Of a stretch of DNA of 64,000 nucleotides, positions 1-64,000 are shown piece by piece. The stretch is taken from contig JBMYQB010000005.1 in assembly GCA_049600935.1 (NCBI GenBank), forward strand, positions 1,436-65,435, in the 5' to 3' direction. The stretch is from Poseidonia sp. Its GTDB lineage: Archaea > Thermoplasmatota > Poseidoniia > Poseidoniales > Poseidoniaceae. The stretch's first letter is position 1. Every line of letters starts with the position of its first letter. The translations under genes were made by a program, and so were the position numbers. A model generated the notes under the pieces. That model was not told the DNA's origin and ran no database searches. It was given only the letters and a program-made list of their open reading frames with translations.

Positions 1-389
1 ATGAATACGAAAAAATCGTCGCTGCTGCTTTGGCCGTTGACGGCATTATTGAGCGAGAAGCTGCAAAGAACGGTTTGATTCACGTTGACGGAAAGAAGGA
101 ATTTGCTTTGGGAGCGAACCGCGAGGTCGTGTTGGTGGACACCTTTGGGACCCTTGATGAGGATCGTTGGTGGGATGCTGAAGCCTATGCGAATGGGGAA
201 TGCATTGAACTCTCAAAGGAATTTGTCCGCACGCATTACATCGAGACGGGTCACCAAGCAGAACTGCAAGTGGCTCGTGATGCTGGGACCGAAGACCCAC
301 CCATTCCCGCCCTTCCTCAATCCGTGATTGACGAAACGGCAGCGTTGTACGCATCGATGTACGAGCGATTGACCTCACAGTCGTTTTGA
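1..389 (+). CDS. purC: SAICAR synthetase (phosphoribosylaminoimidazole-succinocarboxamide synthase), C-terminal fragment; 5' end cut by the window edge
   Basis: The reading frame is open from the window edge. The C-terminal sequence GLIHVDGKKEFALG..VVLVDTFGTLDEDRWWD..LSKEFVRTHY matches the long-form PurC pattern (fxxG..vLiDE..TPDSSRfW..DKq.vR). Confidence 0.75.
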   Translation, partial: EYEKIVAAALAVDGIIEREAAKNGLIHVDGKKEFALGANREVVLVDTFGTLDEDRWWDAEAYANGECIELSKEFVRTHYIETGHQAELQVARDAGTEDPPIPALPQSVIDETAALYASMYERLTSQSF

Positions 390-390
390 A

Positions 391-1089
391 TCAGCGGTGG
401 GTCCTGAGAGCAAGACCCACGCGACGACGTTCGGCCGCTTTGAGTAACGTCGTGAAGTGTTTTGCAACATCGGCCACACCTCCGTCAAGAGGTTCATCGT
501 ACGATGCGGTCCACGCACGGCTTGCGAGATGTTTTCGCACATCTCGTACCTCATCGGCCGATAGGAATCCGTGAATCTGCATGCCACCGAACCCATCCTC
601 AAACATTGAATGGCCTCTTGCCTGTTCCTCACATCCATGGGCTAATTGGTTCAATCGTTCCATGAGTTCATCGTAAATCACCTGGCCATCGTGGTCGGTG
701 ATGCTTCGGTTTGGTCGAATGTATTCCAGAAAGTATCCCAAGGCTGAACCGTCTCCGTGCGGGAATCGACCGAATCGTTCACGTGTCAAGGTTTCACCGA
801 GGGGTAAAGGACGACCATCGGTGTTCAACTCAGCGCAAGTCGTGAAGAGAAGCATGGCCGGGTCCCAACCGATGCTGCTGAAGTTCTCAGGCTCAACGAC
901 GCCTTGTTCTTTGAGGCGACGTCGCAGCGATTCCTGAGCCTCAACGAGTCCTTCCCACTGAGTTGTGTCCCCATGTTGGGCCGCTTCAATCGCAGACATT
1001 ACCTGAGCCGCCAACCCTCCGTTAAACGCGTCCAGCGTGAAGAACGCTGTGGTGGAGGCTTGTGTTGCTTCGTCCATGGATTCCGCCAA
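391..1089 (-). CDS. hypothetical protein (232 aa, soluble, no recognised motif)
   Basis: Long ORF that fills the gap between purC and the giant gene. Its stop lies 1 nt from the purC stop. I recognise no family. Confidence 0.5.
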   Translation of the reverse strand: MAESMDEATQASTTAFFTLDAFNGGLAAQVMSAIEAAQHGDTTQWEGLVEAQESLRRRLKEQGVVEPENFSSIGWDPAMLLFTTCAELNTDGRPLPLGETLTRERFGRFPHGDGSALGYFLEYIRPNRSITDHDGQVIYDELMERLNQLAHGCEEQARGHSMFEDGFGGMQIHGFLSADEVRDVRKHLASRAWTASYDEPLDGGVADVAKHFTTLLKAAERRRVGLALRTHR

Positions 1090-1123
1090 CCCTTGGACAG
1101 ATTAAGGCCTTGCTTTTTGCTGG

Positions 1124-4100
1124 TCACTTACCGCCGAAAAAATCCTTCATCCGATCTTCAAGGCTGCCCTCACGGGCTGGGGCATCATCCGTCCCCATTT
1201 CCTCACGCAGGCTCGCGAGTCGACCGCTCGCAGATGCGTCGGTTTCTTCCTCCTCAATTTCTTGAATCGATTCAATCACTTCAATGGTGGATTCGAGCGC
1301 TGCTATGTTCTGTTCATCCTCAACCTCTGGTACCTCTTCGCCCTGGTCCTCGGTATCGGGCTGGATTTGGATGTCATCCACGGGCTCAGAAGAGGGAGTC
1401 TGGTTTGAATCGGTTTGCGTCGAAGCGGTGTTTTCTGAGCGCTTCCTACCAACCGGTTTGAGTTGCTTTGTTGGGGATTGAAGAACACCGAGGAGCCACG
1501 ATAGCGCCAAGACCAATCCTGCTACACCCACAATCCATCCCACATCGTTGGTGGATACGGCGAGGACGCTTTCTGTTTTGTAGTACGAACTCATGGAATT
1601 ATCCTCAGGGTCGTCGTCGATGTCAAATGGTACGCTGCACCCAAGCGTTGCGGTTATCTTCTCATCTCGCTCGATACTCTTTGGATTTTCAATGAAGACC
1701 AGCGGAGCGTATTCTGAATAAGCGATGTCAACGATGTAGGTCGTTGACCAACCGCCAGCGGCCTCAACCCTCAACTCGCACACCGCTTCTGAGAGTAAGG
1801 TGTAACCGCTCCGTTTGATGCCAACCGTGATGTCGCCGTCGGTGGTCAAGGAACTGATGCCAATGTTCCAACCGGTTTCTCGTGCTATGGCCTCTTCCTG
1901 AACGGTTTCGAGTTCACGACCGTATTGATCGTAGGCACTCAATTCAATCGTGAACAGTCCTGCATCTGGGTCCCAATTCACCACGCTGATGTTCACAGTT
2001 TCCGAGGTTCCTGCTGATATCTCGTAAACGTCCTTGTCAAGTTCAATGCGTTCTCCGGAACTCGTGACCGAGGTGAACACGACTTTGAGCGGTTCGTGTT
2101 CGCCAGCCTCCATGGTACACGAAGCAACAGGACCGTCAAGTGTTGCTTGGCCGAGCGAATCAAACACGTTGCCAATGTAAGTGCACGAGACGGCACTGTT
2201 TGGGTATTGACGGGCAACGACGTAGATGGAGAGATTTCCATTCTCGTTCTGCGTGGAAAAACTGATGAGGTGTTCGCCGGTGTTAGATGGTTGGTCAAAG
2301 GTCAACATGTTGTCGTTCGTCAAGGTTGGAAGGTCACCATCAAACACGACGGTATCGTTACCCTCAACAGCAAAGGACAGGCTCTGTTGGCTTCCAACAA
2401 ATCCATCAAAGACAGGACTTTGAGTGAACACCACTGCGCTGTATCCAACTTCAATATTGTGAGACAAAATTCCCAGCAACGGATGGTTGACGTTCACGGT
2501 GAGGAGGAAACGCTGTTGATTCCACGTGCTTGATGGGAGCAGGGACAATGGCAAGCCTGTGACCTCACCCGGTGCGAGAATGACCTGTGTTCCTTGGGTC
2601 GTTGACCAACCTTCGGGTAGGCCGTCCACATCAACGGTGAGCATGGCAATATCGTTTCCCCTGTTTTCTATCCACGCGGTTGGGAAACCCCCCATGTCAT
2701 TGACATTCCATGTTCCTCTGTGGTCGATGACGATGTTTGGAGATGCTCCAACACGCACCGGAATTTCCTCGACCACGAGCCCGCTGGTGTCGTTCCCTGT
2801 GATCCTAATTCGAAGGACACCGACTTCACCAGCAACGGCGTCCGTTGGCGGTTGAACATGAACATCGAAGGTCGTTGTCGCAAACGGTGCGACATCCTCG
2901 GCGTCATCTGGTAGGGTGATATTCCAACCTGCGCCAGCTTTTGCAAAATACGGCCGCTCGTAGGCGTTTCCGGTATGAACGAGTTCAAACGTGAGATTTT
3001 CACCTGCCGGGTCGACTTCGAGATCGGCATCGGTCAAATTCAATCGCCATCCAGATACGGCATCTACATTGACCAGAAGCGATGTTTGTCCGATGCTGTA
3101 CCCGTTTACTAGATGTTCAAGGGTGATGTTCACCATCGTAGTTGCCCATGCATTGTTCGGCACATCGATGGAGAAGTTGACGTGGACCGTGCCGTTGATT
3201 TCAACCGACGCCGTCTCAACAGAGGTTGCGGTCCACGCAGAAGTATCCTGGTCAAAGGCGTGGATTTGCAAGAGGGGGTTAAGCGTCAGTTCATCGGCTG
3301 CATTACCCAAATTCGTGAGATTGAATCCGAAGGTCAACACATCACCCGGTTGGCCAGACGCTTCTGTTCCGTTGGTGGCTACAACCGCCCATTCATGGCT
3401 GGGAGCCGCTTGAACAGGGACCAAGATGCTGTCAAAAACACCGTCACCACCCAGCGAGGTCCATGTAAAGATGATGTCAAACGGCGTAAGGGCTGGGACC
3501 TCTTCCGACAACATGACATCCACCGTGCCAATACCGGTTGAGCGGGCGCCAAGCGTTTTCTGCGGGTCGAAATAGGTGAAACTCACCTCGGGGTTGAACG
3601 ATGGGTCCGCTGTCTCAACAGATGCCGTGAGGTCAAAGGTATCCTGTCCATTACCTGGGTTCTCGAGGAAGAGCAAGAATCGGTGTGCTTCGCTGACGTT
3701 GAGCGAAAGGGGTTGCCCTGGCGGAGGGGGCGTAGGTTCGATGAGGTTGAGATTGGCTCTGAAGACTTGCAGGACCTGCAGGCTGATGTTGATGGTGGCA
3801 TCCGCATCGTTGGCGTCGACATCAGAAAATGCGTGTCGCTTGGGTACGGGATTTTGGGGGAGTTGGAGCATAAGGTCCCCGCTAATGAGATTGCCCGGCG
3901 TGCCATGTGCCTCAAGGTTGGTTCCGTTGATGCTGAAATCACCTGTGGCCGACCATACCCAGTCCGGTTGGAGCATGTCCATGCTGCTCATGCTCCATTG
4001 GGCCGTGCCGGAAGACGGCGCTATCCCCTCAAAAGACCAGGTCAGTAGGGTGTCTGGAAGCGACCGGTGGTGGGTGGGCGTTGCAACAAATTTTTGCGCA

Positions 4101-6877
4101 GTGAAGGTGAACGGCATGGATTCACAAAGTGCATCTTCTCCGCTTCCCATGCACAGCGTGAGTGTGGTTTGGGTCGATGAGCCATAACTCACCGAGCCAG
4201 GGGTTGGAAGGTGTGCGAACAGCTCTTTTGATTCACCCGGGGCCAGGGTTATGCTGAACAGTTCTTGCCCGGAATGGTCGTGTATGGAGGGGGATCCTCC
4301 CCATGAGGGAGCCGTCCACGTGATGGAAGTGGTGGATTCAGCCGCATTTCCAAGGTTCTCCACCATGAACCACGCCTTTGCTGTTTGACCGGGACGACCC
4401 TGCCCTGCGGATGTGTTCATTCCTGTTGCTCCGGTCAGGTCGAGACCTCGGGTCCGGAACACATCTAGTTGAATGTCCATGGTCGTGTTGACGCTTGGGT
4501 CAGACACGAGCGACAGCAGGAAGGAAACGGTGCCTGATGCATCACCCAGCGCTGTTGAGGGTACGGTGGCATCGAACACCACCGATTGGACCACGTCGGG
4601 TGTCAGTTCAGGTGTCAAGTCTTGATTGGCTGCACTTTCAAAGGTCCAATCGTCTGGTAGATTTGAGGTGTCGTAGGTGAGGGACCATGTTGCGGTGCGT
4701 GAACCGGTTGCCATGAGTTCAACGGAGACTTGCTGCGAGGTGCCTGGCGGTATGCGGGGCGTCTCCAGCGGGCCGGTCATTTCAGCGAGATAGGGTTCAA
4801 CGACGCTGAAGGAGGCCGATGCCCTGTTGTTGTCTTCTCGCTGCTCTGTAATGTTCTGATTGACATCAAGCACCAACTCAAATTCATGCACGCCTAACTC
4901 AGCCACGAACTCAGCCGTAAAGGTGAGCGGGCCACCTTCTCCAGAGGGTGCAACGGGTTCACTGGATGTGAAACGTTCTCGGGTCAATTCAACACCGTTC
5001 ATGATGATGGCTGCATCAATATCTTCGTCGGCTTCTCCTGTGCCGACGTTAGCAAACTGTCCGGTGACGGTGACCGTATCGCCCGGGTCGGCTTGGGCTG
5101 GATTGAACGAAAGTCCCCGGTTATCCAAGGACGGCGCAAGGTCGGGACCCTGGTTGGAAACCAACGTGTCGCCATACAGCACATCGAGGTGGCCGTCGCC
5201 GTCAACGTCACCGAGGGCTGGGGCCGTCCACACTCGATGAGGCATGCTGAGGGGTGTTGACCATGCAGTATTGATGTCAGCTGAGGCTCCCGTGTCCCCG
5301 TCAAAGGCCCAGAACCGACGGCCAAAGCCAACCAGAACCTCGGGGGTCCCTTCTCCGTCAATGTCCAACCAAAACGGGGGAGAGGCTGCGATTTCATCGT
5401 TGTCGTTACCAGCACCTCGTTGCAAGTCTCGAGTCCACTCCGTAACCGGTGTGCTGTCTGAAATGTCGGTGCAACCGAGCATGCCTTTTCGGTTGAAACT
5501 GACCGTGGATTCAGAATACCAGGTGACCCAGCACAATCGGTCGTCGATGCCGTCATCATCGGTATCGATGGCCAACGGCTGTGCGTCAGCATAGCCGTTC
5601 TGCGCTCGGAAATTGAACAGTTCAGTGGTTGACGTCAACTCCATGCCGATGAACCGTGCCCCACTTCCAGATTGACGTCCGTTGGCGTCGGTGGGGACGG
5701 TCAAGATCATTTCTGGAGCACTGTCCTGGTCCAACTGAACAATGACAGGCCCGGGCAACCTCAGCCGTGGAGAGTCGGAATCCGTATCCGTCCCTTGGAC
5801 GGCGACCCTTTCCCAGTCGAGTGAGCCGGTTCCGCCGTCAATTTTCCAAACCCACATGTTACCGGAATCTCCGTCGATTGTGGTGAGCAAGACGGACGTT
5901 GTACTGCCGTCCAACTGCGCCCAAACGGGGTCGGATGGATGGGTGCCTCGGTCAAGGGTGATGCTCCAGTCCTCTTGCGAAGGTTGTGCGTTGGTGAGGG
6001 TGTAGGCGTTCACCTTGACGAGTGGATTGTTGTTCGGGTCGTCGACCACAGCTAACACCAATTCCGGTGTCCCGTCAAGTTCCAGGTCCGCAAGCAACGG
6101 TTGCGTGACCGCTTTGTGGTCGCTGTTGGCCGTGGCAAAATGAGGCGAAGGCGATCCAATCCGGACATCAGCATCGCTGTAGGACCAAACCAGTTCATTG
6201 CTGTGGCCTGATGTTTGCCAGTTTGATTCTGTGCACGTGAGACGAGGCGACCACACATCGATGTTGAGCGCACTTTGCGTATCGTAGACCACCACAATTT
6301 CTGGATGTTCATCACCATCGATGTCGTGAATCATGGGAGTGGAGCGTATGGCTTCGGTGGTGCCGAGGCTAACCCGCCACGCAATTTTCGCATCGTTTCC
6401 TGAGACGATGTTAAGGAAGCTTTCACGTGAACCGTCAGAGAGTTCACTGGAAATCATCACGGGGAAGAGCGTGCCAGCGCCGCAGCGTTCCAGTGCAGCC
6501 TCCGAGGCGCTCACACTGGCAGAAAAATCCCCGATGACCGAGCCATATGCGTCACTCTCGGATTGGTCGGTGAATACCTGCCAGTTGACAACAGGGTGCT
6601 CCAATGTCCCCAGCGTTGACACGTTGTCGACGCTCCCTTCTCCGGGTCCGCCGTCAGGCCCGTGTGCGGGAACCGTTTGGTTGTGCGTTGGCGTTCGAGC
6701 GTACTGAGGCCACGGTTGATCGTGGCCTTCCCACGTTGTTCCCGTGTGTTTCGGGTTGTGTTCATCCAAGAGCGTAGGCGGAGGAGCCAGCGGTGTTATC
6801 AAGACACCAATCATCAACAGGGCCATCAACAGGGCAGGGTAGTTACGCCCTGCCGTATGGTCTCGCCCTGTGGACAT
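1124..6877 (-). CDS. giant cell-surface protein (1917 aa) with an FG-GAP/VCBS-like beta-propeller, a CARDB-like module, many Ig-like segments, a C-terminal TM anchor and an acidic tail
   Basis: N-terminal hydrophobic segment ALLMALLMIGVLITPLAPPP. Repeated Ca-binding blade motifs: DIDGDEHPEIVVVYD, DLELDGTPELVLAV, DIDGEGTPEVLVGFG, DVDGDGHLDVLYGD. CARDB-like stretch: DTVTVTGQFANVGTGEA...DVNQNITEQREDNN. Dense N-x-S/T sequons. TM helix VGWIVGVAGLVLALSWLLGVL, followed by a D/E-rich tail of about 120 aa. GGTGA lies 6 nt upstream of the ATG. Confidence 0.85.
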   Translation of the reverse strand: MSTGRDHTAGRNYPALLMALLMIGVLITPLAPPPTLLDEHNPKHTGTTWEGHDQPWPQYARTPTHNQTVPAHGPDGGPGEGSVDNVSTLGTLEHPVVNWQVFTDQSESDAYGSVIGDFSASVSASEAALERCGAGTLFPVMISSELSDGSRESFLNIVSGNDAKIAWRVSLGTTEAIRSTPMIHDIDGDEHPEIVVVYDTQSALNIDVWSPRLTCTESNWQTSGHSNELVWSYSDADVRIGSPSPHFATANSDHKAVTQPLLADLELDGTPELVLAVVDDPNNNPLVKVNAYTLTNAQPSQEDWSITLDRGTHPSDPVWAQLDGSTTSVLLTTIDGDSGNMWVWKIDGGTGSLDWERVAVQGTDTDSDSPRLRLPGPVIVQLDQDSAPEMILTVPTDANGRQSGSGARFIGMELTSTTELFNFRAQNGYADAQPLAIDTDDDGIDDRLCWVTWYSESTVSFNRKGMLGCTDISDSTPVTEWTRDLQRGAGNDNDEIAASPPFWLDIDGEGTPEVLVGFGRRFWAFDGDTGASADINTAWSTPLSMPHRVWTAPALGDVDGDGHLDVLYGDTLVSNQGPDLAPSLDNRGLSFNPAQADPGDTVTVTGQFANVGTGEADEDIDAAIIMNGVELTRERFTSSEPVAPSGEGGPLTFTAEFVAELGVHEFELVLDVNQNITEQREDNNRASASFSVVEPYLAEMTGPLETPRIPPGTSQQVSVELMATGSRTATWSLTYDTSNLPDDWTFESAANQDLTPELTPDVVQSVVFDATVPSTALGDASGTVSFLLSLVSDPSVNTTMDIQLDVFRTRGLDLTGATGMNTSAGQGRPGQTAKAWFMVENLGNAAESTTSITWTAPSWGGSPSIHDHSGQELFSITLAPGESKELFAHLPTPGSVSYGSSTQTTLTLCMGSGEDALCESMPFTFTAQKFVATPTHHRSLPDTLLTWSFEGIAPSSGTAQWSMSSMDMLQPDWVWSATGDFSINGTNLEAHGTPGNLISGDLMLQLPQNPVPKRHAFSDVDANDADATINISLQVLQVFRANLNLIEPTPPPPGQPLSLNVSEAHRFLLFLENPGNGQDTFDLTASVETADPSFNPEVSFTYFDPQKTLGARSTGIGTVDVMLSEEVPALTPFDIIFTWTSLGGDGVFDSILVPVQAAPSHEWAVVATNGTEASGQPGDVLTFGFNLTNLGNAADELTLNPLLQIHAFDQDTSAWTATSVETASVEINGTVHVNFSIDVPNNAWATTMVNITLEHLVNGYSIGQTSLLVNVDAVSGWRLNLTDADLEVDPAGENLTFELVHTGNAYERPYFAKAGAGWNITLPDDAEDVAPFATTTFDVHVQPPTDAVAGEVGVLRIRITGNDTSGLVVEEIPVRVGASPNIVIDHRGTWNVNDMGGFPTAWIENRGNDIAMLTVDVDGLPEGWSTTQGTQVILAPGEVTGLPLSLLPSSTWNQQRFLLTVNVNHPLLGILSHNIEVGYSAVVFTQSPVFDGFVGSQQSLSFAVEGNDTVVFDGDLPTLTNDNMLTFDQPSNTGEHLISFSTQNENGNLSIYVVARQYPNSAVSCTYIGNVFDSLGQATLDGPVASCTMEAGEHEPLKVVFTSVTSSGERIELDKDVYEISAGTSETVNISVVNWDPDAGLFTIELSAYDQYGRELETVQEEAIARETGWNIGISSLTTDGDITVGIKRSGYTLLSEAVCELRVEAAGGWSTTYIVDIAYSEYAPLVFIENPKSIERDEKITATLGCSVPFDIDDDPEDNSMSSYYKTESVLAVSTNDVGWIVGVAGLVLALSWLLGVLQSPTKQLKPVGRKRSENTASTQTDSNQTPSSEPVDDIQIQPDTEDQGEEVPEVEDEQNIAALESTIEVIESIQEIEEEETDASASGRLASLREEMGTDDAPAREGSLEDRMKDFFGGK

Positions 6878-7143
6878 TGTGCATCACCGTCTTCGGGGGG
6901 TTGTTATTGCTTATGGCTCCTTCAACATCTAAAACCCCTTTTCATGCCTGCTTCAACAACGCCGTAATCGCAACCTTGAGGCGTGGCGGTGGCTGTTTGA
7001 ATCCGCTTGAATTAAATAGGGGCCGTCGGTGGACAGAATGACTTCGGTCGCATTCTCTCCTGAGGGTTCACCGGTGAAGGACGGAAAAGTCGCTTGACTG
7101 CCCGTCTTCATCGTGCCTCTTGAGAACGCAAAGAGGTGAAAAA

Positions 7144-7698
7144 ATGTACAAGGTCGTAACCAAGGAAGACACCATCCGCATCCCAGCGGAATACATGCGC
7201 AAAGGTCAGTCTCTTGACCAGCACATTGACCGTTTGTCAATGGATGCTTTTGAGGGTAAATTCGATGCTGAAAATCGCTTTGTTCTCGTGACCAACAATC
7301 ACAAAACCATCGGCCGAGGGCGTATTATTCACGGCGATGGTGCCATTTACCAGCGTGTTCAATTCGACGCCGTTCTTTTCTGCATGGACGACCAAGAAGT
7401 CGTTGAGGGTGCCGTCTCCGAAGTGAACGAATTTGGTGCCTTCGTTCGAATCGGCCCCATGGAAGCCCTTCTCCACAAATCGCAAATCATGGATGAACCC
7501 GTTGACATCAACATCGGTGCCAACAAAATCACAGGACGCCAAACCGGTCGTGAATTGTCCATTGGTTCCTTTGTCCGAGCCCGAATCGTTTCCCTTTCGC
7601 CCGATACCTCTGACCCACGTCGTTCAAAGATTGGATTGACGAGCAAGCAAGACGGCCTTGGTTCTCCGGGTTGGAAGAAAAACGGAGGCGGTGAGTGA
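7144..7698 (+). CDS. rpo7: DNA-directed RNA polymerase subunit E' (Rpo7), S1-domain protein
   Basis: MYKVVTKEDTIRIPAEY..., S1-like VEGAVSEVNEFGAFVRIGPMEALLHKSQI. GAGGTGA lies 4 nt upstream of the ATG at 7144 (the ORF track begins at 7120). First gene of the conserved rpoE'-spt4-S24e-S27ae order. Confidence 0.9.
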   Translation: MYKVVTKEDTIRIPAEYMRKGQSLDQHIDRLSMDAFEGKFDAENRFVLVTNNHKTIGRGRIIHGDGAIYQRVQFDAVLFCMDDQEVVEGAVSEVNEFGAFVRIGPMEALLHKSQIMDEPVDINIGANKITGRQTGRELSIGSFVRARIVSLSPDTSDPRRSKIGLTSKQDGLGSPGWKKNGGGE

Positions 7699-7700
7699 AG

Positions 7701-7904
7701 ATGGTGAAGAATCCCTTTGCCTGCGGCGAATGCCATTTGGTTCTCAACGACGGTGTTGACCAATGTCCACGCCACCCGTCTGCCAATGTATCCTCTGACT
7801 GGACTGGCTACGTTATCATCATTCAGCCCGAGCGCTCGGAAATCGCTGAGCGACTCAAAGTGGAACAACCCGGCAAATATGCTTTGAAAGTGAACATCCG
7901 ATGA
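7701..7904 (+). CDS. spt4: transcription elongation factor Spt4 (RpoE'')
   Basis: Zinc ribbon ACGECHLV...CPRHP, then SDWTGYVIIIQPERSEIAERLKV..PGKYALKV. The start is the ATG at 7701 or the GTG at 7695; the GTG option overlaps the rpo7 stop. Confidence 0.85.
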   Translation: MVKNPFACGECHLVLNDGVDQCPRHPSANVSSDWTGYVIIIQPERSEIAERLKVEQPGKYALKVNIR

Positions 7905-7914
7905 AGGTGAGATC

Positions 7915-8268
7915 ATGGAAATTAAAGAACGAACCGAAAACAAAATTCTGAACCGAGTTGAACTTTCATTCAGTTGGAAGCATGACACCAAATCCACGCC
8001 TTCCCGCAAGGAAGTCATCGACCTTGTTCAGACGCTCGAACCAGGTGCAAACCGAGACCTCATCGTCGTCAAGGACTGCTCCACCCGATTTGGGCAACCC
8101 CTCACCACGGGAACGGCTTACATCTATGGTTCACAAGAAGCGATGGCCGTTGAACCTGGCTACATTCACAAGCGACATGAGGATCTTCGAAGTTCCAGCG
8201 CCAGTGAAGCCTCTGCTGAAGAAGCTCCTGCAGAAGAGCCTACCAAAGAAGAAGGAGGCGATGAATGA
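7915..8268 (+). CDS. rps24e: 30S ribosomal protein S24e (eS24) with an acidic C-terminal tail
   Basis: [19 protein letters not shown]...[12 protein letters not shown]...[28 protein letters not shown] lies 4 nt upstream of the ATG. Confidence 0.9.
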
Positions 8269-8435
8269 TGGGAGACGGACCAAATGCGAAGGCCAAGTGG
8301 TCAAAGTACAAGGTCGAAGACGGCAAACTTGTCCGTGCTGAGTGCTGCCCTGAATGTGGACCTGGTGTCTTTTTGGCCGTTCATGGCAACCGCAAATCAT
8401 GCGGTCGCTGTGGATACACGGTCATGAACGAATGA
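8265..8435 (+). CDS. rps27ae: 30S ribosomal protein S27ae (eS31), 56 aa; absent from the ORF track because it is under 60 aa
   Basis: My own translation: [57 protein letters not shown]-x2-C...C-x2-C zinc ribbon typical of S27ae. Its ATG overlaps the S24e stop (ATGA). Confidence 0.85.
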
Positions 8436-8436
8436 T

Positions 8437-9387
8437 TCAGTTCTCGTCTTGAACGACGTTTTCGAACGGGCTTGACGCCCATGTCCCGTCGTTAAACAAC
8501 ACAAACGCGCCACCGCTAACAGGATGAATGTGTATGGGCAATTCATGCGTGGCTCGCCGGTCGAGATGATGGGGAGATATGACCACCTCTTCCCTCCATC
8601 CTGCGATACGCCACCCGTTGAATTCAACGTCCCATACAGCACCTTGAACCGGACCGCTGAGTTGTACTTGTTGAACCATCTCGCCGTTCTTGAGCCATGA
8701 AACGGTGCCGGTTGAAGAGCACATCAAATCCTCACCTTCATGGTTGAAATGATGTTCAATGGGTGCTTCAACGCCATCGATAAGATGTTCTTCAATCAGG
8801 TGACCGGTGTCAAGAGACCGTCGTTGAATTCGGCCTCCACGTGAGGTCAGGGTATAGGTCTCTTTGTGGACGTGAAGCGCTATGGTTTCTTCATTGCGTG
8901 GCCTCTTTTTCGGGTACCCCCATTCGGCTGGCGGCATTCGCCAGTGTTCCTGGGCGTTGGTGCCGATGCTGTAGATACCTCGTCTGTACAGGTCGAACAC
9001 CAACACGTCGCCTCGACCACCCATCGCCATCGGTTCGGCGTCAAGAGCGTGCGCCCAGGTTGTTCCAGCAGGGTAGTGTGTGGTTCGTGTTCCAATGGAT
9101 GTTCGTAATTCAGACCGCTGTTTCCCGTTCTCTGCCGTGCCCACAGGCATGGCCCCCATACACGCAAGGAGCAATTCTCTGTCCAACCATGTCGCGAAAA
9201 GTTGCCCCTCAGAGATGACCGCCTGTCGTATGCGCATGGGATGAGGGATGCTCACCTCTGTCTTCGGCATCATCGCTTGGTCCAACCAAAGCACTTCACC
9301 GTCCATGCCGGTGATGAGGGCCCCGCCTTCATGATGAACGATTAGATCGGGGAGAAAGGGAATGGCTGGCGGCAACCCCTCGTCCAT
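8437..9387 (-). CDS. hypothetical protein (316 aa), possibly beta-propeller-like
   Basis: ORF with a repeated strand-like pattern (GEVLWLD, GQLFATWLD, GDVLVFDLY, GTVSWLKNG, NGWRIAGW, GGAFVLFNDG). I recognise no family motif. Confidence 0.5.
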   Translation of the reverse strand: MDEGLPPAIPFLPDLIVHHEGGALITGMDGEVLWLDQAMMPKTEVSIPHPMRIRQAVISEGQLFATWLDRELLLACMGAMPVGTAENGKQRSELRTSIGTRTTHYPAGTTWAHALDAEPMAMGGRGDVLVFDLYRRGIYSIGTNAQEHWRMPPAEWGYPKKRPRNEETIALHVHKETYTLTSRGGRIQRRSLDTGHLIEEHLIDGVEAPIEHHFNHEGEDLMCSSTGTVSWLKNGEMVQQVQLSGPVQGAVWDVEFNGWRIAGWREEVVISPHHLDRRATHELPIHIHPVSGGAFVLFNDGTWASSPFENVVQDEN

Positions 9388-9462
9388 GGTTCATGAAGCG
9401 GCCGCCTGTATGTGAATGCTCGTCTGGGTCATCTCAAAATAGGACCCGCCCGAGATTCTGTC

Positions 9463-10416
9463 ATGGACGGGGAGCGTGTTGTACTCATCGCGGTGAATCA
9501 GCGGGACATCGCCAGCACGAATCAGGCTGATATCCTACGTGAACTGGATGCATGGAAGAAGATGCCCGCCGTTGAAGGGAATCCTGCCTATGCCTTGGAC
9601 CATGTTCGAATGCTCTACCTTCCCGACGGTTTGTTGTTTGAAGATCATCTTGACCAGCGTTGGAAGGATGCAACGGGTGAAACGGTCTCTGAAATCATCT
9701 TTCCATCTCGGCATGTCGCCGCCAGCGGCAAACCATCCTTGACCCTCCACCCAATTGGTGTGCCTCATCTACCACTCAATGAACAAGGTCCATACGGCGG
9801 TCATGGAGGTTCTGCCCCACTGCCTTCGACTCGCCTTGCGCCATGGTGGAAGATGTTGTTGGAGCGAGCCACCAATAATGCCTCCGTTAAGGGCTTTGAC
9901 CTCTCGTTGGAAGTCACCCATCACGGGCCGACTGTTGGCGTTCCATGTTTGTTCATCGAAGTGGGCTCCACCGAAGCCACATGGGGCCATGAGGGAGCTG
10001 CTCGAGTTCTTGCCAACATCATACGAGACGGGCTTCTCCAATCCTCAGAAACTGCTTGGGACGCAGACCGTCATCAAGGTGAACTGGTTTTGGTCACGCT
10101 TGGAGGTGGTCATTATGCACCCAGAGCCAACCAACTCGCAGCCTTGGACGGTGTTTGGCTCGGCCATATGCTGGCCACCTATGCGTTGCCGTTCGAACAA
10201 GGCGATGATGGACAAATCCTGGGGTCGTGGAAACAATCCATCCTTGCGGCCCTTTCTTCCACACGAGCATCCTTTCCCGGGGGCGAGATTGTTTGCTCAA
10301 TGGACAAAAAAGCATTCAGAGGTTGGCAGCGTCAAGCCATCAGAGCGTTGTTGGAAGAGGAGGGTGTCCCCCTCCTAACAACACGGCAAATTAAGATGCA
10401 ACTGGGTCTCATATGA
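9463..10416 (+). CDS. dtdA: D-aminoacyl-tRNA deacylase, archaeal type (DtdA)
   Basis: FPSRHVAASGKPSLTLHPIG and FDLSLEVTHHGPTVGVPCLFIEVGSTEATW match DtdA (PF04414) signatures. The ORF track starts at the GTG at 9412; I prefer the ATG at 9463 (MDGERVVLIAV), but this is unproven. Confidence 0.8.
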   Translation: MDGERVVLIAVNQRDIASTNQADILRELDAWKKMPAVEGNPAYALDHVRMLYLPDGLLFEDHLDQRWKDATGETVSEIIFPSRHVAASGKPSLTLHPIGVPHLPLNEQGPYGGHGGSAPLPSTRLAPWWKMLLERATNNASVKGFDLSLEVTHHGPTVGVPCLFIEVGSTEATWGHEGAARVLANIIRDGLLQSSETAWDADRHQGELVLVTLGGGHYAPRANQLAALDGVWLGHMLATYALPFEQGDDGQILGSWKQSILAALSSTRASFPGGEIVCSMDKKAFRGWQRQAIRALLEEEGVPLLTTRQIKMQLGLI

Positions 10417-10455
10417 GCACCCGCACAAAGGGTCAAAGAGCGGCTTGAATGTGGG

Positions 10456-11439
10456 ATGTTCATGGTGGGTTGGTTCTCTAAGTTCGTCGTGGCCGCCACC
10501 GTCCGCATGCCGAAATGGTTTGTCCGATGGGTCAGCCGTCGCTATGTGGCTGGAGCATCGCTTGACGAGGCAGTTGCTGTGATGAAACGGCTCACGCAAG
10601 AAGGAGCCTGCTTCACCATCGATGTCCTTGGAGAGGAAATCTCTTCCATGGATGAAGCGACGTTTTTCCTCGAAGAATATATTCGCGTCATGAAGGCGAT
10701 AAAGGAACACGATTTTGATGCCAACATCAGCATCAAGCCCACCGCTTTCGGTTTGCTTATTGACCCTGAACAAGGCTTGCAGAACATTCGAAAACTGGTT
10801 AAAATGGCGGCTGAAGAGAACATGTTCGTTCGTTTGGACATGGAGGACCATCGTGTCACGACCGATACCATCAACGTCGTCATTACGCTCCATAACGAAG
10901 GCCTCACGAATGTTGGGACTGTTCTCCAGGGCCGTCTGTTCCGAACACTTTCTGACATTGGCGACCTTGAGACGACACTTGGACCGAATGCAGACTATCG
11001 AATCTGCAAAGGTATCTACCTTGAACCAGAGGACATTTCCTTCACAACATACCAAGATATCGTTGACGGGACCAACGCGGCCATCGATCGGATGTTTGAG
11101 GCCGGTGCATACGTCGGTGTGGCCTCTCACGACCTCCCTGTCATCAACCATACCTTATCGGCACTGAAAGCGCACAACATGGGGCCCGGCATCGATGACC
11201 CTCGAACCAATGCGGGCGCTGCACGGCACCACAAGGGGCCAGGGTATGAATTCCAATTGCTCCTTGGCGTGAGGGGACCGTTGCGCCGCCGTTTGCTCAA
11301 AGAGGGACATCGGACGCGAGTCTACATTCCCTACGGAGAAAAATGGTATGAATACAGCATTCGCCGTTTGAAAGAAAATCCAACCATCGGCTCCCATGTC
11401 GCCAAGGCGTTCTTGATGCCGTGGACAAACCGTCCGTGA
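10456..11439 (+). CDS. proline dehydrogenase (monofunctional PutA-like)
   Basis: RICKGIYLEPE..., GVASHD..., YEFQLLLGVRGPLRRRLLKEGHRTRVYIPYGEKWYEYSIRRLKENP is the classic proline dehydrogenase C-terminus. Confidence 0.85.
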   Translation: MFMVGWFSKFVVAATVRMPKWFVRWVSRRYVAGASLDEAVAVMKRLTQEGACFTIDVLGEEISSMDEATFFLEEYIRVMKAIKEHDFDANISIKPTAFGLLIDPEQGLQNIRKLVKMAAEENMFVRLDMEDHRVTTDTINVVITLHNEGLTNVGTVLQGRLFRTLSDIGDLETTLGPNADYRICKGIYLEPEDISFTTYQDIVDGTNAAIDRMFEAGAYVGVASHDLPVINHTLSALKAHNMGPGIDDPRTNAGAARHHKGPGYEFQLLLGVRGPLRRRLLKEGHRTRVYIPYGEKWYEYSIRRLKENPTIGSHVAKAFLMPWTNRP

Positions 11440-12213
11440 TCACTTGCGTTTCTTTTTGTTTGTACGCTTTTTCGACGTATTGGGGTTCACGCCTTTCTTC
11501 ACATGTTCTTTGGGACGTTCAGGATTGGGATTGAAGCCAAGTCGCCCTTCCTTCCATGCCTGTCGTCGCTCACGTGGGGTGCGCGGCGTGAAGTGCTCTG
11601 GATTGGGCGGTTCGTGGAGGTACATTCGCTTGATATCTGGGGCCTTGACCGTACCTCGGAGTGTTCGTCCTGCCCCTGTATGGATGGCCCGAATTCGCCA
11701 GGTTTCACCGTTGTGATCCATCAAATGTGAGCCCGTAAAGGTGGTTTCCTGCGGAACGACGAGAACATCCGCCGTGGAGTCTTCGCCCCGTGTCAGTGTG
11801 AGTTTCACACGAACCATGTCGGTACGCAGCGCCGTGATTCTCGCAATGTTCGTTGCGCTATCTGAGGACACATGGCGCTCTTCATTGGTTTCAATTTGAT
11901 GAATTTTCCAAAGTTTTTCATCCTCTTCAAATACATCACCAACAACAAATTCCTCATCGGCATCAACCACGAGAACAACACGTTCGGATTTAGGGCCCTC
12001 GGTTAGAATAAACGGGATATTCCTGGGAGGTGGCGGACGAAATTCAATGGTGTGGACATGCTGACACTCCATGCATCGTAACATGAAATCGGCACCGTCG
12101 CCCACCTTCTTTTCTCGAAGAATATCGTGAGCCGTGAGTTCATCACATGCTGGACAGTGGGAAGCATTGTCGAGGACTTCTTCCTCTTCGTCCCATTCAT
12201 CCACCTCTTCCAT
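11440..12213 (-). CDS. conserved archaeal-type zinc-ribbon protein with a polybasic tail (possibly the HVO_0476-like zinc finger family)
   Basis: Acidic N-terminus, then CPACDE...x...CMECQHVH (C-x2-C/C-x2-C). The C-terminus KKGVNPNTSKKRTNKKKRK is strongly basic. The family assignment is from memory only. Confidence 0.55.
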   Translation of the reverse strand: MEEVDEWDEEEEVLDNASHCPACDELTAHDILREKKVGDGADFMLRCMECQHVHTIEFRPPPPRNIPFILTEGPKSERVVLVVDADEEFVVGDVFEEDEKLWKIHQIETNEERHVSSDSATNIARITALRTDMVRVKLTLTRGEDSTADVLVVPQETTFTGSHLMDHNGETWRIRAIHTGAGRTLRGTVKAPDIKRMYLHEPPNPEHFTPRTPRERRQAWKEGRLGFNPNPERPKEHVKKGVNPNTSKKRTNKKKRK

Positions 12214-12310
12214 CGGGGTCCCTCACCTTTGCGCAGAACCCTTTGTGTTTGAACCCTCCGACCTAAGGTGAGGTGCAAGAGTTGATGTTGGAGACCGATG
12301 ACCGAGGGCC

Positions 12311-13051
12311 ATGGCTGACCTGCCTACGGAGGTTGCACGGGAGGACATTCTCGCTCACCTGTTGTCGAAGGACGACCAACAACCCCGTGATGAACCAGCT
12401 GTTGCAGCCAACATTCATGCTCAACTCCAGCACATGGGGCTGTCAACGTGGTCTATCTCGGTGCATCGCCGACTGCGCGATGCCATCGGCCGCCTGCAAC
12501 CGTCAGCGGTCCTTGAAGTGGGGGCTGGAATTGGGCATCGCACAGCGTGGCTCATGGATCAATTCGAGCGATCAAAACATCAACCTTCAACGCTCACCAT
12601 TGTGGAGCAGGGCGGTAAGTTCGGTGTGATTCTTCAACGCCTCCTCCAACGTTATGATGCCATGATGTGGGCGAAGGTCGTGGTTGGAGATCCTGTGCAA
12701 CTGGCGGCTGAACATCAGGCGTGGGGGTTGGCAGCGGCCACGACGACCGAGCTTTCTCAAACCCCCTTTGAAACTGCATACGATGCCATCATCGTTGATG
12801 CCCCCTCGCCCCAACGAGCCCATTTGGTGTCGAATTATCTTCCATTCCTCGCCCCGAACGGTGTGATGTTCACGGTTGAACCGGACATGCCGAGCGGGGA
12901 AGTCGATGAAGCCGATGAAGTCGGTATGGCCCTCGTGAATGGATTCAATCGGTGGATTGAGGTCATCGGCGAAACGAAAAACACGCACCATATTGCGTTC
13001 ATGCCGCTCTTTGGTGGGACATTGGTTGCATGGCTGCCCGTTCAGGCTTGA
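12311..13051 (+). CDS. class I SAM-dependent methyltransferase (O-methyltransferase-like)
   Basis: Motif I-like VLEVGAGIGHRTAWL, plus a post-motif acidic IIVDAP and LAPNGVMF. Confidence 0.6.
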   Translation: MADLPTEVAREDILAHLLSKDDQQPRDEPAVAANIHAQLQHMGLSTWSISVHRRLRDAIGRLQPSAVLEVGAGIGHRTAWLMDQFERSKHQPSTLTIVEQGGKFGVILQRLLQRYDAMMWAKVVVGDPVQLAAEHQAWGLAAATTTELSQTPFETAYDAIIVDAPSPQRAHLVSNYLPFLAPNGVMFTVEPDMPSGEVDEADEVGMALVNGFNRWIEVIGETKNTHHIAFMPLFGGTLVAWLPVQA

Positions 13052-14220
13052 GTTGCGAGGTCGACCAAACCCGACATGTTGAGAAGCCCATACCCGTAGT
13101 AATCATCGTGGGTGGTTTGACCTTCCTTTGGAACGGCGCTGTTCATGATCCACTGCTTCACGGAGTCCACGTTGTCTGAACCTCCATTCGAAGCATCGGC
13201 CTTGAGTTCTGGTTTTGCTTCAAGAAGCAAGCACAAGGCTCCCGTGACATAGACGGTCGCAGCACTCGTTCCGTCTGCGATACCCCAGCCACCGGAATCC
13301 AAGAGCACGGGCACGCCCTCTGCTGGAGCCACCACTTCTGGCTTTTTGTCGGGGTCACCTCTCGGCATGAGGATGGGAAGTGGGAAGAGGCGTCCGTTGT
13401 TGTCGCCCTTTGAGGATCCCGGCCACGTGGTGGCCTTGATGGTCACGCCGCCTACCGAAATGACCTGGTCTTCGCTTGATGGATGTGCGACATCCCCGTC
13501 ATCGTCCTCACCGTCGTTTCCAGCAGCCGCAACGACATAGATACCTGCATCGATGGCTTCGTTTGCCGCATCTCCGGAACTTCGCCCTGAACCGATGGTA
13601 AACGGAAGAATGTTGGGCGCACCCCCCAGGGAGAGCGAGATGACATGAGCACCGTTGGCTACGCACCAGTCGATGGCTTCTGCAACGGTCGCATCGTCAC
13701 CGCTTCCGTCTGAGCCAAGGGCTTTGGCTACCAACAGGTCAACATCCTTTGCAACGCCTTTCAGCCATCCATTCGCAACGAGAATTCCGGCCATTGAGGT
13801 GCCATGCCCGTGGTCATCGTAGGGTTGCCCGTTTCCGTTGACGAAATCTTTCCAACCCGAGATGCGGGCACCTTCGAGGTCGCTGTGGTCCGGAGCGATG
13901 CCTGAATCAACGATGCAGGCCGTGACCCCTGCCCCCGTCAACGATGCAGATGGAGGATTGATGAGTTCGTTGTAGGTGGCGTGCCGTTCAAGAGCAACCT
14001 CACTCGGCCGAAGTAGGATTGCTCCGTCACTCATGACCACGGCGGCAAGGTAGCCCGCAGCCAGAATCATGGTGAGCCCGAGCGTTATGCTCACAATGAT
14101 TTTGATGATTCGTATGTCGGACGCTTCTTCCACCGTTTCAGCAACATAGGGTCCTTTTGGTGTCATCGTGCCCGCATACTCCTCGGGAGTGGGCCAGGGC
14201 AAAACGACGTCGTCAACCAT
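13042..14220 (-). CDS. membrane-anchored subtilisin-like serine protease (S8)
   Basis: Catalytic triad motifs CIVDSGIAPDH (Asp), HGHGTSMAGIL (His) and ADGTSAATVYVTGA (Ser), with oxyanion Asn in ISLSLGG. N-terminal TM helix IIKIIVSITLGLTMILAAGYLAAVV. Confidence 0.9.
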   Translation of the reverse strand: MVDDVVLPWPTPEEYAGTMTPKGPYVAETVEEASDIRIIKIIVSITLGLTMILAAGYLAAVVMSDGAILLRPSEVALERHATYNELINPPSASLTGAGVTACIVDSGIAPDHSDLEGARISGWKDFVNGNGQPYDDHGHGTSMAGILVANGWLKGVAKDVDLLVAKALGSDGSGDDATVAEAIDWCVANGAHVISLSLGGAPNILPFTIGSGRSSGDAANEAIDAGIYVVAAAGNDGEDDDGDVAHPSSEDQVISVGGVTIKATTWPGSSKGDNNGRLFPLPILMPRGDPDKKPEVVAPAEGVPVLLDSGGWGIADGTSAATVYVTGALCLLLEAKPELKADASNGGSDNVDSVKQWIMNSAVPKEGQTTHDDYYGYGLLNMSGLVDLATQA

Positions 14221-14224
14221 GGTC

Positions 14225-15439
14225 TCAACCTAGCGTGTGAACTATTTCATTCAGTGTATCAACAAACCGGCGCACGTCTTCCTCGTTGTTGTAGAGGTAT
14301 GCGGAGGCTCGAAGCGAACCTTGGGGGTGCCCACGGTCGGCAAACCACGAGTGAACACAATGCTGACCGCTTCGTACCATCACGCCTGCTGCTTCATCAA
14401 GGAGAAGGGCAACATCGTGAGCAGGTAGCCCGTCCATGAGAAGGGAACAAATTCCACCACGTTGGCTGGGGTCCGCCGGTCCAATGATGGAAACGCCGTT
14501 CAAATCTTTGACGCCGTCGGTCATGATGCGATTGAGTTTCACCTCGTGTTCGTGAACCGCATTCATGTCAAGTCCAGCGAGGTAATCAATGGCAGCCCCC
14601 GTGGCCATCATGCCTGAAAAATTACCGAGACCGCCTTCAAATCTCGCCGGTGGTTTTGCCCATGTTGCCTCAGTATAGGTTGACGATTGAACCGTTTGGC
14701 CACCCGATTGGATGGTTCGAAGGTTGTCGAGGAGGTCGTAGCGTCCCCAGAGGCCTCCCATGCCAGATGGCCCACACATTTTGTGAATCGAGAACGACAG
14801 GAAGTCGATATCAAGGGCTTGCACATCGACATTCATGTGAGGTGTTGATTGTGCACCGTCAATAGCTACCAAGGCTCCGTGGTCGTGGGCGACTTTGGTG
14901 ATCTGCTCGATAGGTACGGCGACACCATCCAAGTTGCCAACATGACTCATGGCGACCATCTTCAACTTCGTTCCTGCCTCAGCACAAGCGGCTTCAAACG
15001 CTTCCATGTCGAAGGTGTTGTCCTCATTACTTGCGACAACGCGGTGGTCAATGCCTTGTTCCTGCTCAAGTTGGAGCCAAGGCACCAAGTTCGAATTGTG
15101 TTCTCGGTCCGTCGTCAGCACGACGTCCCCTTTCTGCCAAGACATCCCGTGAGCGATTTGATTAATGGAGTGGGTGGCATTGCGAGTAAAGACAATTTCA
15201 TTGGGCGTGGCAGCGTTTAGGAATGCTCCCAACTTCGTTCGTGCATCCGAAACTGCTTTTGAAATCGCCGTACCGTAGCGGTGAACTGAACGACCACCGC
15301 AGCCCGGTGTTTCGGTGTAGTAGCGATGGATGCTGTTGATGACGGATTGTGGCTTGAGTGTAACACATGCGTTGTCAAGATAGGCTGGAGGATTGTCTCC
15401 TTGGAGCGTTGGAAAGTCGTTTCTGCAATCGTTGAGCAT
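14225..15439 (-). CDS. sufS: cysteine desulfurase, class V aminotransferase (SufS/CsdA-like)
   Basis: YLDNACVTLKPQ, PLP-lysine region SFSIHKMCGPSGMGGLWG, active-site loop RSGQHCVHSW. Confidence 0.85.
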   Translation of the reverse strand: MLNDCRNDFPTLQGDNPPAYLDNACVTLKPQSVINSIHRYYTETPGCGGRSVHRYGTAISKAVSDARTKLGAFLNAATPNEIVFTRNATHSINQIAHGMSWQKGDVVLTTDREHNSNLVPWLQLEQEQGIDHRVVASNEDNTFDMEAFEAACAEAGTKLKMVAMSHVGNLDGVAVPIEQITKVAHDHGALVAIDGAQSTPHMNVDVQALDIDFLSFSIHKMCGPSGMGGLWGRYDLLDNLRTIQSGGQTVQSSTYTEATWAKPPARFEGGLGNFSGMMATGAAIDYLAGLDMNAVHEHEVKLNRIMTDGVKDLNGVSIIGPADPSQRGGICSLLMDGLPAHDVALLLDEAAGVMVRSGQHCVHSWFADRGHPQGSLRASAYLYNNEEDVRRFVDTLNEIVHTLG

Positions 15440-16573
15440 TCACCATGCCTCCTGGTCGGGTATGTAATCAAGGGCGGGTGCATTCACACCGCATGCTGGA
15501 CAGGCAATTCTCTTTGGCATCTCGGTCTTGCAGGTTTGGCACGTATTACCGATGATCACCAATGTGCCACAGCCGCTTGCCTGGCAAGGATAAGCCAGTT
15601 CGCCCGAGGCGGCACGGACCACGTTTGATGGGTGGCCACAATCCGGACATGCAGCGGCTTTTTTCGACTGTGGGCGAGCCTGACCGGACATTTCGAGTGA
15701 AGCATCAACGGCCGCTCGCGTTCGCACTCTTGCTTGGTCGCCAAGCATTCGTTGCGGGTACCACAGGACAAACAGGAAAAGAGGTACGGCTGGGAGGCCA
15801 GTGAGCAAATGGAGGATGAGGAATCCGATGTTTGGGTCACCGTAGGATGCAATATGATGCAAGCCGGCCCATGCTGAAACAGTGATCAGCACTATCCATA
15901 TGCCAAACATGGCCGTCCATCCCCTCAGTGAATGTTCAGCGAGGGCTGCTTCCATCACTCGGACATCTTCGTGGAGATGATGCACCTCAACATGCAAATC
16001 TCGGGTCTCAATGACAGCTTTCCAGAAAAAGAACAGGAAGAAGAAGACAATCAACATGATCAGGGTGCCCTCCATCATGTTGGCGAGGTTGAAACCAAAG
16101 GGGAAAGTTGGGTTTTCTCGATGGAAGAAAATTTGAGCAGCCACTAAACAGTTCCACATCACCAACAACGAAATCGCATGGATGCGCATAACAGGGAACA
16201 ACATCCATGCTTGGTATGCAAACCATCCCCAACAAATTACTGAAACCAGCATTTGAAAGAATTGGAAACCATTGATGGCCAATATTCCATCCAATCCGCT
16301 CACTTTTGCATTGCCACCGTCCCATAATTCGGTGGATATTGAACCAAGGCACAAGGCCATAATTCCAAACGCAGCAGTCAGGTAGTGCTCCCGTTTCCAT
16401 TCGTTACGGAGCAATTTCACCTGAAAATGCCATTCCTTACGAAGGCCGTTCACGGCCTCAGCAAGAGGATATGTCGCTGGAATTGGACGGGCCAAGACCA
16501 TGTCTGCCATACGAAACGGTAGTTTACTCGGAGGGAGGTTTTCTTCAACCTCTGAATCCGATGGCTCGGCCAT
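15440..16573 (-). CDS. polytopic membrane protein with a C-terminal double zinc ribbon
   Basis: About 7 hydrophobic helices, then CPDCGHP...CQASGCG...CQTCKTE...CPACG. Its stop codon abuts the sufS start with no spacer. Confidence 0.6.
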   Translation of the reverse strand: MAEPSDSEVEENLPPSKLPFRMADMVLARPIPATYPLAEAVNGLRKEWHFQVKLLRNEWKREHYLTAAFGIMALCLGSISTELWDGGNAKVSGLDGILAINGFQFFQMLVSVICWGWFAYQAWMLFPVMRIHAISLLVMWNCLVAAQIFFHRENPTFPFGFNLANMMEGTLIMLIVFFFLFFFWKAVIETRDLHVEVHHLHEDVRVMEAALAEHSLRGWTAMFGIWIVLITVSAWAGLHHIASYGDPNIGFLILHLLTGLPAVPLFLFVLWYPQRMLGDQARVRTRAAVDASLEMSGQARPQSKKAAACPDCGHPSNVVRAASGELAYPCQASGCGTLVIIGNTCQTCKTEMPKRIACPACGVNAPALDYIPDQEAW

Positions 16574-16680
16574 GATGATAGGCTGTGGTCCGCCCCTTTG
16601 AGTCCTTTCGCTCCACCGCTTCCATTTCTCCCTTCCATAGGGTGATGGTTAAACGACGAGTGGGGTTCGGCGAGACAAGA

Positions 16681-16767
16681 GCCGAGATCGCATAGCCTGG
16701 TAGTGCGCGCGACTGGAAATCGCGTGGGCCCGTTCCCTCGGGAGTTCAAATCTCTCTCTCGGCGCCA
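16681..16767 (+). tRNA. tRNA-Ser (anticodon GGA), type II with a long variable arm and an encoded CCA
   Basis: Hand-folded. Acceptor GCCGAGA/TCTCGGC; D arm GCAT/GTGC; anticodon stem CGCGA/TCGCG with loop CTGGAAA; 15-nt variable arm; T arm GGGAG-TTCAAAT-CTCTC; discriminator G, then CCA. Confidence 0.9.
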
Positions 16768-16820
16768 TTCATCGGTCCGTTGACCACAACCTCCATGTTG
16801 GAGTCGCATTAGCGGCCAAT

Positions 16821-18356
16821 GTGGAAGAAGTTAACAAGCGTCGTCAGCGTTGGTTAGCGCTGGTCGTCTTTGGCCTCCTTCTGCACGTACTGGCCATGAC
16901 CAACAGCGACCTTGGCCTCGATGCCCATGTTCGGCTCAATGTGGCGATGGATGAACAACACGCCGGCCAGGATTTGTCGTGGGGAAAACTTCGGCTGAGT
17001 GAGAGTACCGTTCAGCAACCATCGTCGGACCATGTCTATGACGGTTATGTCCCACCATGGTTCCAATCTGAACTGGCCGTGAAAACAACCGCCTTCGTTG
17101 GTGTTCTTCTGGTTTCCGTATTGGCTGGATTCAACCCCACATGGCGGGCCAGTCCCCATCGCTTTGAACCGATGTGGGCGGCCCTTGTTCTGCTCAGCCC
17201 CATCTTCCTCTTCGTCTCTGGTCGCGGCTATGATGAGGGCATCCTTGCATGCGTGGTAGGCGCAGGTGTTGGTGGCTATTTTTTCAACAAGGGTGAACAG
17301 CGCCACGAACGGTTTCTGCATGTTGTTTTCATGGCGACCTCTCTGCTGATTCTCCTTGGGTGGAAAGGATTTGACATGTCCATTTGCCTCGGCGTCTGGA
17401 TTCTAACATTGCTCGTCGGTTGGGCCTATATCCTCATCGAGCAGCGATGGACCAACCAGTGGGTCAAGTTGTTGCGACACCCCTGGAAAATGGCAGCTCT
17501 CTGTTCAACACTGGTCTATTTGGGTGTGTTCTTCTATGGCTGGCGGTCTGGTCGAGGAACATTCGGTATCATCGAAGATCAACCGGTCAACTATCTCGCT
17601 TCAAGCATCGTGGCCATTGCCCACGGGTTCGTGGTGTTCTTGCTCATTGGTTTCATGCTCTGGCCGTTGCTTGCAAGACGATGGCGTGGAGTTCGAGACC
17701 TACGCGGTCCAGGTGCAACGATGTTGGTGGTATACGGCAGTGTTTTGTTGACGGGGATTGCGTGTTATATCGGTGCATTATGGACCTTAGAATCAACGCT
17801 CTGGAATCGTTCACTCTTGTCAACGATGCTCGTCCTTGGAAACAATGGACGGTATGCAACGGCGCTGTTGATTCCTTGTGTTTTGTTGCTCAAATGGTCA
17901 GCGCCTTCCAAGGACACCTCCGAATCGAAGGAGGCATCATGGTTCATGATGGGCATTGGAGCACTTGTTCCGTTGATGTTGTTCATCGCGTTGTTTGGTC
18001 AGCAACTTTGGTCGGATGATGCAGGGGCGTGGTTGGCTGAAGAATTTCAGGATGAAGACAACTGCTTCGTCATGGTGGCCCCTGAAACCCTCGCCATGCA
18101 CCATCTCTACGTTCTGAAGACACATGTTGATGTGTCGGGTGAATCCGGTATTGACGGCTATTGGAGAACATCAGATCATGTCGGCTCGTTCTTGGAAAGC
18201 CAACCAGAATGCTCCTCGTTGGTGATTGTGGCTCCTGGCGAAGATTACAGCCCCAATGAGAGTGAATACGAGGTGGTTGCTCAGGAACAGGCTCCCTTCT
18301 CGTTGAGCGGCGGTGGAACCGACGATGTCTGGCGTGTGTTTCGTGCCACCACCTGA
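16821..18356 (+). CDS. polytopic membrane protein (511 aa) with a soluble C-terminal domain; possibly a GT-C-like glycosyltransferase, unproven
   Basis: About 11 hydrophobic helices, followed by a soluble tail of roughly 120 aa. GTG start at 16821. I recognise no WWDYG or other diagnostic motif. Confidence 0.55.
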   Translation: MEEVNKRRQRWLALVVFGLLLHVLAMTNSDLGLDAHVRLNVAMDEQHAGQDLSWGKLRLSESTVQQPSSDHVYDGYVPPWFQSELAVKTTAFVGVLLVSVLAGFNPTWRASPHRFEPMWAALVLLSPIFLFVSGRGYDEGILACVVGAGVGGYFFNKGEQRHERFLHVVFMATSLLILLGWKGFDMSICLGVWILTLLVGWAYILIEQRWTNQWVKLLRHPWKMAALCSTLVYLGVFFYGWRSGRGTFGIIEDQPVNYLASSIVAIAHGFVVFLLIGFMLWPLLARRWRGVRDLRGPGATMLVVYGSVLLTGIACYIGALWTLESTLWNRSLLSTMLVLGNNGRYATALLIPCVLLLKWSAPSKDTSESKEASWFMMGIGALVPLMLFIALFGQQLWSDDAGAWLAEEFQDEDNCFVMVAPETLAMHHLYVLKTHVDVSGESGIDGYWRTSDHVGSFLESQPECSSLVIVAPGEDYSPNESEYEVVAQEQAPFSLSGGGTDDVWRVFRATT

Positions 18357-18406
18357 TTTTGATATCGCGAAGCGATTATATCCGCTTCTCCAGTGGGCCG
18401 ACCACT

Positions 18407-18481
18407 GCCACTGTGGCTTAGGGGTATAGCACCTCATTGGTAATGAGGAGGTCGCGAGTTCAAATCTCGCCAGTGGCTCCA
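18407..18481 (+). tRNA. tRNA-Thr (anticodon GGU) with an encoded CCA
   Basis: Hand-folded. Acceptor GCCACTG/CAGTGGC; anticodon stem CCTCA/TGAGG with loop TTGGTAA; T arm GCGAG-TTCAAAT-CTCGC; discriminator T, then CCA. TATA-like GATTATATCC lies about 25-30 nt upstream. Confidence 0.9.
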
Positions 18482-18592
18482 GCAGCGAACACCAATGTGT
18501 CCCCAAAAACCGCTGATTTTTCAATTTCCTACCTCAATATATAAGAGGCGATTTTTCTGATTCCACCTTGAGAAGGCAACTTCTCAGATGGG

Positions 18593-18784
18593 ATGCACAT
18601 GGAGCGAAAGCAACAACAGAGTGAAGACATGCAACGACGGGTGAAGGAACTTCAACACCAAGTCGACGAACTGAAAGAATTGGTCAACACGCTTCTCAGC
18701 GTGATTGTGGAAGAGCCCGACGGTGTTCATACCGGCGCTGCTCCAACCATCCCCGGTCAGGGGATGATGGAAGTCTGCATGTGA
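18593..18784 (+). CDS. small coiled-coil protein (63 aa), hypothetical
   Basis: The ORF has a heptad-like stretch RRVKELQHQVDELKELVNTLLSVI. TATA-like AATATATAAG lies about 50 nt upstream. The stop abuts the rtcB stop. Coding status is uncertain. Confidence 0.4.
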   Translation: MHMERKQQQSEDMQRRVKELQHQVDELKELVNTLLSVIVEEPDGVHTGAAPTIPGQGMMEVCM

Positions 18785-20308
18785 TCATCCTTTGATGACC
18801 GCAAGTGGATTCATTCTCGCCACCGGTCGAGCGAGGCCGGCTTGAGCCGTTAATCGTATCACTTCATCCACGTCCTTGTAAGCATCAGGGGCCTCTTCGG
18901 AAAGCACATTGGGCGTGGATGCATGAACCCGCACCCCCTGTTGCTCAAGTTGGCGTTTCAAGGCCTTGCCGTCAAGTGTTTTCTTGGCCTGGCTTCGAGA
19001 CAGCGCTCGTCCGGCACCGTGGCATGATGAACCAAAGGCGACGTTGCTTCCTTTCGGAGAACCAGCCATGATCCATGAACCGTTCCCCATGTCTCCCGGC
19101 ACGACCACTGGCTGACCCGTGTCTGAAAACTGCTGGCCGACATCTGGATGATCGCCTCCGAAGGCTCGCGTGGCGCCTTTGCGGTGGACACAACAAGAGC
19201 AGGAACGCCCGTGGACGGTGTGCGTCTCCATTTTTGCAATGTTATGGGCTACATCGTAGAGTGTTCTCGCTTCACCGTCGATGCCCATCTCAAGTTTGAG
19301 CACCGTCCGCAAGCGTTCGGCCAACACAGCTCGGTTTGCGAACGCAAAGTTCGCTGCTGCATTCATCGCTTCGAGGTAGGAACGACCTTCCTTCGAATGA
19401 ACCGGTGCAGCGGCGAGTTGACGGTCAGGAAGAGCATAGTCCCAGCGCTCATTAACCCAGAGGCCGTTCACTTGTTTGTAGGATGATTCCAATTGACGTA
19501 CGTGATCAGTGCACACCTGATGGCCTAATCCACGACTTCCAGAGTGAATCATGGCCACCACTTGGTCTTCGTACAATCCCCAAGCAGACGCCGTTGCCTC
19601 ATCCACGACAGAACCAACGGTTTGGAGTTCAAGGAAATGATTTCCACTGCCCAAGGTCCCAAGGGATTTCATTCCCCGTTCCAAGGCCCGTTGTGAGATG
19701 CTCACCTCCTCGGTTTCGAGGAGTCCGTTCGACTCGAGATGGGGAAGGTCCTCATGATGGCCGTGCCCAAGGTCAACAGCAGCATGTGCACCTCGCTGCA
19801 GGATGTCTTGGAGGTCGGTGCGCGAAATGTCGACGCCGCCTTTTCCTGAACCTCCTGCTGGAATGCGTCCTGCGAGGCGTCCCGCCAATTTTTTCAGATT
19901 AGGTATGTCGTCGACCGTCGCATCAAGCGCCATGAACCGAACACCACAGTTGATGTCAAAGCCCACCCCTCCGGGTGAAATAGCGCCTCCTTCTTCGCCA
20001 AATTCAGTATCGGTGGCGACCACGCCGCCGATTGGAAAGCCGTAGCCGTAGTGCCAATCGGCCATGGCCCACGCCTCACCGACCACGCCCGGCAACGATG
20101 CCGTGTTCACCAGTTGTTCTGGTCCGCGGTCGTCTGCGTGTCGTTCCATGTGGGCTGCGTCCGTGATGAGTCGAGCGTCAACCTTCATGTGGCCGTGGGC
20201 CTTGATTCGCATGGTGCCATCACCTTCATCGGTGAGGTGCTGGCGCCACGACGGTTCCATGGATGTGGCCCTCATCGATGAGATTTGATACTTTGCACAA
20301 TCGACCAT
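18785..20308 (-). CDS. rtcB: RNA-splicing ligase RtcB (3'-phosphate/5'-hydroxy ligase)
   Basis: GGVGFDINCGVR, GSGNHFLE, HSGSRGLGHQV, CCVHRKGATRA, GDMGNGSWIM and SCHGAGR are all RtcB signatures. The true start may be an internal Met (20275 or 20260). Confidence 0.93.
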   Translation of the reverse strand: MVDCAKYQISSMRATSMEPSWRQHLTDEGDGTMRIKAHGHMKVDARLITDAAHMERHADDRGPEQLVNTASLPGVVGEAWAMADWHYGYGFPIGGVVATDTEFGEEGGAISPGGVGFDINCGVRFMALDATVDDIPNLKKLAGRLAGRIPAGGSGKGGVDISRTDLQDILQRGAHAAVDLGHGHHEDLPHLESNGLLETEEVSISQRALERGMKSLGTLGSGNHFLELQTVGSVVDEATASAWGLYEDQVVAMIHSGSRGLGHQVCTDHVRQLESSYKQVNGLWVNERWDYALPDRQLAAAPVHSKEGRSYLEAMNAAANFAFANRAVLAERLRTVLKLEMGIDGEARTLYDVAHNIAKMETHTVHGRSCSCCVHRKGATRAFGGDHPDVGQQFSDTGQPVVVPGDMGNGSWIMAGSPKGSNVAFGSSCHGAGRALSRSQAKKTLDGKALKRQLEQQGVRVHASTPNVLSEEAPDAYKDVDEVIRLTAQAGLARPVARMNPLAVIKG

Positions 20309-20383
20309 CTTGGGCGCTCTTCATCACAGCCTTGAAGGGGTGGCCCTGCTTGGCAAGCATATCCAACAAGGGAGGAAATCTGC

Positions 20384-23230
20384 ATGTCGTTGCCACCGAT
20401 TGACTTGGCTGTTTTCCACGACAACGGGTACGTGAGAAAACAATGCACCGTCACCTCCCTTTGGTTTTGGACTTCAGACCCTGAACGGGAAACCTGTGGA
20501 GATACTTCCGAAGACGAATATACCTTCATCGGCGCCCCCCTTATCGATGGGTTTAACCAACGTGGAAAGGCCTTGAAGGACGCCATGCGAGAAGCCTTTC
20601 TGGGCTTTTTTACAGACCGGGAACATACCCGAATTGACCCCTACCCGGTCCTCGCTCGTTGGCGTGATGACATTCATCTCACGATAGCATCCATTGCCGA
20701 TTTCCAGCCTCACGTGACCTCGGGTGAAGTTGACCCTCCAGCCAATCCGCTTGCTGTTTCTCAGCCTTGTATTCGCCTCACCGATGTTGATGCAGTTGGG
20801 CGTTCAGGACGTCATCTCACCACGTTCGAGATGATGGCTCATCACGTGTTTAATCGACCCGAGGACGGCTTGGAAATCTACTGGATGGAACAATGTGTTC
20901 AGCACTGTCACAGCATGCTCACCGAAACCTTTGGTATCGATGCGAGTGAAATCACCTACGTTGAGAACCCATGGTGTGGTGGTGGAAACGCCGGTGCCGC
21001 TGTTGAAGTGATTGTTGGTGGATTGGAATTGGCAACCCTCGTCTTCATGGATATGGAAGAACACGCTGATGGCGATGTTGAACTCAAGGGTGATCGATAT
21101 CGCACCATGCCGCTTCAAATCATTGACACAGGCTATGGATTGGAACGTTTTTGCTGGGCAGCGGCAGGAACACCCACCATTTACGAGGCCATTTACCCCG
21201 AAACGGTTGCATGGCTCAAGGAATTGTCAGGATTTGAATCGGTTGCCAACCAGTGGCCATCCTTGGATTTGGACCGATTGCTGAGTGAAATGTCACGCCT
21301 CAACGGCATCATGAACATTGAAGCCGGTGTTGACGGTGACATGTTGGTCAATATCTTCCTCACTCGTCTTGGTGAGCGTGGTCTTGACATTTCCAGTGAG
21401 CAATTTTCATCCATCACCGAGCCGCTTGCCAACATTTACGCCATCCCCGACCACCTCCATGCGCTCTGCAATATGCTCGGCGATGGTTTGGTGCCCTCAA
21501 ACGCGAAAGCGGGCTATCTGGCACGCATGCTCGCTCGTCGAGTCCTGCGAATGCGTGACGAATTGGCGATTTCTGTCCCGTTGTCAGAATTGGCGTCGCA
21601 TCACCTTGAGGTGAACATGGGCGGGCAATTGAACAAGCAAACAAAGGAGGGTTTGCTGACGATTTTGGCCCTTGAGGAAGAGCGCTATGCTGAGATGCTC
21701 AGAAAAGGAACCAACGTGATACAAACCCAACTCAAGTCCTTGCCGAAGGAAAGTGATTCCATTCCTGATGAACAATTGTTCACCATGAACGATTCCCATG
21801 GCCTTGCGCCGGACATGGCCATTACGCTCGCCCGACAAGCAGGTTGGGCGATGGTCAGCCTCCGAACTGGATTCTCAGCAGAGATGGCCGAACGCCACGC
21901 ACGGATGGCCAAAGAAGCCGCCAAGGGCACCGATGATTCATCGCATGGCCTCCAAACCGGTGGCCTTCCTCCAACCGATCCGATGTACTACGATAGGGTC
22001 TACGAACCTACGTTTGAAGCCAGCGTGCTTGCATGTCTTGCCAGCGAAGGTCAAGGCCCAACAGGCTCCAGCCATGCCATGGTTCTCGACTCAACGTTGT
22101 TTTACCCTGAGGGTGGTGGACAAGAAGGCGATCACGGACACTTCATTCAAGGTGATGTCAAGGTCAATGTCCTTGATACGCAAAAGGTCGGCGACGTCAT
22201 TGTTCACTACACCGACGGGGCCCTCGCTGCGGGCACGAACGTCGTTGGCCATCTTGATTGGAAACGCCGTAAGCAATTGATGGACCACCACACCGCTGTT
22301 CACATCGTTGGTGGTGCTGCTCGTCGTCTCTTAGGGCCCCATATTTTCCAGGCCGGTTCTCACCTTAGCGTGGACAGCGGTCGTTTGGACATCACGCACT
22401 ATCACCGATTGACGCGGGCTGACTTGGACGCCATGGAGGACATGGCGAACGACGTGCTCAGTGACGTCAGCAACACGGAAAAATCTCAGTTGAATCGAAA
22501 AGATGCGGACATCATCCATGGATTTGACCTCTATCAAGGTGGAGCGCCCAAAGGCGATTCCATTCGGATTCTGAAAATTGCCGAACACGATATTCAAGCC
22601 TGTGGAGGTACTCATCATGATGAACCCGGACAAATTGGTTCAATTCGTATCGTTCGCTCGACCGCTGTCCAAGACGGTGTTGAGCGTTTGCACATCGTGG
22701 CTGGAGATGCAGCGCTGGCCTATGCGCGAGCACAAGATGAACTGGTTCGTGCGTCGAGTGAAGTGTTCGGGGTTCACGGTGATGACTTACCAAAAGCAGC
22801 CGCTCGATTCTTCAAGGAATGGAAGGAACAGCGGAAGTTGATTGAACAACTCGAATCGGAGATTGTCCGTCTCCGTACCAGCGGAGGTGGCGATGCGTCC
22901 ACCGATGTTGACGGTGTTCGTGTGGTTGTTATGGAAATAGACGGCGACCTCAAATCAATGACGACGATGCTCAAGGAGTTGACACTGGACGCTGCTGTGC
23001 CAACCCTTGCCGTCCTCGGTTCAAAGGACGGTGGTGGAAAACTCATGATTGGCATCACCGAAAACACGGTAGCCAGCGAGCGCTACAATGCTGTTGATTT
23101 GCTTCGGTCAATTTCCTCTTACATTCGTGGAGGCGGCGGTGGCCGGCCGACCTTTGCTCAAGGCGGTGGCTCACACGCAGAAGGTCTCTCGGCAGCTTTG
23201 GATGCTGCACGAGAACAATTGGGGCTCTGA
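20384..23230 (+). CDS. alaS: alanine--tRNA ligase, archaeal type
   Basis: 948 aa. Class II core, editing-domain HHTAVHIVGG...CGGTHH, C-terminal DHHA1-like GGGGGRPTFAQGGG. GGGAGG lies about 9 nt upstream of the ATG. Confidence 0.93.
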   Translation: MSLPPIDLAVFHDNGYVRKQCTVTSLWFWTSDPERETCGDTSEDEYTFIGAPLIDGFNQRGKALKDAMREAFLGFFTDREHTRIDPYPVLARWRDDIHLTIASIADFQPHVTSGEVDPPANPLAVSQPCIRLTDVDAVGRSGRHLTTFEMMAHHVFNRPEDGLEIYWMEQCVQHCHSMLTETFGIDASEITYVENPWCGGGNAGAAVEVIVGGLELATLVFMDMEEHADGDVELKGDRYRTMPLQIIDTGYGLERFCWAAAGTPTIYEAIYPETVAWLKELSGFESVANQWPSLDLDRLLSEMSRLNGIMNIEAGVDGDMLVNIFLTRLGERGLDISSEQFSSITEPLANIYAIPDHLHALCNMLGDGLVPSNAKAGYLARMLARRVLRMRDELAISVPLSELASHHLEVNMGGQLNKQTKEGLLTILALEEERYAEMLRKGTNVIQTQLKSLPKESDSIPDEQLFTMNDSHGLAPDMAITLARQAGWAMVSLRTGFSAEMAERHARMAKEAAKGTDDSSHGLQTGGLPPTDPMYYDRVYEPTFEASVLACLASEGQGPTGSSHAMVLDSTLFYPEGGGQEGDHGHFIQGDVKVNVLDTQKVGDVIVHYTDGALAAGTNVVGHLDWKRRKQLMDHHTAVHIVGGAARRLLGPHIFQAGSHLSVDSGRLDITHYHRLTRADLDAMEDMANDVLSDVSNTEKSQLNRKDADIIHGFDLYQGGAPKGDSIRILKIAEHDIQACGGTHHDEPGQIGSIRIVRSTAVQDGVERLHIVAGDAALAYARAQDELVRASSEVFGVHGDDLPKAAARFFKEWKEQRKLIEQLESEIVRLRTSGGGDASTDVDGVRVVVMEIDGDLKSMTTMLKELTLDAAVPTLAVLGSKDGGGKLMIGITENTVASERYNAVDLLRSISSYIRGGGGGRPTFAQGGGSHAEGLSAALDAAREQLGL

Positions 23231-24004
23231 TCAAAGCAGGCTTCTGAGCGCTTCCCTGTCAAAGTGAGAAACAGCTTGCTGGTAGGCTTCGTTTGCAGGA
23301 AACCATGCGGCTTCAGAGATTTCCTCCGTTTGTAGGGTCAACTCGCTGAGGTCGCCGTTCCACGTAGAACGATAGGTGAACGAAACAAAGGAAATCCCTT
23401 CGTCATTAAACACCCGTTGCGTGATTACAGGTTCGATATTGTCGAGCACAATGGTCAATCCAAGTTCTTCTAGGGTTTCCCGAACGCATCCAACAGCCGG
23501 ATGTTCGTCGTGGTCCATGTACCCGCCGGGAAGAGTCCAAAATCCACGAAAATGACCACGCTCAACACGCCCCATTAGCACCTCTCCATCGTCGTTGCAT
23601 ACCATCACTTTTGCAACAAGCCGGTGAATGGACCTGTATATGGCGTCCCGAGCCACGGGATGAACAGCGTTGTCAGAGGCACACCTGTCTTTCCACGCCC
23701 AGTCTTTTGGCCAATCAACCCGGGGGTATCCTTTGACCACCCTGTATTGGGATTCACCGTACCGAAGCACAACCGTGCCTTTTTCTTCAAACTCTATGGC
23801 CAATTTCTGCAGTTCTTTACGTGTCGGAAATCGAAGACCGTCCTGAGAATCGGTTCGTCCCTGTACCGGGCGTTGAGGGCCACGACCTTGTTCATCAACA
23901 AGAAGCACCTTTCCATCGTGTTCGAGGTACACAACTTCAACGGGGTGCATGTGAACCTCCACCCTGTGCTGCGTCATCAATTCTCGCATCAAGGCAAGAC
24001 TCAT
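23231..24004 (-). CDS. NUDIX hydrolase with an N-terminal extension of about 125 aa
   Basis: Nudix box GGYMDHDEHPAVGCVRETLEELGL (Gx5Ex7REUxEExGU). Its ATG overlaps the rmuC stop (ATGA, 24001-24004). Confidence 0.85.
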   Translation of the reverse strand: MSLALMRELMTQHRVEVHMHPVEVVYLEHDGKVLLVDEQGRGPQRPVQGRTDSQDGLRFPTRKELQKLAIEFEEKGTVVLRYGESQYRVVKGYPRVDWPKDWAWKDRCASDNAVHPVARDAIYRSIHRLVAKVMVCNDDGEVLMGRVERGHFRGFWTLPGGYMDHDEHPAVGCVRETLEELGLTIVLDNIEPVITQRVFNDEGISFVSFTYRSTWNGDLSELTLQTEEISEAAWFPANEAYQQAVSHFDREALRSLL

Positions 24005-25206
24005 TCTTTCGGATGGTCGATGTCCTTTGGTTCAGGCAGCGTCGCTTGGAGCGTCTCACTCACCTTGAGTTCCTCAAGGCGACGTCCTTGCGGAAGCACG
24101 CGACCTTCGTAGGAATTCATCGTGGCATCGTAAGCCTTCGCCGCCTTCGACAGGTGGCCGCCCACTTTCTGGAAATGGTCGATCATGGTCGTGATTCGCT
24201 TGTACAACTCCCTTGATACATCGTAGATTTCCTTTGCTCCCTCAGCAAGTGCGTGTTGTTGCCAATAAAGCGCCACGGTACGAAGAAGCCCCAGCATGGT
24301 CACTGGGGTGGCCACAAGCACCGATTTACTCATGGCATAATCCATCAAATCCGGGTCAATCGAGAAGGCTGCGGCGGCCATGGCTTCGCTTGGAACAAAC
24401 ATGACAACATGGTCAAATTCACCCTCGATGTTCTCCTGATAGGACTTTTTGCTAAGTTCAGTGATCCTGGACTTCATCGCCGTTGCGTGCTTACGGATCA
24501 ACTCATCTTGTTCGGGGCCAGGGTCCAATTCTGCTGCTTGCAGGAAATGTGCTCCTGTCGCTTTGGAGTCGATGGGAATGACACCTTCCTGTGGTAAGGC
24601 AACGACAAAATCAGGTCGTGTGCCATCGGTCAGGGTGACCTGCTCAGAGAAATCGATGTGTTCGCTCAAGCCCGCCATCTCGAACAAGCGTCGCAACTTG
24701 ACCTCGCCCCAGTTGCCTCGAGCCTGACTTGAGGTGGTCAACGCCGTCGACAAAGCCGTCGTTCGGCTTGAGAGGGATTCAGTTTTTTCCCCGAGTTCCT
24801 TGAGGTGTCGCTTGAGCCCTTCGTAAGCCCCAACCCGTTCTTTTTCCATGTCCGTGTTCAACGTCATGAGACGAGCCATTTCTTCCTGGATTGGCTTGAT
24901 GAGGTTGGCCACCTCAAGTTTTCGTGTTTCAAGGGCATGCTCGGCATCCTTTTGTTGCGCAGTAAATCGGTCTTGTGCCATTTGAAGGAAGCGAGCGGAA
25001 TTTTCTTCGCCGACCTTGGTGGCGATGTTCTCAACTTCTGCCCGGATTCGTTGTTCGTTCGTTTCCGCCGCCTCTTCGTTTGCTTTGAGGCGTTCTTCCG
25101 CACGGATGAGTTTTGCCGATGTGGCCTGTTTGGCCAAGAGCCATCCGAGCGCTCCACCGATTCCGAGTCCCACGACGAGCAGACCGTATTCAACGAGGGC
25201 TGTCAT
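24001..25206 (-). CDS. rmuC: DNA recombination protein RmuC family (N-terminal TM, coiled coil, PD-(D/E)xK-like nuclease domain)
   Basis: GTRPDFVVALPQEGVIPIDSKA, HVVMFVPSEAMAAAA, VLVATPVTMLGLLRTVALYW. I start it at the ATG at 25206 (MTALVEYGLLVVGLGIGG...). The longer ORF to 25497 would run through the neighbouring MBL gene start. Confidence 0.85.
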   Translation of the reverse strand: MTALVEYGLLVVGLGIGGALGWLLAKQATSAKLIRAEERLKANEEAAETNEQRIRAEVENIATKVGEENSARFLQMAQDRFTAQQKDAEHALETRKLEVANLIKPIQEEMARLMTLNTDMEKERVGAYEGLKRHLKELGEKTESLSSRTTALSTALTTSSQARGNWGEVKLRRLFEMAGLSEHIDFSEQVTLTDGTRPDFVVALPQEGVIPIDSKATGAHFLQAAELDPGPEQDELIRKHATAMKSRITELSKKSYQENIEGEFDHVVMFVPSEAMAAAAFSIDPDLMDYAMSKSVLVATPVTMLGLLRTVALYWQQHALAEGAKEIYDVSRELYKRITTMIDHFQKVGGHLSKAAKAYDATMNSYEGRVLPQGRRLEELKVSETLQATLPEPKDIDHPKE

Positions 25207-25284
25207 GGTGAAACATTCATGACGACAGTATATGATGAATACCCATTGTGAACCTTCAAAGCGAAGCAGGAGGTGGAGTGATTC

Positions 25285-25995
25285 ATGCGGTTTGAGCAAC
25301 TGAACGAAGGCGTGTGGGCGATGACCTACCTTATCGTCGATGAAGAGACGCAACAGGCGGCGCTTGTTGACCCCGTTTACGACTTTCTGGAGACCTACAT
25401 CTCCCTCATCAAAGAACAAGGTCTGAACCTTGTTTACGCCATTGCGACCCACACCCACGCAGACCACATCACGGCGTGCTTCACCTTGCGAGAGCAATTC
25501 GGGTGCGACTACGTCATGTCACACGAAACGGCTAGCCTCGCTGTATCTCGGTACGTTGAGGATGAGGAAACGATCATGCTCGGTTCCATTCCGATTCAGT
25601 TTCACGCCTCTCCCGGCCATACCAACGACTCCATGATCGTCCACGTACCCGGGTACATGATGACCGGTGACTTCCTGTTCAACGGTGAAGGTGGTGTTGG
25701 CCGAGACGATCTTCCAAGCGGCCGCGTGCAGGTGCACTGGGATGCACTGTCCGTACTCGACAGGTTTGAGGGCCATACCATCGTTTGTTCGGGGCACGAC
25801 CCTCCGGGGACCACCATGATGTCGCTGGATTGGAACAAGGAACACAATCCCATTCTTTCCATGGCTGATTTTGAGACCTTCCGAGCGTGGCAGGAAGCGA
25901 CCGCTGCAAAACTTGGCGGTGTTTCAAAAATCAAGACGGCGATTCCTGCCAATCTCTTCGGAGAAGTACCCGAACACATCCCGTGGTTGGACTGA
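25285..25995 (+). CDS. MBL-fold metallo-hydrolase (glyoxalase II / persulfide dioxygenase-like)
   Basis: HxHxDH motif ATHTHADHITA, later SPGHTNDS and CSGHD. GGAGGTGGAG lies upstream of the ATG. Confidence 0.8.
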   Translation: MRFEQLNEGVWAMTYLIVDEETQQAALVDPVYDFLETYISLIKEQGLNLVYAIATHTHADHITACFTLREQFGCDYVMSHETASLAVSRYVEDEETIMLGSIPIQFHASPGHTNDSMIVHVPGYMMTGDFLFNGEGGVGRDDLPSGRVQVHWDALSVLDRFEGHTIVCSGHDPPGTTMMSLDWNKEHNPILSMADFETFRAWQEATAAKLGGVSKIKTAIPANLFGEVPEHIPWLD

Positions 25996-25997
25996 AT

Positions 25998-27197
25998 TCA
26001 CTTTTTGAGTGGATTGTCCGGAGCCTTGGTGTTTTTCGGAATGGTCGGGAGGTTTTGCAATTCTTCGAAGGAGAGTTGTTGTGGATTGGTCGTTTCAAAG
26101 GCCGAAAGCCGCTCTTCCATTCCCATTCGAACGTTGAAATCAATACGGCCTTTGGAGCGAGTAAGGTCGTAGGATAACGGCTGAAGACGTTCAATGACTT
26201 GCTCTTCAAAGTCGTGTCGTACCCGCTCGCCGCGCCACGACGAATAGCCCCAACGGTAGGATATTCCAACCATGGCTGCCCCGTAGAGCAACGTTAGCAC
26301 GACGGTGGCGAAGAGGATGGGGTTACCGTCCACATCTCTTGATTCCTCGAGCAGGTTTCGGCCGAGCAAAAAGAGGAGACCGATCCCCACAACCGGGTTA
26401 AGGACGCCCTCCAACCATTGGTTCACCGGAACAAGACGTCCTTTTGCAGGGTCGACGAACACAAGGTCGGCTTCGAACGCCGTATTCAAGACCGATAAGA
26501 CGGAGAGCAGCACCATGTAGAGGAAGGAAGAAACAATGAGTTCAACCGTCCATGAATCGAGGTCGAGAATCCAATGGACAATGAGCCAGGCAAACAACCC
26601 TAGGAAGGCCGCTTGTGGGACATAATTGAAGTGTTCAATATGCTGGGAGAACTCTGTCAACGACTTTCGCTGCTCTCGAGTCCCTCGGTGTGGTTTCGGG
26701 ATGTGAATCACTTGCCAATGCATCAATCGTTCAATCGTCTTGAGCGTCCAAATGAGCAGTTTTCTCCGAATTAACATGTACTCCATGAAGAGCATGAAGG
26801 GAAAACCGATGAGGACGAGGGGTAAGGCCATGATTGCTGAGAGCGGTAAAATGAGAAGAGCGGGGAGTAACAGAAAATGAGACAGGGTCAGGGGGTGGAG
26901 CATTTCGGCCTCGATCAGCCGCTGTTTTGCAGGCGGAATTCGAAGGTTTCGAGCGATGTCGTCCAAGGTTTGTGAAAACGCAGATACTTGGTGTCCAGAG
27001 TCCAGAATTTGTCGGACGATGGTGCGGTACTCCGAGACCTCGTGACCAACGCCAACCCAGAACTGCCAGGCGAGTCGCATCGGTAGGGCCAAGATGAGCG
27101 GTAACGCCAAAATCCCAGCACCCCAAAGGAGTTCTTGCATTTCGGTCTCCACAGTTCTTCCTCGTACAAGCCACTCGCTTGGGGTTGTTGAAAACAA
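25998..27197 (-). CDS. hypothetical polytopic membrane protein (399 aa)
   Basis: Multiple hydrophobic helices with no recognised motif. The start may be the internal Met at 27140. Confidence 0.5.
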   Translation of the reverse strand: MFSTTPSEWLVRGRTVETEMQELLWGAGILALPLILALPMRLAWQFWVGVGHEVSEYRTIVRQILDSGHQVSAFSQTLDDIARNLRIPPAKQRLIEAEMLHPLTLSHFLLLPALLILPLSAIMALPLVLIGFPFMLFMEYMLIRRKLLIWTLKTIERLMHWQVIHIPKPHRGTREQRKSLTEFSQHIEHFNYVPQAAFLGLFAWLIVHWILDLDSWTVELIVSSFLYMVLLSVLSVLNTAFEADLVFVDPAKGRLVPVNQWLEGVLNPVVGIGLLFLLGRNLLEESRDVDGNPILFATVVLTLLYGAAMVGISYRWGYSSWRGERVRHDFEEQVIERLQPLSYDLTRSKGRIDFNVRMGMEERLSAFETTNPQQLSFEELQNLPTIPKNTKAPDNPLKK

Positions 27198-27252
27198 CGG
27201 TCACCCGTGGACAAAACCCAATGTTCTAACGCCTTCGTGTCACCATCGACCC

Positions 27253-28236
27253 ATGGCAAGGGTTGCCGTCACCGACGGAATGGACAAAAAAGCGGTTGCG
27301 CGTTTGAAAAAAGCAGGCCACGAGGTGGTGCTCGAGCATATCAACCCTGACGACTTGCTGGCCGGTGCCTTGGAATCCTTTGATGCCATCATCGTTCGCA
27401 GCGCTACCAAACTGACGTCCGAGGTGCTGAAGGCTTCGGGTGAACGACTGAAGGTCATCGGCCGAGCAGGCGTAGGCGTTGACAACATTGACCTCAAAAC
27501 TGCGGGCCAGCGGGGCATAAAAGTCGTGAACGCACCTCGTGCAAGCACCCAATCTGTGGTTGAGTTGACGCTCGGACATTTGCTTGCCTCCATACGTCAC
27601 CTACCCCGAGCAGACCGCTCCCTGCGAAACGGCAAATGGGAGAAAAAAGCGATGAACGGCTCAGAACTTTCTGGAAAAGCGCTCGGTTTGATTGGGTTTG
27701 GGCGAATTGCCCAGTCTGTGGGACGCATCGCCCAAGCGATTGGCATGGAGATTCACGCCTACGACCCGTATCTTCCGCCAAAGATTGCGAAGTCTCAGGG
27801 AACACGGCTCCACAAATCCCTTGAATCACTGTTCTCCAACTGCACGCACATTTCCATTCATTGTAATTTGACAGATGAAACGCACCACCTCGTCAATGCT
27901 GAACGTCTTGCCTCCATGCCCCACATCGGCAAAGACGGTGCTCGCTGTGGCAGCCACATCATCAACTGTGCACGCGGTGGCATCGTGGACGAAGATGCGG
28001 TCGTCGAGGCGCTTGAATCAGGCGTACTTACCTCCGCTGCTCTCGATGTCTTTGAAGTCGAACCGGTTGACCCATCTCATCCCCTGCTCCAAATGGAACA
28101 CTTTCACGGAACGCCGCACATTGGGGCCTCTACCGTAGAGGCTCAAGGACGCGTCGGCATGGACATCGTCACGAACGTGATGGATGTGCTTCAGGACCGC
28201 CCGTGCGATTTCATCGTCAACGGTTCATTCCTGTAA
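27253..28236 (+). CDS. D-isomer-specific 2-hydroxyacid dehydrogenase; short D-3-phosphoglycerate dehydrogenase-like enzyme without an ACT domain
   Basis: GRAGVGVDNIDL, NAD-binding GLIGFGRIAQSVG, NCARGGIVDE, TPHIGAST. I start it at the ATG at 27253 (MARVAVTDGMD); the ORF-track start at 27094 overlaps the upstream gene. Confidence 0.85.
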   Translation: MARVAVTDGMDKKAVARLKKAGHEVVLEHINPDDLLAGALESFDAIIVRSATKLTSEVLKASGERLKVIGRAGVGVDNIDLKTAGQRGIKVVNAPRASTQSVVELTLGHLLASIRHLPRADRSLRNGKWEKKAMNGSELSGKALGLIGFGRIAQSVGRIAQAIGMEIHAYDPYLPPKIAKSQGTRLHKSLESLFSNCTHISIHCNLTDETHHLVNAERLASMPHIGKDGARCGSHIINCARGGIVDEDAVVEALESGVLTSAALDVFEVEPVDPSHPLLQMEHFHGTPHIGASTVEAQGRVGMDIVTNVMDVLQDRPCDFIVNGSFL

Positions 28237-28300
28237 CACTTTCACTTTCAACGACTGGGTCTTGAATAAGCATCCCTTGCTTCTCGGGTCTCGTAGCGTT

Positions 28301-28570
28301 ATGGGTCGAAGTGTGCCGCCATGGCGAACGCGAGTGGAAGACGAGTTGCAACACTTGATGCCCTATCGTCGGGCGCTGTCTTGTGTGGATCAAGCGGCGT
28401 TTGATGCGCTGCTCAATGAGGTGCGACAGCGTCGTTCTGCGGGAGGTCTCCTCCCCGCATTGAACACATGGCAGCCCATGGTGCTCAACATGCTGGTTGG
28501 ATTGATGGCGCAAGTCTCGCACCTAACGGCCCGAATAGAAGCACTTGAGGAACGGCGTAGCGATGATTGA
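28301..28570 (+). CDS. small hypothetical protein (89 aa) translationally coupled to polB
   Basis: ATG at 28301. Its stop (28568-28570) overlaps the polB ATG at 28563 (ATGATTGA). The C-terminus is helical (VSHLTARIEALEERR). No family recognised. Confidence 0.5.
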   Translation: MGRSVPPWRTRVEDELQHLMPYRRALSCVDQAAFDALLNEVRQRRSAGGLLPALNTWQPMVLNMLVGLMAQVSHLTARIEALEERRSDD

Positions 28571-31016
28571 GGGGTGGCTTCTTGATGTTCATGAAAACGA
28601 GGCCAACACCGGCATGGTGGCGTGGGTGGTTGACCTCCATGGCGCTGCGCATCGGTGTGATGTTCCCTGGCGCCCCACCCTTCACGTTCACGCAACACAT
28701 GAACAACTGGATCGTTTGGAACACTGGTTGATGCAACCCGAAATCCAACTCCGCTTCGGCATCGGTGATGTCCGAATGACACGTGCTCGTTTAGATTTGG
28801 AGGCAACGGGTCAAGTCGACGTGCTCGAAATCGGATTGCGTGCGTATCAACATCTTCGCGGATTGGCCGAACACATTGAAGCCAGAGGCGATTTTCACCG
28901 ATTCAAACTTTATTCAGTCGATGCGCACCTTGCTCAACGTTTCTTGAACGAACACGGTTGCATTCCATTTCAACGGGTTCGTTGGTCAGATGCATCGCCA
29001 GAGGACTTGGAGCCCTTGGAGGAATGCACTACGGACAACGGTGTCTATCCGCCGTTCCATGTTGTACAGATGCGGTTTGAACGTGGCCACGGCTCAACGC
29101 TTCCCTCGCTTGAACGCACCGTTGAAGTCATTCATTTGAACAGCGTTCACGAACCGGGTTTGGCCTCGTTTTCAGTCCCGCTTTCGATCACGCTCAAGCG
29201 TCAAAATTTTCCGTCCATGTCGGCCATGCTCATGGCCTTTCAAGACGCTCTTGCGTCCATGAATCCAGACATTGTTATGTCGACGGGCGGCGATCAGCGT
29301 TGGCTTCCGTGGCTGGTCGAGCAGGCCACGCTGCACGATGTTCCCCTTCAACTCGGGCGCACCACGGACGTGCTCGCTCAGTCCACCCATCAACGTACGA
29401 TTCATTCCTACGGCCAAACCCGTCATCGACACGGGTCGTTCTTCTTCAAAGGACGTCTCCATCTTGATATCAAGAACAGTTTCATCGTGAACGAGGGCGG
29501 TCTTGCTGGTTTGTTTGAATTGGCCCAACACTCGCGACAATCAGCTCAAATCATCTCTCGCCTTTCACCTGGTTCAGTCATCAGTGCCATCCAAATGCGG
29601 GTGGCCATGGACGACGGTGTGCTCGTACCTTGGAAGAAAAATCGGCCTGAAGACACCAAATCGGCACTGGATTTGCTTCATGCCGACCGAGGGGGCCTCT
29701 ACCTTGACAGCCGGCCAGGCGTTCATGCATCGGTCATCGAACTTGATTTTGCGAGCCTGTTCCCGAGCATCATCGCCACCCGTAATATCTCACCTGAAAC
29801 CTTGAATTGCTCTTGTTGCCAACCGGTGGCGCAAGCGGGTTCGCGAGGGGTGGTCCCTTTGCATCCCGATGAAGCCGCTCAAGAATTCCGAGAACGAGCA
29901 GTGTTGTCGGCCTTTGGTCACGGGTTGTTCCCTCTTTCGCACGAAAAAGCGCTTTCCGTTCCAGGCCTCAACATGCACACCTGCGGACGAACACACGGTT
30001 TTCTCGGTCGTGTTGTGGCACCCATCATTGAACGACGACGAGAACTGAAGCGTCAACGTCAGCACAAAGGGGACGCCTTTGACCTGCGGCAGAATGCCCT
30101 CAAGTGGCTTCTCGTGACCTGTTTTGGATACACGGGCTATCGCAATGCTCGCTTTGGACGAATCGAGGCCCATGAAGCGATCTGTGCGTGGTCTCGGGAC
30201 CTCTTGTTAACCACCATTGAAGAGGCTCAGAAAGACGGGTGGGATGTCCTTCACGCCATCGTTGACTGCGTTTGGCTTTCGGATACACGGGGGCGTACGA
30301 AGCATCAACAACGGGTGGACGCCGAAGCGTTTGCCAGCCGCATCTCTGAACAGGTCGGTATTCCGCTTGAGTTTGAAGCGCACTACGACTTCATCGCCTT
30401 TTTGCCGAGCCGAATGCACGGTTCAGGTTCCCTGACAAAATACTGGGCCTGTACCGAAGGGGAATTCAAAGTGCGAGGCATTGAGTTACGCCAACATTCC
30501 ACGCCCCGATGGGTAAGTGAACTTCAGCAAAAGGGATTGGAGTTGTTAGCCGAAGGTGAGCGTATCGAAGGACGTCCTTCCCTTCAGGCACAACGGTCGG
30601 TTTTGGCGCACTATCGGAGGGAACTTCAGCGCTTGAAGACGAACCAGGTATCGTTGTCAGACCTCGTCATGACACGACGAACGACCCGTTCCATTGAGGA
30701 CTACCGAGTTCAGAATTTGACCTATGGCGCTTTGATGCGGGCCCACGGTCTCGGGCATGAGGTTCCCCCTGGGGGCAAGGTTCGGTATGCGGTCGTGAAC
30801 CGTTCAGCCACCGAACCGATGGAACGCGTTTTGCTGGCCGAAGAAATTGAGGCCTTGGGCCGTCAACACGCCGGTTGCCCTCTGCACTATGCAGAACTTG
30901 CAGAGCGAGCCATTTGGGCCCTGCTTGCTCCGTTTGGCTGGACTACGGACCAACTGCGAAACGACGGTCTTCAACCGAGTCTTCTGGAATTTATTCATCC
31001 TGGTGGCGCAGCGTAA
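28563..31016 (+). CDS. polB: family B DNA polymerase, divergent (PolB2/Dpo2-like): exonuclease motifs degenerate, polymerase motifs A and B present, motif C atypical
   Basis: Motif A ELDFASLFPSII. Motif B KWLLVTCFGYTGY. KxY region SLTKYW plus RGIELRQHSTPRW. Motif C position reads HAIVDCVW where YxDTDx is expected. Exo I, II and III positions read VVQMRFE, GGDQRWLPWL and AQHSRQSA. All alignments are by eye. Confidence 0.85.
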   Translation: MIEGWLLDVHENEANTGMVAWVVDLHGAAHRCDVPWRPTLHVHATHEQLDRLEHWLMQPEIQLRFGIGDVRMTRARLDLEATGQVDVLEIGLRAYQHLRGLAEHIEARGDFHRFKLYSVDAHLAQRFLNEHGCIPFQRVRWSDASPEDLEPLEECTTDNGVYPPFHVVQMRFERGHGSTLPSLERTVEVIHLNSVHEPGLASFSVPLSITLKRQNFPSMSAMLMAFQDALASMNPDIVMSTGGDQRWLPWLVEQATLHDVPLQLGRTTDVLAQSTHQRTIHSYGQTRHRHGSFFFKGRLHLDIKNSFIVNEGGLAGLFELAQHSRQSAQIISRLSPGSVISAIQMRVAMDDGVLVPWKKNRPEDTKSALDLLHADRGGLYLDSRPGVHASVIELDFASLFPSIIATRNISPETLNCSCCQPVAQAGSRGVVPLHPDEAAQEFRERAVLSAFGHGLFPLSHEKALSVPGLNMHTCGRTHGFLGRVVAPIIERRRELKRQRQHKGDAFDLRQNALKWLLVTCFGYTGYRNARFGRIEAHEAICAWSRDLLLTTIEEAQKDGWDVLHAIVDCVWLSDTRGRTKHQQRVDAEAFASRISEQVGIPLEFEAHYDFIAFLPSRMHGSGSLTKYWACTEGEFKVRGIELRQHSTPRWVSELQQKGLELLAEGERIEGRPSLQAQRSVLAHYRRELQRLKTNQVSLSDLVMTRRTTRSIEDYRVQNLTYGALMRAHGLGHEVPPGGKVRYAVVNRSATEPMERVLLAEEIEALGRQHAGCPLHYAELAERAIWALLAPFGWTTDQLRNDGLQPSLLEFIHPGGAA

Positions 31017-31773
31017 GAGCGCCAATGTTTGGCGGGGCTGTCGCCAGGGTGGGTCTTTTTTCGGTGAGACAAAAGCGTAATTGTGGGTCGATTTGGAGCG
31101 GCATCCATGGACCTTGCACACCGGATTTACGATGCTTGAGGTGCAAGACCCTCCGTCGTCTTCCGTGCCATGCCCCTTCAAGGTGGTTCTGTGCGTGTCG
31201 GTGAAGGTGTTGGAGCAAACGTGAATCGGTATACGGTGAATGGACCGTTCCTGTGATGGCAATGACGGCTGCGTGATGTTGCTGTGCAAGTTGGCGTAAA
31301 ATGTGCACGTGCCGCCTTAGCAGCGTTCTGGATTCCAGTCGCGAAACGGCATCATCGCCGTGCATGGCCAGCAAACCGTCAAGCACCACCATCGGTGAAC
31401 GGGTGATGGCCAGTTCATGCGGCAATCGTTCAATTTGGCGGTCGAGTTGGTGCAACGTGAACCCCCGACTCAGGTACAAGCGACCGAGGCACGCCTCAAC
31501 ATCGGCCCCCAGAGCTTCGAGAATCGGAATGAATCGCGAGGGGTCAATTCGGCAGGCGCCGTCCACCCAGTGAACAACCTCGCCCTGAACCAAGGCGTGG
31601 GCCACCCAGTGCTCGGCCACGCGTCGCATGCTCTTTCCTGCACGGCCAGGGCCGCTCAGTTGGTAGAGTTGGCCACGAACGGGCTGAATGGACATCGGGT
31701 CAATCCCTCGTCGTCGTCGAATCAATCCGCGTGCAGCATCAATGGCCGTATTCGTTGGTCCCATGGGAATCAT
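30991..31773 (-). CDS. RecA-fold ATPase, RadB/ImuA-like recombinase paralog
   Basis: Walker A LSGPGRAGKS, Walker B-like SPMVVLDGLL, RecA-core-like AAVIAITGTV and RRRVLHLKHRKSG. 260 aa. The 3' end overlaps polB by 26 nt. Confidence 0.65.
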   Translation of the reverse strand: MIPMGPTNTAIDAARGLIRRRRGIDPMSIQPVRGQLYQLSGPGRAGKSMRRVAEHWVAHALVQGEVVHWVDGACRIDPSRFIPILEALGADVEACLGRLYLSRGFTLHQLDRQIERLPHELAITRSPMVVLDGLLAMHGDDAVSRLESRTLLRRHVHILRQLAQQHHAAVIAITGTVHSPYTDSRLLQHLHRHAQNHLEGAWHGRRRRVLHLKHRKSGVQGPWMPLQIDPQLRFCLTEKRPTLATAPPNIGALTLRHQDE

Positions 31774-31872
31774 TGAACGACGCTGTAGGAGGTCATCCTA
31801 TCTTGCGAAGACCCCTGTGTTTAACTGAAGAGACACATCAACTTCAAACACCGCTGGCACCGATGGGCGAAC

Positions 31873-33003
31873 GTGGTAGGCGAACAAAACGTGGCCGAAC
31901 CGCTCGGGCCAAGGATTCTCATTCACTGCGATTTGGATGCCTTCTTTGCTGCGGTGGAAACCATCCACCATGGATTTGATGAAGCCGTGCCGTTGATCAT
32001 CGGTTCAGACCCGAAGCAAGGTCGTGGACGAGGCATTGTTTCGACCTGCAATTACGCAGCACGAGCCTACGGAATCCGCTCAGCCATGCCGGTTTCTGAG
32101 GCGTGGCGTCGTTGCCCAGCGGCCCCGTTTGGACCCGCCATCTACATCCGAGGTACCCGTGGACTCTACAGCAGGGCGAGTCGAAAAGTGATGGCGTGTC
32201 TGCAGCAACCTGCCAACCTGTTTGAAAAAGCGAGCATTGACGAGGCGTATCTTGATGTCACCGAGACCGTCGAAGGCGACTGGGATGCTGCGCTTGCGCT
32301 TGCAAAGCACTTGCAACATCAAATCCTTGAGGAAGTCAACCTCACCGCATCCTTTGGTATTGGCCCCACGCGATTGGTTGCGAAAATGGCCAGTGAGGTG
32401 AACAAACCCAACGGTATTTTCAGGGTCATGCCCGACGAGGTGAATGCCTTTTTCGAAGGTCGTTCGCTGCGCGACATCCCGGGTATCGGCCCCAAACGGG
32501 CAACGCAACTGGCTGAGTGGGGCTACACCACGGCCGACGAACTTTACGCCCTGGGTGAACTCACGTTGTCAAGCCTCGCAGGTGAGCGATTTGCAACATG
32601 GTTCATGCGGGTGCTTGACGGTGAGAGCAGCAATGTCGTCAGTCCACTTCGCAGCAGGAAATCCATTGGAAAAGAGCATACGTTTGAGCGTGATGTAGAG
32701 AATCATGAAGTCGTGCTTGAGCGGCTTGAGGAACTGGTTTCTCTTGTCATGGAACGGGCCACGACCTTGGGTGTATCGGGTCGTTTGGCCGAGGTAAAAA
32801 TACGATACACGGGATTTGAAACCCACACGTCGGGCAGAAGCATCCCGGTGGCCATGGACGACGAAACGGTGTTCAAACGATTAGCAAAGGGCCTGTTTGC
32901 CACAAATATTCGTCCTGAAAACCGGGTCCGATTAATTGGCTTCCGTCTCGGCCAACTGGAAATCCCTCCCTCTCGGCAAACAACGCTGTTTGAGGAAGAA
33001 TAA
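31873..33003 (+). CDS. dinB: Y-family DNA polymerase IV (DinB/Dpo4-like), catalytic residues intact
   Basis: ILIHCDLDAFFAAVE and ASIDEAYLDVT carry the catalytic Asp/Glu; also FGIGPTRLVAKMAS and IPGIGPKRA (HhH). The start is the GTG at 31873 or at 31891; there is no in-frame ATG upstream of the active site. Confidence 0.9.
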   Translation: MVGEQNVAEPLGPRILIHCDLDAFFAAVETIHHGFDEAVPLIIGSDPKQGRGRGIVSTCNYAARAYGIRSAMPVSEAWRRCPAAPFGPAIYIRGTRGLYSRASRKVMACLQQPANLFEKASIDEAYLDVTETVEGDWDAALALAKHLQHQILEEVNLTASFGIGPTRLVAKMASEVNKPNGIFRVMPDEVNAFFEGRSLRDIPGIGPKRATQLAEWGYTTADELYALGELTLSSLAGERFATWFMRVLDGESSNVVSPLRSRKSIGKEHTFERDVENHEVVLERLEELVSLVMERATTLGVSGRLAEVKIRYTGFETHTSGRSIPVAMDDETVFKRLAKGLFATNIRPENRVRLIGFRLGQLEIPPSRQTTLFEEE

Positions 33004-33004
33004 C

Positions 33005-35497
33005 TCACTCGAGGTGGTGCATGCGGGTGAGCGTTTCCCTGAACTCAAGGAGACCATCTGGAACAGCGATACCAGCGATGGGCTGGTTCAGTGAAATGCC
33101 TGCTTCCTTCTTGGCAGCCCATGTTTTCCCGTTGAACTCCTGCAATTCGTGGGAGAGTGAACACAGACGTGTTCCTTCATCCGTTCCGTGGGCCACCTCG
33201 GGGAGAGGCTCAGACGGGAAGGTGTCGACATCCACGGAAGACGATCCATAGACGGTGCTGGATATATGGTGTGTAAAGAAGGGGCAAACGGGACTAAACG
33301 CCGCCATGAAATCTCTGACCATGCGATGCAGCGTCCAAGCCGCCGATTCATCACCATCGTACAATCGTGATTTGACCATTTCGAGGTAGTGGCTGGGAAG
33401 AAGCCCCGTTCCGAAGGTTTTGAGGGCCTGCGTTGCCGTGTAGATGTCCAGATTTCCCCAAGCATGGTTCACGTTGTGCATGGTGCTTTGGAACTCAGCG
33501 AGCACCCATTTGTCCTCCGGAGCCAGCGTTTCTGGGCAACGGTCCAAGTCCTTAGGAATGTCAAATTGTGAGGCGAATCGGGCGACGTTGAACAGTTTGG
33601 TGAGAACACCAAAGTACTTTTTCTCAATCTCTTCAGGATTGATGTGGAAGTCGTCGCCCACCTGAGCGTCACATGCTTTCCAAAGGCGGAAACATTCGCT
33701 GCCGATTTTGTTGGCTCGGAGTTTGACTGAACCGTCCGGTCCTTTGACTTGCCATGACCCTGTTCGCCCACCTGCTCCACACTCCAAAACGGAATCAGCA
33801 TCAATGCCGTTGCCGAGCGACTTGCTCATCTTACGCCCCCACGGGTCCATGCCTAAACCGTCAATCCAAACGTGTTGGAATCCAGGTTGGTCCAACACCA
33901 GAGCCGACTTTAGGAGGGTGTAGTAAAGCCATGTCCGAACAATTTCCTTTCCTTGCGGGCGCAGTGCGGTTGGGAACGCCTTCTCGAAGACATCGGGATG
34001 ATTCAGATAACCGCTCACGAAAAGATTGGAATTTGAGGAATCCATCCATGTGTCAAACACTTTCTCTTCACCCTTGAGTGCCCCAAGTTGGTTCGATAAG
34101 TCTGCATAACTCCCGACGTCTTCCCGAGTTTCCCTGTTGAGGACGCGACTTCCGGTTGGAGGGATGTCTTTCCAGGGCTGGACGTAGGTTCCTGCAGGTG
34201 GCACGACAACCATTTGTTCATCTTCGCTGTACCAGATCGGTATCTCCGTGTGGTACCAGCGACGTCGACTGATCGGCCAATCAATGCTGATGTTGTCCAT
34301 CCAATCCAGAAGGAACTGACGGTTTCGAATCGGATGGAAGGTAATGGATTCAATGTGCTCACGCATTCGGTCCTGAATGTGTGTTTGCCGGACATACCAC
34401 TCCTTGAGGAGAATGATTTCAACAGGGTTCTTGCCTCGCTCAGAAACCGGGATGTCTTGGTCGCGTTCCACCGCTTGCACCAATCGTCCGTTTTCACCAA
34501 GAAGTTCGATGGCTTTAGCTCGTGCTTCAACAACTGACAGTCCCTGCAGCGGTCCTGCAATTTGCGTCATCCTCCCGTCAAGGTCAATGGCTTGGAAAGG
34601 TGCGAGGCCAAGTTCTCGGAAGACGGCCACGTCGTTTTGGTCGCCAAATGAACAGACCATCAAGACGCCGGTTCCAAAATCAGATTTGACGGAGTGGTGT
34701 TCCTGTACGATGACGGTCTTTGCCCTTCCTTCCGTTTCGAGTGGCAGAGTGATTTCTTGTCCGACCAAATGCGTGTACCGCTCGTCTTCAGGATGGACAA
34801 CAACGACACCGCAGGCACAGATGAGTTCAGGTCGCGTCGTTGAAATCACAAGGTCGGTTCCGTCTTCACAGGTCCACCGAACATCGACGAGTTGGGTCTT
34901 GCGTGGCAGACGCTCAACTTCAGCGTCGGCAATGGTCGTTCCCTCAACGGGGTCGTAGATGTTGGGTCTGAGGTCCTCGACGATGTCGCCTTTCTTGAAG
35001 AGTTCAACGAAGATGGATTGCGTTACGCTTCGGTAGTCCGGAGCGTCGGTCAAGTATTCACGCGAAAAATCACACGAGAGGCCGACTCGTTTGGCCGTGT
35101 TTCGCATGGCTTGTGTAAACGATTCAATGGTTGTTTCACAAAGTTTGAGGAATTCTTCTCGGTCGTAGGTTTTCATCTTTCGCTTGGTGTTCTTTTCAAC
35201 GGTAAATTCAATGTTGATGCCGTTTCTATCCACGCCCCAGGGAAAATACACTTCTTTGCCGAGCAAGCGCTGACTTCGTGCCAGAACATCGATCATCGAG
35301 TATTGGGCCACAGCACCAATGTGCCAGGTTCCCGATGGATAGGGTGGAGGCGTGTCGATGACAAACAATTCCTTTCCGCTTTCGGGATTGAAGCCATAGC
35401 GACCGCTGTAGGCTTTTGCGTCGGCATAATGCGCTTCTTGAATGGTCTTTTCAAGGTCGATTGACCATCGTTTCTCGGGAAGTTTTGGGGCTGGCAT
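33005..35497 (-). CDS. valS: class Ia aminoacyl-tRNA ligase, most likely valine--tRNA ligase
   Basis: TPPPYPSGTWHIGAV (HIGH-like), FDTWMDSS, KMSKSLGN. A size of about 830 aa fits archaeal ValRS better than LeuRS or IleRS. I prefer the ATG at 35497 over the GTG at 35506. Confidence 0.8.
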   Translation of the reverse strand: MPAPKLPEKRWSIDLEKTIQEAHYADAKAYSGRYGFNPESGKELFVIDTPPPYPSGTWHIGAVAQYSMIDVLARSQRLLGKEVYFPWGVDRNGINIEFTVEKNTKRKMKTYDREEFLKLCETTIESFTQAMRNTAKRVGLSCDFSREYLTDAPDYRSVTQSIFVELFKKGDIVEDLRPNIYDPVEGTTIADAEVERLPRKTQLVDVRWTCEDGTDLVISTTRPELICACGVVVVHPEDERYTHLVGQEITLPLETEGRAKTVIVQEHHSVKSDFGTGVLMVCSFGDQNDVAVFRELGLAPFQAIDLDGRMTQIAGPLQGLSVVEARAKAIELLGENGRLVQAVERDQDIPVSERGKNPVEIILLKEWYVRQTHIQDRMREHIESITFHPIRNRQFLLDWMDNISIDWPISRRRWYHTEIPIWYSEDEQMVVVPPAGTYVQPWKDIPPTGSRVLNRETREDVGSYADLSNQLGALKGEEKVFDTWMDSSNSNLFVSGYLNHPDVFEKAFPTALRPQGKEIVRTWLYYTLLKSALVLDQPGFQHVWIDGLGMDPWGRKMSKSLGNGIDADSVLECGAGGRTGSWQVKGPDGSVKLRANKIGSECFRLWKACDAQVGDDFHINPEEIEKKYFGVLTKLFNVARFASQFDIPKDLDRCPETLAPEDKWVLAEFQSTMHNVNHAWGNLDIYTATQALKTFGTGLLPSHYLEMVKSRLYDGDESAAWTLHRMVRDFMAAFSPVCPFFTHHISSTVYGSSSVDVDTFPSEPLPEVAHGTDEGTRLCSLSHELQEFNGKTWAAKKEAGISLNQPIAGIAVPDGLLEFRETLTRMHHLE

Positions 35498-35660
35498 GTG
35501 CCTCACCTGGCCCCGCCTCGGTTACTGAGGTGGGTCCAGCCTTGCGGATGCTGGCCATCATTTCAACCCGTCGGCTCATCCTTCAAACTCCATGGTTCTA
35601 GGTCCACCACGAAGGTAAGCCTTTGAAGGTCGGTGCACTCGCAAACAATGAGGTGATGAT

Positions 35661-38600
35661 TTGACGTCAAATGAGGATGCTTCAAATTCACCCTCCTCGG
35701 TGGAACTTGAGGCCGAATCCTTTGGAAATGAGCGCATTGCTGCCATTGCCGGAAAAAGTCGTCAAGTTCGCAATCAATTGGCTGACCAAATGAAAACCAT
35801 GGACTCAAAACGTGCCTTGGATGCAGTGCTTGATGCCCCAAAACGGTTCAAGCGTGAATGGCAAAAAACCGGCGCCACCGGCGCCATCACGAAGTTCCCA
35901 ATCCCAACCATTCTGGTATTTCTCCTGCTCACCGTTTACTTCGTCACCCAATCGGGTTTCCTCGACGGCACACAGTTTGATGACGACCCTGAAAACCCTG
36001 CGTTGAACGTGAACGGCGACTTGGAAGTTTACCTTCCAGACGGGAGTCGTGTTGCTGAACTGATCGGTAAGGTCGAGGAAGACTGGTCCACCAACGTGAT
36101 GGTCGTCTACATTGAATCCACGAAAAACAACATCACTGACCAACGAATCTTACAAGAAATCAGTTATGTTGAAAACATCCTCAACCCCTATCTCTCAGAT
36201 TCTTCTGATGACGTGATCTACATCCTATCGCTCTCCACGGTGTTGAAAGAGGTCAACTCCAGCGCCCCAAGGATTCGAGAAGCAGTCATCACTGAGGTTG
36301 GTGAATTGGGTTGCTCTAACAATCCTGAGGACGACTGCCCTTCCCGTGAACTGGCAACGGAAATGAATGAAGCCTTTGCGATAACCGACGACCAGTTTGG
36401 CGGTTCGTACGAAATTCCCAGTCAAACCACCATCGACCTTGTGATTGGTGAAATGTACACCGATGAGGGGGAACCCTCTGCAGGTATGAACAAGCTTGCA
36501 CGCGACATCGAGGGTGGAGAAGACGGTGGACCTGACGGACTGCTCGACCGTGCCATCATGGCCATCGCTGTCACCGAAGAGCGTCCTGCCAAGGACATTA
36601 TCGCAGATACGCAGGAGGTCCTCGACACCATTTCATCAATGGAACGAGCCTGTCTCTACGATGCAAACGGGGACCCTGTTGAATCCGAAGGCTTGTGCAC
36701 TTGGGAAGATTTGGGGCTCTCCATGGTCCTGACGGGCCCCGTCCCAATCACCAACGCAGTGACTGAATTTTCCTTCAAGTTGTTCTGGGATATTTTCCCA
36801 AAGGCCGTTGTCCTTGTGGCGATTGGATTGTTTGTTTTCCACTCAGACCTTCTGCAAGCTGGCTTAACCGGTATTCGGCCCCTTCAGGGCTTTAAGGTCG
36901 TGGTTATCGCAGGTTTGCCTACGCTCTGTGCTGTGTTTTGGACGTTAGGTCTCATCGGTGCGACCAATTACGAAGTTACAATGACCGTGATTATCGTAGG
37001 ACCTATTTTACTTGCATTGGGTGTGTCTTATGGGTTACACATCACGAATCGGTACGCTGAGGAAGAGGGAAGCAAAGATGAGAAAATGCGAGCGTCGTTG
37101 ACATCAACTGGACGGGCCGTCTTCCTCTCTGCGGTCACAACGGTCATCGGTTTCATTTCCCTCGTTTTCACTCCGATGGCGCCTATTCAAACGGTAGGTA
37201 TTGCACTTTCGGGAGGCATTGTCATCGTCTATTTCCTCACGATGTTCATGGTTCCAAATTTAACGCTGATTCTGGACCTAAAGAAACCAAAACATCCTCC
37301 CTTGAAGGCCTTCGATGTTCTCGTGGATGTTCCCGTAAAACGCAACAAGGGCGTTATTGGTGTGTTTGTATTGATGATCTTGCTCTCGGCCACCATCGGC
37401 CAAGCCAACGTTGAAGAGAACATTGACCTCTTGGGTATGGCTCCTGAGGGCGAGTCGCCTGTTGTCAAGATGAAGCAGTACAGTTCAGAGTTTGAAGCAG
37501 GCCAAGTCGGTATGGTCCTGGTAAACGCCAACGTAAGCGGGGACTTTAACGACGAGGACCTCTCGAACGACGACCCTGTTGAAATACTGCAGAAAATTGA
37601 CAACCTAGAGGCTTCCTTGAATACAGTGGAAAACACCACCGCCGTGTCCGTTGTGTTTCTCATGAAATCCTCTGGTGTGCAGGTCACCGTTTCCGGAGAA
37701 CAAGCCAATGAATTGTTCCAACTGATTCCTTGTGGCGGAAACGAACAATGTGAGGACGTAAAGACGACGGCCAATGTCCTGCTGAATCGAAGCCAATCTC
37801 TTGACGCTTCATTTTGGGACTTGCTCAACGACCCTGATGCATTTGGCCTGCCTGGTTCGCAACAGAGCCAGATTTTCCTCCTCGATGTGTTCTACGCTTC
37901 GTTGACGAAAGAGACTCGTGAAATTTTCGTGAGCGAAGATTTCAGTCGTTCTCTCATCTACGTCGATATGCCGTTTATCCCCGTAGCAGATACGGCAAAG
38001 AGCGTGGATTCGGTCAACGAGAAGGCTGCAACCTTCCAAGGGCGCTACGGCGAGAGTGCCGAGGAATTGACCGGTGTTGCGGCCACGGCGATTGAAGTCA
38101 ACGAACTCATTGTTGGCTCCCAGTGGACATCGCTCGGGTTTGCTATCATCCTCACGCTCATTACCCTCGCCATCGTGTTCAGAGACATCAGGTATTCCAT
38201 TTGGACCACCTCCCCCGTCATCGCAACCGTGGCGTTACAGTGGCTGGTAATGTGGCGAATGGACGTCCCACTCTCCTTGGTAACGGTCATGATTGGTTCA
38301 ATTCTTGTCGGCGTGGGTGTTGACTTCTCGATTCACATCGCGAATCGCATTCGAGAACTTGGCGGCGGCATCCAGGCCATTCGTAGCGCCGCCGTTGGTA
38401 CGGGCATGTCGTTGTTCGAAGCTGCCGTTGTTACGTCTCTTGGTATGTTCACCGCTTACGACATTCCCATCCCTGAAATCACGCCGTTTATCACCGTGAT
38501 TCTCATTCTCTTGTGGGTTGCGGCTGCAAGCGCCTTAATCCTCTTACCGGCGATCTTTATCACCCTCGAAAAAATGGGCATTGGAGCGGTGAGCGGCGGC

Positions 38601-38699
38601 AATAACATGGCGAAGAAACTCGGTTTAATTCGAAGGACATCGGCCTCCGAGGATGTCATGGAAGCCGCACTGATGGATGATGTCGTTGATGCTTGGTGA
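35661..38699 (+). CDS. RND-superfamily exporter (MMPL/HAE3-like, 2 x 6 TM with large extracytoplasmic loops)
   Basis: Two hydrophobic blocks, each ending in an SSD-like motif (GVSYGLHITNRY and GVGVDFSIHIANRI). The TTG start at 35661 is preceded by GAGGTGA with a 4-nt spacer. Confidence 0.8.
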   Translation: MTSNEDASNSPSSVELEAESFGNERIAAIAGKSRQVRNQLADQMKTMDSKRALDAVLDAPKRFKREWQKTGATGAITKFPIPTILVFLLLTVYFVTQSGFLDGTQFDDDPENPALNVNGDLEVYLPDGSRVAELIGKVEEDWSTNVMVVYIESTKNNITDQRILQEISYVENILNPYLSDSSDDVIYILSLSTVLKEVNSSAPRIREAVITEVGELGCSNNPEDDCPSRELATEMNEAFAITDDQFGGSYEIPSQTTIDLVIGEMYTDEGEPSAGMNKLARDIEGGEDGGPDGLLDRAIMAIAVTEERPAKDIIADTQEVLDTISSMERACLYDANGDPVESEGLCTWEDLGLSMVLTGPVPITNAVTEFSFKLFWDIFPKAVVLVAIGLFVFHSDLLQAGLTGIRPLQGFKVVVIAGLPTLCAVFWTLGLIGATNYEVTMTVIIVGPILLALGVSYGLHITNRYAEEEGSKDEKMRASLTSTGRAVFLSAVTTVIGFISLVFTPMAPIQTVGIALSGGIVIVYFLTMFMVPNLTLILDLKKPKHPPLKAFDVLVDVPVKRNKGVIGVFVLMILLSATIGQANVEENIDLLGMAPEGESPVVKMKQYSSEFEAGQVGMVLVNANVSGDFNDEDLSNDDPVEILQKIDNLEASLNTVENTTAVSVVFLMKSSGVQVTVSGEQANELFQLIPCGGNEQCEDVKTTANVLLNRSQSLDASFWDLLNDPDAFGLPGSQQSQIFLLDVFYASLTKETREIFVSEDFSRSLIYVDMPFIPVADTAKSVDSVNEKAATFQGRYGESAEELTGVAATAIEVNELIVGSQWTSLGFAIILTLITLAIVFRDIRYSIWTTSPVIATVALQWLVMWRMDVPLSLVTVMIGSILVGVGVDFSIHIANRIRELGGGIQAIRSAAVGTGMSLFEAAVVTSLGMFTAYDIPIPEITPFITVILILLWVAAASALILLPAIFITLEKMGIGAVSGGNNMAKKLGLIRRTSASEDVMEAALMDDVVDAW

Positions 38700-38737
38700 G
38701 CGAGGGGTCCATAGACCCCTTTGACTTCCCAATCATC

Positions 38738-39208
38738 ATGAACCACTGGCTGATGAAGTCCGAACTGGATGTTTATCCCTACAGTCAACTCGTTGAAGAC
38801 GGTTGGACCCATTGGGACGGTGTTCGCAATTATCAGGCGCGAAACATGATGAGAGACGCCATGAAGGTCGGTGATTTGGTGCTCTTCTATCATTCGAACA
38901 CCAAGCCACCGCATGTGGCAGGGGTGGCTCGTGTCATCAAGGAAGGATACGGAGATTTTACTTCGTGGGATGCTTCAAGCAACTACTTTGATGAGAAATC
39001 CACGGCGGAAAATCCCCGTTGGTTCATGGTTGACATCGAACCTGTGCTTGAAATGGATATGGTACCGCTTCAAGACATGAAAGACAATCCGAATTTGGAA
39101 GGTATGCCTCTGCTCCAACGTGGCCAACGCCTTTCGGTACAGCCTGTGTCTAAAGATCAGTTTGATGAAGTTCTTCGTATGGCTGGAGTCGATGGTTCAA
39201 CGATTTAA
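38738..39208 (+). CDS. EVE (PUA-like) domain protein
   Basis: HWLMKSE...YSQL...THWDGVRNYQARNMMRDAMKVGDLVLFYHSN...HVAGVARV...NPRWFMVDIEP is the EVE/Thy28-like pattern. ATG at 38738. Confidence 0.8.
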   Translation: MNHWLMKSELDVYPYSQLVEDGWTHWDGVRNYQARNMMRDAMKVGDLVLFYHSNTKPPHVAGVARVIKEGYGDFTSWDASSNYFDEKSTAENPRWFMVDIEPVLEMDMVPLQDMKDNPNLEGMPLLQRGQRLSVQPVSKDQFDEVLRMAGVDGSTI

Positions 39209-39220
39209 ACGAGGGATAGC

Positions 39221-40432
39221 ATGCCACAGCCCGTTCCAGTATCATCCCGTGCGGCCAACATTGAATACGCCATCCGCGACGTTGTTGTTCCCGCAACGGA
39301 ACTGGAAGCCGCTGGGCATGAAATCATTAAATTGAACATCGGCGATCCGATTGCTTACCCTGGTCTACCCACGCCACCTCATATGGTCGACGCCTATGTA
39401 GAGGCCTTGAAATCTGGGAAGAACGGCTATTCACCTTCGTACGGTCTGCCAGCCCTGCGTGAGGCCATCGCTGAAGATGAACAGCGGAAGGGGTGGAATG
39501 CTACCCCAGACGACATCTATGTTTGTCACGGAGTCACCGAGGCCCTGCAATTGATTTTCGCCGCAGTGCTTGAGGACGGTTCCAAGGTCCTTGCGCCCGG
39601 TCCACACTACCCACCCTACATGGCCTATCCACAAATGTACGGTGCGACCACCGTTGAATACCAACTTCACCAAAACGATGGATGGAAGCCCGATTTTAAC
39701 GACATTGCTTCAAAGATGGACGATGATGTTCGTTTGCTGGTTCTCATCAATCCAAACAATCCGTGCGGGTCTGTTTGTGGTGCCGACGATGTTGATGCTT
39801 TGCTCAACATCGCTCGAGCGTATCCGAATTGCATCGTCGTTGCGGATGAAATCTACGATGGGCTTGATTTCACAGGGCGTCAAGTCTCGGTCGCCAGTCG
39901 CAGCCCCGATGTACCTGTCATTGCGCTCAACGGTGTATCCAAGGTCTACTACGCCCCAGGCTGGCGAATTGGCTACATGGCTTTGCATGACCCCAACGGA
40001 CGCTTGACACTTGTCCGGGACGGTCTTGAACGCCTCCTTCGTTCTCGACTTTGCGCCTCTACACCTGCTCAGATGGGGTACTTGGCTGGATTGACCGGAG
40101 ACCGACACTGGATGGTTGGCTACGCCAACCGTGTGATGGAGCAGAGAAATCACTGCCTCAAGCGTATTGCAGAAATCGAGGGTCTTGAAGTTGAGCAACC
40201 TGGCGGCGCTTTTTACATGTTCATCCGACTCACCGATGACCAATGGGCGAAGGATGACAAGTCATTCGTACTGCAACTCCTTCACGAAGAACATGTTCTC
40301 TTGGTCCACGGAAGTGGATTTTCTCCGGAACTCGGCAAGGGACATGTCCGTTTGGTCTACTTGGCAGATGTAAATGTCCTTGATGATGCCTTTGACCGAA
40401 TTGAACGGTTCCTGAAGAAGCATCGTTCTTGA
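39221..40432 (+). CDS. PLP-dependent aminotransferase class I/II (alanine/aspartate aminotransferase-like)
   Basis: NIGDP, NPNNPCGSV, PLP-lysine region LNGVSKVYYAPGWRIGY, RLVY C-terminus. Confidence 0.85.
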   Translation: MPQPVPVSSRAANIEYAIRDVVVPATELEAAGHEIIKLNIGDPIAYPGLPTPPHMVDAYVEALKSGKNGYSPSYGLPALREAIAEDEQRKGWNATPDDIYVCHGVTEALQLIFAAVLEDGSKVLAPGPHYPPYMAYPQMYGATTVEYQLHQNDGWKPDFNDIASKMDDDVRLLVLINPNNPCGSVCGADDVDALLNIARAYPNCIVVADEIYDGLDFTGRQVSVASRSPDVPVIALNGVSKVYYAPGWRIGYMALHDPNGRLTLVRDGLERLLRSRLCASTPAQMGYLAGLTGDRHWMVGYANRVMEQRNHCLKRIAEIEGLEVEQPGGAFYMFIRLTDDQWAKDDKSFVLQLLHEEHVLLVHGSGFSPELGKGHVRLVYLADVNVLDDAFDRIERFLKKHRS

Positions 40433-40482
40433 GCGCCCGCGTCGTCGGAGAATTCATCAATCAAAACCAAGGCGTTCATCTC

Positions 40483-43479
40483 ATGAGCCGTTTGACAGGT
40501 GTGGGTGTTCTTGCGGCCATGGCCGTACTGACGCTACCCACGGCCTCGGCTGCAAACGTCTCAACAGCGTCCAACACCTCCATCGCATCGTTGACACCGC
40601 TCTTTCTTGCTCTTCTGATTGCTTTTTTCGTGCGAAGATGGTTTATTCCTCAGCAGCTTAAGAATCTCCAAGTGGCCTTTGAGATTGACGACGATCTCTA
40701 CGAGGTCCACAGAATCACTCGGACGTTGAGAGATTCACGCCGTTTACTGCGAGCAGGACGTGTTGGTTATGGTGTCCTGTTGTACATGATGGGCCTCACA
40801 GGAGTGCTTATTCTCATCGCAGAATTGCTGTTTGATGCAAATGTGTTTGCACAATTCAATCTCTACATCATTGCGACGCTCATCCTCATACCCGTCTTCA
40901 TGTCGCCATGGGAGACCCTGAACAGTCAACTTGCAGGTCGACAACGCGAGGTTCGCTCTTCTATCGGTGCCGACCTCATTCGCAGATTCTTTACCCTCGC
41001 TCTCTTGATCATCATCACCCTGCTCGTCATCGCTTACGGAGTCCAGGTTGAAGGTGCCCTCACACCAACTTGGCTCGCCTTTGCGATGTTGACCTTCATG
41101 GCACCGACCATCTTTGCCTATGGACGAATTATGGGTGCCTCTTGGAACATGCTTCTCATCAACAAATGGCGAACTACTCGAGGCCGTAAAAATCCGATTG
41201 ACCCGGATAAAAACGGGTTCATCGGCCGATTGTTTTCCTTCCTCCTGGTCCTGTTTTTGTTAACCATGCCCATCACTGCCCTGAACGGCATTTTGACCGT
41301 TCTCTACGTGATGCTCAATTCCCCGGATAATTATGCAGATGTGCTCAATTATGGAGGCATCATTGGATATTCCATTTTCCTTCGTATTGACCTGATTTCT
41401 GAAATATTGTTTCACTGGGAATTCATCAAGGCGCTGCCGCAATTTTTGTCCCTCTACTTGACGCTCAACATTGCCATTGTTGGTCTTGCCTTTATTTTTG
41501 AACTGACAAGAAACCTGATTCTGGGAGGGCAGTCCTTTGGTGGGATGTTTGGTGTCATTCTGGACACTCCACGCGAAATACGAGCAGAGAAAGCCGCACA
41601 AGCTCGTCAATTGACCTTTGCTTTTGCTGGTTTTTCTGGCTACACTGTTTTGTTGCTCATCCTCGTTTGCTACAAGGAATTCGGGGGCTTGATGCCATTC
41701 ACATCAACACTTGAGGCCAACGGGTTTGATGAAGGGATGCGACTTTTGACTGTTTGGTTATTTATCGCAGTCGGACAACTCGTTTTCCTCCTTACATGGC
41801 TCTTATCCATCAGTCGATTTGGCCACCTTCGCAAGTTGAGGTTTGACCTTAATCCAGACGAGCGTCGGGAAGGTGCCGTGCTGTTGGAGGGTGGAGACAA
41901 ACTCCAGAACTTGGTTGAAAACGCGGCCTACAACGAGGATTTGGACATGCTCATTCGAATCCAAACCCATGACTTCCCAGGTGATCAGGCACTCATCCGA
42001 CAAGAACAATCTCGTGCGGCCATGTGGGAGAAAGCCCTTCGCGGCCTTTGGCCCGAGGCCATTGAAGCGAGTCGCAAACTGCTCGCCCAAACGGGTGGTG
42101 ACAACGACGAAGCACGCATGATCATCGCCACGGGCTACATGGCCCTGCGCCGTTTGGATGCTGCCCGAGAAGCCCTCCACGGACTCCAGCAACCCGAGGG
42201 CTACGACGAACCGGAAATTCTCTCCTTCGTTTGTGAGTGGTTAGACCCATGGAATGGTTCGGTCACGGAAGACGACTTGTGGGACTGGGAAAACAACTCC
42301 ACCATTGATTATCTTCAGGTCCTTCAATCCATGATGCAAACATGGCAACCTCAGCCCAAAGAAATGATGGTTCACAACGACAAAATTTCGCTCACTGGGC
42401 AACTGACCATGGTTTCGCTGCTTCGAGCACAACGAAGGTACGACGAGGCCCTAGAACTCGCGCTCAGCCTTGTCCGTGCAGACCCAACAGGTGTTCGTCC
42501 AAGGATTGCCGTAGCACTTTCATTGCTCGATACCGGTCAATGGCACGACGCAAAAACGGTTCTTGATGAACTCATCAAAAGCGACAGCAAAGACCCGCGT
42601 GTGTTGGCGCTGGCTGTGATCTTTGGCTACGGTACAAAAGGCAAGGAACACATGGAAGTCTCGCTGATTCTTGATGAACAAAAAGAGACCAAAAAATGGA
42701 TGGATGCAGCCCCCGTTAATGCATACGCAGCCATTCTTCAGAAGGGGGGCGTTGACGAGGCCCTCAATGCAAACGCGATGTTGGTGGCGCACGAGGCTAC
42801 TCGGCGAGCTATGCCGCCTCGCTTTTCTCCGGGCATACTCTCCAGCATCTTCCAATACCTTGTCCTCATTCCAATGTGGTTTGTTCTTGGTATCCTCACG
42901 TATCAGGAAGTGGGAGAAACAGAAGGGCTGTCGTTGCTTGGAGGATTGCTGTTCATGCACTACTCCTACCGAAGATTCATGCGTCAACAAGAGCACCAAA
43001 TTCGCCACCGAGACCAGCGTGGTATGATCAAATACGCACGTCGTATGAAGCGGTTCAAAGCCGTCCCCTCTGCGAGTAACATACCGATTGGGAACCATCT
43101 CCTCCTCGGTGGTATTCTCGTGACGGTTAACGGTGTCGTACTTGACATTGGGTTCCCTGCTTGGCTCTTTGAAAGGTTGCCTAAAGAACCTGAAAAGAAG
43201 GTACGTCAACGAATGCGAAGGCGTGCTGTCGCCGTTGAAAAAGGTCGCACGCCCCGAGTATCACCCCTTGGTAAGGCGTGGTGGCTCAAGCGACCGAAAG
43301 AACATAACGAAAGCGGGCCGATGCTTGAACGGACGATTGGACCTGTGGCCTACCGTGGACGGACCAATTATACTCGCAAGAAGGAAGCCCATTCACTGAA
43401 CGATGCGGCTCAAGGAAAAGACACGCCCCTTCAGAAGCGATTCATCCCCCGGAACACCATTCGAAGTGAACGCTCCTGA
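40483..43479 (+). CDS. large polytopic membrane protein (about 1000 aa) with a central TPR-like soluble region and a basic C-terminus; hypothetical
   Basis: Signal-like MSRLTGVGVLAAMAVLTLPTASA. About 12 TM helices in the first half. Helical-repeat region (LRRLDAAREAL..., RRYDEALELALSLV..., GQWHDAKTVLDEL). Two more TM helices, then an R/K-rich tail. The ORF track begins at a TTG at 40429. Confidence 0.6.
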   Translation: MSRLTGVGVLAAMAVLTLPTASAANVSTASNTSIASLTPLFLALLIAFFVRRWFIPQQLKNLQVAFEIDDDLYEVHRITRTLRDSRRLLRAGRVGYGVLLYMMGLTGVLILIAELLFDANVFAQFNLYIIATLILIPVFMSPWETLNSQLAGRQREVRSSIGADLIRRFFTLALLIIITLLVIAYGVQVEGALTPTWLAFAMLTFMAPTIFAYGRIMGASWNMLLINKWRTTRGRKNPIDPDKNGFIGRLFSFLLVLFLLTMPITALNGILTVLYVMLNSPDNYADVLNYGGIIGYSIFLRIDLISEILFHWEFIKALPQFLSLYLTLNIAIVGLAFIFELTRNLILGGQSFGGMFGVILDTPREIRAEKAAQARQLTFAFAGFSGYTVLLLILVCYKEFGGLMPFTSTLEANGFDEGMRLLTVWLFIAVGQLVFLLTWLLSISRFGHLRKLRFDLNPDERREGAVLLEGGDKLQNLVENAAYNEDLDMLIRIQTHDFPGDQALIRQEQSRAAMWEKALRGLWPEAIEASRKLLAQTGGDNDEARMIIATGYMALRRLDAAREALHGLQQPEGYDEPEILSFVCEWLDPWNGSVTEDDLWDWENNSTIDYLQVLQSMMQTWQPQPKEMMVHNDKISLTGQLTMVSLLRAQRRYDEALELALSLVRADPTGVRPRIAVALSLLDTGQWHDAKTVLDELIKSDSKDPRVLALAVIFGYGTKGKEHMEVSLILDEQKETKKWMDAAPVNAYAAILQKGGVDEALNANAMLVAHEATRRAMPPRFSPGILSSIFQYLVLIPMWFVLGILTYQEVGETEGLSLLGGLLFMHYSYRRFMRQQEHQIRHRDQRGMIKYARRMKRFKAVPSASNIPIGNHLLLGGILVTVNGVVLDIGFPAWLFERLPKEPEKKVRQRMRRRAVAVEKGRTPRVSPLGKAWWLKRPKEHNESGPMLERTIGPVAYRGRTNYTRKKEAHSLNDAAQGKDTPLQKRFIPRNTIRSERS

Positions 43480-43537
43480 GGACGAGGTCAAATCTGATTG
43501 AACGAGGGTTCAAAGACTGCCAAAACAACCGTTCTCC

Positions 43538-44851
43538 ATGGCTAAGGTTTCAGGTGGCTGGAAAGCATCGGACGTCAATCAAGCGTTGGCAACAACCATT
43601 GTGAAGGCTGTTCAGGCCAGTGGTGAGTTGTATCGTAACGGTTTGGGAATGATCGCCTCAGAAAACATCGTTTCACCCGCCGTGAGAAACATTGTGGGAA
43701 GCGACCTCCACGGTCGGTATGCGGAAGGGCTCCCAGGGAAGCGGTATTATCAGGGGTGTGATGATTTCGACACCATCGAAGCGCTCGGTATCGAACTCGC
43801 ACAGGAGGTCTTCAAGGCCCCGTTTGCCAACATACAATCAACGTCAGGAACGGTCTCCAACATTGGTGCGCTCAAAGCCCTTGCAAAACCCGGTGATGAT
43901 ATCACGGCCGTTTCCACCGCTGATGGCGGCCACATTTCGCACGCTCGAATGGGTGCTGTGGGATTGCGAGACCTCAACCTTACCACCTACCCATGGAATG
44001 AAGAACGCATGGAGCCTGACATTGATGCTGCGTGTAAAACCATCCGCGAAGTCAAACCCAAAGTTGCGCTTTTCGGACAGTCTGTGTTTTTGTTTCCCAC
44101 TCCATTGAAGGAAATGGCTAACGCAGCGAAAGAAGTAGGAGCATCGGTGATGTACGACGGTGCACATGTGCTTGGCCTCATTGCGGGAGGTCAATTCCAA
44201 GACCCACTCCGAGAGGGTGCCGACATCATGACCGGTTCAAGCCACAAAACCTTCCCGGGTCCACAAGGCGGTTTCCTGCTTTCGTCCTCGGAAGATTCCG
44301 GTTTTAACCGCCGATTGAACACAGCCATGTTTCCTGGTGTCTGTTCCTCCTACCATCTGCATCACGTCGCGGGGAAAGTCATGGCCCTTGCTGAATTCAA
44401 AGAATACGGAGAAGCCTATGCACGGGACACGGTAGCGAACGCAAAAGCGTTCGCAGCGGCCTTGGCAAGTGAAGGATTTGATGTGTTGGCCGAGAGCCGA
44501 GGTTATACCGCATCTCACCAGGTGTTGACTCGCCACGGTGAACTTGATTCTGGTGCCGGAGCAAAAGCTGCGAAGAAACTCGAGGACGCCGGCATCATCA
44601 CCAACATGAACATGTTACCCGGCGACACCAAAGCACTCTCCCCCTCAGGATTGCGACTGGGTGTACAAGAGTTAACCAGGGTTGGATTTTCTCAAGATGA
44701 AATGGCCGATGTCGCCAAGCTCTACGCAAGAGTGCTGTTGCACGGAGAGGAGCCTTCGGCTGTTCGAGAAGATGTTCATGCACTCAAATCAAGGCACCAA
44801 ATCATCCGTTATTGCTTCAATGAGGATGAGCGATCTGGATATCCTGAATAG
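43538..44851 (+). CDS. glyA: serine hydroxymethyltransferase
   Basis: MIASENIVSPAV, RYYQGC, PLP-lysine TGSSHKTFPGPQGG. Confidence 0.93.
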   Translation: MAKVSGGWKASDVNQALATTIVKAVQASGELYRNGLGMIASENIVSPAVRNIVGSDLHGRYAEGLPGKRYYQGCDDFDTIEALGIELAQEVFKAPFANIQSTSGTVSNIGALKALAKPGDDITAVSTADGGHISHARMGAVGLRDLNLTTYPWNEERMEPDIDAACKTIREVKPKVALFGQSVFLFPTPLKEMANAAKEVGASVMYDGAHVLGLIAGGQFQDPLREGADIMTGSSHKTFPGPQGGFLLSSSEDSGFNRRLNTAMFPGVCSSYHLHHVAGKVMALAEFKEYGEAYARDTVANAKAFAAALASEGFDVLAESRGYTASHQVLTRHGELDSGAGAKAAKKLEDAGIITNMNMLPGDTKALSPSGLRLGVQELTRVGFSQDEMADVAKLYARVLLHGEEPSAVREDVHALKSRHQIIRYCFNEDERSGYPE

Positions 44852-44862
44852 GTGGGCCGCCG

Positions 44863-45906
44863 ATGGTAGTGTCAGCATCGGGCATTCACGATGACTTCAC
44901 TTTTGGAGAGAATGGGTATTTTTTTGACGACTTGGGCCAACCTTGCGTGCTGTTGGGGGTGGTTGAATTTTCCACGTTTTGCCATCACTTGGATTCATTG
45001 TACTCTTCTCCCCTTGGAAGGAAATTGATTTACGCAGCAACCGATGCTGAAGAGCGCATTCTTCGACAGTCAAACCTCCAGTTTGGCCGATGGTTTGGAA
45101 AGCGCAACGTGACGAAAAAACTCGGACTGAGGGCGTCTTTGATGGGTTGGGGAGATTTCACCAAGGGCCACATCGTGAACCCGGCCCATGATGGACTCAC
45201 CGTAGGGTTCGCACTTGCTCACCATGAACACCTTACGAGACAAAGGGCCAACGTCGACTGGAAGCAGATGAGTCCTGAACTGATTCGTTTGGTGTTTGAA
45301 CCAAAAGACGACATGATGGACTCACCTTTAGCGCCAGACACGACACGTTGGTTCGGAGTTGGTCCTTCTTCGGTCGTTTCAGAATCGTTAGAACTTGACC
45401 TTGACATACGTCATTCAATGTTTTTCAATGGCGATGAGCGGTCGTTTTTCATCCCGGTTCACATGTTTTATCACCTTCTGCAGAGCCTTCTTGGCCGGCC
45501 GATTGCAGGTGATCATAGCAGCACATTCCCATTCACGACCTCCGATGAGATGATTCATGTGGACGCCTTGAATTGCGTCGTTCAGTCTGCATGCGCTGCC
45601 TTTGAAGCGAGCGAACGGGCGGTCTATCTTCAGTCTCGAGCCGATTGGGACGGCCACTTACGGGAGCGATTCATAGAACGTGGACTTGGCAACATCACGG
45701 TTGAAGAAAGTCTCCTTGATGGTGCGAAAGCCTCCATTTTTACGGTCCGTTCTCCCATCGCTCCCTTTGCATGTGGTTTGCTCGTCGGTATGTGGCAGCG
45801 TGCACACGGCGACCGACCTGTGGTGCACATTGAGGAAGGCGACGATTTCTTACGAATTTACTTGGCTCCTCCGCAGGTAAATTACGTTGCAGAATCGCAG
45901 GAATGA
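44863..45906 (+). CDS. hypothetical protein (347 aa), possibly a tandem V4R-like (4-vinyl reductase-type) ligand-binding fold
   Basis: The two halves begin similarly (FGENGYFFDDLGQPCVLLGVVEF and MFFNGDERSFFIPVHMFYHLL). The C-terminal PFACGLLVGMWQRAHG resembles the V4R Cys-Gly motif. Weak evidence. Confidence 0.45.
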   Translation: MVVSASGIHDDFTFGENGYFFDDLGQPCVLLGVVEFSTFCHHLDSLYSSPLGRKLIYAATDAEERILRQSNLQFGRWFGKRNVTKKLGLRASLMGWGDFTKGHIVNPAHDGLTVGFALAHHEHLTRQRANVDWKQMSPELIRLVFEPKDDMMDSPLAPDTTRWFGVGPSSVVSESLELDLDIRHSMFFNGDERSFFIPVHMFYHLLQSLLGRPIAGDHSSTFPFTTSDEMIHVDALNCVVQSACAAFEASERAVYLQSRADWDGHLRERFIERGLGNITVEESLLDGAKASIFTVRSPIAPFACGLLVGMWQRAHGDRPVVHIEEGDDFLRIYLAPPQVNYVAESQE

Positions 45907-46004
45907 ACGCCTGTTTGCATTCTTGATGTTCACTCATTTGTGGTCAAGGTTCATAACCGAATCAACGCCTCGGTCAATCTGCACAGCCGTGCCGGGTGTT
46001 ACCA

Positions 46005-49000
46005 ATGAGTCTCAACCACAATCAAATGGCGTATGTAGCAATCGTTTCGACCTTGATTTTTGGCTCCCTTTTCGTGGGTGTATCAGGGTTCTTTCAGACC
46101 AGCGAAGATATCGGTGGATTCGATAGTGCTGTTGAGGAAGATATTCGTGGAGATTCTGAATTGATGGCCGAAGCACTCGATACCGACGGTGACGGTCTTT
46201 CGGACAAACTCGAAGAGACCCAATACGGTACGGACGTGAACGATCCCGATACCGATAACGACGGGATGAGTGATGGTTGGGAAGTTCAACACGGACTCAA
46301 CCCGCTCGATAACGGCGAATCTGAGGACCTTGAGATTGACCCCACTCAAAACGAAGACTCCAGCGATGCCCAAGTTGAAAATGAAACCGATTCATGGCCC
46401 GACCCCAGTCAGGGTCCAACCGGTGATCCTGACCGCGACGGTCTTACCAACCAAGCAGAGCAAGAGTTGGGAACAGACCCTCAGCGAGCCGACACTGACA
46501 ACGACGGCCTCAACGACCGGTGGGAATCCCTCTACACCACAAGCGTCCAAACCCCTGGCGGTGAAGTCATTCTCTTCAACCCGCTCGATGGAAACTGGGA
46601 CTGTCTTCTCCTTGACCAAGCCATGGTCGATGCACTTGAAACTCGGTTCAACGGTGAAAACGGCATGGCGGATTGGGACGACCTCGCTTCCAACGACCGT
46701 CATTCCTGCGACATGGTGCTGGACACCGACGACGACGGTCTTGCCAACTTCGAAGAGGAAGCCTTCGGGACGAATCCAACTTCCCGCGATTCAGACATGG
46801 ATTTGATTGACGACATCGTTGAGGTGGCCAATGAAACCATTGCACTTTACACTGGACTTGGAGAGAACTGCAACGAGCCTCTCCTCGACCCAATTCCCCA
46901 TGTTGGGCCCTTCTTTGGTGTTGAGCGAAACTGGTTCCTGATGGACATGGACGGCGATGGCCTCCTCAACGGTCCATCGGACTGGGATACCGATGGCGAT
47001 GGCATGCCTGACGGTTTTGAGTTCTGTTATTCCGATGCCTCTATGGCGCCCAACGCCGGCTACATTCTCAACCCCGCAAACGCATCTGACGGCTACGGTG
47101 ATTGGGATGAAGACGGCATGAACAACTTGGAAGAATACCAAGTCGCCCAAATCTTTGGAGAAGGTAACTTCACTTCCCCATGGCTACAGGACACCGACCA
47201 AGACGAAATGCCAGACCAATGGGAGGCATCGAACGGCCTCCATCCTCGCTCTGCACTGAACCGCGATCAAGACCCTGACATGGACGGCTACGACCTTGAC
47301 GCAGACGGAGATGTTGTGTACGCCGAACTCGAAAACACGGCCATCGTCCACACGGTCGATGTCGCCCTTGGTGAACAAGTCTCCGCCAATCAACAGGTGG
47401 CTTCTGCCCGAATTATCCTCGCTGGTGGCAATCAGCAGATCATCCCTATGCGAGCACCTGTGGACGGCTATGTCTACCAATTGAACGTCGTTCTCGGCCA
47501 GAGTGTTGAATCTCGTTTGTTCTCTTGGATGAACATCGTGGAAGAGGAAGAGCGCTTTACCAACGTCATGGAGTACAAAGCCAACGACCGAGACCAAGAC
47601 GGTATTCTTGACGGACGCAGCACCAACCCACTCAATGCCGATACCGATTCCGACGGTTTGATCGACGGGATTGAAGTGATGGGTTGGGAAATTCTTGTCG
47701 TCAACCGCGGCGTCCAACCAACATGGGTCACTTCCGACCCTGGTCTTTACGACACCGACGCTGACGGTTTGTCCGACTTTGAGGAATTCTCTTCAACATG
47801 CAACCTCGGTGGTTCAAACGCCTCCAATCCAGACACGGATTCGGACGGCTTGACCGATTTGGAGGAAGCGGGTGACAATTTCATGTGGGAGGGTGAGTCT
47901 TATTCCACCAGCCCGTGCATGTTTGACACCGATAACGACGGGCTTGAAGACGGTGAGGAAGTTATCGCAGGTGCGGACAACTTCCTTACACACGCCAATA
48001 AATCCGATACGGACGATGATGGTCTCGTCGACGGACAAGAAGTGCTCTTTGTCCCGCGCCCGTTCCAAAACCCCACCAATCCTCTGCTGAACGACACGGA
48101 CGCTGACGGTATGTTGGACGGTTGGGAAATGCAAGTCAAGTCTGCTGAAGACAACACGAATTCCCACAGCCTCTGGGTTGCTACCTCAACATGGGAACGT
48201 CCAGGTTGTGAGGCAACCCAAACAAGCTCATGCACCATGCAACCTGGTGGTTATGTCTGGCAAAATTGGTTGGGGGGCTTTGCGCTCGAACCCAAGTTCC
48301 AAGTCAGTGAAATGAACTTGACTGGATTCCAAATGCCAACGAATTCTCTTTGTGATGGTTGTAACGGACGGTGGGCTTTGGATCCATCACTCAGTTCCCT
48401 CAAGGACGACACCTTTGACGTTGACAACGACACCCTTGCCAACGGTATGGAAGCGCCGGACCGCTGGGACACCAATCCGGTTGATGACGACACCGATGGC
48501 GATCAGCTCCCAGACGGCTGGGAAGTCTACTATTCGCAACAGGCCTTTGAAATCGGCCTTGCAGACAACGAAACAGTGGGTGTTTATGGTGCTCGTGGTG
48601 TGATGGACCCTTCGATGCCTGACAGTGATTTGGACGGTATTGAGGATGGATTTGAAGACCCAGACAACGACGGCCTCAACCGAACTGGACTCATCAAGCG
48701 ATACTGCCCCGGATACAACGACAGTACGAATTCTGAATGCAACATTGACCCCGACACCCCAGATGGGCAGCGATTCTACGATAATCTCGAGAATTACACG
48801 AATTTTGAAGAGATGCAAAACGGCACCAACCCCATCACCAACGACACCGATGGGGATGATTGGAACGACGGCCCAGAAGTCTACTACCAAGACCACGACG
48901 ACGATGGAATGGCCACCGGTTGGGAATATCACTTCCAATTTGACCCCTATGATAGTGCAGATCGTATGGTTGACACAGACGGCGACGGTCACGTGAACTT

Positions 49001-49085
49001 CTGTGAGTACAAATGGGATACAAACCCAAGAAACCCCGTCTCCTATCCTGGTCAAGGTGAGTTGTGCGACCCTTTCAGTGATTGA
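46005..49085 (+). CDS. giant secreted or anchored Ca-binding protein built from thrombospondin type 3-like acidic repeats
   Basis: N-terminal TM/signal YVAIVSTLIFGSLFVGVSGFF. More than 25 repeats of the type DTDGDGLSD, DPDTDNDGMSDGWE, DTDNDGLNDRWE, DTDSDGLIDGIE. I prefer the ATG at 46005 over the GTG at 45996. Confidence 0.85.
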   Translation: MSLNHNQMAYVAIVSTLIFGSLFVGVSGFFQTSEDIGGFDSAVEEDIRGDSELMAEALDTDGDGLSDKLEETQYGTDVNDPDTDNDGMSDGWEVQHGLNPLDNGESEDLEIDPTQNEDSSDAQVENETDSWPDPSQGPTGDPDRDGLTNQAEQELGTDPQRADTDNDGLNDRWESLYTTSVQTPGGEVILFNPLDGNWDCLLLDQAMVDALETRFNGENGMADWDDLASNDRHSCDMVLDTDDDGLANFEEEAFGTNPTSRDSDMDLIDDIVEVANETIALYTGLGENCNEPLLDPIPHVGPFFGVERNWFLMDMDGDGLLNGPSDWDTDGDGMPDGFEFCYSDASMAPNAGYILNPANASDGYGDWDEDGMNNLEEYQVAQIFGEGNFTSPWLQDTDQDEMPDQWEASNGLHPRSALNRDQDPDMDGYDLDADGDVVYAELENTAIVHTVDVALGEQVSANQQVASARIILAGGNQQIIPMRAPVDGYVYQLNVVLGQSVESRLFSWMNIVEEEERFTNVMEYKANDRDQDGILDGRSTNPLNADTDSDGLIDGIEVMGWEILVVNRGVQPTWVTSDPGLYDTDADGLSDFEEFSSTCNLGGSNASNPDTDSDGLTDLEEAGDNFMWEGESYSTSPCMFDTDNDGLEDGEEVIAGADNFLTHANKSDTDDDGLVDGQEVLFVPRPFQNPTNPLLNDTDADGMLDGWEMQVKSAEDNTNSHSLWVATSTWERPGCEATQTSSCTMQPGGYVWQNWLGGFALEPKFQVSEMNLTGFQMPTNSLCDGCNGRWALDPSLSSLKDDTFDVDNDTLANGMEAPDRWDTNPVDDDTDGDQLPDGWEVYYSQQAFEIGLADNETVGVYGARGVMDPSMPDSDLDGIEDGFEDPDNDGLNRTGLIKRYCPGYNDSTNSECNIDPDTPDGQRFYDNLENYTNFEEMQNGTNPITNDTDGDDWNDGPEVYYQDHDDDGMATGWEYHFQFDPYDSADRMVDTDGDGHVNFCEYKWDTNPRNPVSYPGQGELCDPFSD

Positions 49086-49137
49086 TGAGACCGGGTGATG
49101 GGGACTGTTAACCACTGTACTTGGAAGAACTCAAGGT

Positions 49138-50673
49138 TTGGCATTGGTTGGCCTGCTGGTTCTTTGTTTGGTGCTGCCGCCTGCTCAGTCAAACCACGTA
49201 GAAAATCTTGATACGGAGATTCTCTTTGAATTCAGCCAACCAAACGGCACTCAATTCATAGAGGAATTAAACCTCACAGGAACATCAAACGTCCCCCTTC
49301 GCAACGCCAGTTGGTCCGTTGTCAACATATCTGGTCCAACACCAACAACGCTCATGAGCGGGCCGTTTCTCACTTCAGTCCAACCTGTTTCCAATCAGGT
49401 ATTTGCGTGGCAGTTGATTGTTGATGTGCGAGGGCATGATTGTACTTGTTATGTTCAAATTGACATTGAAGATGCAGAACATCTGCCAAGTCCCTCAACA
49501 CTACTGATTTATCTCGGTGAGAGTCTCCATCGACCGGTGTTTCATCAGGAGGTTGGTATTGACCTGACGTTTACACCGGAGGCACAATCTTCGGTATCTG
49601 ACGAGCTTGTGATCATGTCAGATACGACGCAGTTGAGGTTTGGTTTTGTCCTGCCTCCAACTGGAACCACGATTGCCAGTGTTCAGGCCGACCTCTGTGA
49701 AGCACCAAACGGTGTTTGTAAGGACGCTCCGATTCGTATTGACCTCCCATTCCTCGTCTTCGAGGATGCAGTTCATCTTACGGTGAATGCCTCTGAACTT
49801 GGTCTTGGAGAGGGTGTTTGGCAACTCGATGTCACCGCAAAAGATGACCTCCTTCGGACAACGGGCGATGTTCGCGCCGTTGTGCTGTATGATGCTCAAC
49901 CCCCGAGTATCTCACTATCGATGGCTCCATCCGTGAATGAATCGGAACCTTTGCATGTCTACGCCACGGTGTCCGATGGATACGATGGCTCAAAGTTCAC
50001 CTACACATGGGCACTCCGGTCCGATACAGGTGAGCGGAGAGCACCCTTTGAACATGAGGTGATGAGCAACGAACATCTTGTGTTCAACCTTTCAGACAAA
50101 GGCCTCTACACTGTTGAACTATCGGTCCGTGACCGAGGTGGTTATGTTTCGCAGACTTCGGATTCATTCACGGTGCTCAACATTCGTCCAACGGCCCACA
50201 TAAGCATCGATGGTTTGGTCGTGGAAGACAGCGGGCGCTTGACCATGAAGGCAGGCGGCGACTGGGAGTTGAACGCCAGCCAAAGTTTTGACAACGAAGG
50301 GGTCGATTTCCTTTGGGTCATCAATGACGACCGATCGGTGAGGGGAACGGCGCTCTTGCCTTCCTCTGAGTTTTCAAAGCCTGGCTCATACAGCGTTGAG
50401 CTGATTGTGTTTGACGACGATGGAGAAACACATTCCACGGTTGTTAACATCGAAGTGTTGGGGAATGACCTTGAGCAATCCTCCCCCATCTCACTTGCGT
50501 TGCTCGGCTTCTTCATCATCCTCACGATGTGCTACGTAGCCTATCGTTCCCGTGGTGCACCCACCGCTGAACTTCCAAAATGGACACCTTTCCAGAACGA
50601 CGGCTCTGGCCAAATTAAACACAAGCGGGATGATTTGGATGCAACGATTGAAGAAGACGAAGCGCGAGGATGA
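49138..50673 (+). CDS. secreted, C-terminally TM-anchored protein with PKD/Ig-like domains
   Basis: Signal peptide MALVGLLVLCLVLPPAQS (TTG start). PKD-like segments (FTYTWALRSDTGE..YTVELSVRDRGG; FLWVINDD..YSVELIVFDDDGE). TM helix ISLALLGFFIILTMCYVAY. Confidence 0.75.
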   Translation: MALVGLLVLCLVLPPAQSNHVENLDTEILFEFSQPNGTQFIEELNLTGTSNVPLRNASWSVVNISGPTPTTLMSGPFLTSVQPVSNQVFAWQLIVDVRGHDCTCYVQIDIEDAEHLPSPSTLLIYLGESLHRPVFHQEVGIDLTFTPEAQSSVSDELVIMSDTTQLRFGFVLPPTGTTIASVQADLCEAPNGVCKDAPIRIDLPFLVFEDAVHLTVNASELGLGEGVWQLDVTAKDDLLRTTGDVRAVVLYDAQPPSISLSMAPSVNESEPLHVYATVSDGYDGSKFTYTWALRSDTGERRAPFEHEVMSNEHLVFNLSDKGLYTVELSVRDRGGYVSQTSDSFTVLNIRPTAHISIDGLVVEDSGRLTMKAGGDWELNASQSFDNEGVDFLWVINDDRSVRGTALLPSSEFSKPGSYSVELIVFDDDGETHSTVVNIEVLGNDLEQSSPISLALLGFFIILTMCYVAYRSRGAPTAELPKWTPFQNDGSGQIKHKRDDLDATIEEDEARG

Positions 50674-50676
50674 AAC

Positions 50677-52050
50677 ATGTTCGCAGAAGCCATCGCAAGG
50701 CTACCTTCGCGGCCTCCTGAGACGACCGTAGAGGAATTTGTGCAACGTCAGGCACGCCTCACGTCTCAATTTCGGCAAGATGACGTGTTGATCTTAGCGT
50801 CACCTCCCTTTGCAGTACACTCCAATGACGTGGAGTACAGGTACCGAACGTCAAGTGATTTGTTGTATTTGACAGGATGGACTGAGCCTGAATCTGTGTT
50901 CGTTCTCCGCCATGACGGTAGTGATTGGCAATCGTGTCTCTTCGTCCAACCCAAGAATACGCTGATGGAAATATGGGAGGGCCGCCGGCCCGGTGTGGAA
51001 GGGGCCACAGCTTCCTTCGCCGTTGATGTTGCCTATCCGAACGATGATTTGGAAGACCGTTTGAATGACTGGTTGACCGATGCCCGACGCGTCTTTCATC
51101 GCAGAGGTCTTCACGAAGGTATTGATGGCATGGTCGACATGGCTGTTCGAAAACGAGATCGTGCTCGTCAACATTTTGGAACCGGCCCCGTTGCGGTGGA
51201 AGACCCATCCGGTATGCTCGCTGAACTTCGCCTGAGAAAATCACCGTCAGAGATTGAACAGATGGTCTATGCGAGTAAAGTCGCTGCTGTTGCCCATGAA
51301 TTGGCCATGCGTCACAGCCGTGAAGGTGTTACAGAATATCAACTCCAATCCGTTATCGAAGGTTTCTTTTCCTATGCGGGGGCCTCTGGGTGGTCGTATC
51401 CATCCATCGTGGGTTGCGGCGAAAATGCAACAATCCTTCACTACACGACCAATCAGGATGTGTGTGGAATGGACGAAGTCATTCTTATCGACGCTGGGGC
51501 AGAATTTCGCGGCTATGCAAGCGACATCACTCGCTCTTGGCCTATTTCTGGAACGTTCAGTGATGCTCAACGAGAAATCTATGAGATTGTGCTTGATGCT
51601 CAGGTAGCAGCCATTGATGCTTGCAAAGTGGGGATGCCCTACACCGCCCCCCACGACGCTGCTCGGCGTGTGCTTGCTGAAGGTTTGATTCGGTTGGGCG
51701 TTATCACCCAAAACCTCGACGAAGCTCTTGACGTGGAAACTGGTGAACTCAAACGCTGGTACATGCACAACACCAGCCACTGGATTGGTCTTGATGTCCA
51801 CGACGCAGGCGTGTACAAACCCGGAGGCGAACCTCGTCTTCTAGAACCAGGTATGTGCCTCACGATTGAACCGGGCCTCTACTTTGGTGCATGGCGCCCC
51901 GATGTTGACTGCCCAGAACGCTACGCCAACATTGGCATTCGAATTGAAGATGATGTCCTGGTCACCGCAGAAGGGCCAGTTGTGTTAACGGAAGACTGCC
52001 CAAAAACGGTTGAAGACATTGAGCGAATCGTTGGTCAGACCCTCAACTGA
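50677..52050 (+). CDS. pepP: Xaa-Pro aminopeptidase (M24B, PepP-like)
   Basis: AMP_N-type N-terminal domain, ILIDAGAEFRGYASDITRSWP, HNTSHWIGLDVHD, EPGLYF, GIRIEDDVLV. Confidence 0.9.
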   Translation: MFAEAIARLPSRPPETTVEEFVQRQARLTSQFRQDDVLILASPPFAVHSNDVEYRYRTSSDLLYLTGWTEPESVFVLRHDGSDWQSCLFVQPKNTLMEIWEGRRPGVEGATASFAVDVAYPNDDLEDRLNDWLTDARRVFHRRGLHEGIDGMVDMAVRKRDRARQHFGTGPVAVEDPSGMLAELRLRKSPSEIEQMVYASKVAAVAHELAMRHSREGVTEYQLQSVIEGFFSYAGASGWSYPSIVGCGENATILHYTTNQDVCGMDEVILIDAGAEFRGYASDITRSWPISGTFSDAQREIYEIVLDAQVAAIDACKVGMPYTAPHDAARRVLAEGLIRLGVITQNLDEALDVETGELKRWYMHNTSHWIGLDVHDAGVYKPGGEPRLLEPGMCLTIEPGLYFGAWRPDVDCPERYANIGIRIEDDVLVTAEGPVVLTEDCPKTVEDIERIVGQTLN

Positions 52051-52059
52051 GGTGAGCGT

Positions 52060-53247
52060 TTGGATTGGAAACAGATCTTGCACCGTCAGTCCGGTTGGAC
52101 GAGGGAGAACGCCTCTTCACTTCGCCTTTCAAGCGCAGAGGCCGTTGTTTTGTACGATAAGGCCCCACTTCATGACTTGATGCAGGCTGCGCATCAACGC
52201 CGCCTGACCATGCATCCAGATGGTAACGTGACCTACCTTGTTGACCGGAACATCAATTATACCAATGTCTGCACAATCAATTGCCAATTTTGTTCGTTTT
52301 ACAGACCACCAGGTCATGACGAGACCTACACGCAGACGTACGAAGAAATCTCACAACGGGTTCGAGAATTGGAGGCGATCGGAGGGTCAAGAATTCTCAT
52401 GCAGGGAGGGGTGAATCCCGAACTCCCTTTTTCATGGTATACGGATTTACTCGCACACCTTCGCAACCATCACCCAAGCATTGACCTTGATTGTTTCAGT
52501 CCGATTGAAATTGAAGGTCTTGCTGAAGTATGTGGAATGACGACCCTGGAAGTTCTTCAACATCTCAAGGATGCTGGCATGCACGGGCTCCCCGGTGGTG
52601 GCGCTGAGATGCTGGTTGAGGACGTGAGAAAAGACGTATCTCCCAAAAAGGGTGCACCGGCGAACTGGTTGCGGGTCATGTCGGAAGCACAATCGCTCGG
52701 GTTGACCACCAGCGCGACCAACGTCATCGGTTTTGGTGAAGGTTCGGTCGAACGGGTCGAACACATGCGCCGCATTCGTGAACTCCAAGCGGCGTCCATG
52801 TCAGCACACGGTCATGGCTTCACATCGTTTATTGCCTGGCCAGTACAACTGGAGGTGAATTCATTTGGTCGTCGAAACCGAGGCCAGAACAAGCACGTGT
52901 TGGGCGCAGGCTCCTCCGAATACCTGCGGCACGTCGCCGTATCCAGATTGTTCCTTGACAATGTTGAACACATCCAAGCATCGTGGCCTACGATGGGCCT
53001 TCATATTGCACAAATGGCCTTGCTCGGTGGAGCCGATGATGCTGGTTCAACCATGATGGAAGAGAACGTCGTTTCAGCATCTGGGACCAGCAAATTGGAT
53101 GCCTCAGAGCTTGAATTGCAGTCCGCTATTCTGCGTGCTGGATTTACGCCGCAGCGAAGGGACAGTGACTATGTTCACTTGGAAACCGATGTGCTTGCCC
53201 CATCAAGTGCTCAACTCGCAGCGCCACCGCCGACCATCACGTCGTAG
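52060..53247 (+). CDS. radical SAM enzyme of the MqnC/MqnE/CofH family (futalosine-pathway-like)
   Basis: NINYTNVCTINCQFCSFYR (CxxxCxxC), GGSRILMQGG, C-terminal ASWPTMG...LLGGADDAGSTMMEENVVSASG. The TTG start is preceded by GAGGTGA with a 4-nt spacer. Confidence 0.75.
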   Translation: MDWKQILHRQSGWTRENASSLRLSSAEAVVLYDKAPLHDLMQAAHQRRLTMHPDGNVTYLVDRNINYTNVCTINCQFCSFYRPPGHDETYTQTYEEISQRVRELEAIGGSRILMQGGVNPELPFSWYTDLLAHLRNHHPSIDLDCFSPIEIEGLAEVCGMTTLEVLQHLKDAGMHGLPGGGAEMLVEDVRKDVSPKKGAPANWLRVMSEAQSLGLTTSATNVIGFGEGSVERVEHMRRIRELQAASMSAHGHGFTSFIAWPVQLEVNSFGRRNRGQNKHVLGAGSSEYLRHVAVSRLFLDNVEHIQASWPTMGLHIAQMALLGGADDAGSTMMEENVVSASGTSKLDASELELQSAILRAGFTPQRRDSDYVHLETDVLAPSSAQLAAPPPTITS

Positions 53248-56200
53248 GGCCGTAGAAGACGATCCACACCACGGCTCGAATATTTCTCCCACCGTTGCCT
53301 ATTCCGTCAGAAGGAACGTACTCTGCGCCGTTGTAGTAGCCGCGGTAGATGATATGATTCGAGTTGTTTGTCCCGTTATCAATCCAGTCCGTGATGTCGT
53401 AGGTCCACTGTTTGACATCTTGACCTGCACACCAACCTGCCCGACCAAACGGCCATGAACCGAATTGATTGGCTACAACACCATTATCAACTTCATTTTC
53501 GCATCCTTCACTGCTGTAGACGATGGGATGCCACTCGTATGTTTGGTGCTCGCCAATCGTGTAGTAGTGTTGGTGGTCGCAGAATTCTGCACAGTTTGCC
53601 GTGTCTTTGTTGAACCCGTGACCCGTAATGGTTGCGACAATCTCAACGCTGGTCGCTTCAGGTGGGACAGTGAAGTTCATTTGACGAAGATACCGAGATT
53701 CGTTGTTGTAGGTTCCATCAAATTGGCCTCCGCTGAAAGCATATGTGCCGTTGATTGCGCGATTACCGCTTCCCCAGTTGCTGAAGAGGAACGTGACCGT
53801 AAGATCTCCTTTGTTGGCACCAGCGTATTTGAATCGACGCTCTTCGCCGTCGTTCAACATGAAAAGGTAGGGTGAGATGTCGGTTAACCACATTCCCTCA
53901 CGACCGTATGTTGTGATCCATCGAACAGACTCTGTTGAACAGACGGAACTGTTGTCTCGGTCACAAATGAAGAGATAGGCGAGGTAGTCCCATTCATGGC
54001 AACCTCCATAGGTGCCATCGGATTTTTGGTACCGATTTGTACGTTCAAAGCAAGCGTGCTCGTGGTAGACCTCGAGCGTGTCGTAGCTTGTGAGGTCGTT
54101 TGGTAGGTCAAAGGTGGCGTTTGAAAACGAGGAGTAGCCGGAGCCCCATCCTCCTGCATGTCGTTGGAAGTCCATCACCTGAACAGCGTGAACGGCAGGG
54201 TCCTGTTCTCTGATTTTGGTAGGGAATTCCGCAACCCACTGGTTGGGTTCGTAAGAGAGGTGGTATGGGTCATTTGATTGGCTTGTCCAAGCGTAGAGGG
54301 ATCCCGTTTCTCGAGCGAGTTGGAAACGGTCGATGCCCATGAAGAACGGATTGTTGAACGAACCAATCATGTTTCCAATCCCTCCACCAAGGTTGCTCGC
54401 ATCAACATCGATGTAGTGAATTCTATTGTCCCACTTGGCCTCTTCACTGGTCGTCAGCCCAGAGAGGACGGCGTTTCGTTGTTGGATCACATCGTTGTGG
54501 TAAGTGTTGTCAAATGAACCATAGAACAGGTGGGTGTTGTCTGGAAGATTCCGAATGAAACGCCCGGGATTCTGACCCCATGTGGCACCGTTGTTATTTC
54601 CACTTGAATCGGTGTACTTGAACATAAAGAAATAGACGTCCTCACCGGTCCAACGGTCGTTGAAATTAAAGGTGCCATTCAAGGTCGGGAAGGAGAACTG
54701 TGGGACGGTCTGCATCGGTCCGTTGAGGCTGCTTGCGTCCGTCCAAGCCACAGGCAATTGAACGACAGCGCATCCGTTTTCATCTACGCTCCATCGGTCT
54801 GGAGAATCTGAGCAATCGTCCACATTGGCGAAAACGCCATCACCATCAATGTCAGCACATCCAACGGTGTTCACGCTGAGGCCGATCGGTGTGCCTTCAC
54901 ACTGGTCGAGCAGGTCATTGACTCCATCGCCATCGGTGTCTCGTTCAATAGCGGCGCAGCCATGAGCATCAACGTCCGTGGCGTTGAGCGGCGTTTGGGG
55001 ACAGCGGTCCAGTGTGTCGCCCGTAGCATTCACATCGTTTACGCCGTCATTGTCGTCGTCATCGTCTTCTGTTGCATCCTGGCAGCCATCATTATCCCAA
55101 TCGTTACTGGCATCGGAAACCCAGTTGGCTACGCCTTTTTGGCAAGCATCGTCAATGTCGAGGTGGTCATCGTTGTCATCGTTGTCATCTTCATCAAGGT
55201 CAGAACAACCGTCGTTGTCCCAATCGCTGTATCGATTCGAGTACCAACCTTTGCGGCCTACGGGACAACGGTCATCGACATCCTCGACACCGTCGTTGTC
55301 GTCGTCTAAATCTTCGTCGGCATCGTGGCAACCGTCATAATCGTAATCAGCGGAAGGTGTGCTCACCCATCCATACGATGTCGGGCATAAGTCGTAGGTG
55401 TCAACGATGCCGTCGTTGTCATCATCGTCGTCCTCATCGTTGTCTCGGCAACCGTCTTGGTCACCGTCGGTGGCTTGTGTTGATTGCCAACCCTCGTTCG
55501 CACCGATTCCGGACGGACATCGGTCGTCAACGTCCTGCACGCCGTCTCCGTCCTCATCATCGCCTGCACCTTCAATGATAACCTGCGTCGTCGCCGTGTC
55601 GCTTGAAGAAGAATAGCGACCGCAGTCTGCTTTGGTGGTGATGGTGTGGGAACTGGTCGCCTCCGTGAAATCAATGAGGACCTTCCAAGCCCCTGCGGCA
55701 TCGATTGAAACGCTTCCTTCCGTTCCGTCGCTGATGGTGTAGGATACGACGCATGAATCGATGTAAAGATGGTCAACTGAACCCTCAAACCAGACAACAT
55801 CGGGTTGTTCAAGCACCAATCGATTGGGTGCGGTGATGATCGGAGCAGGTTCATCTGGGGCGCTGACAATCAACACGATGACTTGGGGCTCAAGCGGTGG
55901 CACAAGGTACGTTGTACCTGTGTTCACAACGGTGACCGATACAATATGCTCTCCGGTTGTTTGTGGGGTGAATGTCAGTTGGTAACCCTGGTCATGTTCC
56001 TTCACATCGATGGATGCAAGTGGGCTAAAGTTGGGTTGGAGGACTGAAACCTCAACGTCCCATGTCCCTTCACCTTCTTGCTCAATTCCGAGAAGGTAGG
56101 ATACCTCTTCACCGAGTTGGATTTCCGTCGGCGATAGAATCCATGTCGGCTGGAGTGTGTATGTGGTGACCGTTGGTTCTTCAATATCCGGAACCGGTTC

Positions 56201-56272
56201 TGTTCCTCCGAGACAACCCGCTAGAGCCATCAGCCCAACCAAAAAAAGAGCAGAGTACTTGCGCAGGTCCAT
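53237..56272 (-). CDS. surface lipoprotein (1011 aa): Ig-like N-terminal domains, Cys-containing TSP3 repeats, and a C-terminal PNGase F-like (peptide-N-glycosidase F C-terminal type) domain
   Basis: Lipobox-like LMALAGCLGG. Repeats of the type DDRCPSG..W.S...D.D.DGC.D.DEDDDDDNDG. The C-terminal ITGHGFNKDTANCAEFCDHQH and QFGSWPFGRAGWCAGQDV resemble PNGase F-family motifs (GHG..CAEFC; GGTW..RAGWCPG). Confidence 0.75.
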   Translation of the reverse strand: MDLRKYSALFLVGLMALAGCLGGTEPVPDIEEPTVTTYTLQPTWILSPTEIQLGEEVSYLLGIEQEGEGTWDVEVSVLQPNFSPLASIDVKEHDQGYQLTFTPQTTGEHIVSVTVVNTGTTYLVPPLEPQVIVLIVSAPDEPAPIITAPNRLVLEQPDVVWFEGSVDHLYIDSCVVSYTISDGTEGSVSIDAAGAWKVLIDFTEATSSHTITTKADCGRYSSSSDTATTQVIIEGAGDDEDGDGVQDVDDRCPSGIGANEGWQSTQATDGDQDGCRDNDEDDDDDNDGIVDTYDLCPTSYGWVSTPSADYDYDGCHDADEDLDDDNDGVEDVDDRCPVGRKGWYSNRYSDWDNDGCSDLDEDDNDDNDDHLDIDDACQKGVANWVSDASNDWDNDGCQDATEDDDDDNDGVNDVNATGDTLDRCPQTPLNATDVDAHGCAAIERDTDGDGVNDLLDQCEGTPIGLSVNTVGCADIDGDGVFANVDDCSDSPDRWSVDENGCAVVQLPVAWTDASSLNGPMQTVPQFSFPTLNGTFNFNDRWTGEDVYFFMFKYTDSSGNNNGATWGQNPGRFIRNLPDNTHLFYGSFDNTYHNDVIQQRNAVLSGLTTSEEAKWDNRIHYIDVDASNLGGGIGNMIGSFNNPFFMGIDRFQLARETGSLYAWTSQSNDPYHLSYEPNQWVAEFPTKIREQDPAVHAVQVMDFQRHAGGWGSGYSSFSNATFDLPNDLTSYDTLEVYHEHACFERTNRYQKSDGTYGGCHEWDYLAYLFICDRDNSSVCSTESVRWITTYGREGMWLTDISPYLFMLNDGEERRFKYAGANKGDLTVTFLFSNWGSGNRAINGTYAFSGGQFDGTYNNESRYLRQMNFTVPPEATSVEIVATITGHGFNKDTANCAEFCDHQHYYTIGEHQTYEWHPIVYSSEGCENEVDNGVVANQFGSWPFGRAGWCAGQDVKQWTYDITDWIDNGTNNSNHIIYRGYYNGAEYVPSDGIGNGGRNIRAVVWIVFYGPTT
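54770..55570 (-). repeat. coding tandem repeats (Asp-rich TSP3 units of about 40 aa, GAC/GAT-rich) inside the lipoprotein gene
   Basis: Periodic GACGACGACGA/GATGATGA runs. The protein shows at least 5 near-regular units: C-P-x...W-x-S...D-x-D-x-D-G-C-x-D-x-D-E-D-D-D-D-D-N-D-G. Confidence 0.8.
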
Positions 56273-56309
56273 GCTTTCGGGTCATCGTGGCTGTCCTTGA
56301 ATGTGTTGT

Positions 56310-57446
56310 TTATGTCATATCAAGTTCAGAGCGGCCATCGTGGAGAGGGGGCGATGCAAGGCTCACCGCCTTTGGTGAGTGAGCTACTTTGAGCGGTTGA
56401 ACCCAAAGCAATGCACCGCCACGTCTTCGGTCAATTCGTAAAATGCATTCCCAGTGAATTCGAAGGAGATCTGAATTTACGGAGCCAGGCCACGTGGGTT
56501 GAGGGGGTTCGAGCCGTACCGGTTCACCGTCGTTCCACCGTTGAGGCTCGCCTTGAACCATGATCCGCATGGGTCGCAAGTACAGACCTCCCTTCACTTC
56601 TTTGAGTTCCATGGGGGCGTCCTCGCCACCTGCGGTTCCGTCGTCCAAACCCACTTCCCAATGATGCGGCAATTCGGTAGACAGACCGGGCGGTGGTTGC
56701 CGGTTTGGCATCCGCCCCAACGTATCAAACAAGACCTCTCTCGAAGGCGGCAATACGCCAACTCGCAAGATGGCATCAACATGATTCCATCCATCGTCCC
56801 ATTCGGGGAAGTTTACGACAAACTCAAGCGTTTCATCGGCTCTGCTGTCTTTTGAAAATTCAATAACTGGGGGGCTGAGGTTTCGTTTTAGAAATTGATT
56901 TTGTCGTCGTAATTCAGCCAAATTTGCCCCAACACGAATGAGAAGCGGGGCGAAGATGAGCGGGACAACAAAGACAGCAAGCGCAGGATAATCCAGCAAG
57001 CCCCATCGAACGGTTTCCAATCCGTAGACAGGGAGATTGAGCAACAACAACACAGGCGATACGAAGAGATAGAAGAGGCAGACGAGCAAGACGACGACCA
57101 CGCCATTGATGAATTGTCGAAGTATGTTGTGAATCGGGTTTGGAATCAGGTACCATCCACGTCGTTGACGTTTGACGAGACGAACAAATCCCGCATCCTC
57201 AAGCACGGTGTCTTCATGCGCAGGCACCACTTCTTCTTCGTCAAAAACAAACGTCCGTTCGATCAACCAACCATCTTCGCCACCAAGACGAAACGACGGT
57301 TTTCTGAGGTCCTTGACCGCATCCCCTTTAGTTGCATATTGACCAATCTCGTATCGATGTTTGGCGACCGGCAGCTCACTGGATTCCCACCGTGCCGCTT
57401 CAAAGGGTGGATAGCGAACTCGATGCTGTTCGTAGAGTGGTTTCAC
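56310..57446 (-). CDS. hypothetical membrane protein (378 aa; central TM hairpins between soluble N- and C-terminal domains)
   Basis: The GTG start is preceded by GAGGTGG with a 4-nt spacer, and that SD overlaps the end of the upstream reductase gene, so the two are probably co-transcribed. No motif recognised. Confidence 0.55.
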   Translation of the reverse strand: MKPLYEQHRVRYPPFEAARWESSELPVAKHRYEIGQYATKGDAVKDLRKPSFRLGGEDGWLIERTFVFDEEEVVPAHEDTVLEDAGFVRLVKRQRRGWYLIPNPIHNILRQFINGVVVVLLVCLFYLFVSPVLLLLNLPVYGLETVRWGLLDYPALAVFVVPLIFAPLLIRVGANLAELRRQNQFLKRNLSPPVIEFSKDSRADETLEFVVNFPEWDDGWNHVDAILRVGVLPPSREVLFDTLGRMPNRQPPPGLSTELPHHWEVGLDDGTAGGEDAPMELKEVKGGLYLRPMRIMVQGEPQRWNDGEPVRLEPPQPTWPGSVNSDLLRIHWECILRIDRRRGGALLWVQPLKVAHSPKAVSLASPPLHDGRSELDMT

Positions 57447-57455
57447 GAAACCACC

Positions 57456-58670
57456 TCATGACAACAACAACCGTACGCCGGCTTTGAGGGCAAGCGGCCG
57501 GAAGGCAGGAACCTGACGGAGAAGGGCCATACCCAAAGGAACGGGTTTCTCAATATCTCCAATCGCATTGATGAGGCTGAGCGTATCTGGATGTGCGAAG
57601 TTGATGAAATGCTTGTCGAGGACTTCATCGGTGCAATCGCTGACCAATAAATTGCGGAGTGCTCTGGCTCTGTCTTGCTCTTTTTTCATAGCATTCCATG
57701 GTTGTTTGGTAATTGCCTTGAGGTTCGCTTCGCTCAACGCGTTGGCCTCGATCGCTTCCACCAGGGGTTCGAGGATGCATTGGATTTGATGGAAACCAGG
57801 ACCCAGTCCCCCTCCGGTCGTGGGCTTGGCCATGCCTGCGGCATCCCCGAGCAACATCACTCTGTTTTTGACCGGATGTTTGACCATTCCAGAGGGGACC
57901 GGTCCGCAGTATCGTGCAATCTCCGATGTGTTCGCAAATCGGTCTTTCCAGAGGGGGTGATCCATCAAGTCTTGATAGCAGGATTCAATGCTTCTCCCAT
58001 TAAGACGGTCGGCGGTGGACCAAAGTCCAATTCGATGGGTGCCAAATCCAGATGGAATTACCCACGCAAAAAAACCAGGTGCAATCGCGTTGCCGCTGTA
58101 CATTTCAAGCCAACGGTCACGCCCCTCGTATCCGACCACCTCAGTCTGGAATCCAATCATCAATTCCTTCATTCGTCCCATCTTGAACGTTCGTCGCGTC
58201 CAACTGTGAGCGCCATCTGCACCGATGAGAAGTTTGCACGACAGTGCATGCTCCTTGCCATCTTTTCGAACCACCACATCAATACCCGTGTCCGATGGTT
58301 GGGCGTCAAGCGGAATACTGTCCAGCCACAAGGTGGCTCCTGCCTCCATCCCTTGCTGGACAACATATTGATCGAATCGTTTTCTACACACAACATATGT
58401 TCTCAGGGTCCCTTCAGTGCCCACGGGCACCAAGGTTCCGCTCGGTCCGTGAATGAGGGCTCCATCTACCTCCTGCAGGACGGTCTCGTAAGCCTCAACG
58501 GCGTCCATGGCTGAGGGCGTGACCAAGCCAGCGCATTGGAACGGTCGGCCGATTTCTTTGTGTTCTTCAAGCATGAGAACGTTCAAGCCCTGTTGACTGA
58601 GGAGGGTGGCTGCCCGGCCGCCTACTGGACCTGCGCCGACGATGATGACATCGTAATCGTGGTGGTCCAT
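57456..58670 (-). CDS. geranylgeranyl reductase family flavoprotein (digeranylgeranylglycerophospholipid reductase-like)
   Basis: FAD fingerprint YDVIIVGAGPVGGRAA, CAGLV, LLGDAAGMAKPTTGGG. Confidence 0.88.
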   Translation of the reverse strand: MDHHDYDVIIVGAGPVGGRAATLLSQQGLNVLMLEEHKEIGRPFQCAGLVTPSAMDAVEAYETVLQEVDGALIHGPSGTLVPVGTEGTLRTYVVCRKRFDQYVVQQGMEAGATLWLDSIPLDAQPSDTGIDVVVRKDGKEHALSCKLLIGADGAHSWTRRTFKMGRMKELMIGFQTEVVGYEGRDRWLEMYSGNAIAPGFFAWVIPSGFGTHRIGLWSTADRLNGRSIESCYQDLMDHPLWKDRFANTSEIARYCGPVPSGMVKHPVKNRVMLLGDAAGMAKPTTGGGLGPGFHQIQCILEPLVEAIEANALSEANLKAITKQPWNAMKKEQDRARALRNLLVSDCTDEVLDKHFINFAHPDTLSLINAIGDIEKPVPLGMALLRQVPAFRPLALKAGVRLLLS

Positions 58671-58725
58671 GCTTTTGCCTGAAGAAGGTATTGTTTCAAC
58701 CTTCCTTCATTCAAGGCGTTGCTCT

Positions 58726-61467
58726 TCACCGTTTGGCGAATTTGTAGCCAATCGATTGATTCTTTTTCAAGTAGAGTGTGGCTGAGAATGGATTGTTGGT
58801 CTTCTTTGAAATAAAGTCGTCAAACGGACCCAAGGAACCTGTTTCAATGAGGGTTTTCGCCTCGTCTCGAGTGATGTCTCGTTTCGATATGCATCGTTCA
58901 ATATGAATTTTGCAATTCGCCGAGGAATCTTCCGCCGTGTAGTGTGTTTCCGTTTCGATGATGTTCGTTTTGGTCTTGGGACAAACGGCCACTACGCCTG
59001 GAACAACGGGGAAACGTTTGGCGTCCGCAGCTGCAGCACGAGGTGGGAAATCAAACGAAACCCTGTTTTTGTCCAACATCAAAAAGGCGCTGAATGGACG
59101 GTTTTTCCTTGAAGTAAAATCTTCGAGGAGCTTGGATTTTCCATCAACAAAGATGTCTTTGGCTTCCTCAGGTGTTATGGCCCGCTTGCACATGACGTTT
59201 TGCATGCCTCTGAATTTGCAGTCTGGATTGTCACAATTGTAGGCGGATGGCGTGATTCGGATGGAGCCGTGATCGCACAGGGGGCAAGGACACAAGACCT
59301 CGTCATTATCACTCGCACCCCCTCCTGCGGCACCCTTGCCAGCAACCTTTCCATCCTTTGCGAGGACAACCGAGGTTTCGTAACCTTCGCCGGCCTGAGA
59401 AAAGAAGCCGTGGAGGTCGTCCAACGCACCGTTTTCAATCAATCGTGTGGCGGTGGTACGGTCAAACCAGCGTCCGGAGGTGTCCTTCCAAAACACAAAC
59501 GAACACCCCTTGTTGCGGCCTTCATTGTTCTCACACTGGTAGGCGAGTGTGTTTTCGAGGATATCGCCCTCACAGGACGGACACGAGCCCAAACTTGGTT
59601 CATTCACATACAAGGTACTGCGGTCGTGGTCGCGAATGCGCTCAACCATCGTTTGCGTTTGTTGAATGATTTTCTGCATATAGACTTCCATGGGTTCTTC
59701 GCCTCGTTGAACAGCAAGGAGTGATGCTTCCATGTCGCCAGTAAGTTCGGGCGATGTAATCCACTCAACGGGTATACGGCGAAGAACGTCAATCATGCGT
59801 ATACCGTGCGGGGCTGCGCTGATGGTGCCATTCCGAGAACGTCGAATGTAGTTTCGAGCCAGTAATTTTTCGATGGTGTCTGCACGGGTTGCAGGCGTAC
59901 CCAACCCTTTCTCCTTCATGGCCTCAGCAAGATCATCGTCCTCAATGTGCTTCCCTGCATGTTCCATCAACTGCAGAAGACTGGCTTCCTTCAGCCTGTT
60001 TTTGGGTTTGCTCTTCTCTTCAGAAAATTCGTGGTCTTCAAGAGTCGAGGCACTGGGGTTTTCGGGCAACTTGCCCCATCCCTCTGGCACCTTGTCCTTC
60101 TTGTGAACAACAGCTCTCCAACCCGGTGTGGTCAATTGTTCAACCTCTTTGACAAATTGGTGCCCGGATTTGGTCGTAACCCGCTTGTCCACGGTCCATT
60201 CTGCAACAGGATGCCACGAGGCAAGGAAGTTGCGCACGATCATATCGTAGAGTTTGGCATGGTCTCCACCAAATGTTGAGGGTGGCGTCTGTCCTGTGGG
60301 AACAATGGCATAGTGGTCAGACACTTTCGTGTTGTTAAAATTCCTCTTGGCGTTGGACAACCCATCGGATTGGAGACGACGAACATGTTCCGTGTAGTCG
60401 GATTGGCCGGCGAGTTGGTCAAGCGTTTTGGCCACGGTCTCATGCATGTCCTCCGGAAGATGCTTTGAATCCGTTCGGGGGTAAGTGGTGAGTTTGAATT
60501 TGTCATAGAGGTCTTGGGCGACACCTAAGGTACGCTTTGCCGACCACGACCAGAGACTGTTTGCTCTTTTTTGGAGCGTCGTCAAGTCAAAATTAAGGGG
60601 CGGTTGTTCCTTCTTGATGCGACTCGTTTCTTCGGTAGAATAGCCGTTGCTTTCGATTAAGAGTGCTTCAATGGCTTCTTTTTCCGAAACATCCATGATT
60701 CGATGGGCTTTGTATTCTGGCCGGTCAGCATCGTCTTTGTGACCCATGCGCTCCCAACGAGCTGTCCAACGGGCATCGCCTGCGGAAAACGTGGCGTTGA
60801 GTTGCCAGTAGGGTACAGGAATGTGGGCCAGCACCTCGAGTTCGTGGTCAACCACGAGTGCCAATGTGGCCGTTTGAACACGACCCAAGGAATTCGCTGA
60901 GCGGTCTCTACTTTGCGGCAGCCTTGTTGCGACCCGAGAGCCGTTCATGCCGATGATCCAATCCGCATGAGAACGCGAATAGGCTGCATCGCTTAGGGCT
61001 TGGTAGGTTTCTCCGGATTGACGGTTTTCAAAGGCTTGCAGCATCGCATCAAACGTCATGGATTGCATCCACATTCGTGATGTTGGCGTCTTGACTTTGG
61101 CGTATCCCACGATGGTGCGGAAGATGAGTTCTCCTTCCCTTGCTGCGTCGCAAGCGTTGACAATTTCGGTCGTCGATTTATCTTTCACCAGTTTCATAAT
61201 GGCTGAAAGTTGCTTCTTAGCACGGCCAGCTTTGGGTTTGTACTGAAAGGACTCAGGGATGTAAGGCAGCCGCTCAATGGTTTTTCTCCAGTTTTTGAAG
61301 TCTTCATCATAATCATCCATGTATTTGAGTTCAAGCAAATGGCCAATGGCCCAGGTGATGATGATGTCGTCGCTGTGCCAGTGTGTTTCTGTTTTTTTAC
61401 CGACACCCAATACGTTGGCAAGGTCCTCGGCAACACTGGGTTTCTCAGCAATGATGACGATGGACAT
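58726..61467 (-). CDS. type IA DNA topoisomerase, Topo III-like, with C-terminal zinc ribbons and topoisomerase C-terminal repeats
   Basis: Toprim MSIVIIAEKPSVAEDLA, ITWAIGHLLEL, CDAAREGELIF, active-site Tyr in TTYPRTDSKHL. C-terminal CPSCEG...C, CPCPLCDHG...C, and two repeats of the type NRPFSAFLMLDKNRVSFDF and NNPFSATLYLKKNQSIGYKF. Start at the ATG at 61467. Confidence 0.9.
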   Translation of the reverse strand: MSIVIIAEKPSVAEDLANVLGVGKKTETHWHSDDIIITWAIGHLLELKYMDDYDEDFKNWRKTIERLPYIPESFQYKPKAGRAKKQLSAIMKLVKDKSTTEIVNACDAAREGELIFRTIVGYAKVKTPTSRMWMQSMTFDAMLQAFENRQSGETYQALSDAAYSRSHADWIIGMNGSRVATRLPQSRDRSANSLGRVQTATLALVVDHELEVLAHIPVPYWQLNATFSAGDARWTARWERMGHKDDADRPEYKAHRIMDVSEKEAIEALLIESNGYSTEETSRIKKEQPPLNFDLTTLQKRANSLWSWSAKRTLGVAQDLYDKFKLTTYPRTDSKHLPEDMHETVAKTLDQLAGQSDYTEHVRRLQSDGLSNAKRNFNNTKVSDHYAIVPTGQTPPSTFGGDHAKLYDMIVRNFLASWHPVAEWTVDKRVTTKSGHQFVKEVEQLTTPGWRAVVHKKDKVPEGWGKLPENPSASTLEDHEFSEEKSKPKNRLKEASLLQLMEHAGKHIEDDDLAEAMKEKGLGTPATRADTIEKLLARNYIRRSRNGTISAAPHGIRMIDVLRRIPVEWITSPELTGDMEASLLAVQRGEEPMEVYMQKIIQQTQTMVERIRDHDRSTLYVNEPSLGSCPSCEGDILENTLAYQCENNEGRNKGCSFVFWKDTSGRWFDRTTATRLIENGALDDLHGFFSQAGEGYETSVVLAKDGKVAGKGAAGGGASDNDEVLCPCPLCDHGSIRITPSAYNCDNPDCKFRGMQNVMCKRAITPEEAKDIFVDGKSKLLEDFTSRKNRPFSAFLMLDKNRVSFDFPPRAAAADAKRFPVVPGVVAVCPKTKTNIIETETHYTAEDSSANCKIHIERCISKRDITRDEAKTLIETGSLGPFDDFISKKTNNPFSATLYLKKNQSIGYKFAKR

Positions 61468-61534
61468 GTGTAGAAAGCGCACCGACGACCATACTTGAAC
61501 CCTCCTTTGTGTCCTCAATGCCTTGACTTACACG

Positions 61535-61555
61535 CATGAAATGTGACATTTCATG
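61535..61555. promoter_or_regulatory. perfect 21-nt palindrome CATGAAATGTgACATTTCATG between the 164-aa ORF and the topoisomerase gene
   Basis: Read directly from the sequence: 10-nt arms around a single central G. It lies 68-88 nt upstream of the Topo III ATG and contains the stop codon of the upstream ORF. Confidence 0.5.
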
Positions 61556-62045
61556 AACGAGAACCTTGCCATTTTCGCATGACTTCTCGGCTGGTCGCCT
61601 CGTCCCAAGGATGCTCAGCATTCGGTCCACCGCACCCCAAGCATCCAGGATAACCGGCCTGCAAAAGTTCGTCCGCAACCGAATGGATCATTTCCCAAGC
61701 CTCTCGCACTTCCATCGGTAGCCAGACGGTGGTAAGGTCGGGCTCATCGATACTGCACATGACCAAAGGATGCGGTTGGTTTTGCTTGGTCAATGCCAAT
61801 GTTTGGCCTTCGGATGGAACAAACACTGGGAACTCGGTACGGGAGGGGATGGCATCTCCAATGTTCGTGCTGAGGTCGTGGACATGGGTGGATAACCATT
61901 GAGGGCCATGAATCTCCAAATCATCGGTTCGCAGGAGCGTTCGTGCTATTTCGCGAACGACGGGCCAACGAGGGTCGGTGATTCGCACGTATTTATCCAA
62001 ACAGGGGCAAGTCTTGAAGGATGGTGTGCGGAACCCTCCATCCAT
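61551..62045 (-). CDS. hypothetical Cys-containing protein (164 aa)
   Basis: The ORF fills the topo-pyrD gap. Cys pairs CPC and CLGCGG. No family recognised. The start is uncertain (ATG at 62045, TTG at 62000 or GTG at 61988). Confidence 0.45.
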   Translation of the reverse strand: MDGGFRTPSFKTCPCLDKYVRITDPRWPVVREIARTLLRTDDLEIHGPQWLSTHVHDLSTNIGDAIPSRTEFPVFVPSEGQTLALTKQNQPHPLVMCSIDEPDLTTVWLPMEVREAWEMIHSVADELLQAGYPGCLGCGGPNAEHPWDEATSREVMRKWQGSRS

Positions 62046-63165
62046 GGGCGTCGTTTACCGTTGGTTCCTGCGCCCGTTCCTCCGATTTCAAGACTCAGAG
62101 AAGGCTCACGCTCGTTCGTTGAACATGTTGCGGCTGATGGGGTCAAATGCTCTGAGCAGAAGGCTGATCCGTCTCCTTTACAATCCCCGAAAAACCCTCA
62201 CCGTTGAATTGTTTGGACATCAATACAAGCATCCGTTCGGTCTTGCTGCTGGGATGGATAAGAACGCTAAAGCGCTCAGAGGCTGGGAAGCAGCCGGTCT
62301 GTCGTTTGTGGAAATTGGTGGCGTCACGATGCTCGAGCAGTCTGGAAATCCAAAACCCCGGATGTTTCGGGCATCTCGCTCCCAAGCTCTTGTCAATCGC
62401 ATGGGATTCAACAATCATGGCAGTGAACGCATTCAAGCATCGCTTCATCAACATTTTAAGCGGCATGGACGACCCGATATCCCGTTATGGGTGAACCTCG
62501 GAAAATCAAAAGTGACGCCTCTTGACGAAGCTCACATTGATTACGGTACCACGCTCGAGCGTTTGTGGTCCTATGGCGACGTGTTCGTGGTCAATGTCTC
62601 ATCTCCGAACACACCCAATCTACGAGACTTGCAAAACGATGACGGTCTCAAACGTATTATTGAGCATTGCATGGCCATCAACCAGGAGATGGCCAAAGCC
62701 AAGAATTCCAAGCCCAAACCTCTCTTGGTTAAGTTGGCACCTGACATGACCTCCGACCAACTGGTCCACCTCGCCATGACGGCCAAGGGCCTCGGTGCTG
62801 ACGGCATCGTCGTATCCAATACAACGGTTGAACGACCGGATTCCACGGACTCCTCCGAGCAGCGTGTGTTTGCTGAACAAGGCGGACTGAGTGGGCAGCC
62901 ACTCAAAACCAAGTCTACAGAGATGATTCGTACAATTCGGGCTGCCGTTGGCAATGAATGGCCGATTGTTGGCGTAGGTGGAATTGGATCTGCTGAAGAT
63001 GCGTGGGATAAAATTGAGGCGGGTGCAACACTCCTGCAAGCTTACAGCGCTTTTGTGTTTGAAGGACCTGCACTTACCAAACAGGTCGTTCATGGACTTC
63101 ACCAGCGCCTCTCGGCCTCGCCCCATTCAAGCATTGGGGAGGCGGTTGGGTGTTGGCACGATTGA
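62044..63165 (+). CDS. pyrD: dihydroorotate dehydrogenase, class 2 (quinone-dependent)
   Basis: N-terminal extension MGVVYRWFLRPFLRFQDSEKAH aligns with the class 2 membrane-association helix. Also FGLAAGMDKNA, GFVEIGGVT, NVSSPNTPNLRDLQ, GGLSGQPL, GVGGIGSAEDA. Confidence 0.9.
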   Translation: MGVVYRWFLRPFLRFQDSEKAHARSLNMLRLMGSNALSRRLIRLLYNPRKTLTVELFGHQYKHPFGLAAGMDKNAKALRGWEAAGLSFVEIGGVTMLEQSGNPKPRMFRASRSQALVNRMGFNNHGSERIQASLHQHFKRHGRPDIPLWVNLGKSKVTPLDEAHIDYGTTLERLWSYGDVFVVNVSSPNTPNLRDLQNDDGLKRIIEHCMAINQEMAKAKNSKPKPLLVKLAPDMTSDQLVHLAMTAKGLGADGIVVSNTTVERPDSTDSSEQRVFAEQGGLSGQPLKTKSTEMIRTIRAAVGNEWPIVGVGGIGSAEDAWDKIEAGATLLQAYSAFVFEGPALTKQVVHGLHQRLSASPHSSIGEAVGCWHD

Positions 63166-63202
63166 AAAGAGGATTGTTAAGGGTCAGCGAGGTGGAAAAA
63201 CC

Positions 63203-63589
63203 ATGTGGGCGAGAAGAACACGTGTTCTCGTTTTGGGCGCCGTATTAACGGTAGGTCTTCTTGCCACGGTTCTTCTTCAATCACCTGTTCCCACACAGAC
63301 GGTTGATGAATTGATGGCGTCGCCTTCTTTACATCTCGATGAGGAAGTTGCTGTTCGCGGCGAAGTTCAAGACGGCACGATTGACAACGAAACCAAGACC
63401 TTTGTGCTCGAGGGCGTAAGTTCCACGTTGTCCATTCGATTCACCGATGCCATGGTGTCAAATGGACTGGATGACAATCGTACCGTCTATGCTGAAGGGA
63501 CCCTTTTCCTCGAAGATGGCGTGTACTATCTTGATGCTCATACCATCAAAACGTCCTGTCCGTCAAAATACGAAGAGGCCAACGAGTAG
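63203..63589 (+). CDS. ccmE: cytochrome c maturation heme chaperone CcmE, variant with a CxxxY motif
   Basis: N-terminal TM RTRVLVLGAVLTVGLLATVLL. OB-fold-like VAVRGEVQDGTI...FVLEG...IRF...VYAEGTL...YYLDAHTI. C-terminal TSCPSKYE places C-P-S-K-Y where canonical CcmE has H-x-x-x-Y. Confidence 0.75.
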   Translation: MWARRTRVLVLGAVLTVGLLATVLLQSPVPTQTVDELMASPSLHLDEEVAVRGEVQDGTIDNETKTFVLEGVSSTLSIRFTDAMVSNGLDDNRTVYAEGTLFLEDGVYYLDAHTIKTSCPSKYEEANE

Positions 63590-63637
63590 GCAAATTTCTT
63601 CCTGCGTTGGCTTCATATAGGCTAGGCGTCGGCAGCA

Positions 63638-63953
63638 TGACGGGATAGGTGGGGAGCTCGGCGTACCCTGTATCACAAATCGTCGTTATGGTGGACCGAA
63701 CGCCTTGGGGCGGCGAAAGCGGTCGCATGGTTCCCGTAGGCGGACGTTGATGTCTCGCCCCCACATGACTCGGGTGTCATGAACCGTCTCCGGAAGGAAA
63801 CGGGAAGTGAATAACCGGGGGACTAGGTCAGGCCGGGAACGGAGCAGCCCTACCTGGGGCCATGGGTGCTGTGGGGATCCGGGATGGAGGAAGCCTGCGG
63901 ATTTGGCCGTGGGAAGCGCACGTCCACCTTTGGCTCTCCCACCTCATATGTCA
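63638..63953 (+). ncRNA. archaeal signal recognition particle RNA (7S/SRP RNA); ends approximate (about +/-25 nt)
   Basis: Helix 8 signature GACTAGGTCAGGCCGGGAACGGAGCAGCCCTACC. Alu-domain-like GGGGAGCTCGGCGTACCCTGTA. The 5' TGACGGGATAGGTGGGGAG can pair with the 3' CTCTCCCACCTCATATGTCA. TATA-like TTCATATAGG lies about 25 nt upstream. No credible protein ORF covers the region. Confidence 0.8.
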
Positions 63954-64000
63954 AACACCACATCGGCGTACCAGCCTGGTCCGTCGAATTCGGGTACGTC

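Follow-up and report, generated by a model that had tools for sequence, protein, structure and literature searches.

What system do four adjacent genes form at positions 28,301 to 33,003 of a 64-kb stretch of Poseidonia DNA (the window)? A preliminary description proposed a damage-tolerance cassette of four members: a small ORF, a family B polymerase, a RecA-fold ATPase and a Y-family polymerase. All four genes were confirmed at the positions first assigned to them (Table 1). The first three encode PPB2, PolB2 and iRadA, and very probably constitute the translesion "mutasome" already reported for archaeal PolB2, here with the gene layout typical of Poseidoniales (operon group 3b). This core system is already known, and the fourth gene, dinB, is a lineage-specific neighbour of the mutasome rather than a conserved fourth subunit. 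The cassette is thus upheld as a lesion-bypass module of three genes, but not with DinB as a conserved member.

Table 1. Features of the locus, in window coordinates.
Feature	Position	Strand	Description
Tandem hexamer element, CACTTTCACTTTCAAC	28237..28252	+	Putative promoter element; 61 nt upstream of the PPB2 ATG
Possible TATA-like box, PPB2-PolB2 promoter	28256..28272	+	TGGGTCTT followed by AATAAGCA
PPB2	28301..28570	+	89 aa; arCOG07300; Pfam DUF8156 (newer Pfam release); small helical subunit
PolB2	28563..31016	+	817 aa; family B translesion (extender-type) polymerase, predicted to be without a proofreading active site
PIP-box-like motif, PolB2 C-terminus	30972..30995	+	QPSLLEFI (translation); putative PCNA-binding site
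iRadA	30991..31773	-	260 aa; Rad51/RadA core without N-terminal domain; 26-nt overlap with convergent PolB2
iRadA-dinB divergent spacer	31774..31872	.	99 bp, with conserved blocks
DinB N-terminal extension relic	31837..31854	+	INFKHR, in-frame; preceded by stop TAA 31822-31824
DinB / DNA polymerase IV	31873..33003	+	GTG start; DLDAFF and SIDE intact; Y-family

Layout and identity of the three-gene module

The operon of arCOG07300, PolB2 and an inactivated RadA was first noted by Makarova, Krupovic and Koonin in 2014 (PMC4104785). The PPB2-PolB2-iRadA mutasome was described by Timinskas, Timinskas and Venclovas in 2025, with marine Poseidoniales loci catalogued as group 3b and the group 3b complex modelled (PMC11791011), which overturns the earlier statement that no archaeal equivalent had been described. 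The same study provides heteropentamer models and defines the MGRT arm, the D(K/R) motif and the clamp motifs of the PolB2 mutasome (PMC11791011). Identity between the window proteins and those of the modelled complex is 63-70%: PolB2 70% (MBN29951), PPB2 66% (MBN29952) and iRadA 63% (MBN29950, 6e-118).

Every Poseidoniales locus with enough sequence for all three genes displayed the order PPB2 > PolB2 >< iRadA, whereas the loci of other lineages were all iRadA > PPB2 > PolB2. The arrangement is not due to chance, as the identical layout recurs across Poseidoniales loci. The convergent iRadA departs from the usual co-directional operon. Although the PolB2 reading frame begins with TTG 28545, ATG 28563 (MIEGWLLD) is the start that is conserved, and a homologue 99% identical to PolB2 (P0066) is likewise 817 aa long; the start at ATG 28563 therefore overlaps the PPB2 TGA by 8 nt (ATGATTGA). 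This start/stop coupling, the 3' overlap of the convergent PolB2 and iRadA genes and the length of the iRadA-dinB spacer are all as first described. The arrangement of the reading frames demonstrates translational coupling of PPB2 and PolB2, which follow a predicted promoter with tandem ACTTTC hexamers, and shows that iRadA forms a predicted transcription unit of its own, convergent with theirs.

PPB2 can be aligned with its S. islandicus counterpart, and PF26485 was found on its homologues. Its structure model displays a free arm followed by helices 7-25, 28-46 and 57-88. The arm reads MGRSVPPWR; M1, G2, R3, S4, V5, P6, W8 and R9 are invariant in 25 orthologues, in agreement with the published MGRT arm and its Arg3 and Arg9 (PMC11791011). 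The published entry MBN29952 lacks this arm because it begins 9 residues late.

Promoter elements and the DinB neighbour

The tandem hexamer element directly follows the stop codon of the 2-hydroxyacid dehydrogenase gene that precedes PPB2; it contains the only exact match to TTTCACTTTCA in the 64-kb window. A hexamer match with 0-3 mismatches was found 58-77 nt upstream of PPB2 in all 36 Poseidoniales loci, even in those with unrelated flanks. The element is predicted to be regulatory. Downstream of the hexamers, a (C)TGGGTC block is conserved in many loci and also in the orthologous promoter of the longer dinB; the TATA-like box may represent the core promoter of PPB2-PolB2. Tandem ACTTTC elements recur before iRadA in other Poseidoniales and before the longer DinB in module-free loci. 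In other archaea, PolB2 operons are preceded by single ACTTTC hexamers, which resemble the Sulfolobales damage-response element.

By its motifs, DinB is an ordinary, catalytically intact Pol IV. It matches Pfam IMS, IMS_HHH and IMS_C, scores 272 bits against the NCBIfam Pol IV equivalog NF002677 (cutoff 256), and carries the intact DxD and DE residues originally reported, within DLDAFF and SIDE. Could it be a co-regulated partner that inserts opposite the lesion before PolB2 extends, its adjacency being maintained by selection? We consider such a four-gene translesion island possible but rather unlikely. In module-free relatives, a longer DinB lies 66 nt behind an orthologue of the PPB2 hexamer promoter, and where the module lies elsewhere the hexamer element precedes both PPB2 and iRadA. 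The sharing of this element by DinB, PPB2 and iRadA makes a regulon common to DinB and the mutasome plausible. The iRadA-dinB spacer itself contains a clean tandem hexamer in three loci (L011, L020 and L021), and, according to the literature, Dpo4 and then Dpo2 act on abasic sites in vitro.

The distribution of the genes argues against selected adjacency. PPB2, PolB2 and iRadA always occur together, but DinB adjoins the module in only 15 of the 30 species loci from Poseidoniales, and in just 1 of the 43 PolB2 loci from elsewhere. In the published operon counts, IMS is listed for 46 of the 95 operons of group 3b, versus 10 of 1728 elsewhere (Table S1, PMC11791011). DinB adjacency coincides without exception (100%) with the dehydrogenase and aaRS housekeeping flanks. 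At the same site, both module without DinB and DinB without module occur: many relatives have dehydrogenase > DinB only, others carry the module elsewhere, and one locus (L171) is a clean module deletion. Module-free and module-elsewhere states would appear to coexist in the same genomes.

Sequence comparison places the three-gene module exactly between DinB and the promoter that DinB itself possesses in module-free relatives. In 20 loci the longer DinB has an N-terminal extension whose protein sequence is conserved. Neither this extension nor the direct hexamer promoter remains with the window DinB; a relic is left in the spacer, identical over 20 of 20 nt to the part of L131 that encodes the extension. 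The window, L001, L007 and L013 share conserved blocks in the spacer. In the window's own clade there is no clear hexamer upstream of iRadA: the hexamer matrix score is 3.0 in the window spacer, whereas eight other species loci score 16 or more upstream of iRadA. DinB might still insert ahead of PolB2, by analogy with Dpo4 and Dpo2 in Sulfolobus, while standing outside the conserved module.

The RecA-fold protein and the polymerase

The RecA-fold gene had been read as a RadB/ImuA-like ATPase. An active RadB/RadA-type enzyme serving recombinational repair apart from the polymerase is very unlikely, even though the window protein carries both the Walker A motif GPGRAGKS and the Walker B Asp and gives weak matches to RadB and to Pfam Rad51 (25.9 bits, cutoff 22). 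It falls far below every recombinase equivalog cutoff (RadB, RadA, DMC1 and RAD51), scoring only 27 against the RadB model where 172 is required. Its structure model (pLDDT 82) matched the DMC1/RAD51/RadA cores best in Foldseek, with probability 1.0, and in both analyses the N-terminal DNA-binding/oligomerisation domain is absent. In every close orthologue HWxDGACR stands in place of DTEG, with another residue at the position of the catalytic Glu. The Walker A motif is present as first reported, but its Lys and Ser vary among close orthologues (GPGHAGRG, GPGRAGSS and GPGRSGAS in near relatives); of 32 distinct Poseidoniales variants just 9 keep GK[ST], which is deleted outside the order. With an unconserved Walker A and a replaced catalytic Glu, the protein is therefore iRadA, neither RadB nor ImuA, and is probably no ATPase, although the retained Walker A and Walker B Asp mean that nucleotide binding without hydrolysis may remain. 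Nor is the gene an ordinary RadB unlinked to polymerases, since it is invariably paired with PolB2 and PPB2.

PolB2 matches Pfam DNA_pol_B (4e-20) and aligns with S. islandicus Dpo2 (3e-30) through ADRGG/ADKGG, motif A, motif B and IVD/IID. Its Exo II reads GGDQRWLP versus NGDSFDLP in proofreading enzymes, and a Pfam search returned no match to the exonuclease model PF03104. These two features support the earlier prediction that the exonuclease is dead; the alignment at the Exo I and Exo III positions is unreliable. A family B fold with intact motif A, and the former prediction that the PolB2 family is inactive (PMC4104785), could suggest the organism's replicative PolB or a dead pseudo-polymerase, but either is scarcely credible: the protein scores 280-1375 bits against PolB2 representatives and only about 100 bits against Thermococcales PolB, it has PolB2-specific motifs, Euryarchaeota replicate with PolD and PolB3 (PMC4104785), the two metal-binding Asp residues (D395 and D568) show no variation across 30 diverse PolB2, and Dpo2 is an active polymerase with no exonuclease activity.

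Orthology to the published models suggests how the mutasome would work. PolB2 would be the exonuclease-dead catalytic subunit that extends primer ends past a lesion, PPB2 would form a trimer and place its N-terminal MGRS arm between the polymerase and iRadA, and iRadA would serve as an inactivated Rad51-like adaptor making a filament-like contact. Clamp motifs are known in PolB2 or iRadA (PMC11791011); here, [QKR]xxLxxF is kept at the C-terminus of Poseidoniales PolB2 over a 49-99% identity range, and QPSLLEFI is the probable route of PolB2 to PCNA.

Comparison with known systems

The closest system is the group 3b mutasome, from which the window shows no essential difference. Both have the same three proteins in the same order, with an MGR[ST] arm, the D(K/R) motif, an xxD motif C, a predicted dead exonuclease and an iRadA reduced to the Rad51 core without N-terminal domain. 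The IMS, 2-Hacid_dh_C, tRNA-synt_1 and Lactamase_B neighbours also agree with the group 3b counts in Table S1 (PMC11791011); on the convergent iRadA, the DinB neighbour and the promoter element, that paper is silent.

The S. islandicus Dpo2 operon (PPB2-Dpo2-iRadA, group 3a) shares the PPB2-PolB2-iRadA order, the catalytic motifs and an A[N]TTTC-type upstream hexamer like those of Sulfolobales damage-responsive promoters. Dpo2 is a damage-induced extender without exonuclease that acts sequentially with Dpo4, and its operon is induced through Orc1-2. By contrast, the window has no Orc1-2 gene near the locus, its iRadA is encoded on the other strand, overlaps PolB2 at the 3' end and has a far less degraded P-loop, and its PolB2 is about 260 aa longer.

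The preliminary description had drawn a parallel with the bacterial ImuA-ImuB-DnaE2 cassette, in which PolB stands in for DnaE2; DinB would then take the part of ImuB, an adaptor. The likeness is only formal: each set comprises a RecA-fold protein (dedicated and inactive in both), a member of the Y family and a replicative-type polymerase that lacks proofreading and is used in mutagenic bypass. ImuB, a catalytically dead Y-family adaptor, is without the DxD and SxDE residues. DinB, by contrast, retains them, scores above the Pol IV equivalog cutoff and is dispensable for conservation of the module; moreover, the window polymerase belongs to family B, not family C, and PPB2 has no Imu counterpart. 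Already contradicted by these features, the analogue reading was rejected as improbable in the extreme.

The analogies drawn in the literature for the PolB2 mutasome are instead Pol V and Pol zeta. The E. coli Pol V mutasome (UmuD'2C-RecA) is built in an analogous way: its polymerase is accompanied by a small oligomeric subunit, whose N-terminal arm is inserted, and by a RecA-family protein that attaches via a filament-like motif. Its catalytic subunit is however of family Y, its small subunits are unrelated, and its RecA is the active cellular recombinase rather than a dedicated inactive paralogue. Eukaryotic Pol zeta (Rev3-Rev7 with Pol31 and Pol32) has unrelated accessory subunits and no Rad51-like subunit but, like the PolB2 mutasome, is a multisubunit family B extender with an inactivated exonuclease that acts after a Y-family inserter.

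Identity of the module and its proteins

The four genes that the preliminary description had read as a novel ImuA-ImuB-DnaE2-like cassette are all present in the window where it had placed them (see the table). The PolB2 ATG overlaps the PPB2 stop by 8 nt, the 3' ends of PolB2 and iRadA share a 26-nt convergent overlap, and a 99-bp spacer separates iRadA from DinB. Orthologous PolB2 operons, those of Poseidoniales included, are already published (PMC4104785, PMC11791011), which disposes of the assertion that no archaeal equivalent had been described. PolB2, a ~90-aa helical protein (arCOG07300) and inactivated RadA paralogues were predicted to form an operon, and their products were proposed to act as a complex (Makarova 2014, PMC4104785). 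The partner names PPB2 and iRadA were introduced by Timinskas 2025 (PMC11791011), where a heteropentamer of PolB2, iRadA and three PPB2 was modelled in 40 species. Its supplement places the Poseidoniales operons in group "3b (PPB2-PolB2-iRadA)" and provides sequences for one complex that was modelled; the ranking score of this orthologous model is 0.81. The window proteins are 70% (PolB2), 63% (iRadA) and 66% (PPB2) identical to these group 3b proteins. By homology, then, the three genes are the described PolB2 mutasome, and the core finding was already known. What stands of the lesion-bypass reading is this three-gene core; its novelty, the nature of its ATPase, the Imu analogy and DinB as a conserved member do not.

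Features of the locus and the reading on which each rests
Feature	Position	Strand	Basis
PPB2, 89-aa ORF	28301-28570	+	ORF reading of the window
PolB2	28563 (conserved start ATG)-31016	+	Start backed by a 99%-identical 817-aa homologue
iRadA, RecA-fold gene	30991-31773	-	ORF reading of the window
DinB	31873-33003	+	ORF reading of the window
Tandem hexamer element	28237-28252	+	Exact match ahead of PPB2
INFKHR, in-frame relic of DinB extension	31837-31854		After a stop codon; 20/20 nt identity to longer-DinB coding sequence

The polymerase was assigned to family B by family search and to the PolB2 clade by a motif C of the form xxD (first Asp replaced), an intact motif A and the motif B variant KWxLVxxFGYxGYRN. 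It carries DFASLFPS (motif A, intact), KWLLVTCFGYTGYRNARFG and IVD, and its alignment with S. islandicus Dpo2 covers ADRGG/ADKGG, motif A, the PolB2-type motif B and IVD/IID. Across 30 diverse PolB2, neither metal-ligand residue (D395, D568) varies. In an exhaustive search, the window polymerase scored 280-1375 bits to PolB2 representatives versus ~100 bits to Thermococcales PolB. The PolB2-iRadA contact was modelled as Rad51-filament-like (PMC11791011). A hallmark of PolB2 is the D(K/R) motif, whose preceding loop binds iRadA (PMC11791011). Its predicted counterpart in the window is ADRGG (D375, R376), in which D375, G377 and G378 are invariant and which follows a nearly invariant PWKKN segment. 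As the preliminary description had proposed, the exonuclease active site is lacking: Pfam DNA_pol_B_exo1 is unmatched, and Exo II reads GGDQRW where NGDSFD is expected, its Asp being gone (Exo I and Exo III are not confidently alignable). Clamp-binding motifs of the mutasome are located in PolB2 or else in iRadA (PMC11791011); the C-terminus of PolB2 has a conserved PIP-like motif, QPSLLEFI. Residues ~416-474 (window ~29800-30000, plus strand) form a cysteine interval, with C416 and C474 invariant and C418 and C419 nearly so, that holds ~45 extra residues compared with S. islandicus Dpo2. No PolD or second PolB was found among the large ORFs of the 64-kb window.

The published hallmark of PPB2 is an N-terminal MGRT arm with Arg3 and Arg9 (PMC11791011). 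The window protein begins MGRSVPPWR; M1, G2, R3, S4, V5, P6, W8 and R9 are invariant among 25 orthologues and constitute the best-conserved stretch of the protein. Its predicted structure consists of a free N-terminal arm and long helices, and its sequence can be aligned with S. islandicus PPB2. The ORF had no match in a Pfam copy used without PF26485 (DUF8156), the family carried by PPB2 homologues, and no PDB structure matched the PPB2 model significantly in a fold search. Compared with window positions 28301-28327, the PPB2 of the published model, MBN29952, begins MRVEAEL and is devoid of the MGRSVPxWR arm, the key contact according to PMC11791011; the database entry probably carries a wrong start call.

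In the 260-aa iRadA, the predicted model has a structured core at residues ~30-225. Fold search matched it best to the ATPase cores of RAD51, DMC1 and RadA, the N-terminal domain being absent, and family search gave a weak Rad51 match. Assignment to RadB was rejected (TIGR02237, 27.4 bits versus a cutoff of 172.4), as was assignment to the RadA, DMC1 or RAD51 equivalogs, whose scores fell far under cutoffs. The RecA-fold ATPase of the preliminary description is thus borne out only in part: the Walker A motif GPGRAGKS is real and is retained with the Walker B Asp, but the low RadB score and the replacement of the catalytic Glu in all close iRadA orthologues (DTEG of RadA to DGAC) speak against an active RadB/ImuA-like ATPase. 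In these orthologues the P-loop Lys and Ser/Thr also vary (GPGHAGRG, GPGRAGSS, GPGRSGAS, GPGFAGDR); GK[ST] is kept in 9/32 distinct Poseidoniales variants and in 0/41 others, and distant iRadA, MGIIb-like Poseidoniales included, have a P-loop shortened by 3-4 residues. This variation, together with the loss of the Glu, argues that the window P-loop is probably the least decayed form of an inactivated site. The window iRadA may bind nucleotide without hydrolysing it. Its tail, residues ~228-257 (window 30991-31100, minus strand), is disordered and carries a conserved Q-T-x-F-x-L with a nearly invariant Q231 and a terminal G.L.L.H; the tail motif is not a canonical PIP box.

DinB has the IMS, IMS_HHH and IMS_C domains, passes the Pol IV equivalog cutoff (NF002677, 272.3 bits versus 256) and keeps intact DLDAFF and SIDE motifs, in line with its earlier description as a Y-family polymerase predicted to be catalytically intact. 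Its C-terminus (window 32974-33003, plus strand), RQ[TAS]TLFEEE, is kept across Poseidoniales and lies closer to the bacterial beta-clamp QLxLF motif than to the archaeal PIP box; the best NCBIfam match is likewise the bacterial-type Pol IV equivalog.

Neighbourhood of the module and sites without it

Conservation was assessed in 80 loci of species-representative genomes and in loci obtained by exact protein look-up. All Poseidoniales loci with enough sequence have the layout PPB2 > PolB2 >< iRadA with overlapping 3' ends. All other lineages, among them Thermoplasmata, Methanomassiliicoccales, Bathyarchaeia, Methanoperedens, one Halobacteriota genome and several bacterial phyla, show the order iRadA > PPB2 > PolB2, and adjacency of the trio extends to most of these lineages. 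The window module is convergent, unlike this co-directional order. One Poseidoniaceae locus, L020, has ~2.2 kb inserted between PolB2 and iRadA (9412-11664).

DinB, put forward as a conserved fourth member, adjoins the module in 15 of the 30 Poseidoniales species loci whose flanks are long enough and in 1/43 loci elsewhere, a Chitinophagales locus (L092) where a divergent DinB (2333-3553) lies ~400 bp upstream of iRadA-PPB2-PolB2. The adjacency is moreover tied to housekeeping flanks: genes for a 2-hydroxyacid dehydrogenase, a class I aminoacyl-tRNA synthetase and an MMPL protein are all present when DinB is adjacent, and none of them when it is not. These counts agree with published Table S1, where group 3b operons have IMS in 46/95, 2-Hacid_dh_C in 45/95 and tRNA-synt_1 in 42/95, and where IMS occurs in 10/1728 operons outside group 3b (PMC11791011). 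We conclude that DinB is not a conserved member of the module.

Seeding a metagenome scan with DinB yielded 80 loci: ~36 share the window layout, and ~40 lack the module and read dehydrogenase > DinB > synthetase. The main module-free group has, directly after the dehydrogenase stop, (C/T)ACTTTCACTTC, 8 nt and GTGGGTC, an element orthologous to the PPB2 promoter. It sits 66 nt upstream of the ATG of a longer DinB, which has a conserved N-terminal extension of ~80 residues (F[ST]QPLE[DE]LPREF..EKLVYLTP.LEI..CEEYINFKH) that stops just ahead of the catalytic HCDLDAF. The extension, found in L110, L113, L116, L117, L121, L130, L131, L134, L135, L142, L144, L146, L147 and other loci of the scan, had no match in a Pfam search. 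Its sole surviving part in the window is INFKHR. The GTTTAACTGAAG sequence of the iRadA-dinB spacer had been considered as a degenerate hexamer pair, a reading dropped for the window's clade; set beside the module-free loci, it is more probably a remnant of longer dinB coding sequence.

Two other kinds of module-free locus were observed. L171 is a window-type locus from which PPB2, PolB2 and iRadA are cleanly deleted. The ~210 nt left between dehydrogenase and DinB still include the start codon of iRadA, the spacer from iRadA to dinB and a remnant of the PPB2 promoter. A second subtype (L120, L153, L154, L163) has 74-77 nt from the dehydrogenase to the DinB HCDLDAF, one AATTTCA ahead of the ATG of DinB and no N-terminal extension. 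Across loci the three genes are found together, missing together or relocated together, as a discrete unit, while DinB keeps its place; we infer that module-free loci and loci with the module elsewhere come from the same genomes. In the window lineage the module sits between DinB and the element that serves as the putative DinB promoter elsewhere. What is added to the known core is modest: a promoter element, a longer form of DinB and a module that can be present, absent or relocated.

A hexamer element upstream of the mutasome genes

In 36/36 Poseidoniales loci, whatever their flanks, the tandem element TTTCACTTTCA, with 0-3 mismatches, precedes the PPB2 ATG by 58-77 nt; in the window its two ACTTTC hexamers occupy 28238-28249, a position conserved across Poseidoniales. 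A matrix trained on the PPB2-upstream sites alone reached a score of 12 or more ahead of iRadA, in iRadA orientation, in 17/32 species loci versus 1.9% of 310 control upstream regions (Mann-Whitney p = 7e-14), and the two copies of one genome have lineage-specific variants in common. In the window's clade the iRadA side scores 3.0; the claim of an iRadA element is therefore not extended to this locus, where the PPB2 site is the sole clear copy. A scan of the 64-kb window found no other exact copy. A near-match at 7885-7895 was discarded as a second copy, being within coding sequence and opposite a probably spurious ORF.

That 219-aa ORF (7359-8018, minus strand), itself containing the near-match, is probably spurious; opposite it, on the plus strand, lies a series of small genes, assigned from translations alone to an RNA polymerase subunit and to Spt4-like, S24e-like and S27ae-like proteins. 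Elsewhere in the window, a 1917-aa ORF (1124-6877, minus strand) has no Pfam match at E <= 1e-5.

Outside Poseidoniales, 13/32 archaeal PolB2 operons (L048, L051, L055, L057, L058, L065, L066, L069, L071, L073, L078, L083, L084) carry a sense-strand ACTTTC[AG] at 23-86 nt ahead of the first ORF (background, 2.4% per 150-nt window), usually ~20-24 nt ahead of a TATA-like box; only 1/8 bacterial PolB2 operons has it. As PolB2 loci are mutually related, these counts do not represent independent events. A functional link between DinB and the mutasome through a common regulatory element is plausible. More tentatively, an ACTTTC-type element might mark a damage-tolerance regulon well outside Sulfolobales, as the tandem TTTCACTTTCA before PPB2-PolB2, iRadA and the module-free longer DinB in Poseidoniales, and as a single hexamer before the PolB2 operons of Thermoplasmata, Methanomassiliicoccales, Methanoperedens and one Halobacteriota genome; we regard this as possible and rather unlikely.

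Comparison with known systems

The parallel with ImuA-ImuB-DnaE2 does not hold. DnaE2 belongs to family C whereas the window polymerase belongs to family B, and ImuB is a Y-family homologue without catalytic carboxylates whereas the window DinB retains DLDAFF and SIDE; polymerase family and intact active site together rule out ImuABC membership. S. islandicus Dpo2 is damage-induced, has no exonuclease activity, extends mispaired ends past the lesion, and acts in sequence with the Y-family Dpo4. Because Poseidoniales count among the sunlit ocean's most abundant archaea, their lesion-bypass machinery bears on mutation supply under UV; we found nothing relevant in the literature on their DNA repair.

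In Sulfolobales, ANTTTC is a damage-responsive element located upstream of the core promoter and bound by Orc1-2; the searchable literature mentions it for Sulfolobales only, and no Orc1/Cdc6 gene was found among the large ORFs of the 64-kb window. A hexamer linking mutasome genes and DinB offers a handle for seeking an archaeal damage regulon outside Crenarchaeota. Should the tentative regulon be real and an Orc1-2-like factor bind its element, damage would induce DinB and the PolB2 mutasome together in abundant surface-ocean archaea, and a DNA damage response of the Sulfolobus type would extend widely among archaea. The ACTTTC ahead of PolB2 operons outside Poseidoniales is the same hexamer as the Sulfolobales ANTTTC, which the tandem Poseidoniales element resembles.

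Follow-up and report, generated by a model that had tools for sequence, protein, structure and literature searches.

A probable PolB2 mutasome polymerase in a Poseidonia archaeon, with its partner genes and a candidate damage-responsive promoter element

We put at about 85% the probability that the open reading frame at positions 28563 to 31016 of the window (the whole 64,000-nucleotide stretch of Poseidonia sp. DNA analysed here) supplies a Poseidonia archaeon (Marine Group II) with the catalytic subunit of a PolB2 mutasome (Table 1). We assign the protein to the PolB2/Dpo2 group because its HxxxD motif, its invariant D(K/R) loop and its decayed exonuclease domain make up the published PolB2/Dpo2 signature, with motif C of PolB2 being defined as HxxxD (PMC8764526). 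The first-pass annotation of this DNA had described a non-proofreading, possibly still active, specialised polymerase resembling PolB2/Dpo2, a description that agrees with these features and with the PPB2 and probably inactivated RadA (iRadA) partners encoded alongside. The partner genes themselves had been missed, and they point to a multi-subunit mutasome and not to a stand-alone enzyme. The literature already covers PolB2, including its unusual active site and its partners, and the operon in its Poseidoniales form as well.

The reading frame is genuine and intact and is under strong purifying selection, with an overall dN/dS of 0.08 (polymerase domain, 0.04; exonuclease-like domain, 0.16). 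It runs from an ATG at 28563 to a TAA at 31014–31016, orthologues share its start (MIEGWLLDV), and the protein matches NCBI MGB0515575.1, from a MAG of Poseidonia sp. (Marine Group II archaea), at every residue. Pfam DNA_pol_B is matched at 72 bits, and the same Pfam search returned no match to DNA_pol_B_exo1. The AF2 monomer model (pLDDT 83, pTM 0.81) matches archaeal PolB structures over its full length (TM 0.6–0.75). Conservation counts given below were drawn from 136 representatives of the PolB2 family. The genome scan for PolB2 loci covered 80 loci, with Sulfolobales absent among them, and the likeness to Sulfolobus Dpo2 is drawn from the published features of that enzyme.

Table 1. Features of the PolB2 locus, in window coordinates (aa, residue numbers of the encoded protein)
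Feature	Position	Strand	Remarks
ACTTTCACTTTC, two tandem ANTTTC hexamers	28238..28249	+	Candidate damage-responsive promoter element; 63 to 52 nt upstream of the PPB2 start codon
PPB2 (arCOG07300 / DUF8156)	28301..28570	+	89 aa; N-terminal arm MGRSVPPWR with Arg3, Arg9
PolB2 family B DNA polymerase	28563..31016	+	817 aa; full-length fold, dead exonuclease domain, polymerase site with HxxxD
Exo I relic MRFE	29070..29081	+	aa 170–173; R171 at catalytic Asp141 of Pfu PolB, E173 = E143 kept (hhalign)
Exo II relic GGDQRWLPWL	29286..29315	+	aa 242–251; W247 at catalytic Asp215, preceding GD kept (hhalign, HMMER)
I303/K304 junction	29469..29474	+	Lacks about 56 residues of Pfu PolB, among them the Exo III helix (YSMEDA) (hhalign gap)
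HSRQSA segment	29529..29546	+	aa 323–328; aligns to Pfu LVGQPL (336–341)
Loop PEDTKSALDLLHADRGG	29646..29696	+	FxxA position (TKSA here) and D375-R376 D(K/R) motif, upstream of motif A
Motif A ELDFASLFPS	29739..29768	+	Asp395 metal ligand = Pfu D405 (hhalign); Phe400 in place of steric-gate Tyr410
CxCC cysteine cluster (416–419), then 40-aa insertion (420–459)	29808..29939	+	Insertion Poseidoniales-specific; hhalign insert states
Motif B KWLLVTCFGYTGY	30102..30140	+	K514 and G522 kept (hhalign)
Motif C HAIVD	30252..30266	+	H564 = Pfu Y539, I566 = D541, D568 = D543; second Asp only kept
QPSLLEFI, candidate PCNA-interacting motif	30972..30995	+	C-terminal end of PolB2
iRadA (RadA/Rad51 core without N-terminal domain)	30991..31773	-	260 aa; core from about residue 34
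iRadA VDGAC	31552-31566	-	Catalytic Glu (DTE segment) = Ala; aligned to RadB VDTEG
iRadA Walker A GPGRAGKS	31630..31653	-	Looks intact
iRadA Walker B MVVLDG	31375-31392	-	Looks intact
TCTCTTCAGTTAAAC, degenerate hexamer-pair copy	31819..31833	-	60 to 46 nt upstream of the iRadA ATG
DinB / Pol IV (Y-family polymerase)	31873..33003	+	Catalytic motifs intact (DLDAFFAAVE, SIDEAY)

Judged from the sequence, the exonuclease site of PolB2 is dead, with the Exo I Asp replaced by Arg, the Exo II Asp replaced by Trp and the Exo III helix deleted. The motifs were placed by profile–profile alignment (hhalign) of a 43-sequence family alignment with Pyrococcus furiosus (Pfu) PolB (probability 100%, E 1e-63, 681 aligned columns), whose sequence as used is identical to PDB 3a2f_A. 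All strings quoted in the first-pass annotation were found where it had put them, including Asp395 at 29745–29747 and Asp568 (of HAIVDC) at 30264–30266, and the profile alignment bears out its two by-eye substitutions, Asp to Arg in Exo I and Asp to Trp in Exo II. Across the family, the Exo I Asp position is variable (136 representatives) and the Exo II Asp position is mostly L, I or V. That Exo III is lost also stands, there being no Tyr or Asp at the site; its mapping to HSRQSA, with Tyr changed to His and Asp to Ser, was an artefact of alignment by eye, as YSMEDA falls within a 56-column deletion. HSRQSA lies about 25 residues downstream of YSMEDA (Pfu 311–316) in two phmmer/hmmsearch alignments to PDB chains and in the hhalign alignment, and the HMMER domain boundaries concur on the gap, with query residues 264–314 corresponding to PDB residues 238–333.

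The polymerase site, as aligned, keeps both metal-binding carboxylates (Asp395 and Asp568) and the motif B Lys514, and this conservation suggests that PolB2 is active as a polymerase. The motif A Asp and the motif B Lys are each kept in 135 of the 136 representatives; in motif C, His564 is conserved, all 136 have the second Asp, and none has the first, its place being taken by I, L, V, M, Y or N. The earlier reading that motif A retains its Asp and that motif C retains the second Asp alone is thus upheld. Its statement that motif B and the KxY region are retained holds for K514 and G522 but not for the Asn, Ser and Tyr of Pfu motif B (N492, S493 and Y495), which are V518, T519 and F521 here, nor for KxY, where the Lys equivalent, R617, is split from K626-Y627 by an 8-residue insertion (hhalign). 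The loss of three canonical residues from motif B, together with Phe in place of the steric-gate Tyr, means that the kinetics could differ from those of Dpo2.

Before 2020, PolB2 proteins were viewed as catalytically dead pseudo-polymerases serving only as scaffolds or regulators, and with three exonuclease motifs gone, the first motif C Asp missing and motif B non-canonical, the protein described here could be read in the same way; inactivation was predicted on such grounds (Rogozin 2008; Makarova 2014, PMC4104785). We consider this improbable. The metal-ligating residues are invariant in the 136 representatives, at the counts given above, and the polymerase domain has a dN/dS of 0.04. Furthermore, Dpo2, with the same HxxxD and IxD, matches the replicase Dpo1 in activity, and it is the second Asp that serves as metal ligand in the family B structures that have been solved, the first facing away from the active centre (PMC8764526). 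Sulfolobus Dpo2, in which the same Ile-for-Asp change is found (401-IID-403), is active and exonuclease-free and extends mismatches and lesion-opposed termini (PMC8764526, PMC11791011). It is required for damage-induced mutagenesis (PMC8764526, PMC7390963), and abasic-site bypass, inefficient by either Dpo4 or Dpo2 alone, is completed when the two switch (PMC8721586).

The loop upstream of motif A carries the D(K/R) motif, of which D375 is kept in 136/136 representatives and is followed by R or K in 133/136. Residues 359–379 have pLDDT <50 in the PolB2 monomer model. Once the 40-residue insertion is allowed for, D(K/R) and motif C lie 148 residues apart, as in the S. islandicus protein (253-DK, 401-IID; PMC11791011). 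In the complex models published there, FxxA (Rad51-like beta-alpha) binds iRadA and D(K/R) contacts the PPB2 arm. The FxxA segment is conserved here (EDTK.A..L); its aromatic position, occupied by F, W or Y in 97 of the 136 representatives, is Thr365, and because of this Thr the iRadA interface may differ from the published models. The 40-residue insertion co-occurs with loss of the FxxA aromatic.

At the C-terminal end of PolB2, the candidate PCNA-interacting motif shows, across the MGII alignment, an invariant L807 and 90% or higher conservation of F810, and the AF2 model places a short helix at 807–811. Such a PIP-like motif is found in Poseidonia-clade PolB2 and is absent from their iRadA; the window iRadA has no match to the pattern Qxx[LIMV]xx[FYW] within its 60 C-terminal residues.

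PolB2 is flanked by the genes of its two putative partners. The PPB2 stop and the PolB2 ATG overlap by 8 nt, PPB2 homologues lie directly upstream of PolB2 at 71 loci (phmmer), and their N-terminus is conserved as MGR[TS]VP.[WFY]R, the MGRT arm with conserved Arg3 and Arg9 having been defined in PMC11791011. PPB2 orthologues have a precomputed PF26485 match, and the window PPB2 gave no match in our local Pfam copy. On the other side, iRadA is convergent with PolB2, their 3′ ends overlapping by 26 nt. It scores 25.9 bits with Pfam Rad51 against a cut-off of 22, and its PDB matches (DMC1, RadB, Rad51 and RadA) are confined to the ATPase core. At every Poseidoniales locus where iRadA was found (n=36) it adjoins PolB2, and in 36/36 it is on the convergent minus strand, so that the three genes do not form a single co-oriented operon. 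This reversed orientation falls in the published variant termed group 3b and is thus compatible with a PolB2 mutasome operon (PMC11791011). Because the iRadA gene is on the opposite strand, its co-expression is not assured by operon structure. PPB2 with its MGR[ST] arm and iRadA adjoin PolB2 in all Poseidoniales loci with sufficient flanks, and also in archaeal and bacterial relatives.

The ATPase motifs of iRadA were read from an alignment to T. kodakarensis RadB (2cvf). With the catalytic Glu replaced, ATP hydrolysis has probably been lost, and the window iRadA may still bind nucleotide; in close relatives the P-loop Lys is swapped for R, S, A or Q. Beyond iRadA, and divergent from it across a 99-nt spacer, lies DinB, which matches NCBIfam NF002677 (272 bits, cut-off 256) and Pfam IMS and IMS_C. 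It adjoins 19 of the 36 Poseidoniales loci carrying iRadA and Table S1 of the published analysis also lists it among the genes neighbouring group 3b operons (PMC11791011).

The window locus is an instance of published group 3b (Timinskas, Timinskas & Venclovas 2025; 95 operons, including Poseidonia sp. MBL6742770/MBL6742771), with nothing substantive differing: taxon and gene order match, as do the neighbours (IMS, 2-Hacid_dh_C, tRNA-synt_1 and Lactamase_B, without orc1/cdc6). The promoter element, the Poseidoniaceae iRadA P-loop and the covariation of Thr365 with the insertion are not discussed in the part of that paper available to us (Timinskas et al. 2025).

A second alternative is a divergent replicative or back-up polymerase of PolB3 type, outside PolB2, that lost proofreading independently; in its favour are the full-length fold like that of Thermococcales PolB3, with N-terminal and exonuclease-like domains retained, and a length greater than that of Sulfolobus Dpo2, the smallest PolB2 according to PMC8764526. 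Compared with archaeal PolB3 (Pfu, KOD, 9 degrees N and Tgo), our protein is alike in fold, domain order, motif A and C metal ligands and motif B Lys, and Pfu PolB has a C-terminal PIP box at the same position; it differs in that the exonuclease catalytic residues are gone and Exo III is deleted, YxDTD has become HxIVD, NSxY of motif B has become VTxF, KxY is split by 8 residues, and it is predicted by analogy to depend on PPB2 and iRadA. This alternative seems to us very improbable, since the protein shares only about 18% identity with PolB3 proteins of solved structure, since the nearest relatives outside Poseidoniales (28–52% identity, in Thermoplasmata, Methanomassiliicoccales, Halobacteriota, Bathyarchaeia and bacteria) all have HxxxD and D(K/R) and adjoin PPB2 and iRadA, and since the published analysis puts the Poseidoniales proteins in PolB2 operon group 3b. 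A polymerase of a mobile element or provirus, e.g., one related to casposons or pPolB, is hardly credible: archaeal mobile elements do often carry family B polymerases, and a resolvase gene adjoins the operon in one relative (L060), but the synteny (AlaRS, NUDIX, RmuC, MBL, 2-Hacid_dh, PPB2, PolB2, iRadA, DinB, class I tRNA synthetase) is chromosomal and conserved across Poseidoniaceae contigs of 0.4–1.4 Mb, GC is even across the region (0.53–0.56), and integrase, Cas1 and terminal-protein genes were not found nearby.

Within PolB2, the closest characterised counterpart to which we compare the protein is Dpo2 of Sulfolobus/Saccharolobus islandicus (operon group 3a). The two are alike in the HxxxD motif C with Ile at the first Asp (IID in Dpo2, IVD here), in the D(K/R) loop and in the absence of an exonuclease active site, and the two systems share the gene order PPB2, PolB2, iRadA and the MGR[TS] arm of PPB2. 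ANTTTC lies upstream in both, and induction of Sulfolobus dpo2 depends on the motif-binding Orc1-2. In contrast to Dpo2, the smallest PolB2 known, the 817-residue Poseidonia protein has structurally complete N-terminal and exonuclease-like domains, Thr at the FxxA aromatic, the 40-residue insertion after CxCC and the PIP-like motif; its locus has iRadA on the opposite strand and an adjacent DinB gene, and its iRadA keeps the Walker A and Walker B residues. The bacterial mutasomes Pol V (UmuD'2C-RecA) and ImuA-ImuB-DnaE2 are likewise built from a specialised polymerase, a RecA-family protein and a small accessory subunit, and have a sliding-clamp tether and a link to the damage response. However, their polymerases are of family Y or C whereas that of Poseidonia is of family B, and the RecA-like subunit in Poseidonia is, unlike theirs, a dedicated, probably inactivated paralogue of the archaeal RadA type; the resemblance is one of architecture and not of catalytic-subunit homology. 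Eukaryotic Pol zeta (Rev3) is also a non-proofreading family B enzyme that extends after insertion by a Y-family polymerase; it differs in its accessory subunits (Rev7, Pol31 and Pol32) and its canonical YxDTD motif C, and is not close within family B.

The tandem ANTTTC hexamers upstream of PPB2 are the sole strong PWM site in the 64 kb window, in which the 12-mer ACTTTCACTTTC has one exact copy. ANTTTC is the top-ranked hexamer both in the Poseidoniales set, where it was found in 21 of 30 upstream regions, and in the set from other archaea (16/26), against 8.5% expected, and the element is conserved in orientation and distance (about 60 nt upstream) in Poseidoniales and other archaeal PolB2 operons. 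It occurs in Poseidoniales, Thermoplasmatales, Methanomassiliicoccales, Halobacteriota and Methanoperedens, and the matching motif in Sulfolobales is the DDRE, bound by Orc1-2 (PMC6061795). Upstream of iRadA, the degenerate copy is followed by GGGGTCTT, the same as in the PPB2 promoter, and other Poseidoniales have clear hexamer-pair copies, such as GACTTTCACTTTCA, in the same place. Judged from the conservation of the motif, expression of the PolB2 operon is probably damage-inducible through the pair upstream of PPB2. To our knowledge, the ANTTTC damage-responsive element is known from Sulfolobales only, and its presence upstream of Poseidoniales and other archaeal PolB2 operons may be a new observation. 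We tentatively raise, as a reading that we hold to be possible and somewhat doubtful, that control of the PolB2 mutasome through ANTTTC is ancient and pan-archaeal, the element lying about 55–75 nt upstream of the first operon gene in one orientation, and that the element was duplicated before iRadA at the inversion of that gene in Poseidoniales.

By analogy with Sulfolobus Dpo2 and the published AlphaFold complex models, PolB2 would assemble with a PPB2 trimer and one inactivated RadA, and the MGRS arm of PPB2 would insert between PolB2 and iRadA, touching the D375-R376 loop. The C-terminal QPSLLEFI is predicted to tether the complex to PCNA. The neighbouring DinB may first place a nucleotide opposite the lesion, and the PolB2 complex would, as Dpo2 does, extend the mismatched or lesion-opposed primer end, the outcome being damage tolerance at the cost of mutation. 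The likely function of PolB2, on this analogy, is that of a damage-tolerance mutasome extending such primer ends.

NCBI names the PolB2 protein only as a 'DNA polymerase domain-containing protein', and PPB2 and iRadA were without functional names in the sources consulted for annotation; all can now be named. Marine Group II archaea live in strong sunlight, and the locus places side by side in them a likely inserter (DinB) and a likely extender (the PolB2 mutasome) of translesion synthesis. Under the pan-archaeal reading of ANTTTC, Poseidoniaceae iRadA, which keeps Walker A and B, could add a nucleotide-dependent control lost in other lineages. The element provides a handle on whether the Orc1-2 damage response of Sulfolobales reaches other archaeal phyla and, if that reading is true, the archaea most numerous in the plankton of the sunlit ocean would use an Orc1/Cdc6-type, damage-inducible mutagenesis programme.

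The PolB2 gene is an intact open reading frame (ATG start, TAA stop, 817 aa) whose product is exactly MGB0515575.1, which NCBI lists as 'DNA polymerase domain-containing protein [Poseidonia sp.]', and whose nearest relatives are all from Poseidoniales (Marine Group II archaea). A Pfam scan returned DNA_pol_B as its sole domain (72 bits, aa 348-749) and no exonuclease-domain match. The AlphaFold2 model (43 homologues; mean pLDDT 83, pTM 0.81) matches the archaeal PolB structures of 9 degrees N, KOD, Pab, Tgo and Pfu over its full length (TM 0.6-0.75) at about 18% sequence identity, so that the N-terminal and exonuclease-like domains survive as structure. Relative to the 90%-identical orthologue in a related locus (L001), dN/dS is 0.083 for the whole protein; the polymerase domain taken separately gives 0.044 and the exonuclease-like domain 0.158, and on these values PolB2 is judged to be a working gene rather than a decaying one.

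The motifs were mapped by aligning a 43-sequence family profile with Pyrococcus furiosus (Pfu) PolB (reference sequence 100% identical to PDB 3a2f_A) in hhalign (probability 100%, E 1e-63, 681 aligned columns; see table). The first-pass annotation, made by eye, had reported loss of the Exo I Asp, replacement of the Exo II Asp by Trp, a retained motif A Asp and a motif C with only its second Asp, all of which the alignment bears out. It had also read HSRQSA as Exo III; the loss stands and the mapping does not, as three independent alignments (hhalign and two phmmer/hmmsearch alignments to PDB chains) place HSRQSA (aa 323-328) 25 residues downstream of YSMEDA, opposite Pfu LVGQPL (336-341). YSMEDA itself falls within a 56-column deletion between PolB2 I303 and K304, so the motif is gone, not substituted. 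Motif B and the KxY region, both described as retained, are so in part: the motif B Lys is kept and the equivalents of Pfu N492, S493 and Y495 are not, and KxY is split by an insertion. The annotation was thus largely correct, the Exo III mapping being the error, and its reading as a specialised polymerase like PolB2/Dpo2 (the Sulfolobus PolB2) is supported by HxxxD, D(K/R), the decayed exonuclease and the partner genes.

Positions of features in the window, or in the named relative locus, and correspondence of PolB2 motifs to Pfu PolB
Feature	Position (strand)	PolB2 residues	Pfu PolB	Remark
PPB2	28301-28570 (+)			89 aa
PolB2	28563-31016 (+)			
Exo I		R171, E173	D141, E143	hhalign
Exo II		W247	D215	hhalign; two phmmer/hmmsearch alignments to PDB chains
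Exo III		deleted	YSMEDA 311-316	
Motif A		D395	D405	
Motif B		K514, V518, T519, F521	K488, N492, S493, Y495	
Motif C		H564-A-I-V-D568	Y539-I-D-T-D543	
KxY		R617, 8-aa insertion, K626-Y627	K593-R594-Y595	
FxxA aromatic position	29655-29657	Thr365		
Cys cluster	29808-29819, 29982-29984	C416, C418, C419, C474		CxCC ... C
Insertion	29820-29939	aa 420-459		conserved P432, L433, A438, F442
iRadA	30991-31773 (-)			260 aa
iRadA P-loop	31630-31653 (-)			GPGRAGKS
iRadA Walker B Asp	31375-31392 (-)			
DinB	31873-33003 (+)			
NUDIX hydrolase, RmuC	23231-25497 (-)			3-5 kb upstream
Element before PPB2	28238-28249 (+)			ACTTTCACTTTC
Degenerate element before iRadA	31819-31833 (-)			TCTCTTCAGTTAAAC
Block in iRadA-DinB gap	31836-31852 (+)			CATCAACTTCAAACACC (+), GGTGTTTGAAGTTGATG (-)
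Second element copies	L005 9263-9282 (-); L013 8481-8500 (-); L029 8112 (-); L002 9163-9182 (-)			before inverted iRadA
Public iRadA gene calls	L001 10429-11070 (-); L005 8465-9103 (-)			212-213 aa
Upstream genes, non-Poseidoniales operons	L040 486-1250; L046 2933-3913; L074 1-981; L060 2916-3716			

The same pattern holds across the family. An exhaustive HMMER search gave 553 50%-identity clusters at E <= 1e-30, and among the 136 representatives aligned, the motif A Asp and the motif B Lys are each present in 135 and the second motif C Asp in all, the position of the first motif C Asp always being I, L, V, M, Y or N. Furthermore, His564 is invariant in the 43-sequence family alignment, and D375 is found in 136/136 representatives, followed by R or K in 133. 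HxxxD, D(K/R) and a decayed exonuclease define PolB2 in PMC8764526 and PMC11791011. The polymerase site has its full set of metal ligands, under strong constraint, and the exonuclease site is dead. In species-representative genomes a scan identified 590 relatives, spread over Poseidoniales, Thermoplasmata, Methanomassiliicoccales, Halobacteriota, Methanoperedens, Bathyarchaeia and Nitrososphaerales as well as several bacterial phyla, which is the patchy pattern described for PolB2; no Sulfolobales locus was among the best 80 loci of the scan. The four cysteines of the CxCC ... C cluster are fully or almost fully conserved throughout the PolB2 family and could form a metal site; in Thermococcales PolB the matching region contains a disulfide between two cysteines. 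Representatives P0128 and P0140 carry an intein-like insertion within motif B (KWLLVT / C...THN / CFGYTGY), as probably do P0131, P0146, P0181, P0193 and others longer than 1200 aa, and inteins therefore also target 'inactivated-looking' PolB2.

Two partner genes are conserved beside PolB2. The small gene directly upstream, which overlaps the PolB2 ATG by 8 nt, had no match even at E <= 10 in a local Pfam-A scan and was therefore identified through phmmer homology and its arm motif: homologues lie immediately 5' of PolB2 in 71 loci, and its N-terminus, MGRSVPPWR, follows the conserved pattern MGR[TS]VP.[WFY]R, an MGRT arm with Arg3 and Arg9 being the hallmark of PPB2 (arCOG07300) in PMC11791011. 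On this homology the gene is PPB2 (arCOG07300), whose orthologues have a precomputed PF26485 (DUF8156) annotation. The RadA/Rad51-core protein encoded convergently with PolB2 (26-nt overlap), which lacks an N-terminal domain, is iRadA ('inactivated RadA'). The order PPB2(+), PolB2(+), iRadA(-) is kept in 36/36 Poseidoniales loci with iRadA, 19 of which DinB adjoins; in all non-Poseidoniales lineages the order is iRadA, PPB2, PolB2 on a single strand. DinB, divergent from iRadA and above the NF002677 cut-off, is apparently active.

This neighbourhood is the same as that of group '3b (PPB2-PolB2-iRadA)', for which the supplement of Timinskas et al. (2025; PMC11791011) gives 95 operons, including Poseidonia sp. 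and uncultured Poseidoniales, with IMS beside 46, 2-Hacid_dh_C beside 45, tRNA-synt_1 beside 42, Lactamase_B beside 32 and orc1/cdc6 beside none. Because of this match the locus belongs to a class already described; the published Table S1 also records DinB as a neighbour (PMC11791011). The PolB2 locus is of a known kind, already catalogued for the Poseidoniales clade; the reading as a novel analogue of ImuA-ImuB-DnaE2, made of PolB, a RecA-like protein and DinB, gives way to the known PolB2 mutasome. A mobile-element origin was rejected on synteny and composition, the flanking genes (AlaRS, RtcB, NUDIX, RmuC, 2-hydroxyacid dehydrogenase and class I tRNA synthetase) being ordinary chromosomal ones and GC content being even throughout the window. 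The NUDIX hydrolase and RmuC (DNA recombination) genes lie at the equivalent place in further Poseidoniaceae contigs (L001, L004), as a repair-gene cluster or by synteny only. The genes lying directly upstream of four non-Poseidoniales PolB2 operons include those for SRAP, DUF72 and a helicase of XPB type; one Halobacteriota MAG has a serine resolvase gene there.

Some details are specific to the lineage. The Poseidoniaceae iRadA has a full-length P-loop, which aligns to the Walker A motif GPYASGKT of T. kodakarensis RadB, and also a Walker B Asp; in MGIIb and all other lineages sampled, iRadA has a 3-residue P-loop deletion and no Walker B Asp. The Poseidoniaceae protein shows less decay than is typical of iRadA. 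It is probably still no hydrolase: when the window protein is aligned with RadB, its DTE segment has Ala in place of the catalytic Glu, and the P-loop Lys varies or is lost among close relatives. Public gene calls for iRadA in L001 and L005 start about 45 codons late and cut off the P-loop; the longer form is indicated because an MI.M N-terminus is conserved. At the aromatic position of the FxxA-like docking motif, 97/136 representatives have F, W or Y and the window PolB2 has Thr; in 6/7 Thr-bearing sequences the CxCC cluster is followed by an insertion of 37-43 residues. Since the two co-occur, the iRadA interface may have been remodelled in Poseidoniales, the insertion being tied to docking only through its covariation with the loss of the aromatic. 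The insertion (VPLHPDEAAQEFRER) was at first suspected of being a mimic of the polymerisation motif of Rad51, GFTTATEFHQRR; the published docking motif lies elsewhere, upstream of D(K/R), where the window PolB2 reads PEDTKSA.

By analogy with Sulfolobus Dpo2 and published models, PolB2, iRadA and three PPB2 would form a heteropentamer bound to PCNA. The C-terminal QPSLLEFI, with L807 invariant and F810 conserved in at least 90%, is carried by PolB2 and not by iRadA in this clade. The complex would extend mismatched or lesion-opposed termini without proofreading, as outlined in PMC8764526, PMC7390963 and PMC11791011, and a Y-family polymerase may hand over to PolB2, after the Dpo4/Dpo2 switching seen in vitro (PMC8721586).

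Upstream of the operon, a hexamer pair lies 63 to 52 nt before the PPB2 ATG and is the same or near-identical, at equal distance, in MGIIa and MGIIb loci with diverged flanks. Its tandem, oriented form in Poseidoniales, CACTTTCACTTTCA, stands upstream of PPB2 in L001-L041 and has GGGTC and an A-rich box after it. Indeed, an ANTTTC element is found about 55-75 nt upstream of the first PolB2-operon gene in several archaeal orders: a single A[CT]TTTCA precedes iRadA, which comes first in the operon, in Thermoplasmatales, Methanomassiliicoccales, Halobacteriota and Methanoperedens (L039-L074), with a TATA-like box about 20 nt after it. Between -100 and -20, 21/30 Poseidoniales and 16/26 other archaeal loci have ANTTTC on the forward strand (expected 8.5%), and 3/30 and 0/26 have it on the reverse strand, counted after crude dereplication among sequences related by descent. 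In an unbiased ranking of hexamers, CACTTT, TTTCAC and ACTTTC came top in each set separately. A matrix scan of the full 64 kb window gave a single strong site, so the element is no general feature of promoters. Many Poseidoniales have a second copy at about -60 before the inverted iRadA. A PWM scan of the window found none above background before iRadA or DinB; alignment with other Poseidoniales reveals a copy before iRadA that is degenerate in the genus of the window, with the downstream GGGGTCTT kept. Another conserved block, 20-37 nt before the start of DinB, is shared by most Poseidoniales loci with DinB in that place and may be the DinB promoter.

In Sulfolobales, ANTTTC is a damage-responsive element bound by Orc1-2 and located 23-55 nt upstream of start codons, and dpo2 induction depends on Orc1-2 (PMC6061795). 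The PolB2-operon element, a candidate damage-responsive one, is identical to that hexamer. No orc1/cdc6 lies beside eight sampled non-Poseidoniales operons with ANTTTC, whose neighbours are DUF72, SRAP, XPB and a resolvase, and in the literature searched all papers on ANTTTC in microbes deal with Sulfolobales. The promoter element is the sole lead from this locus that may be new.
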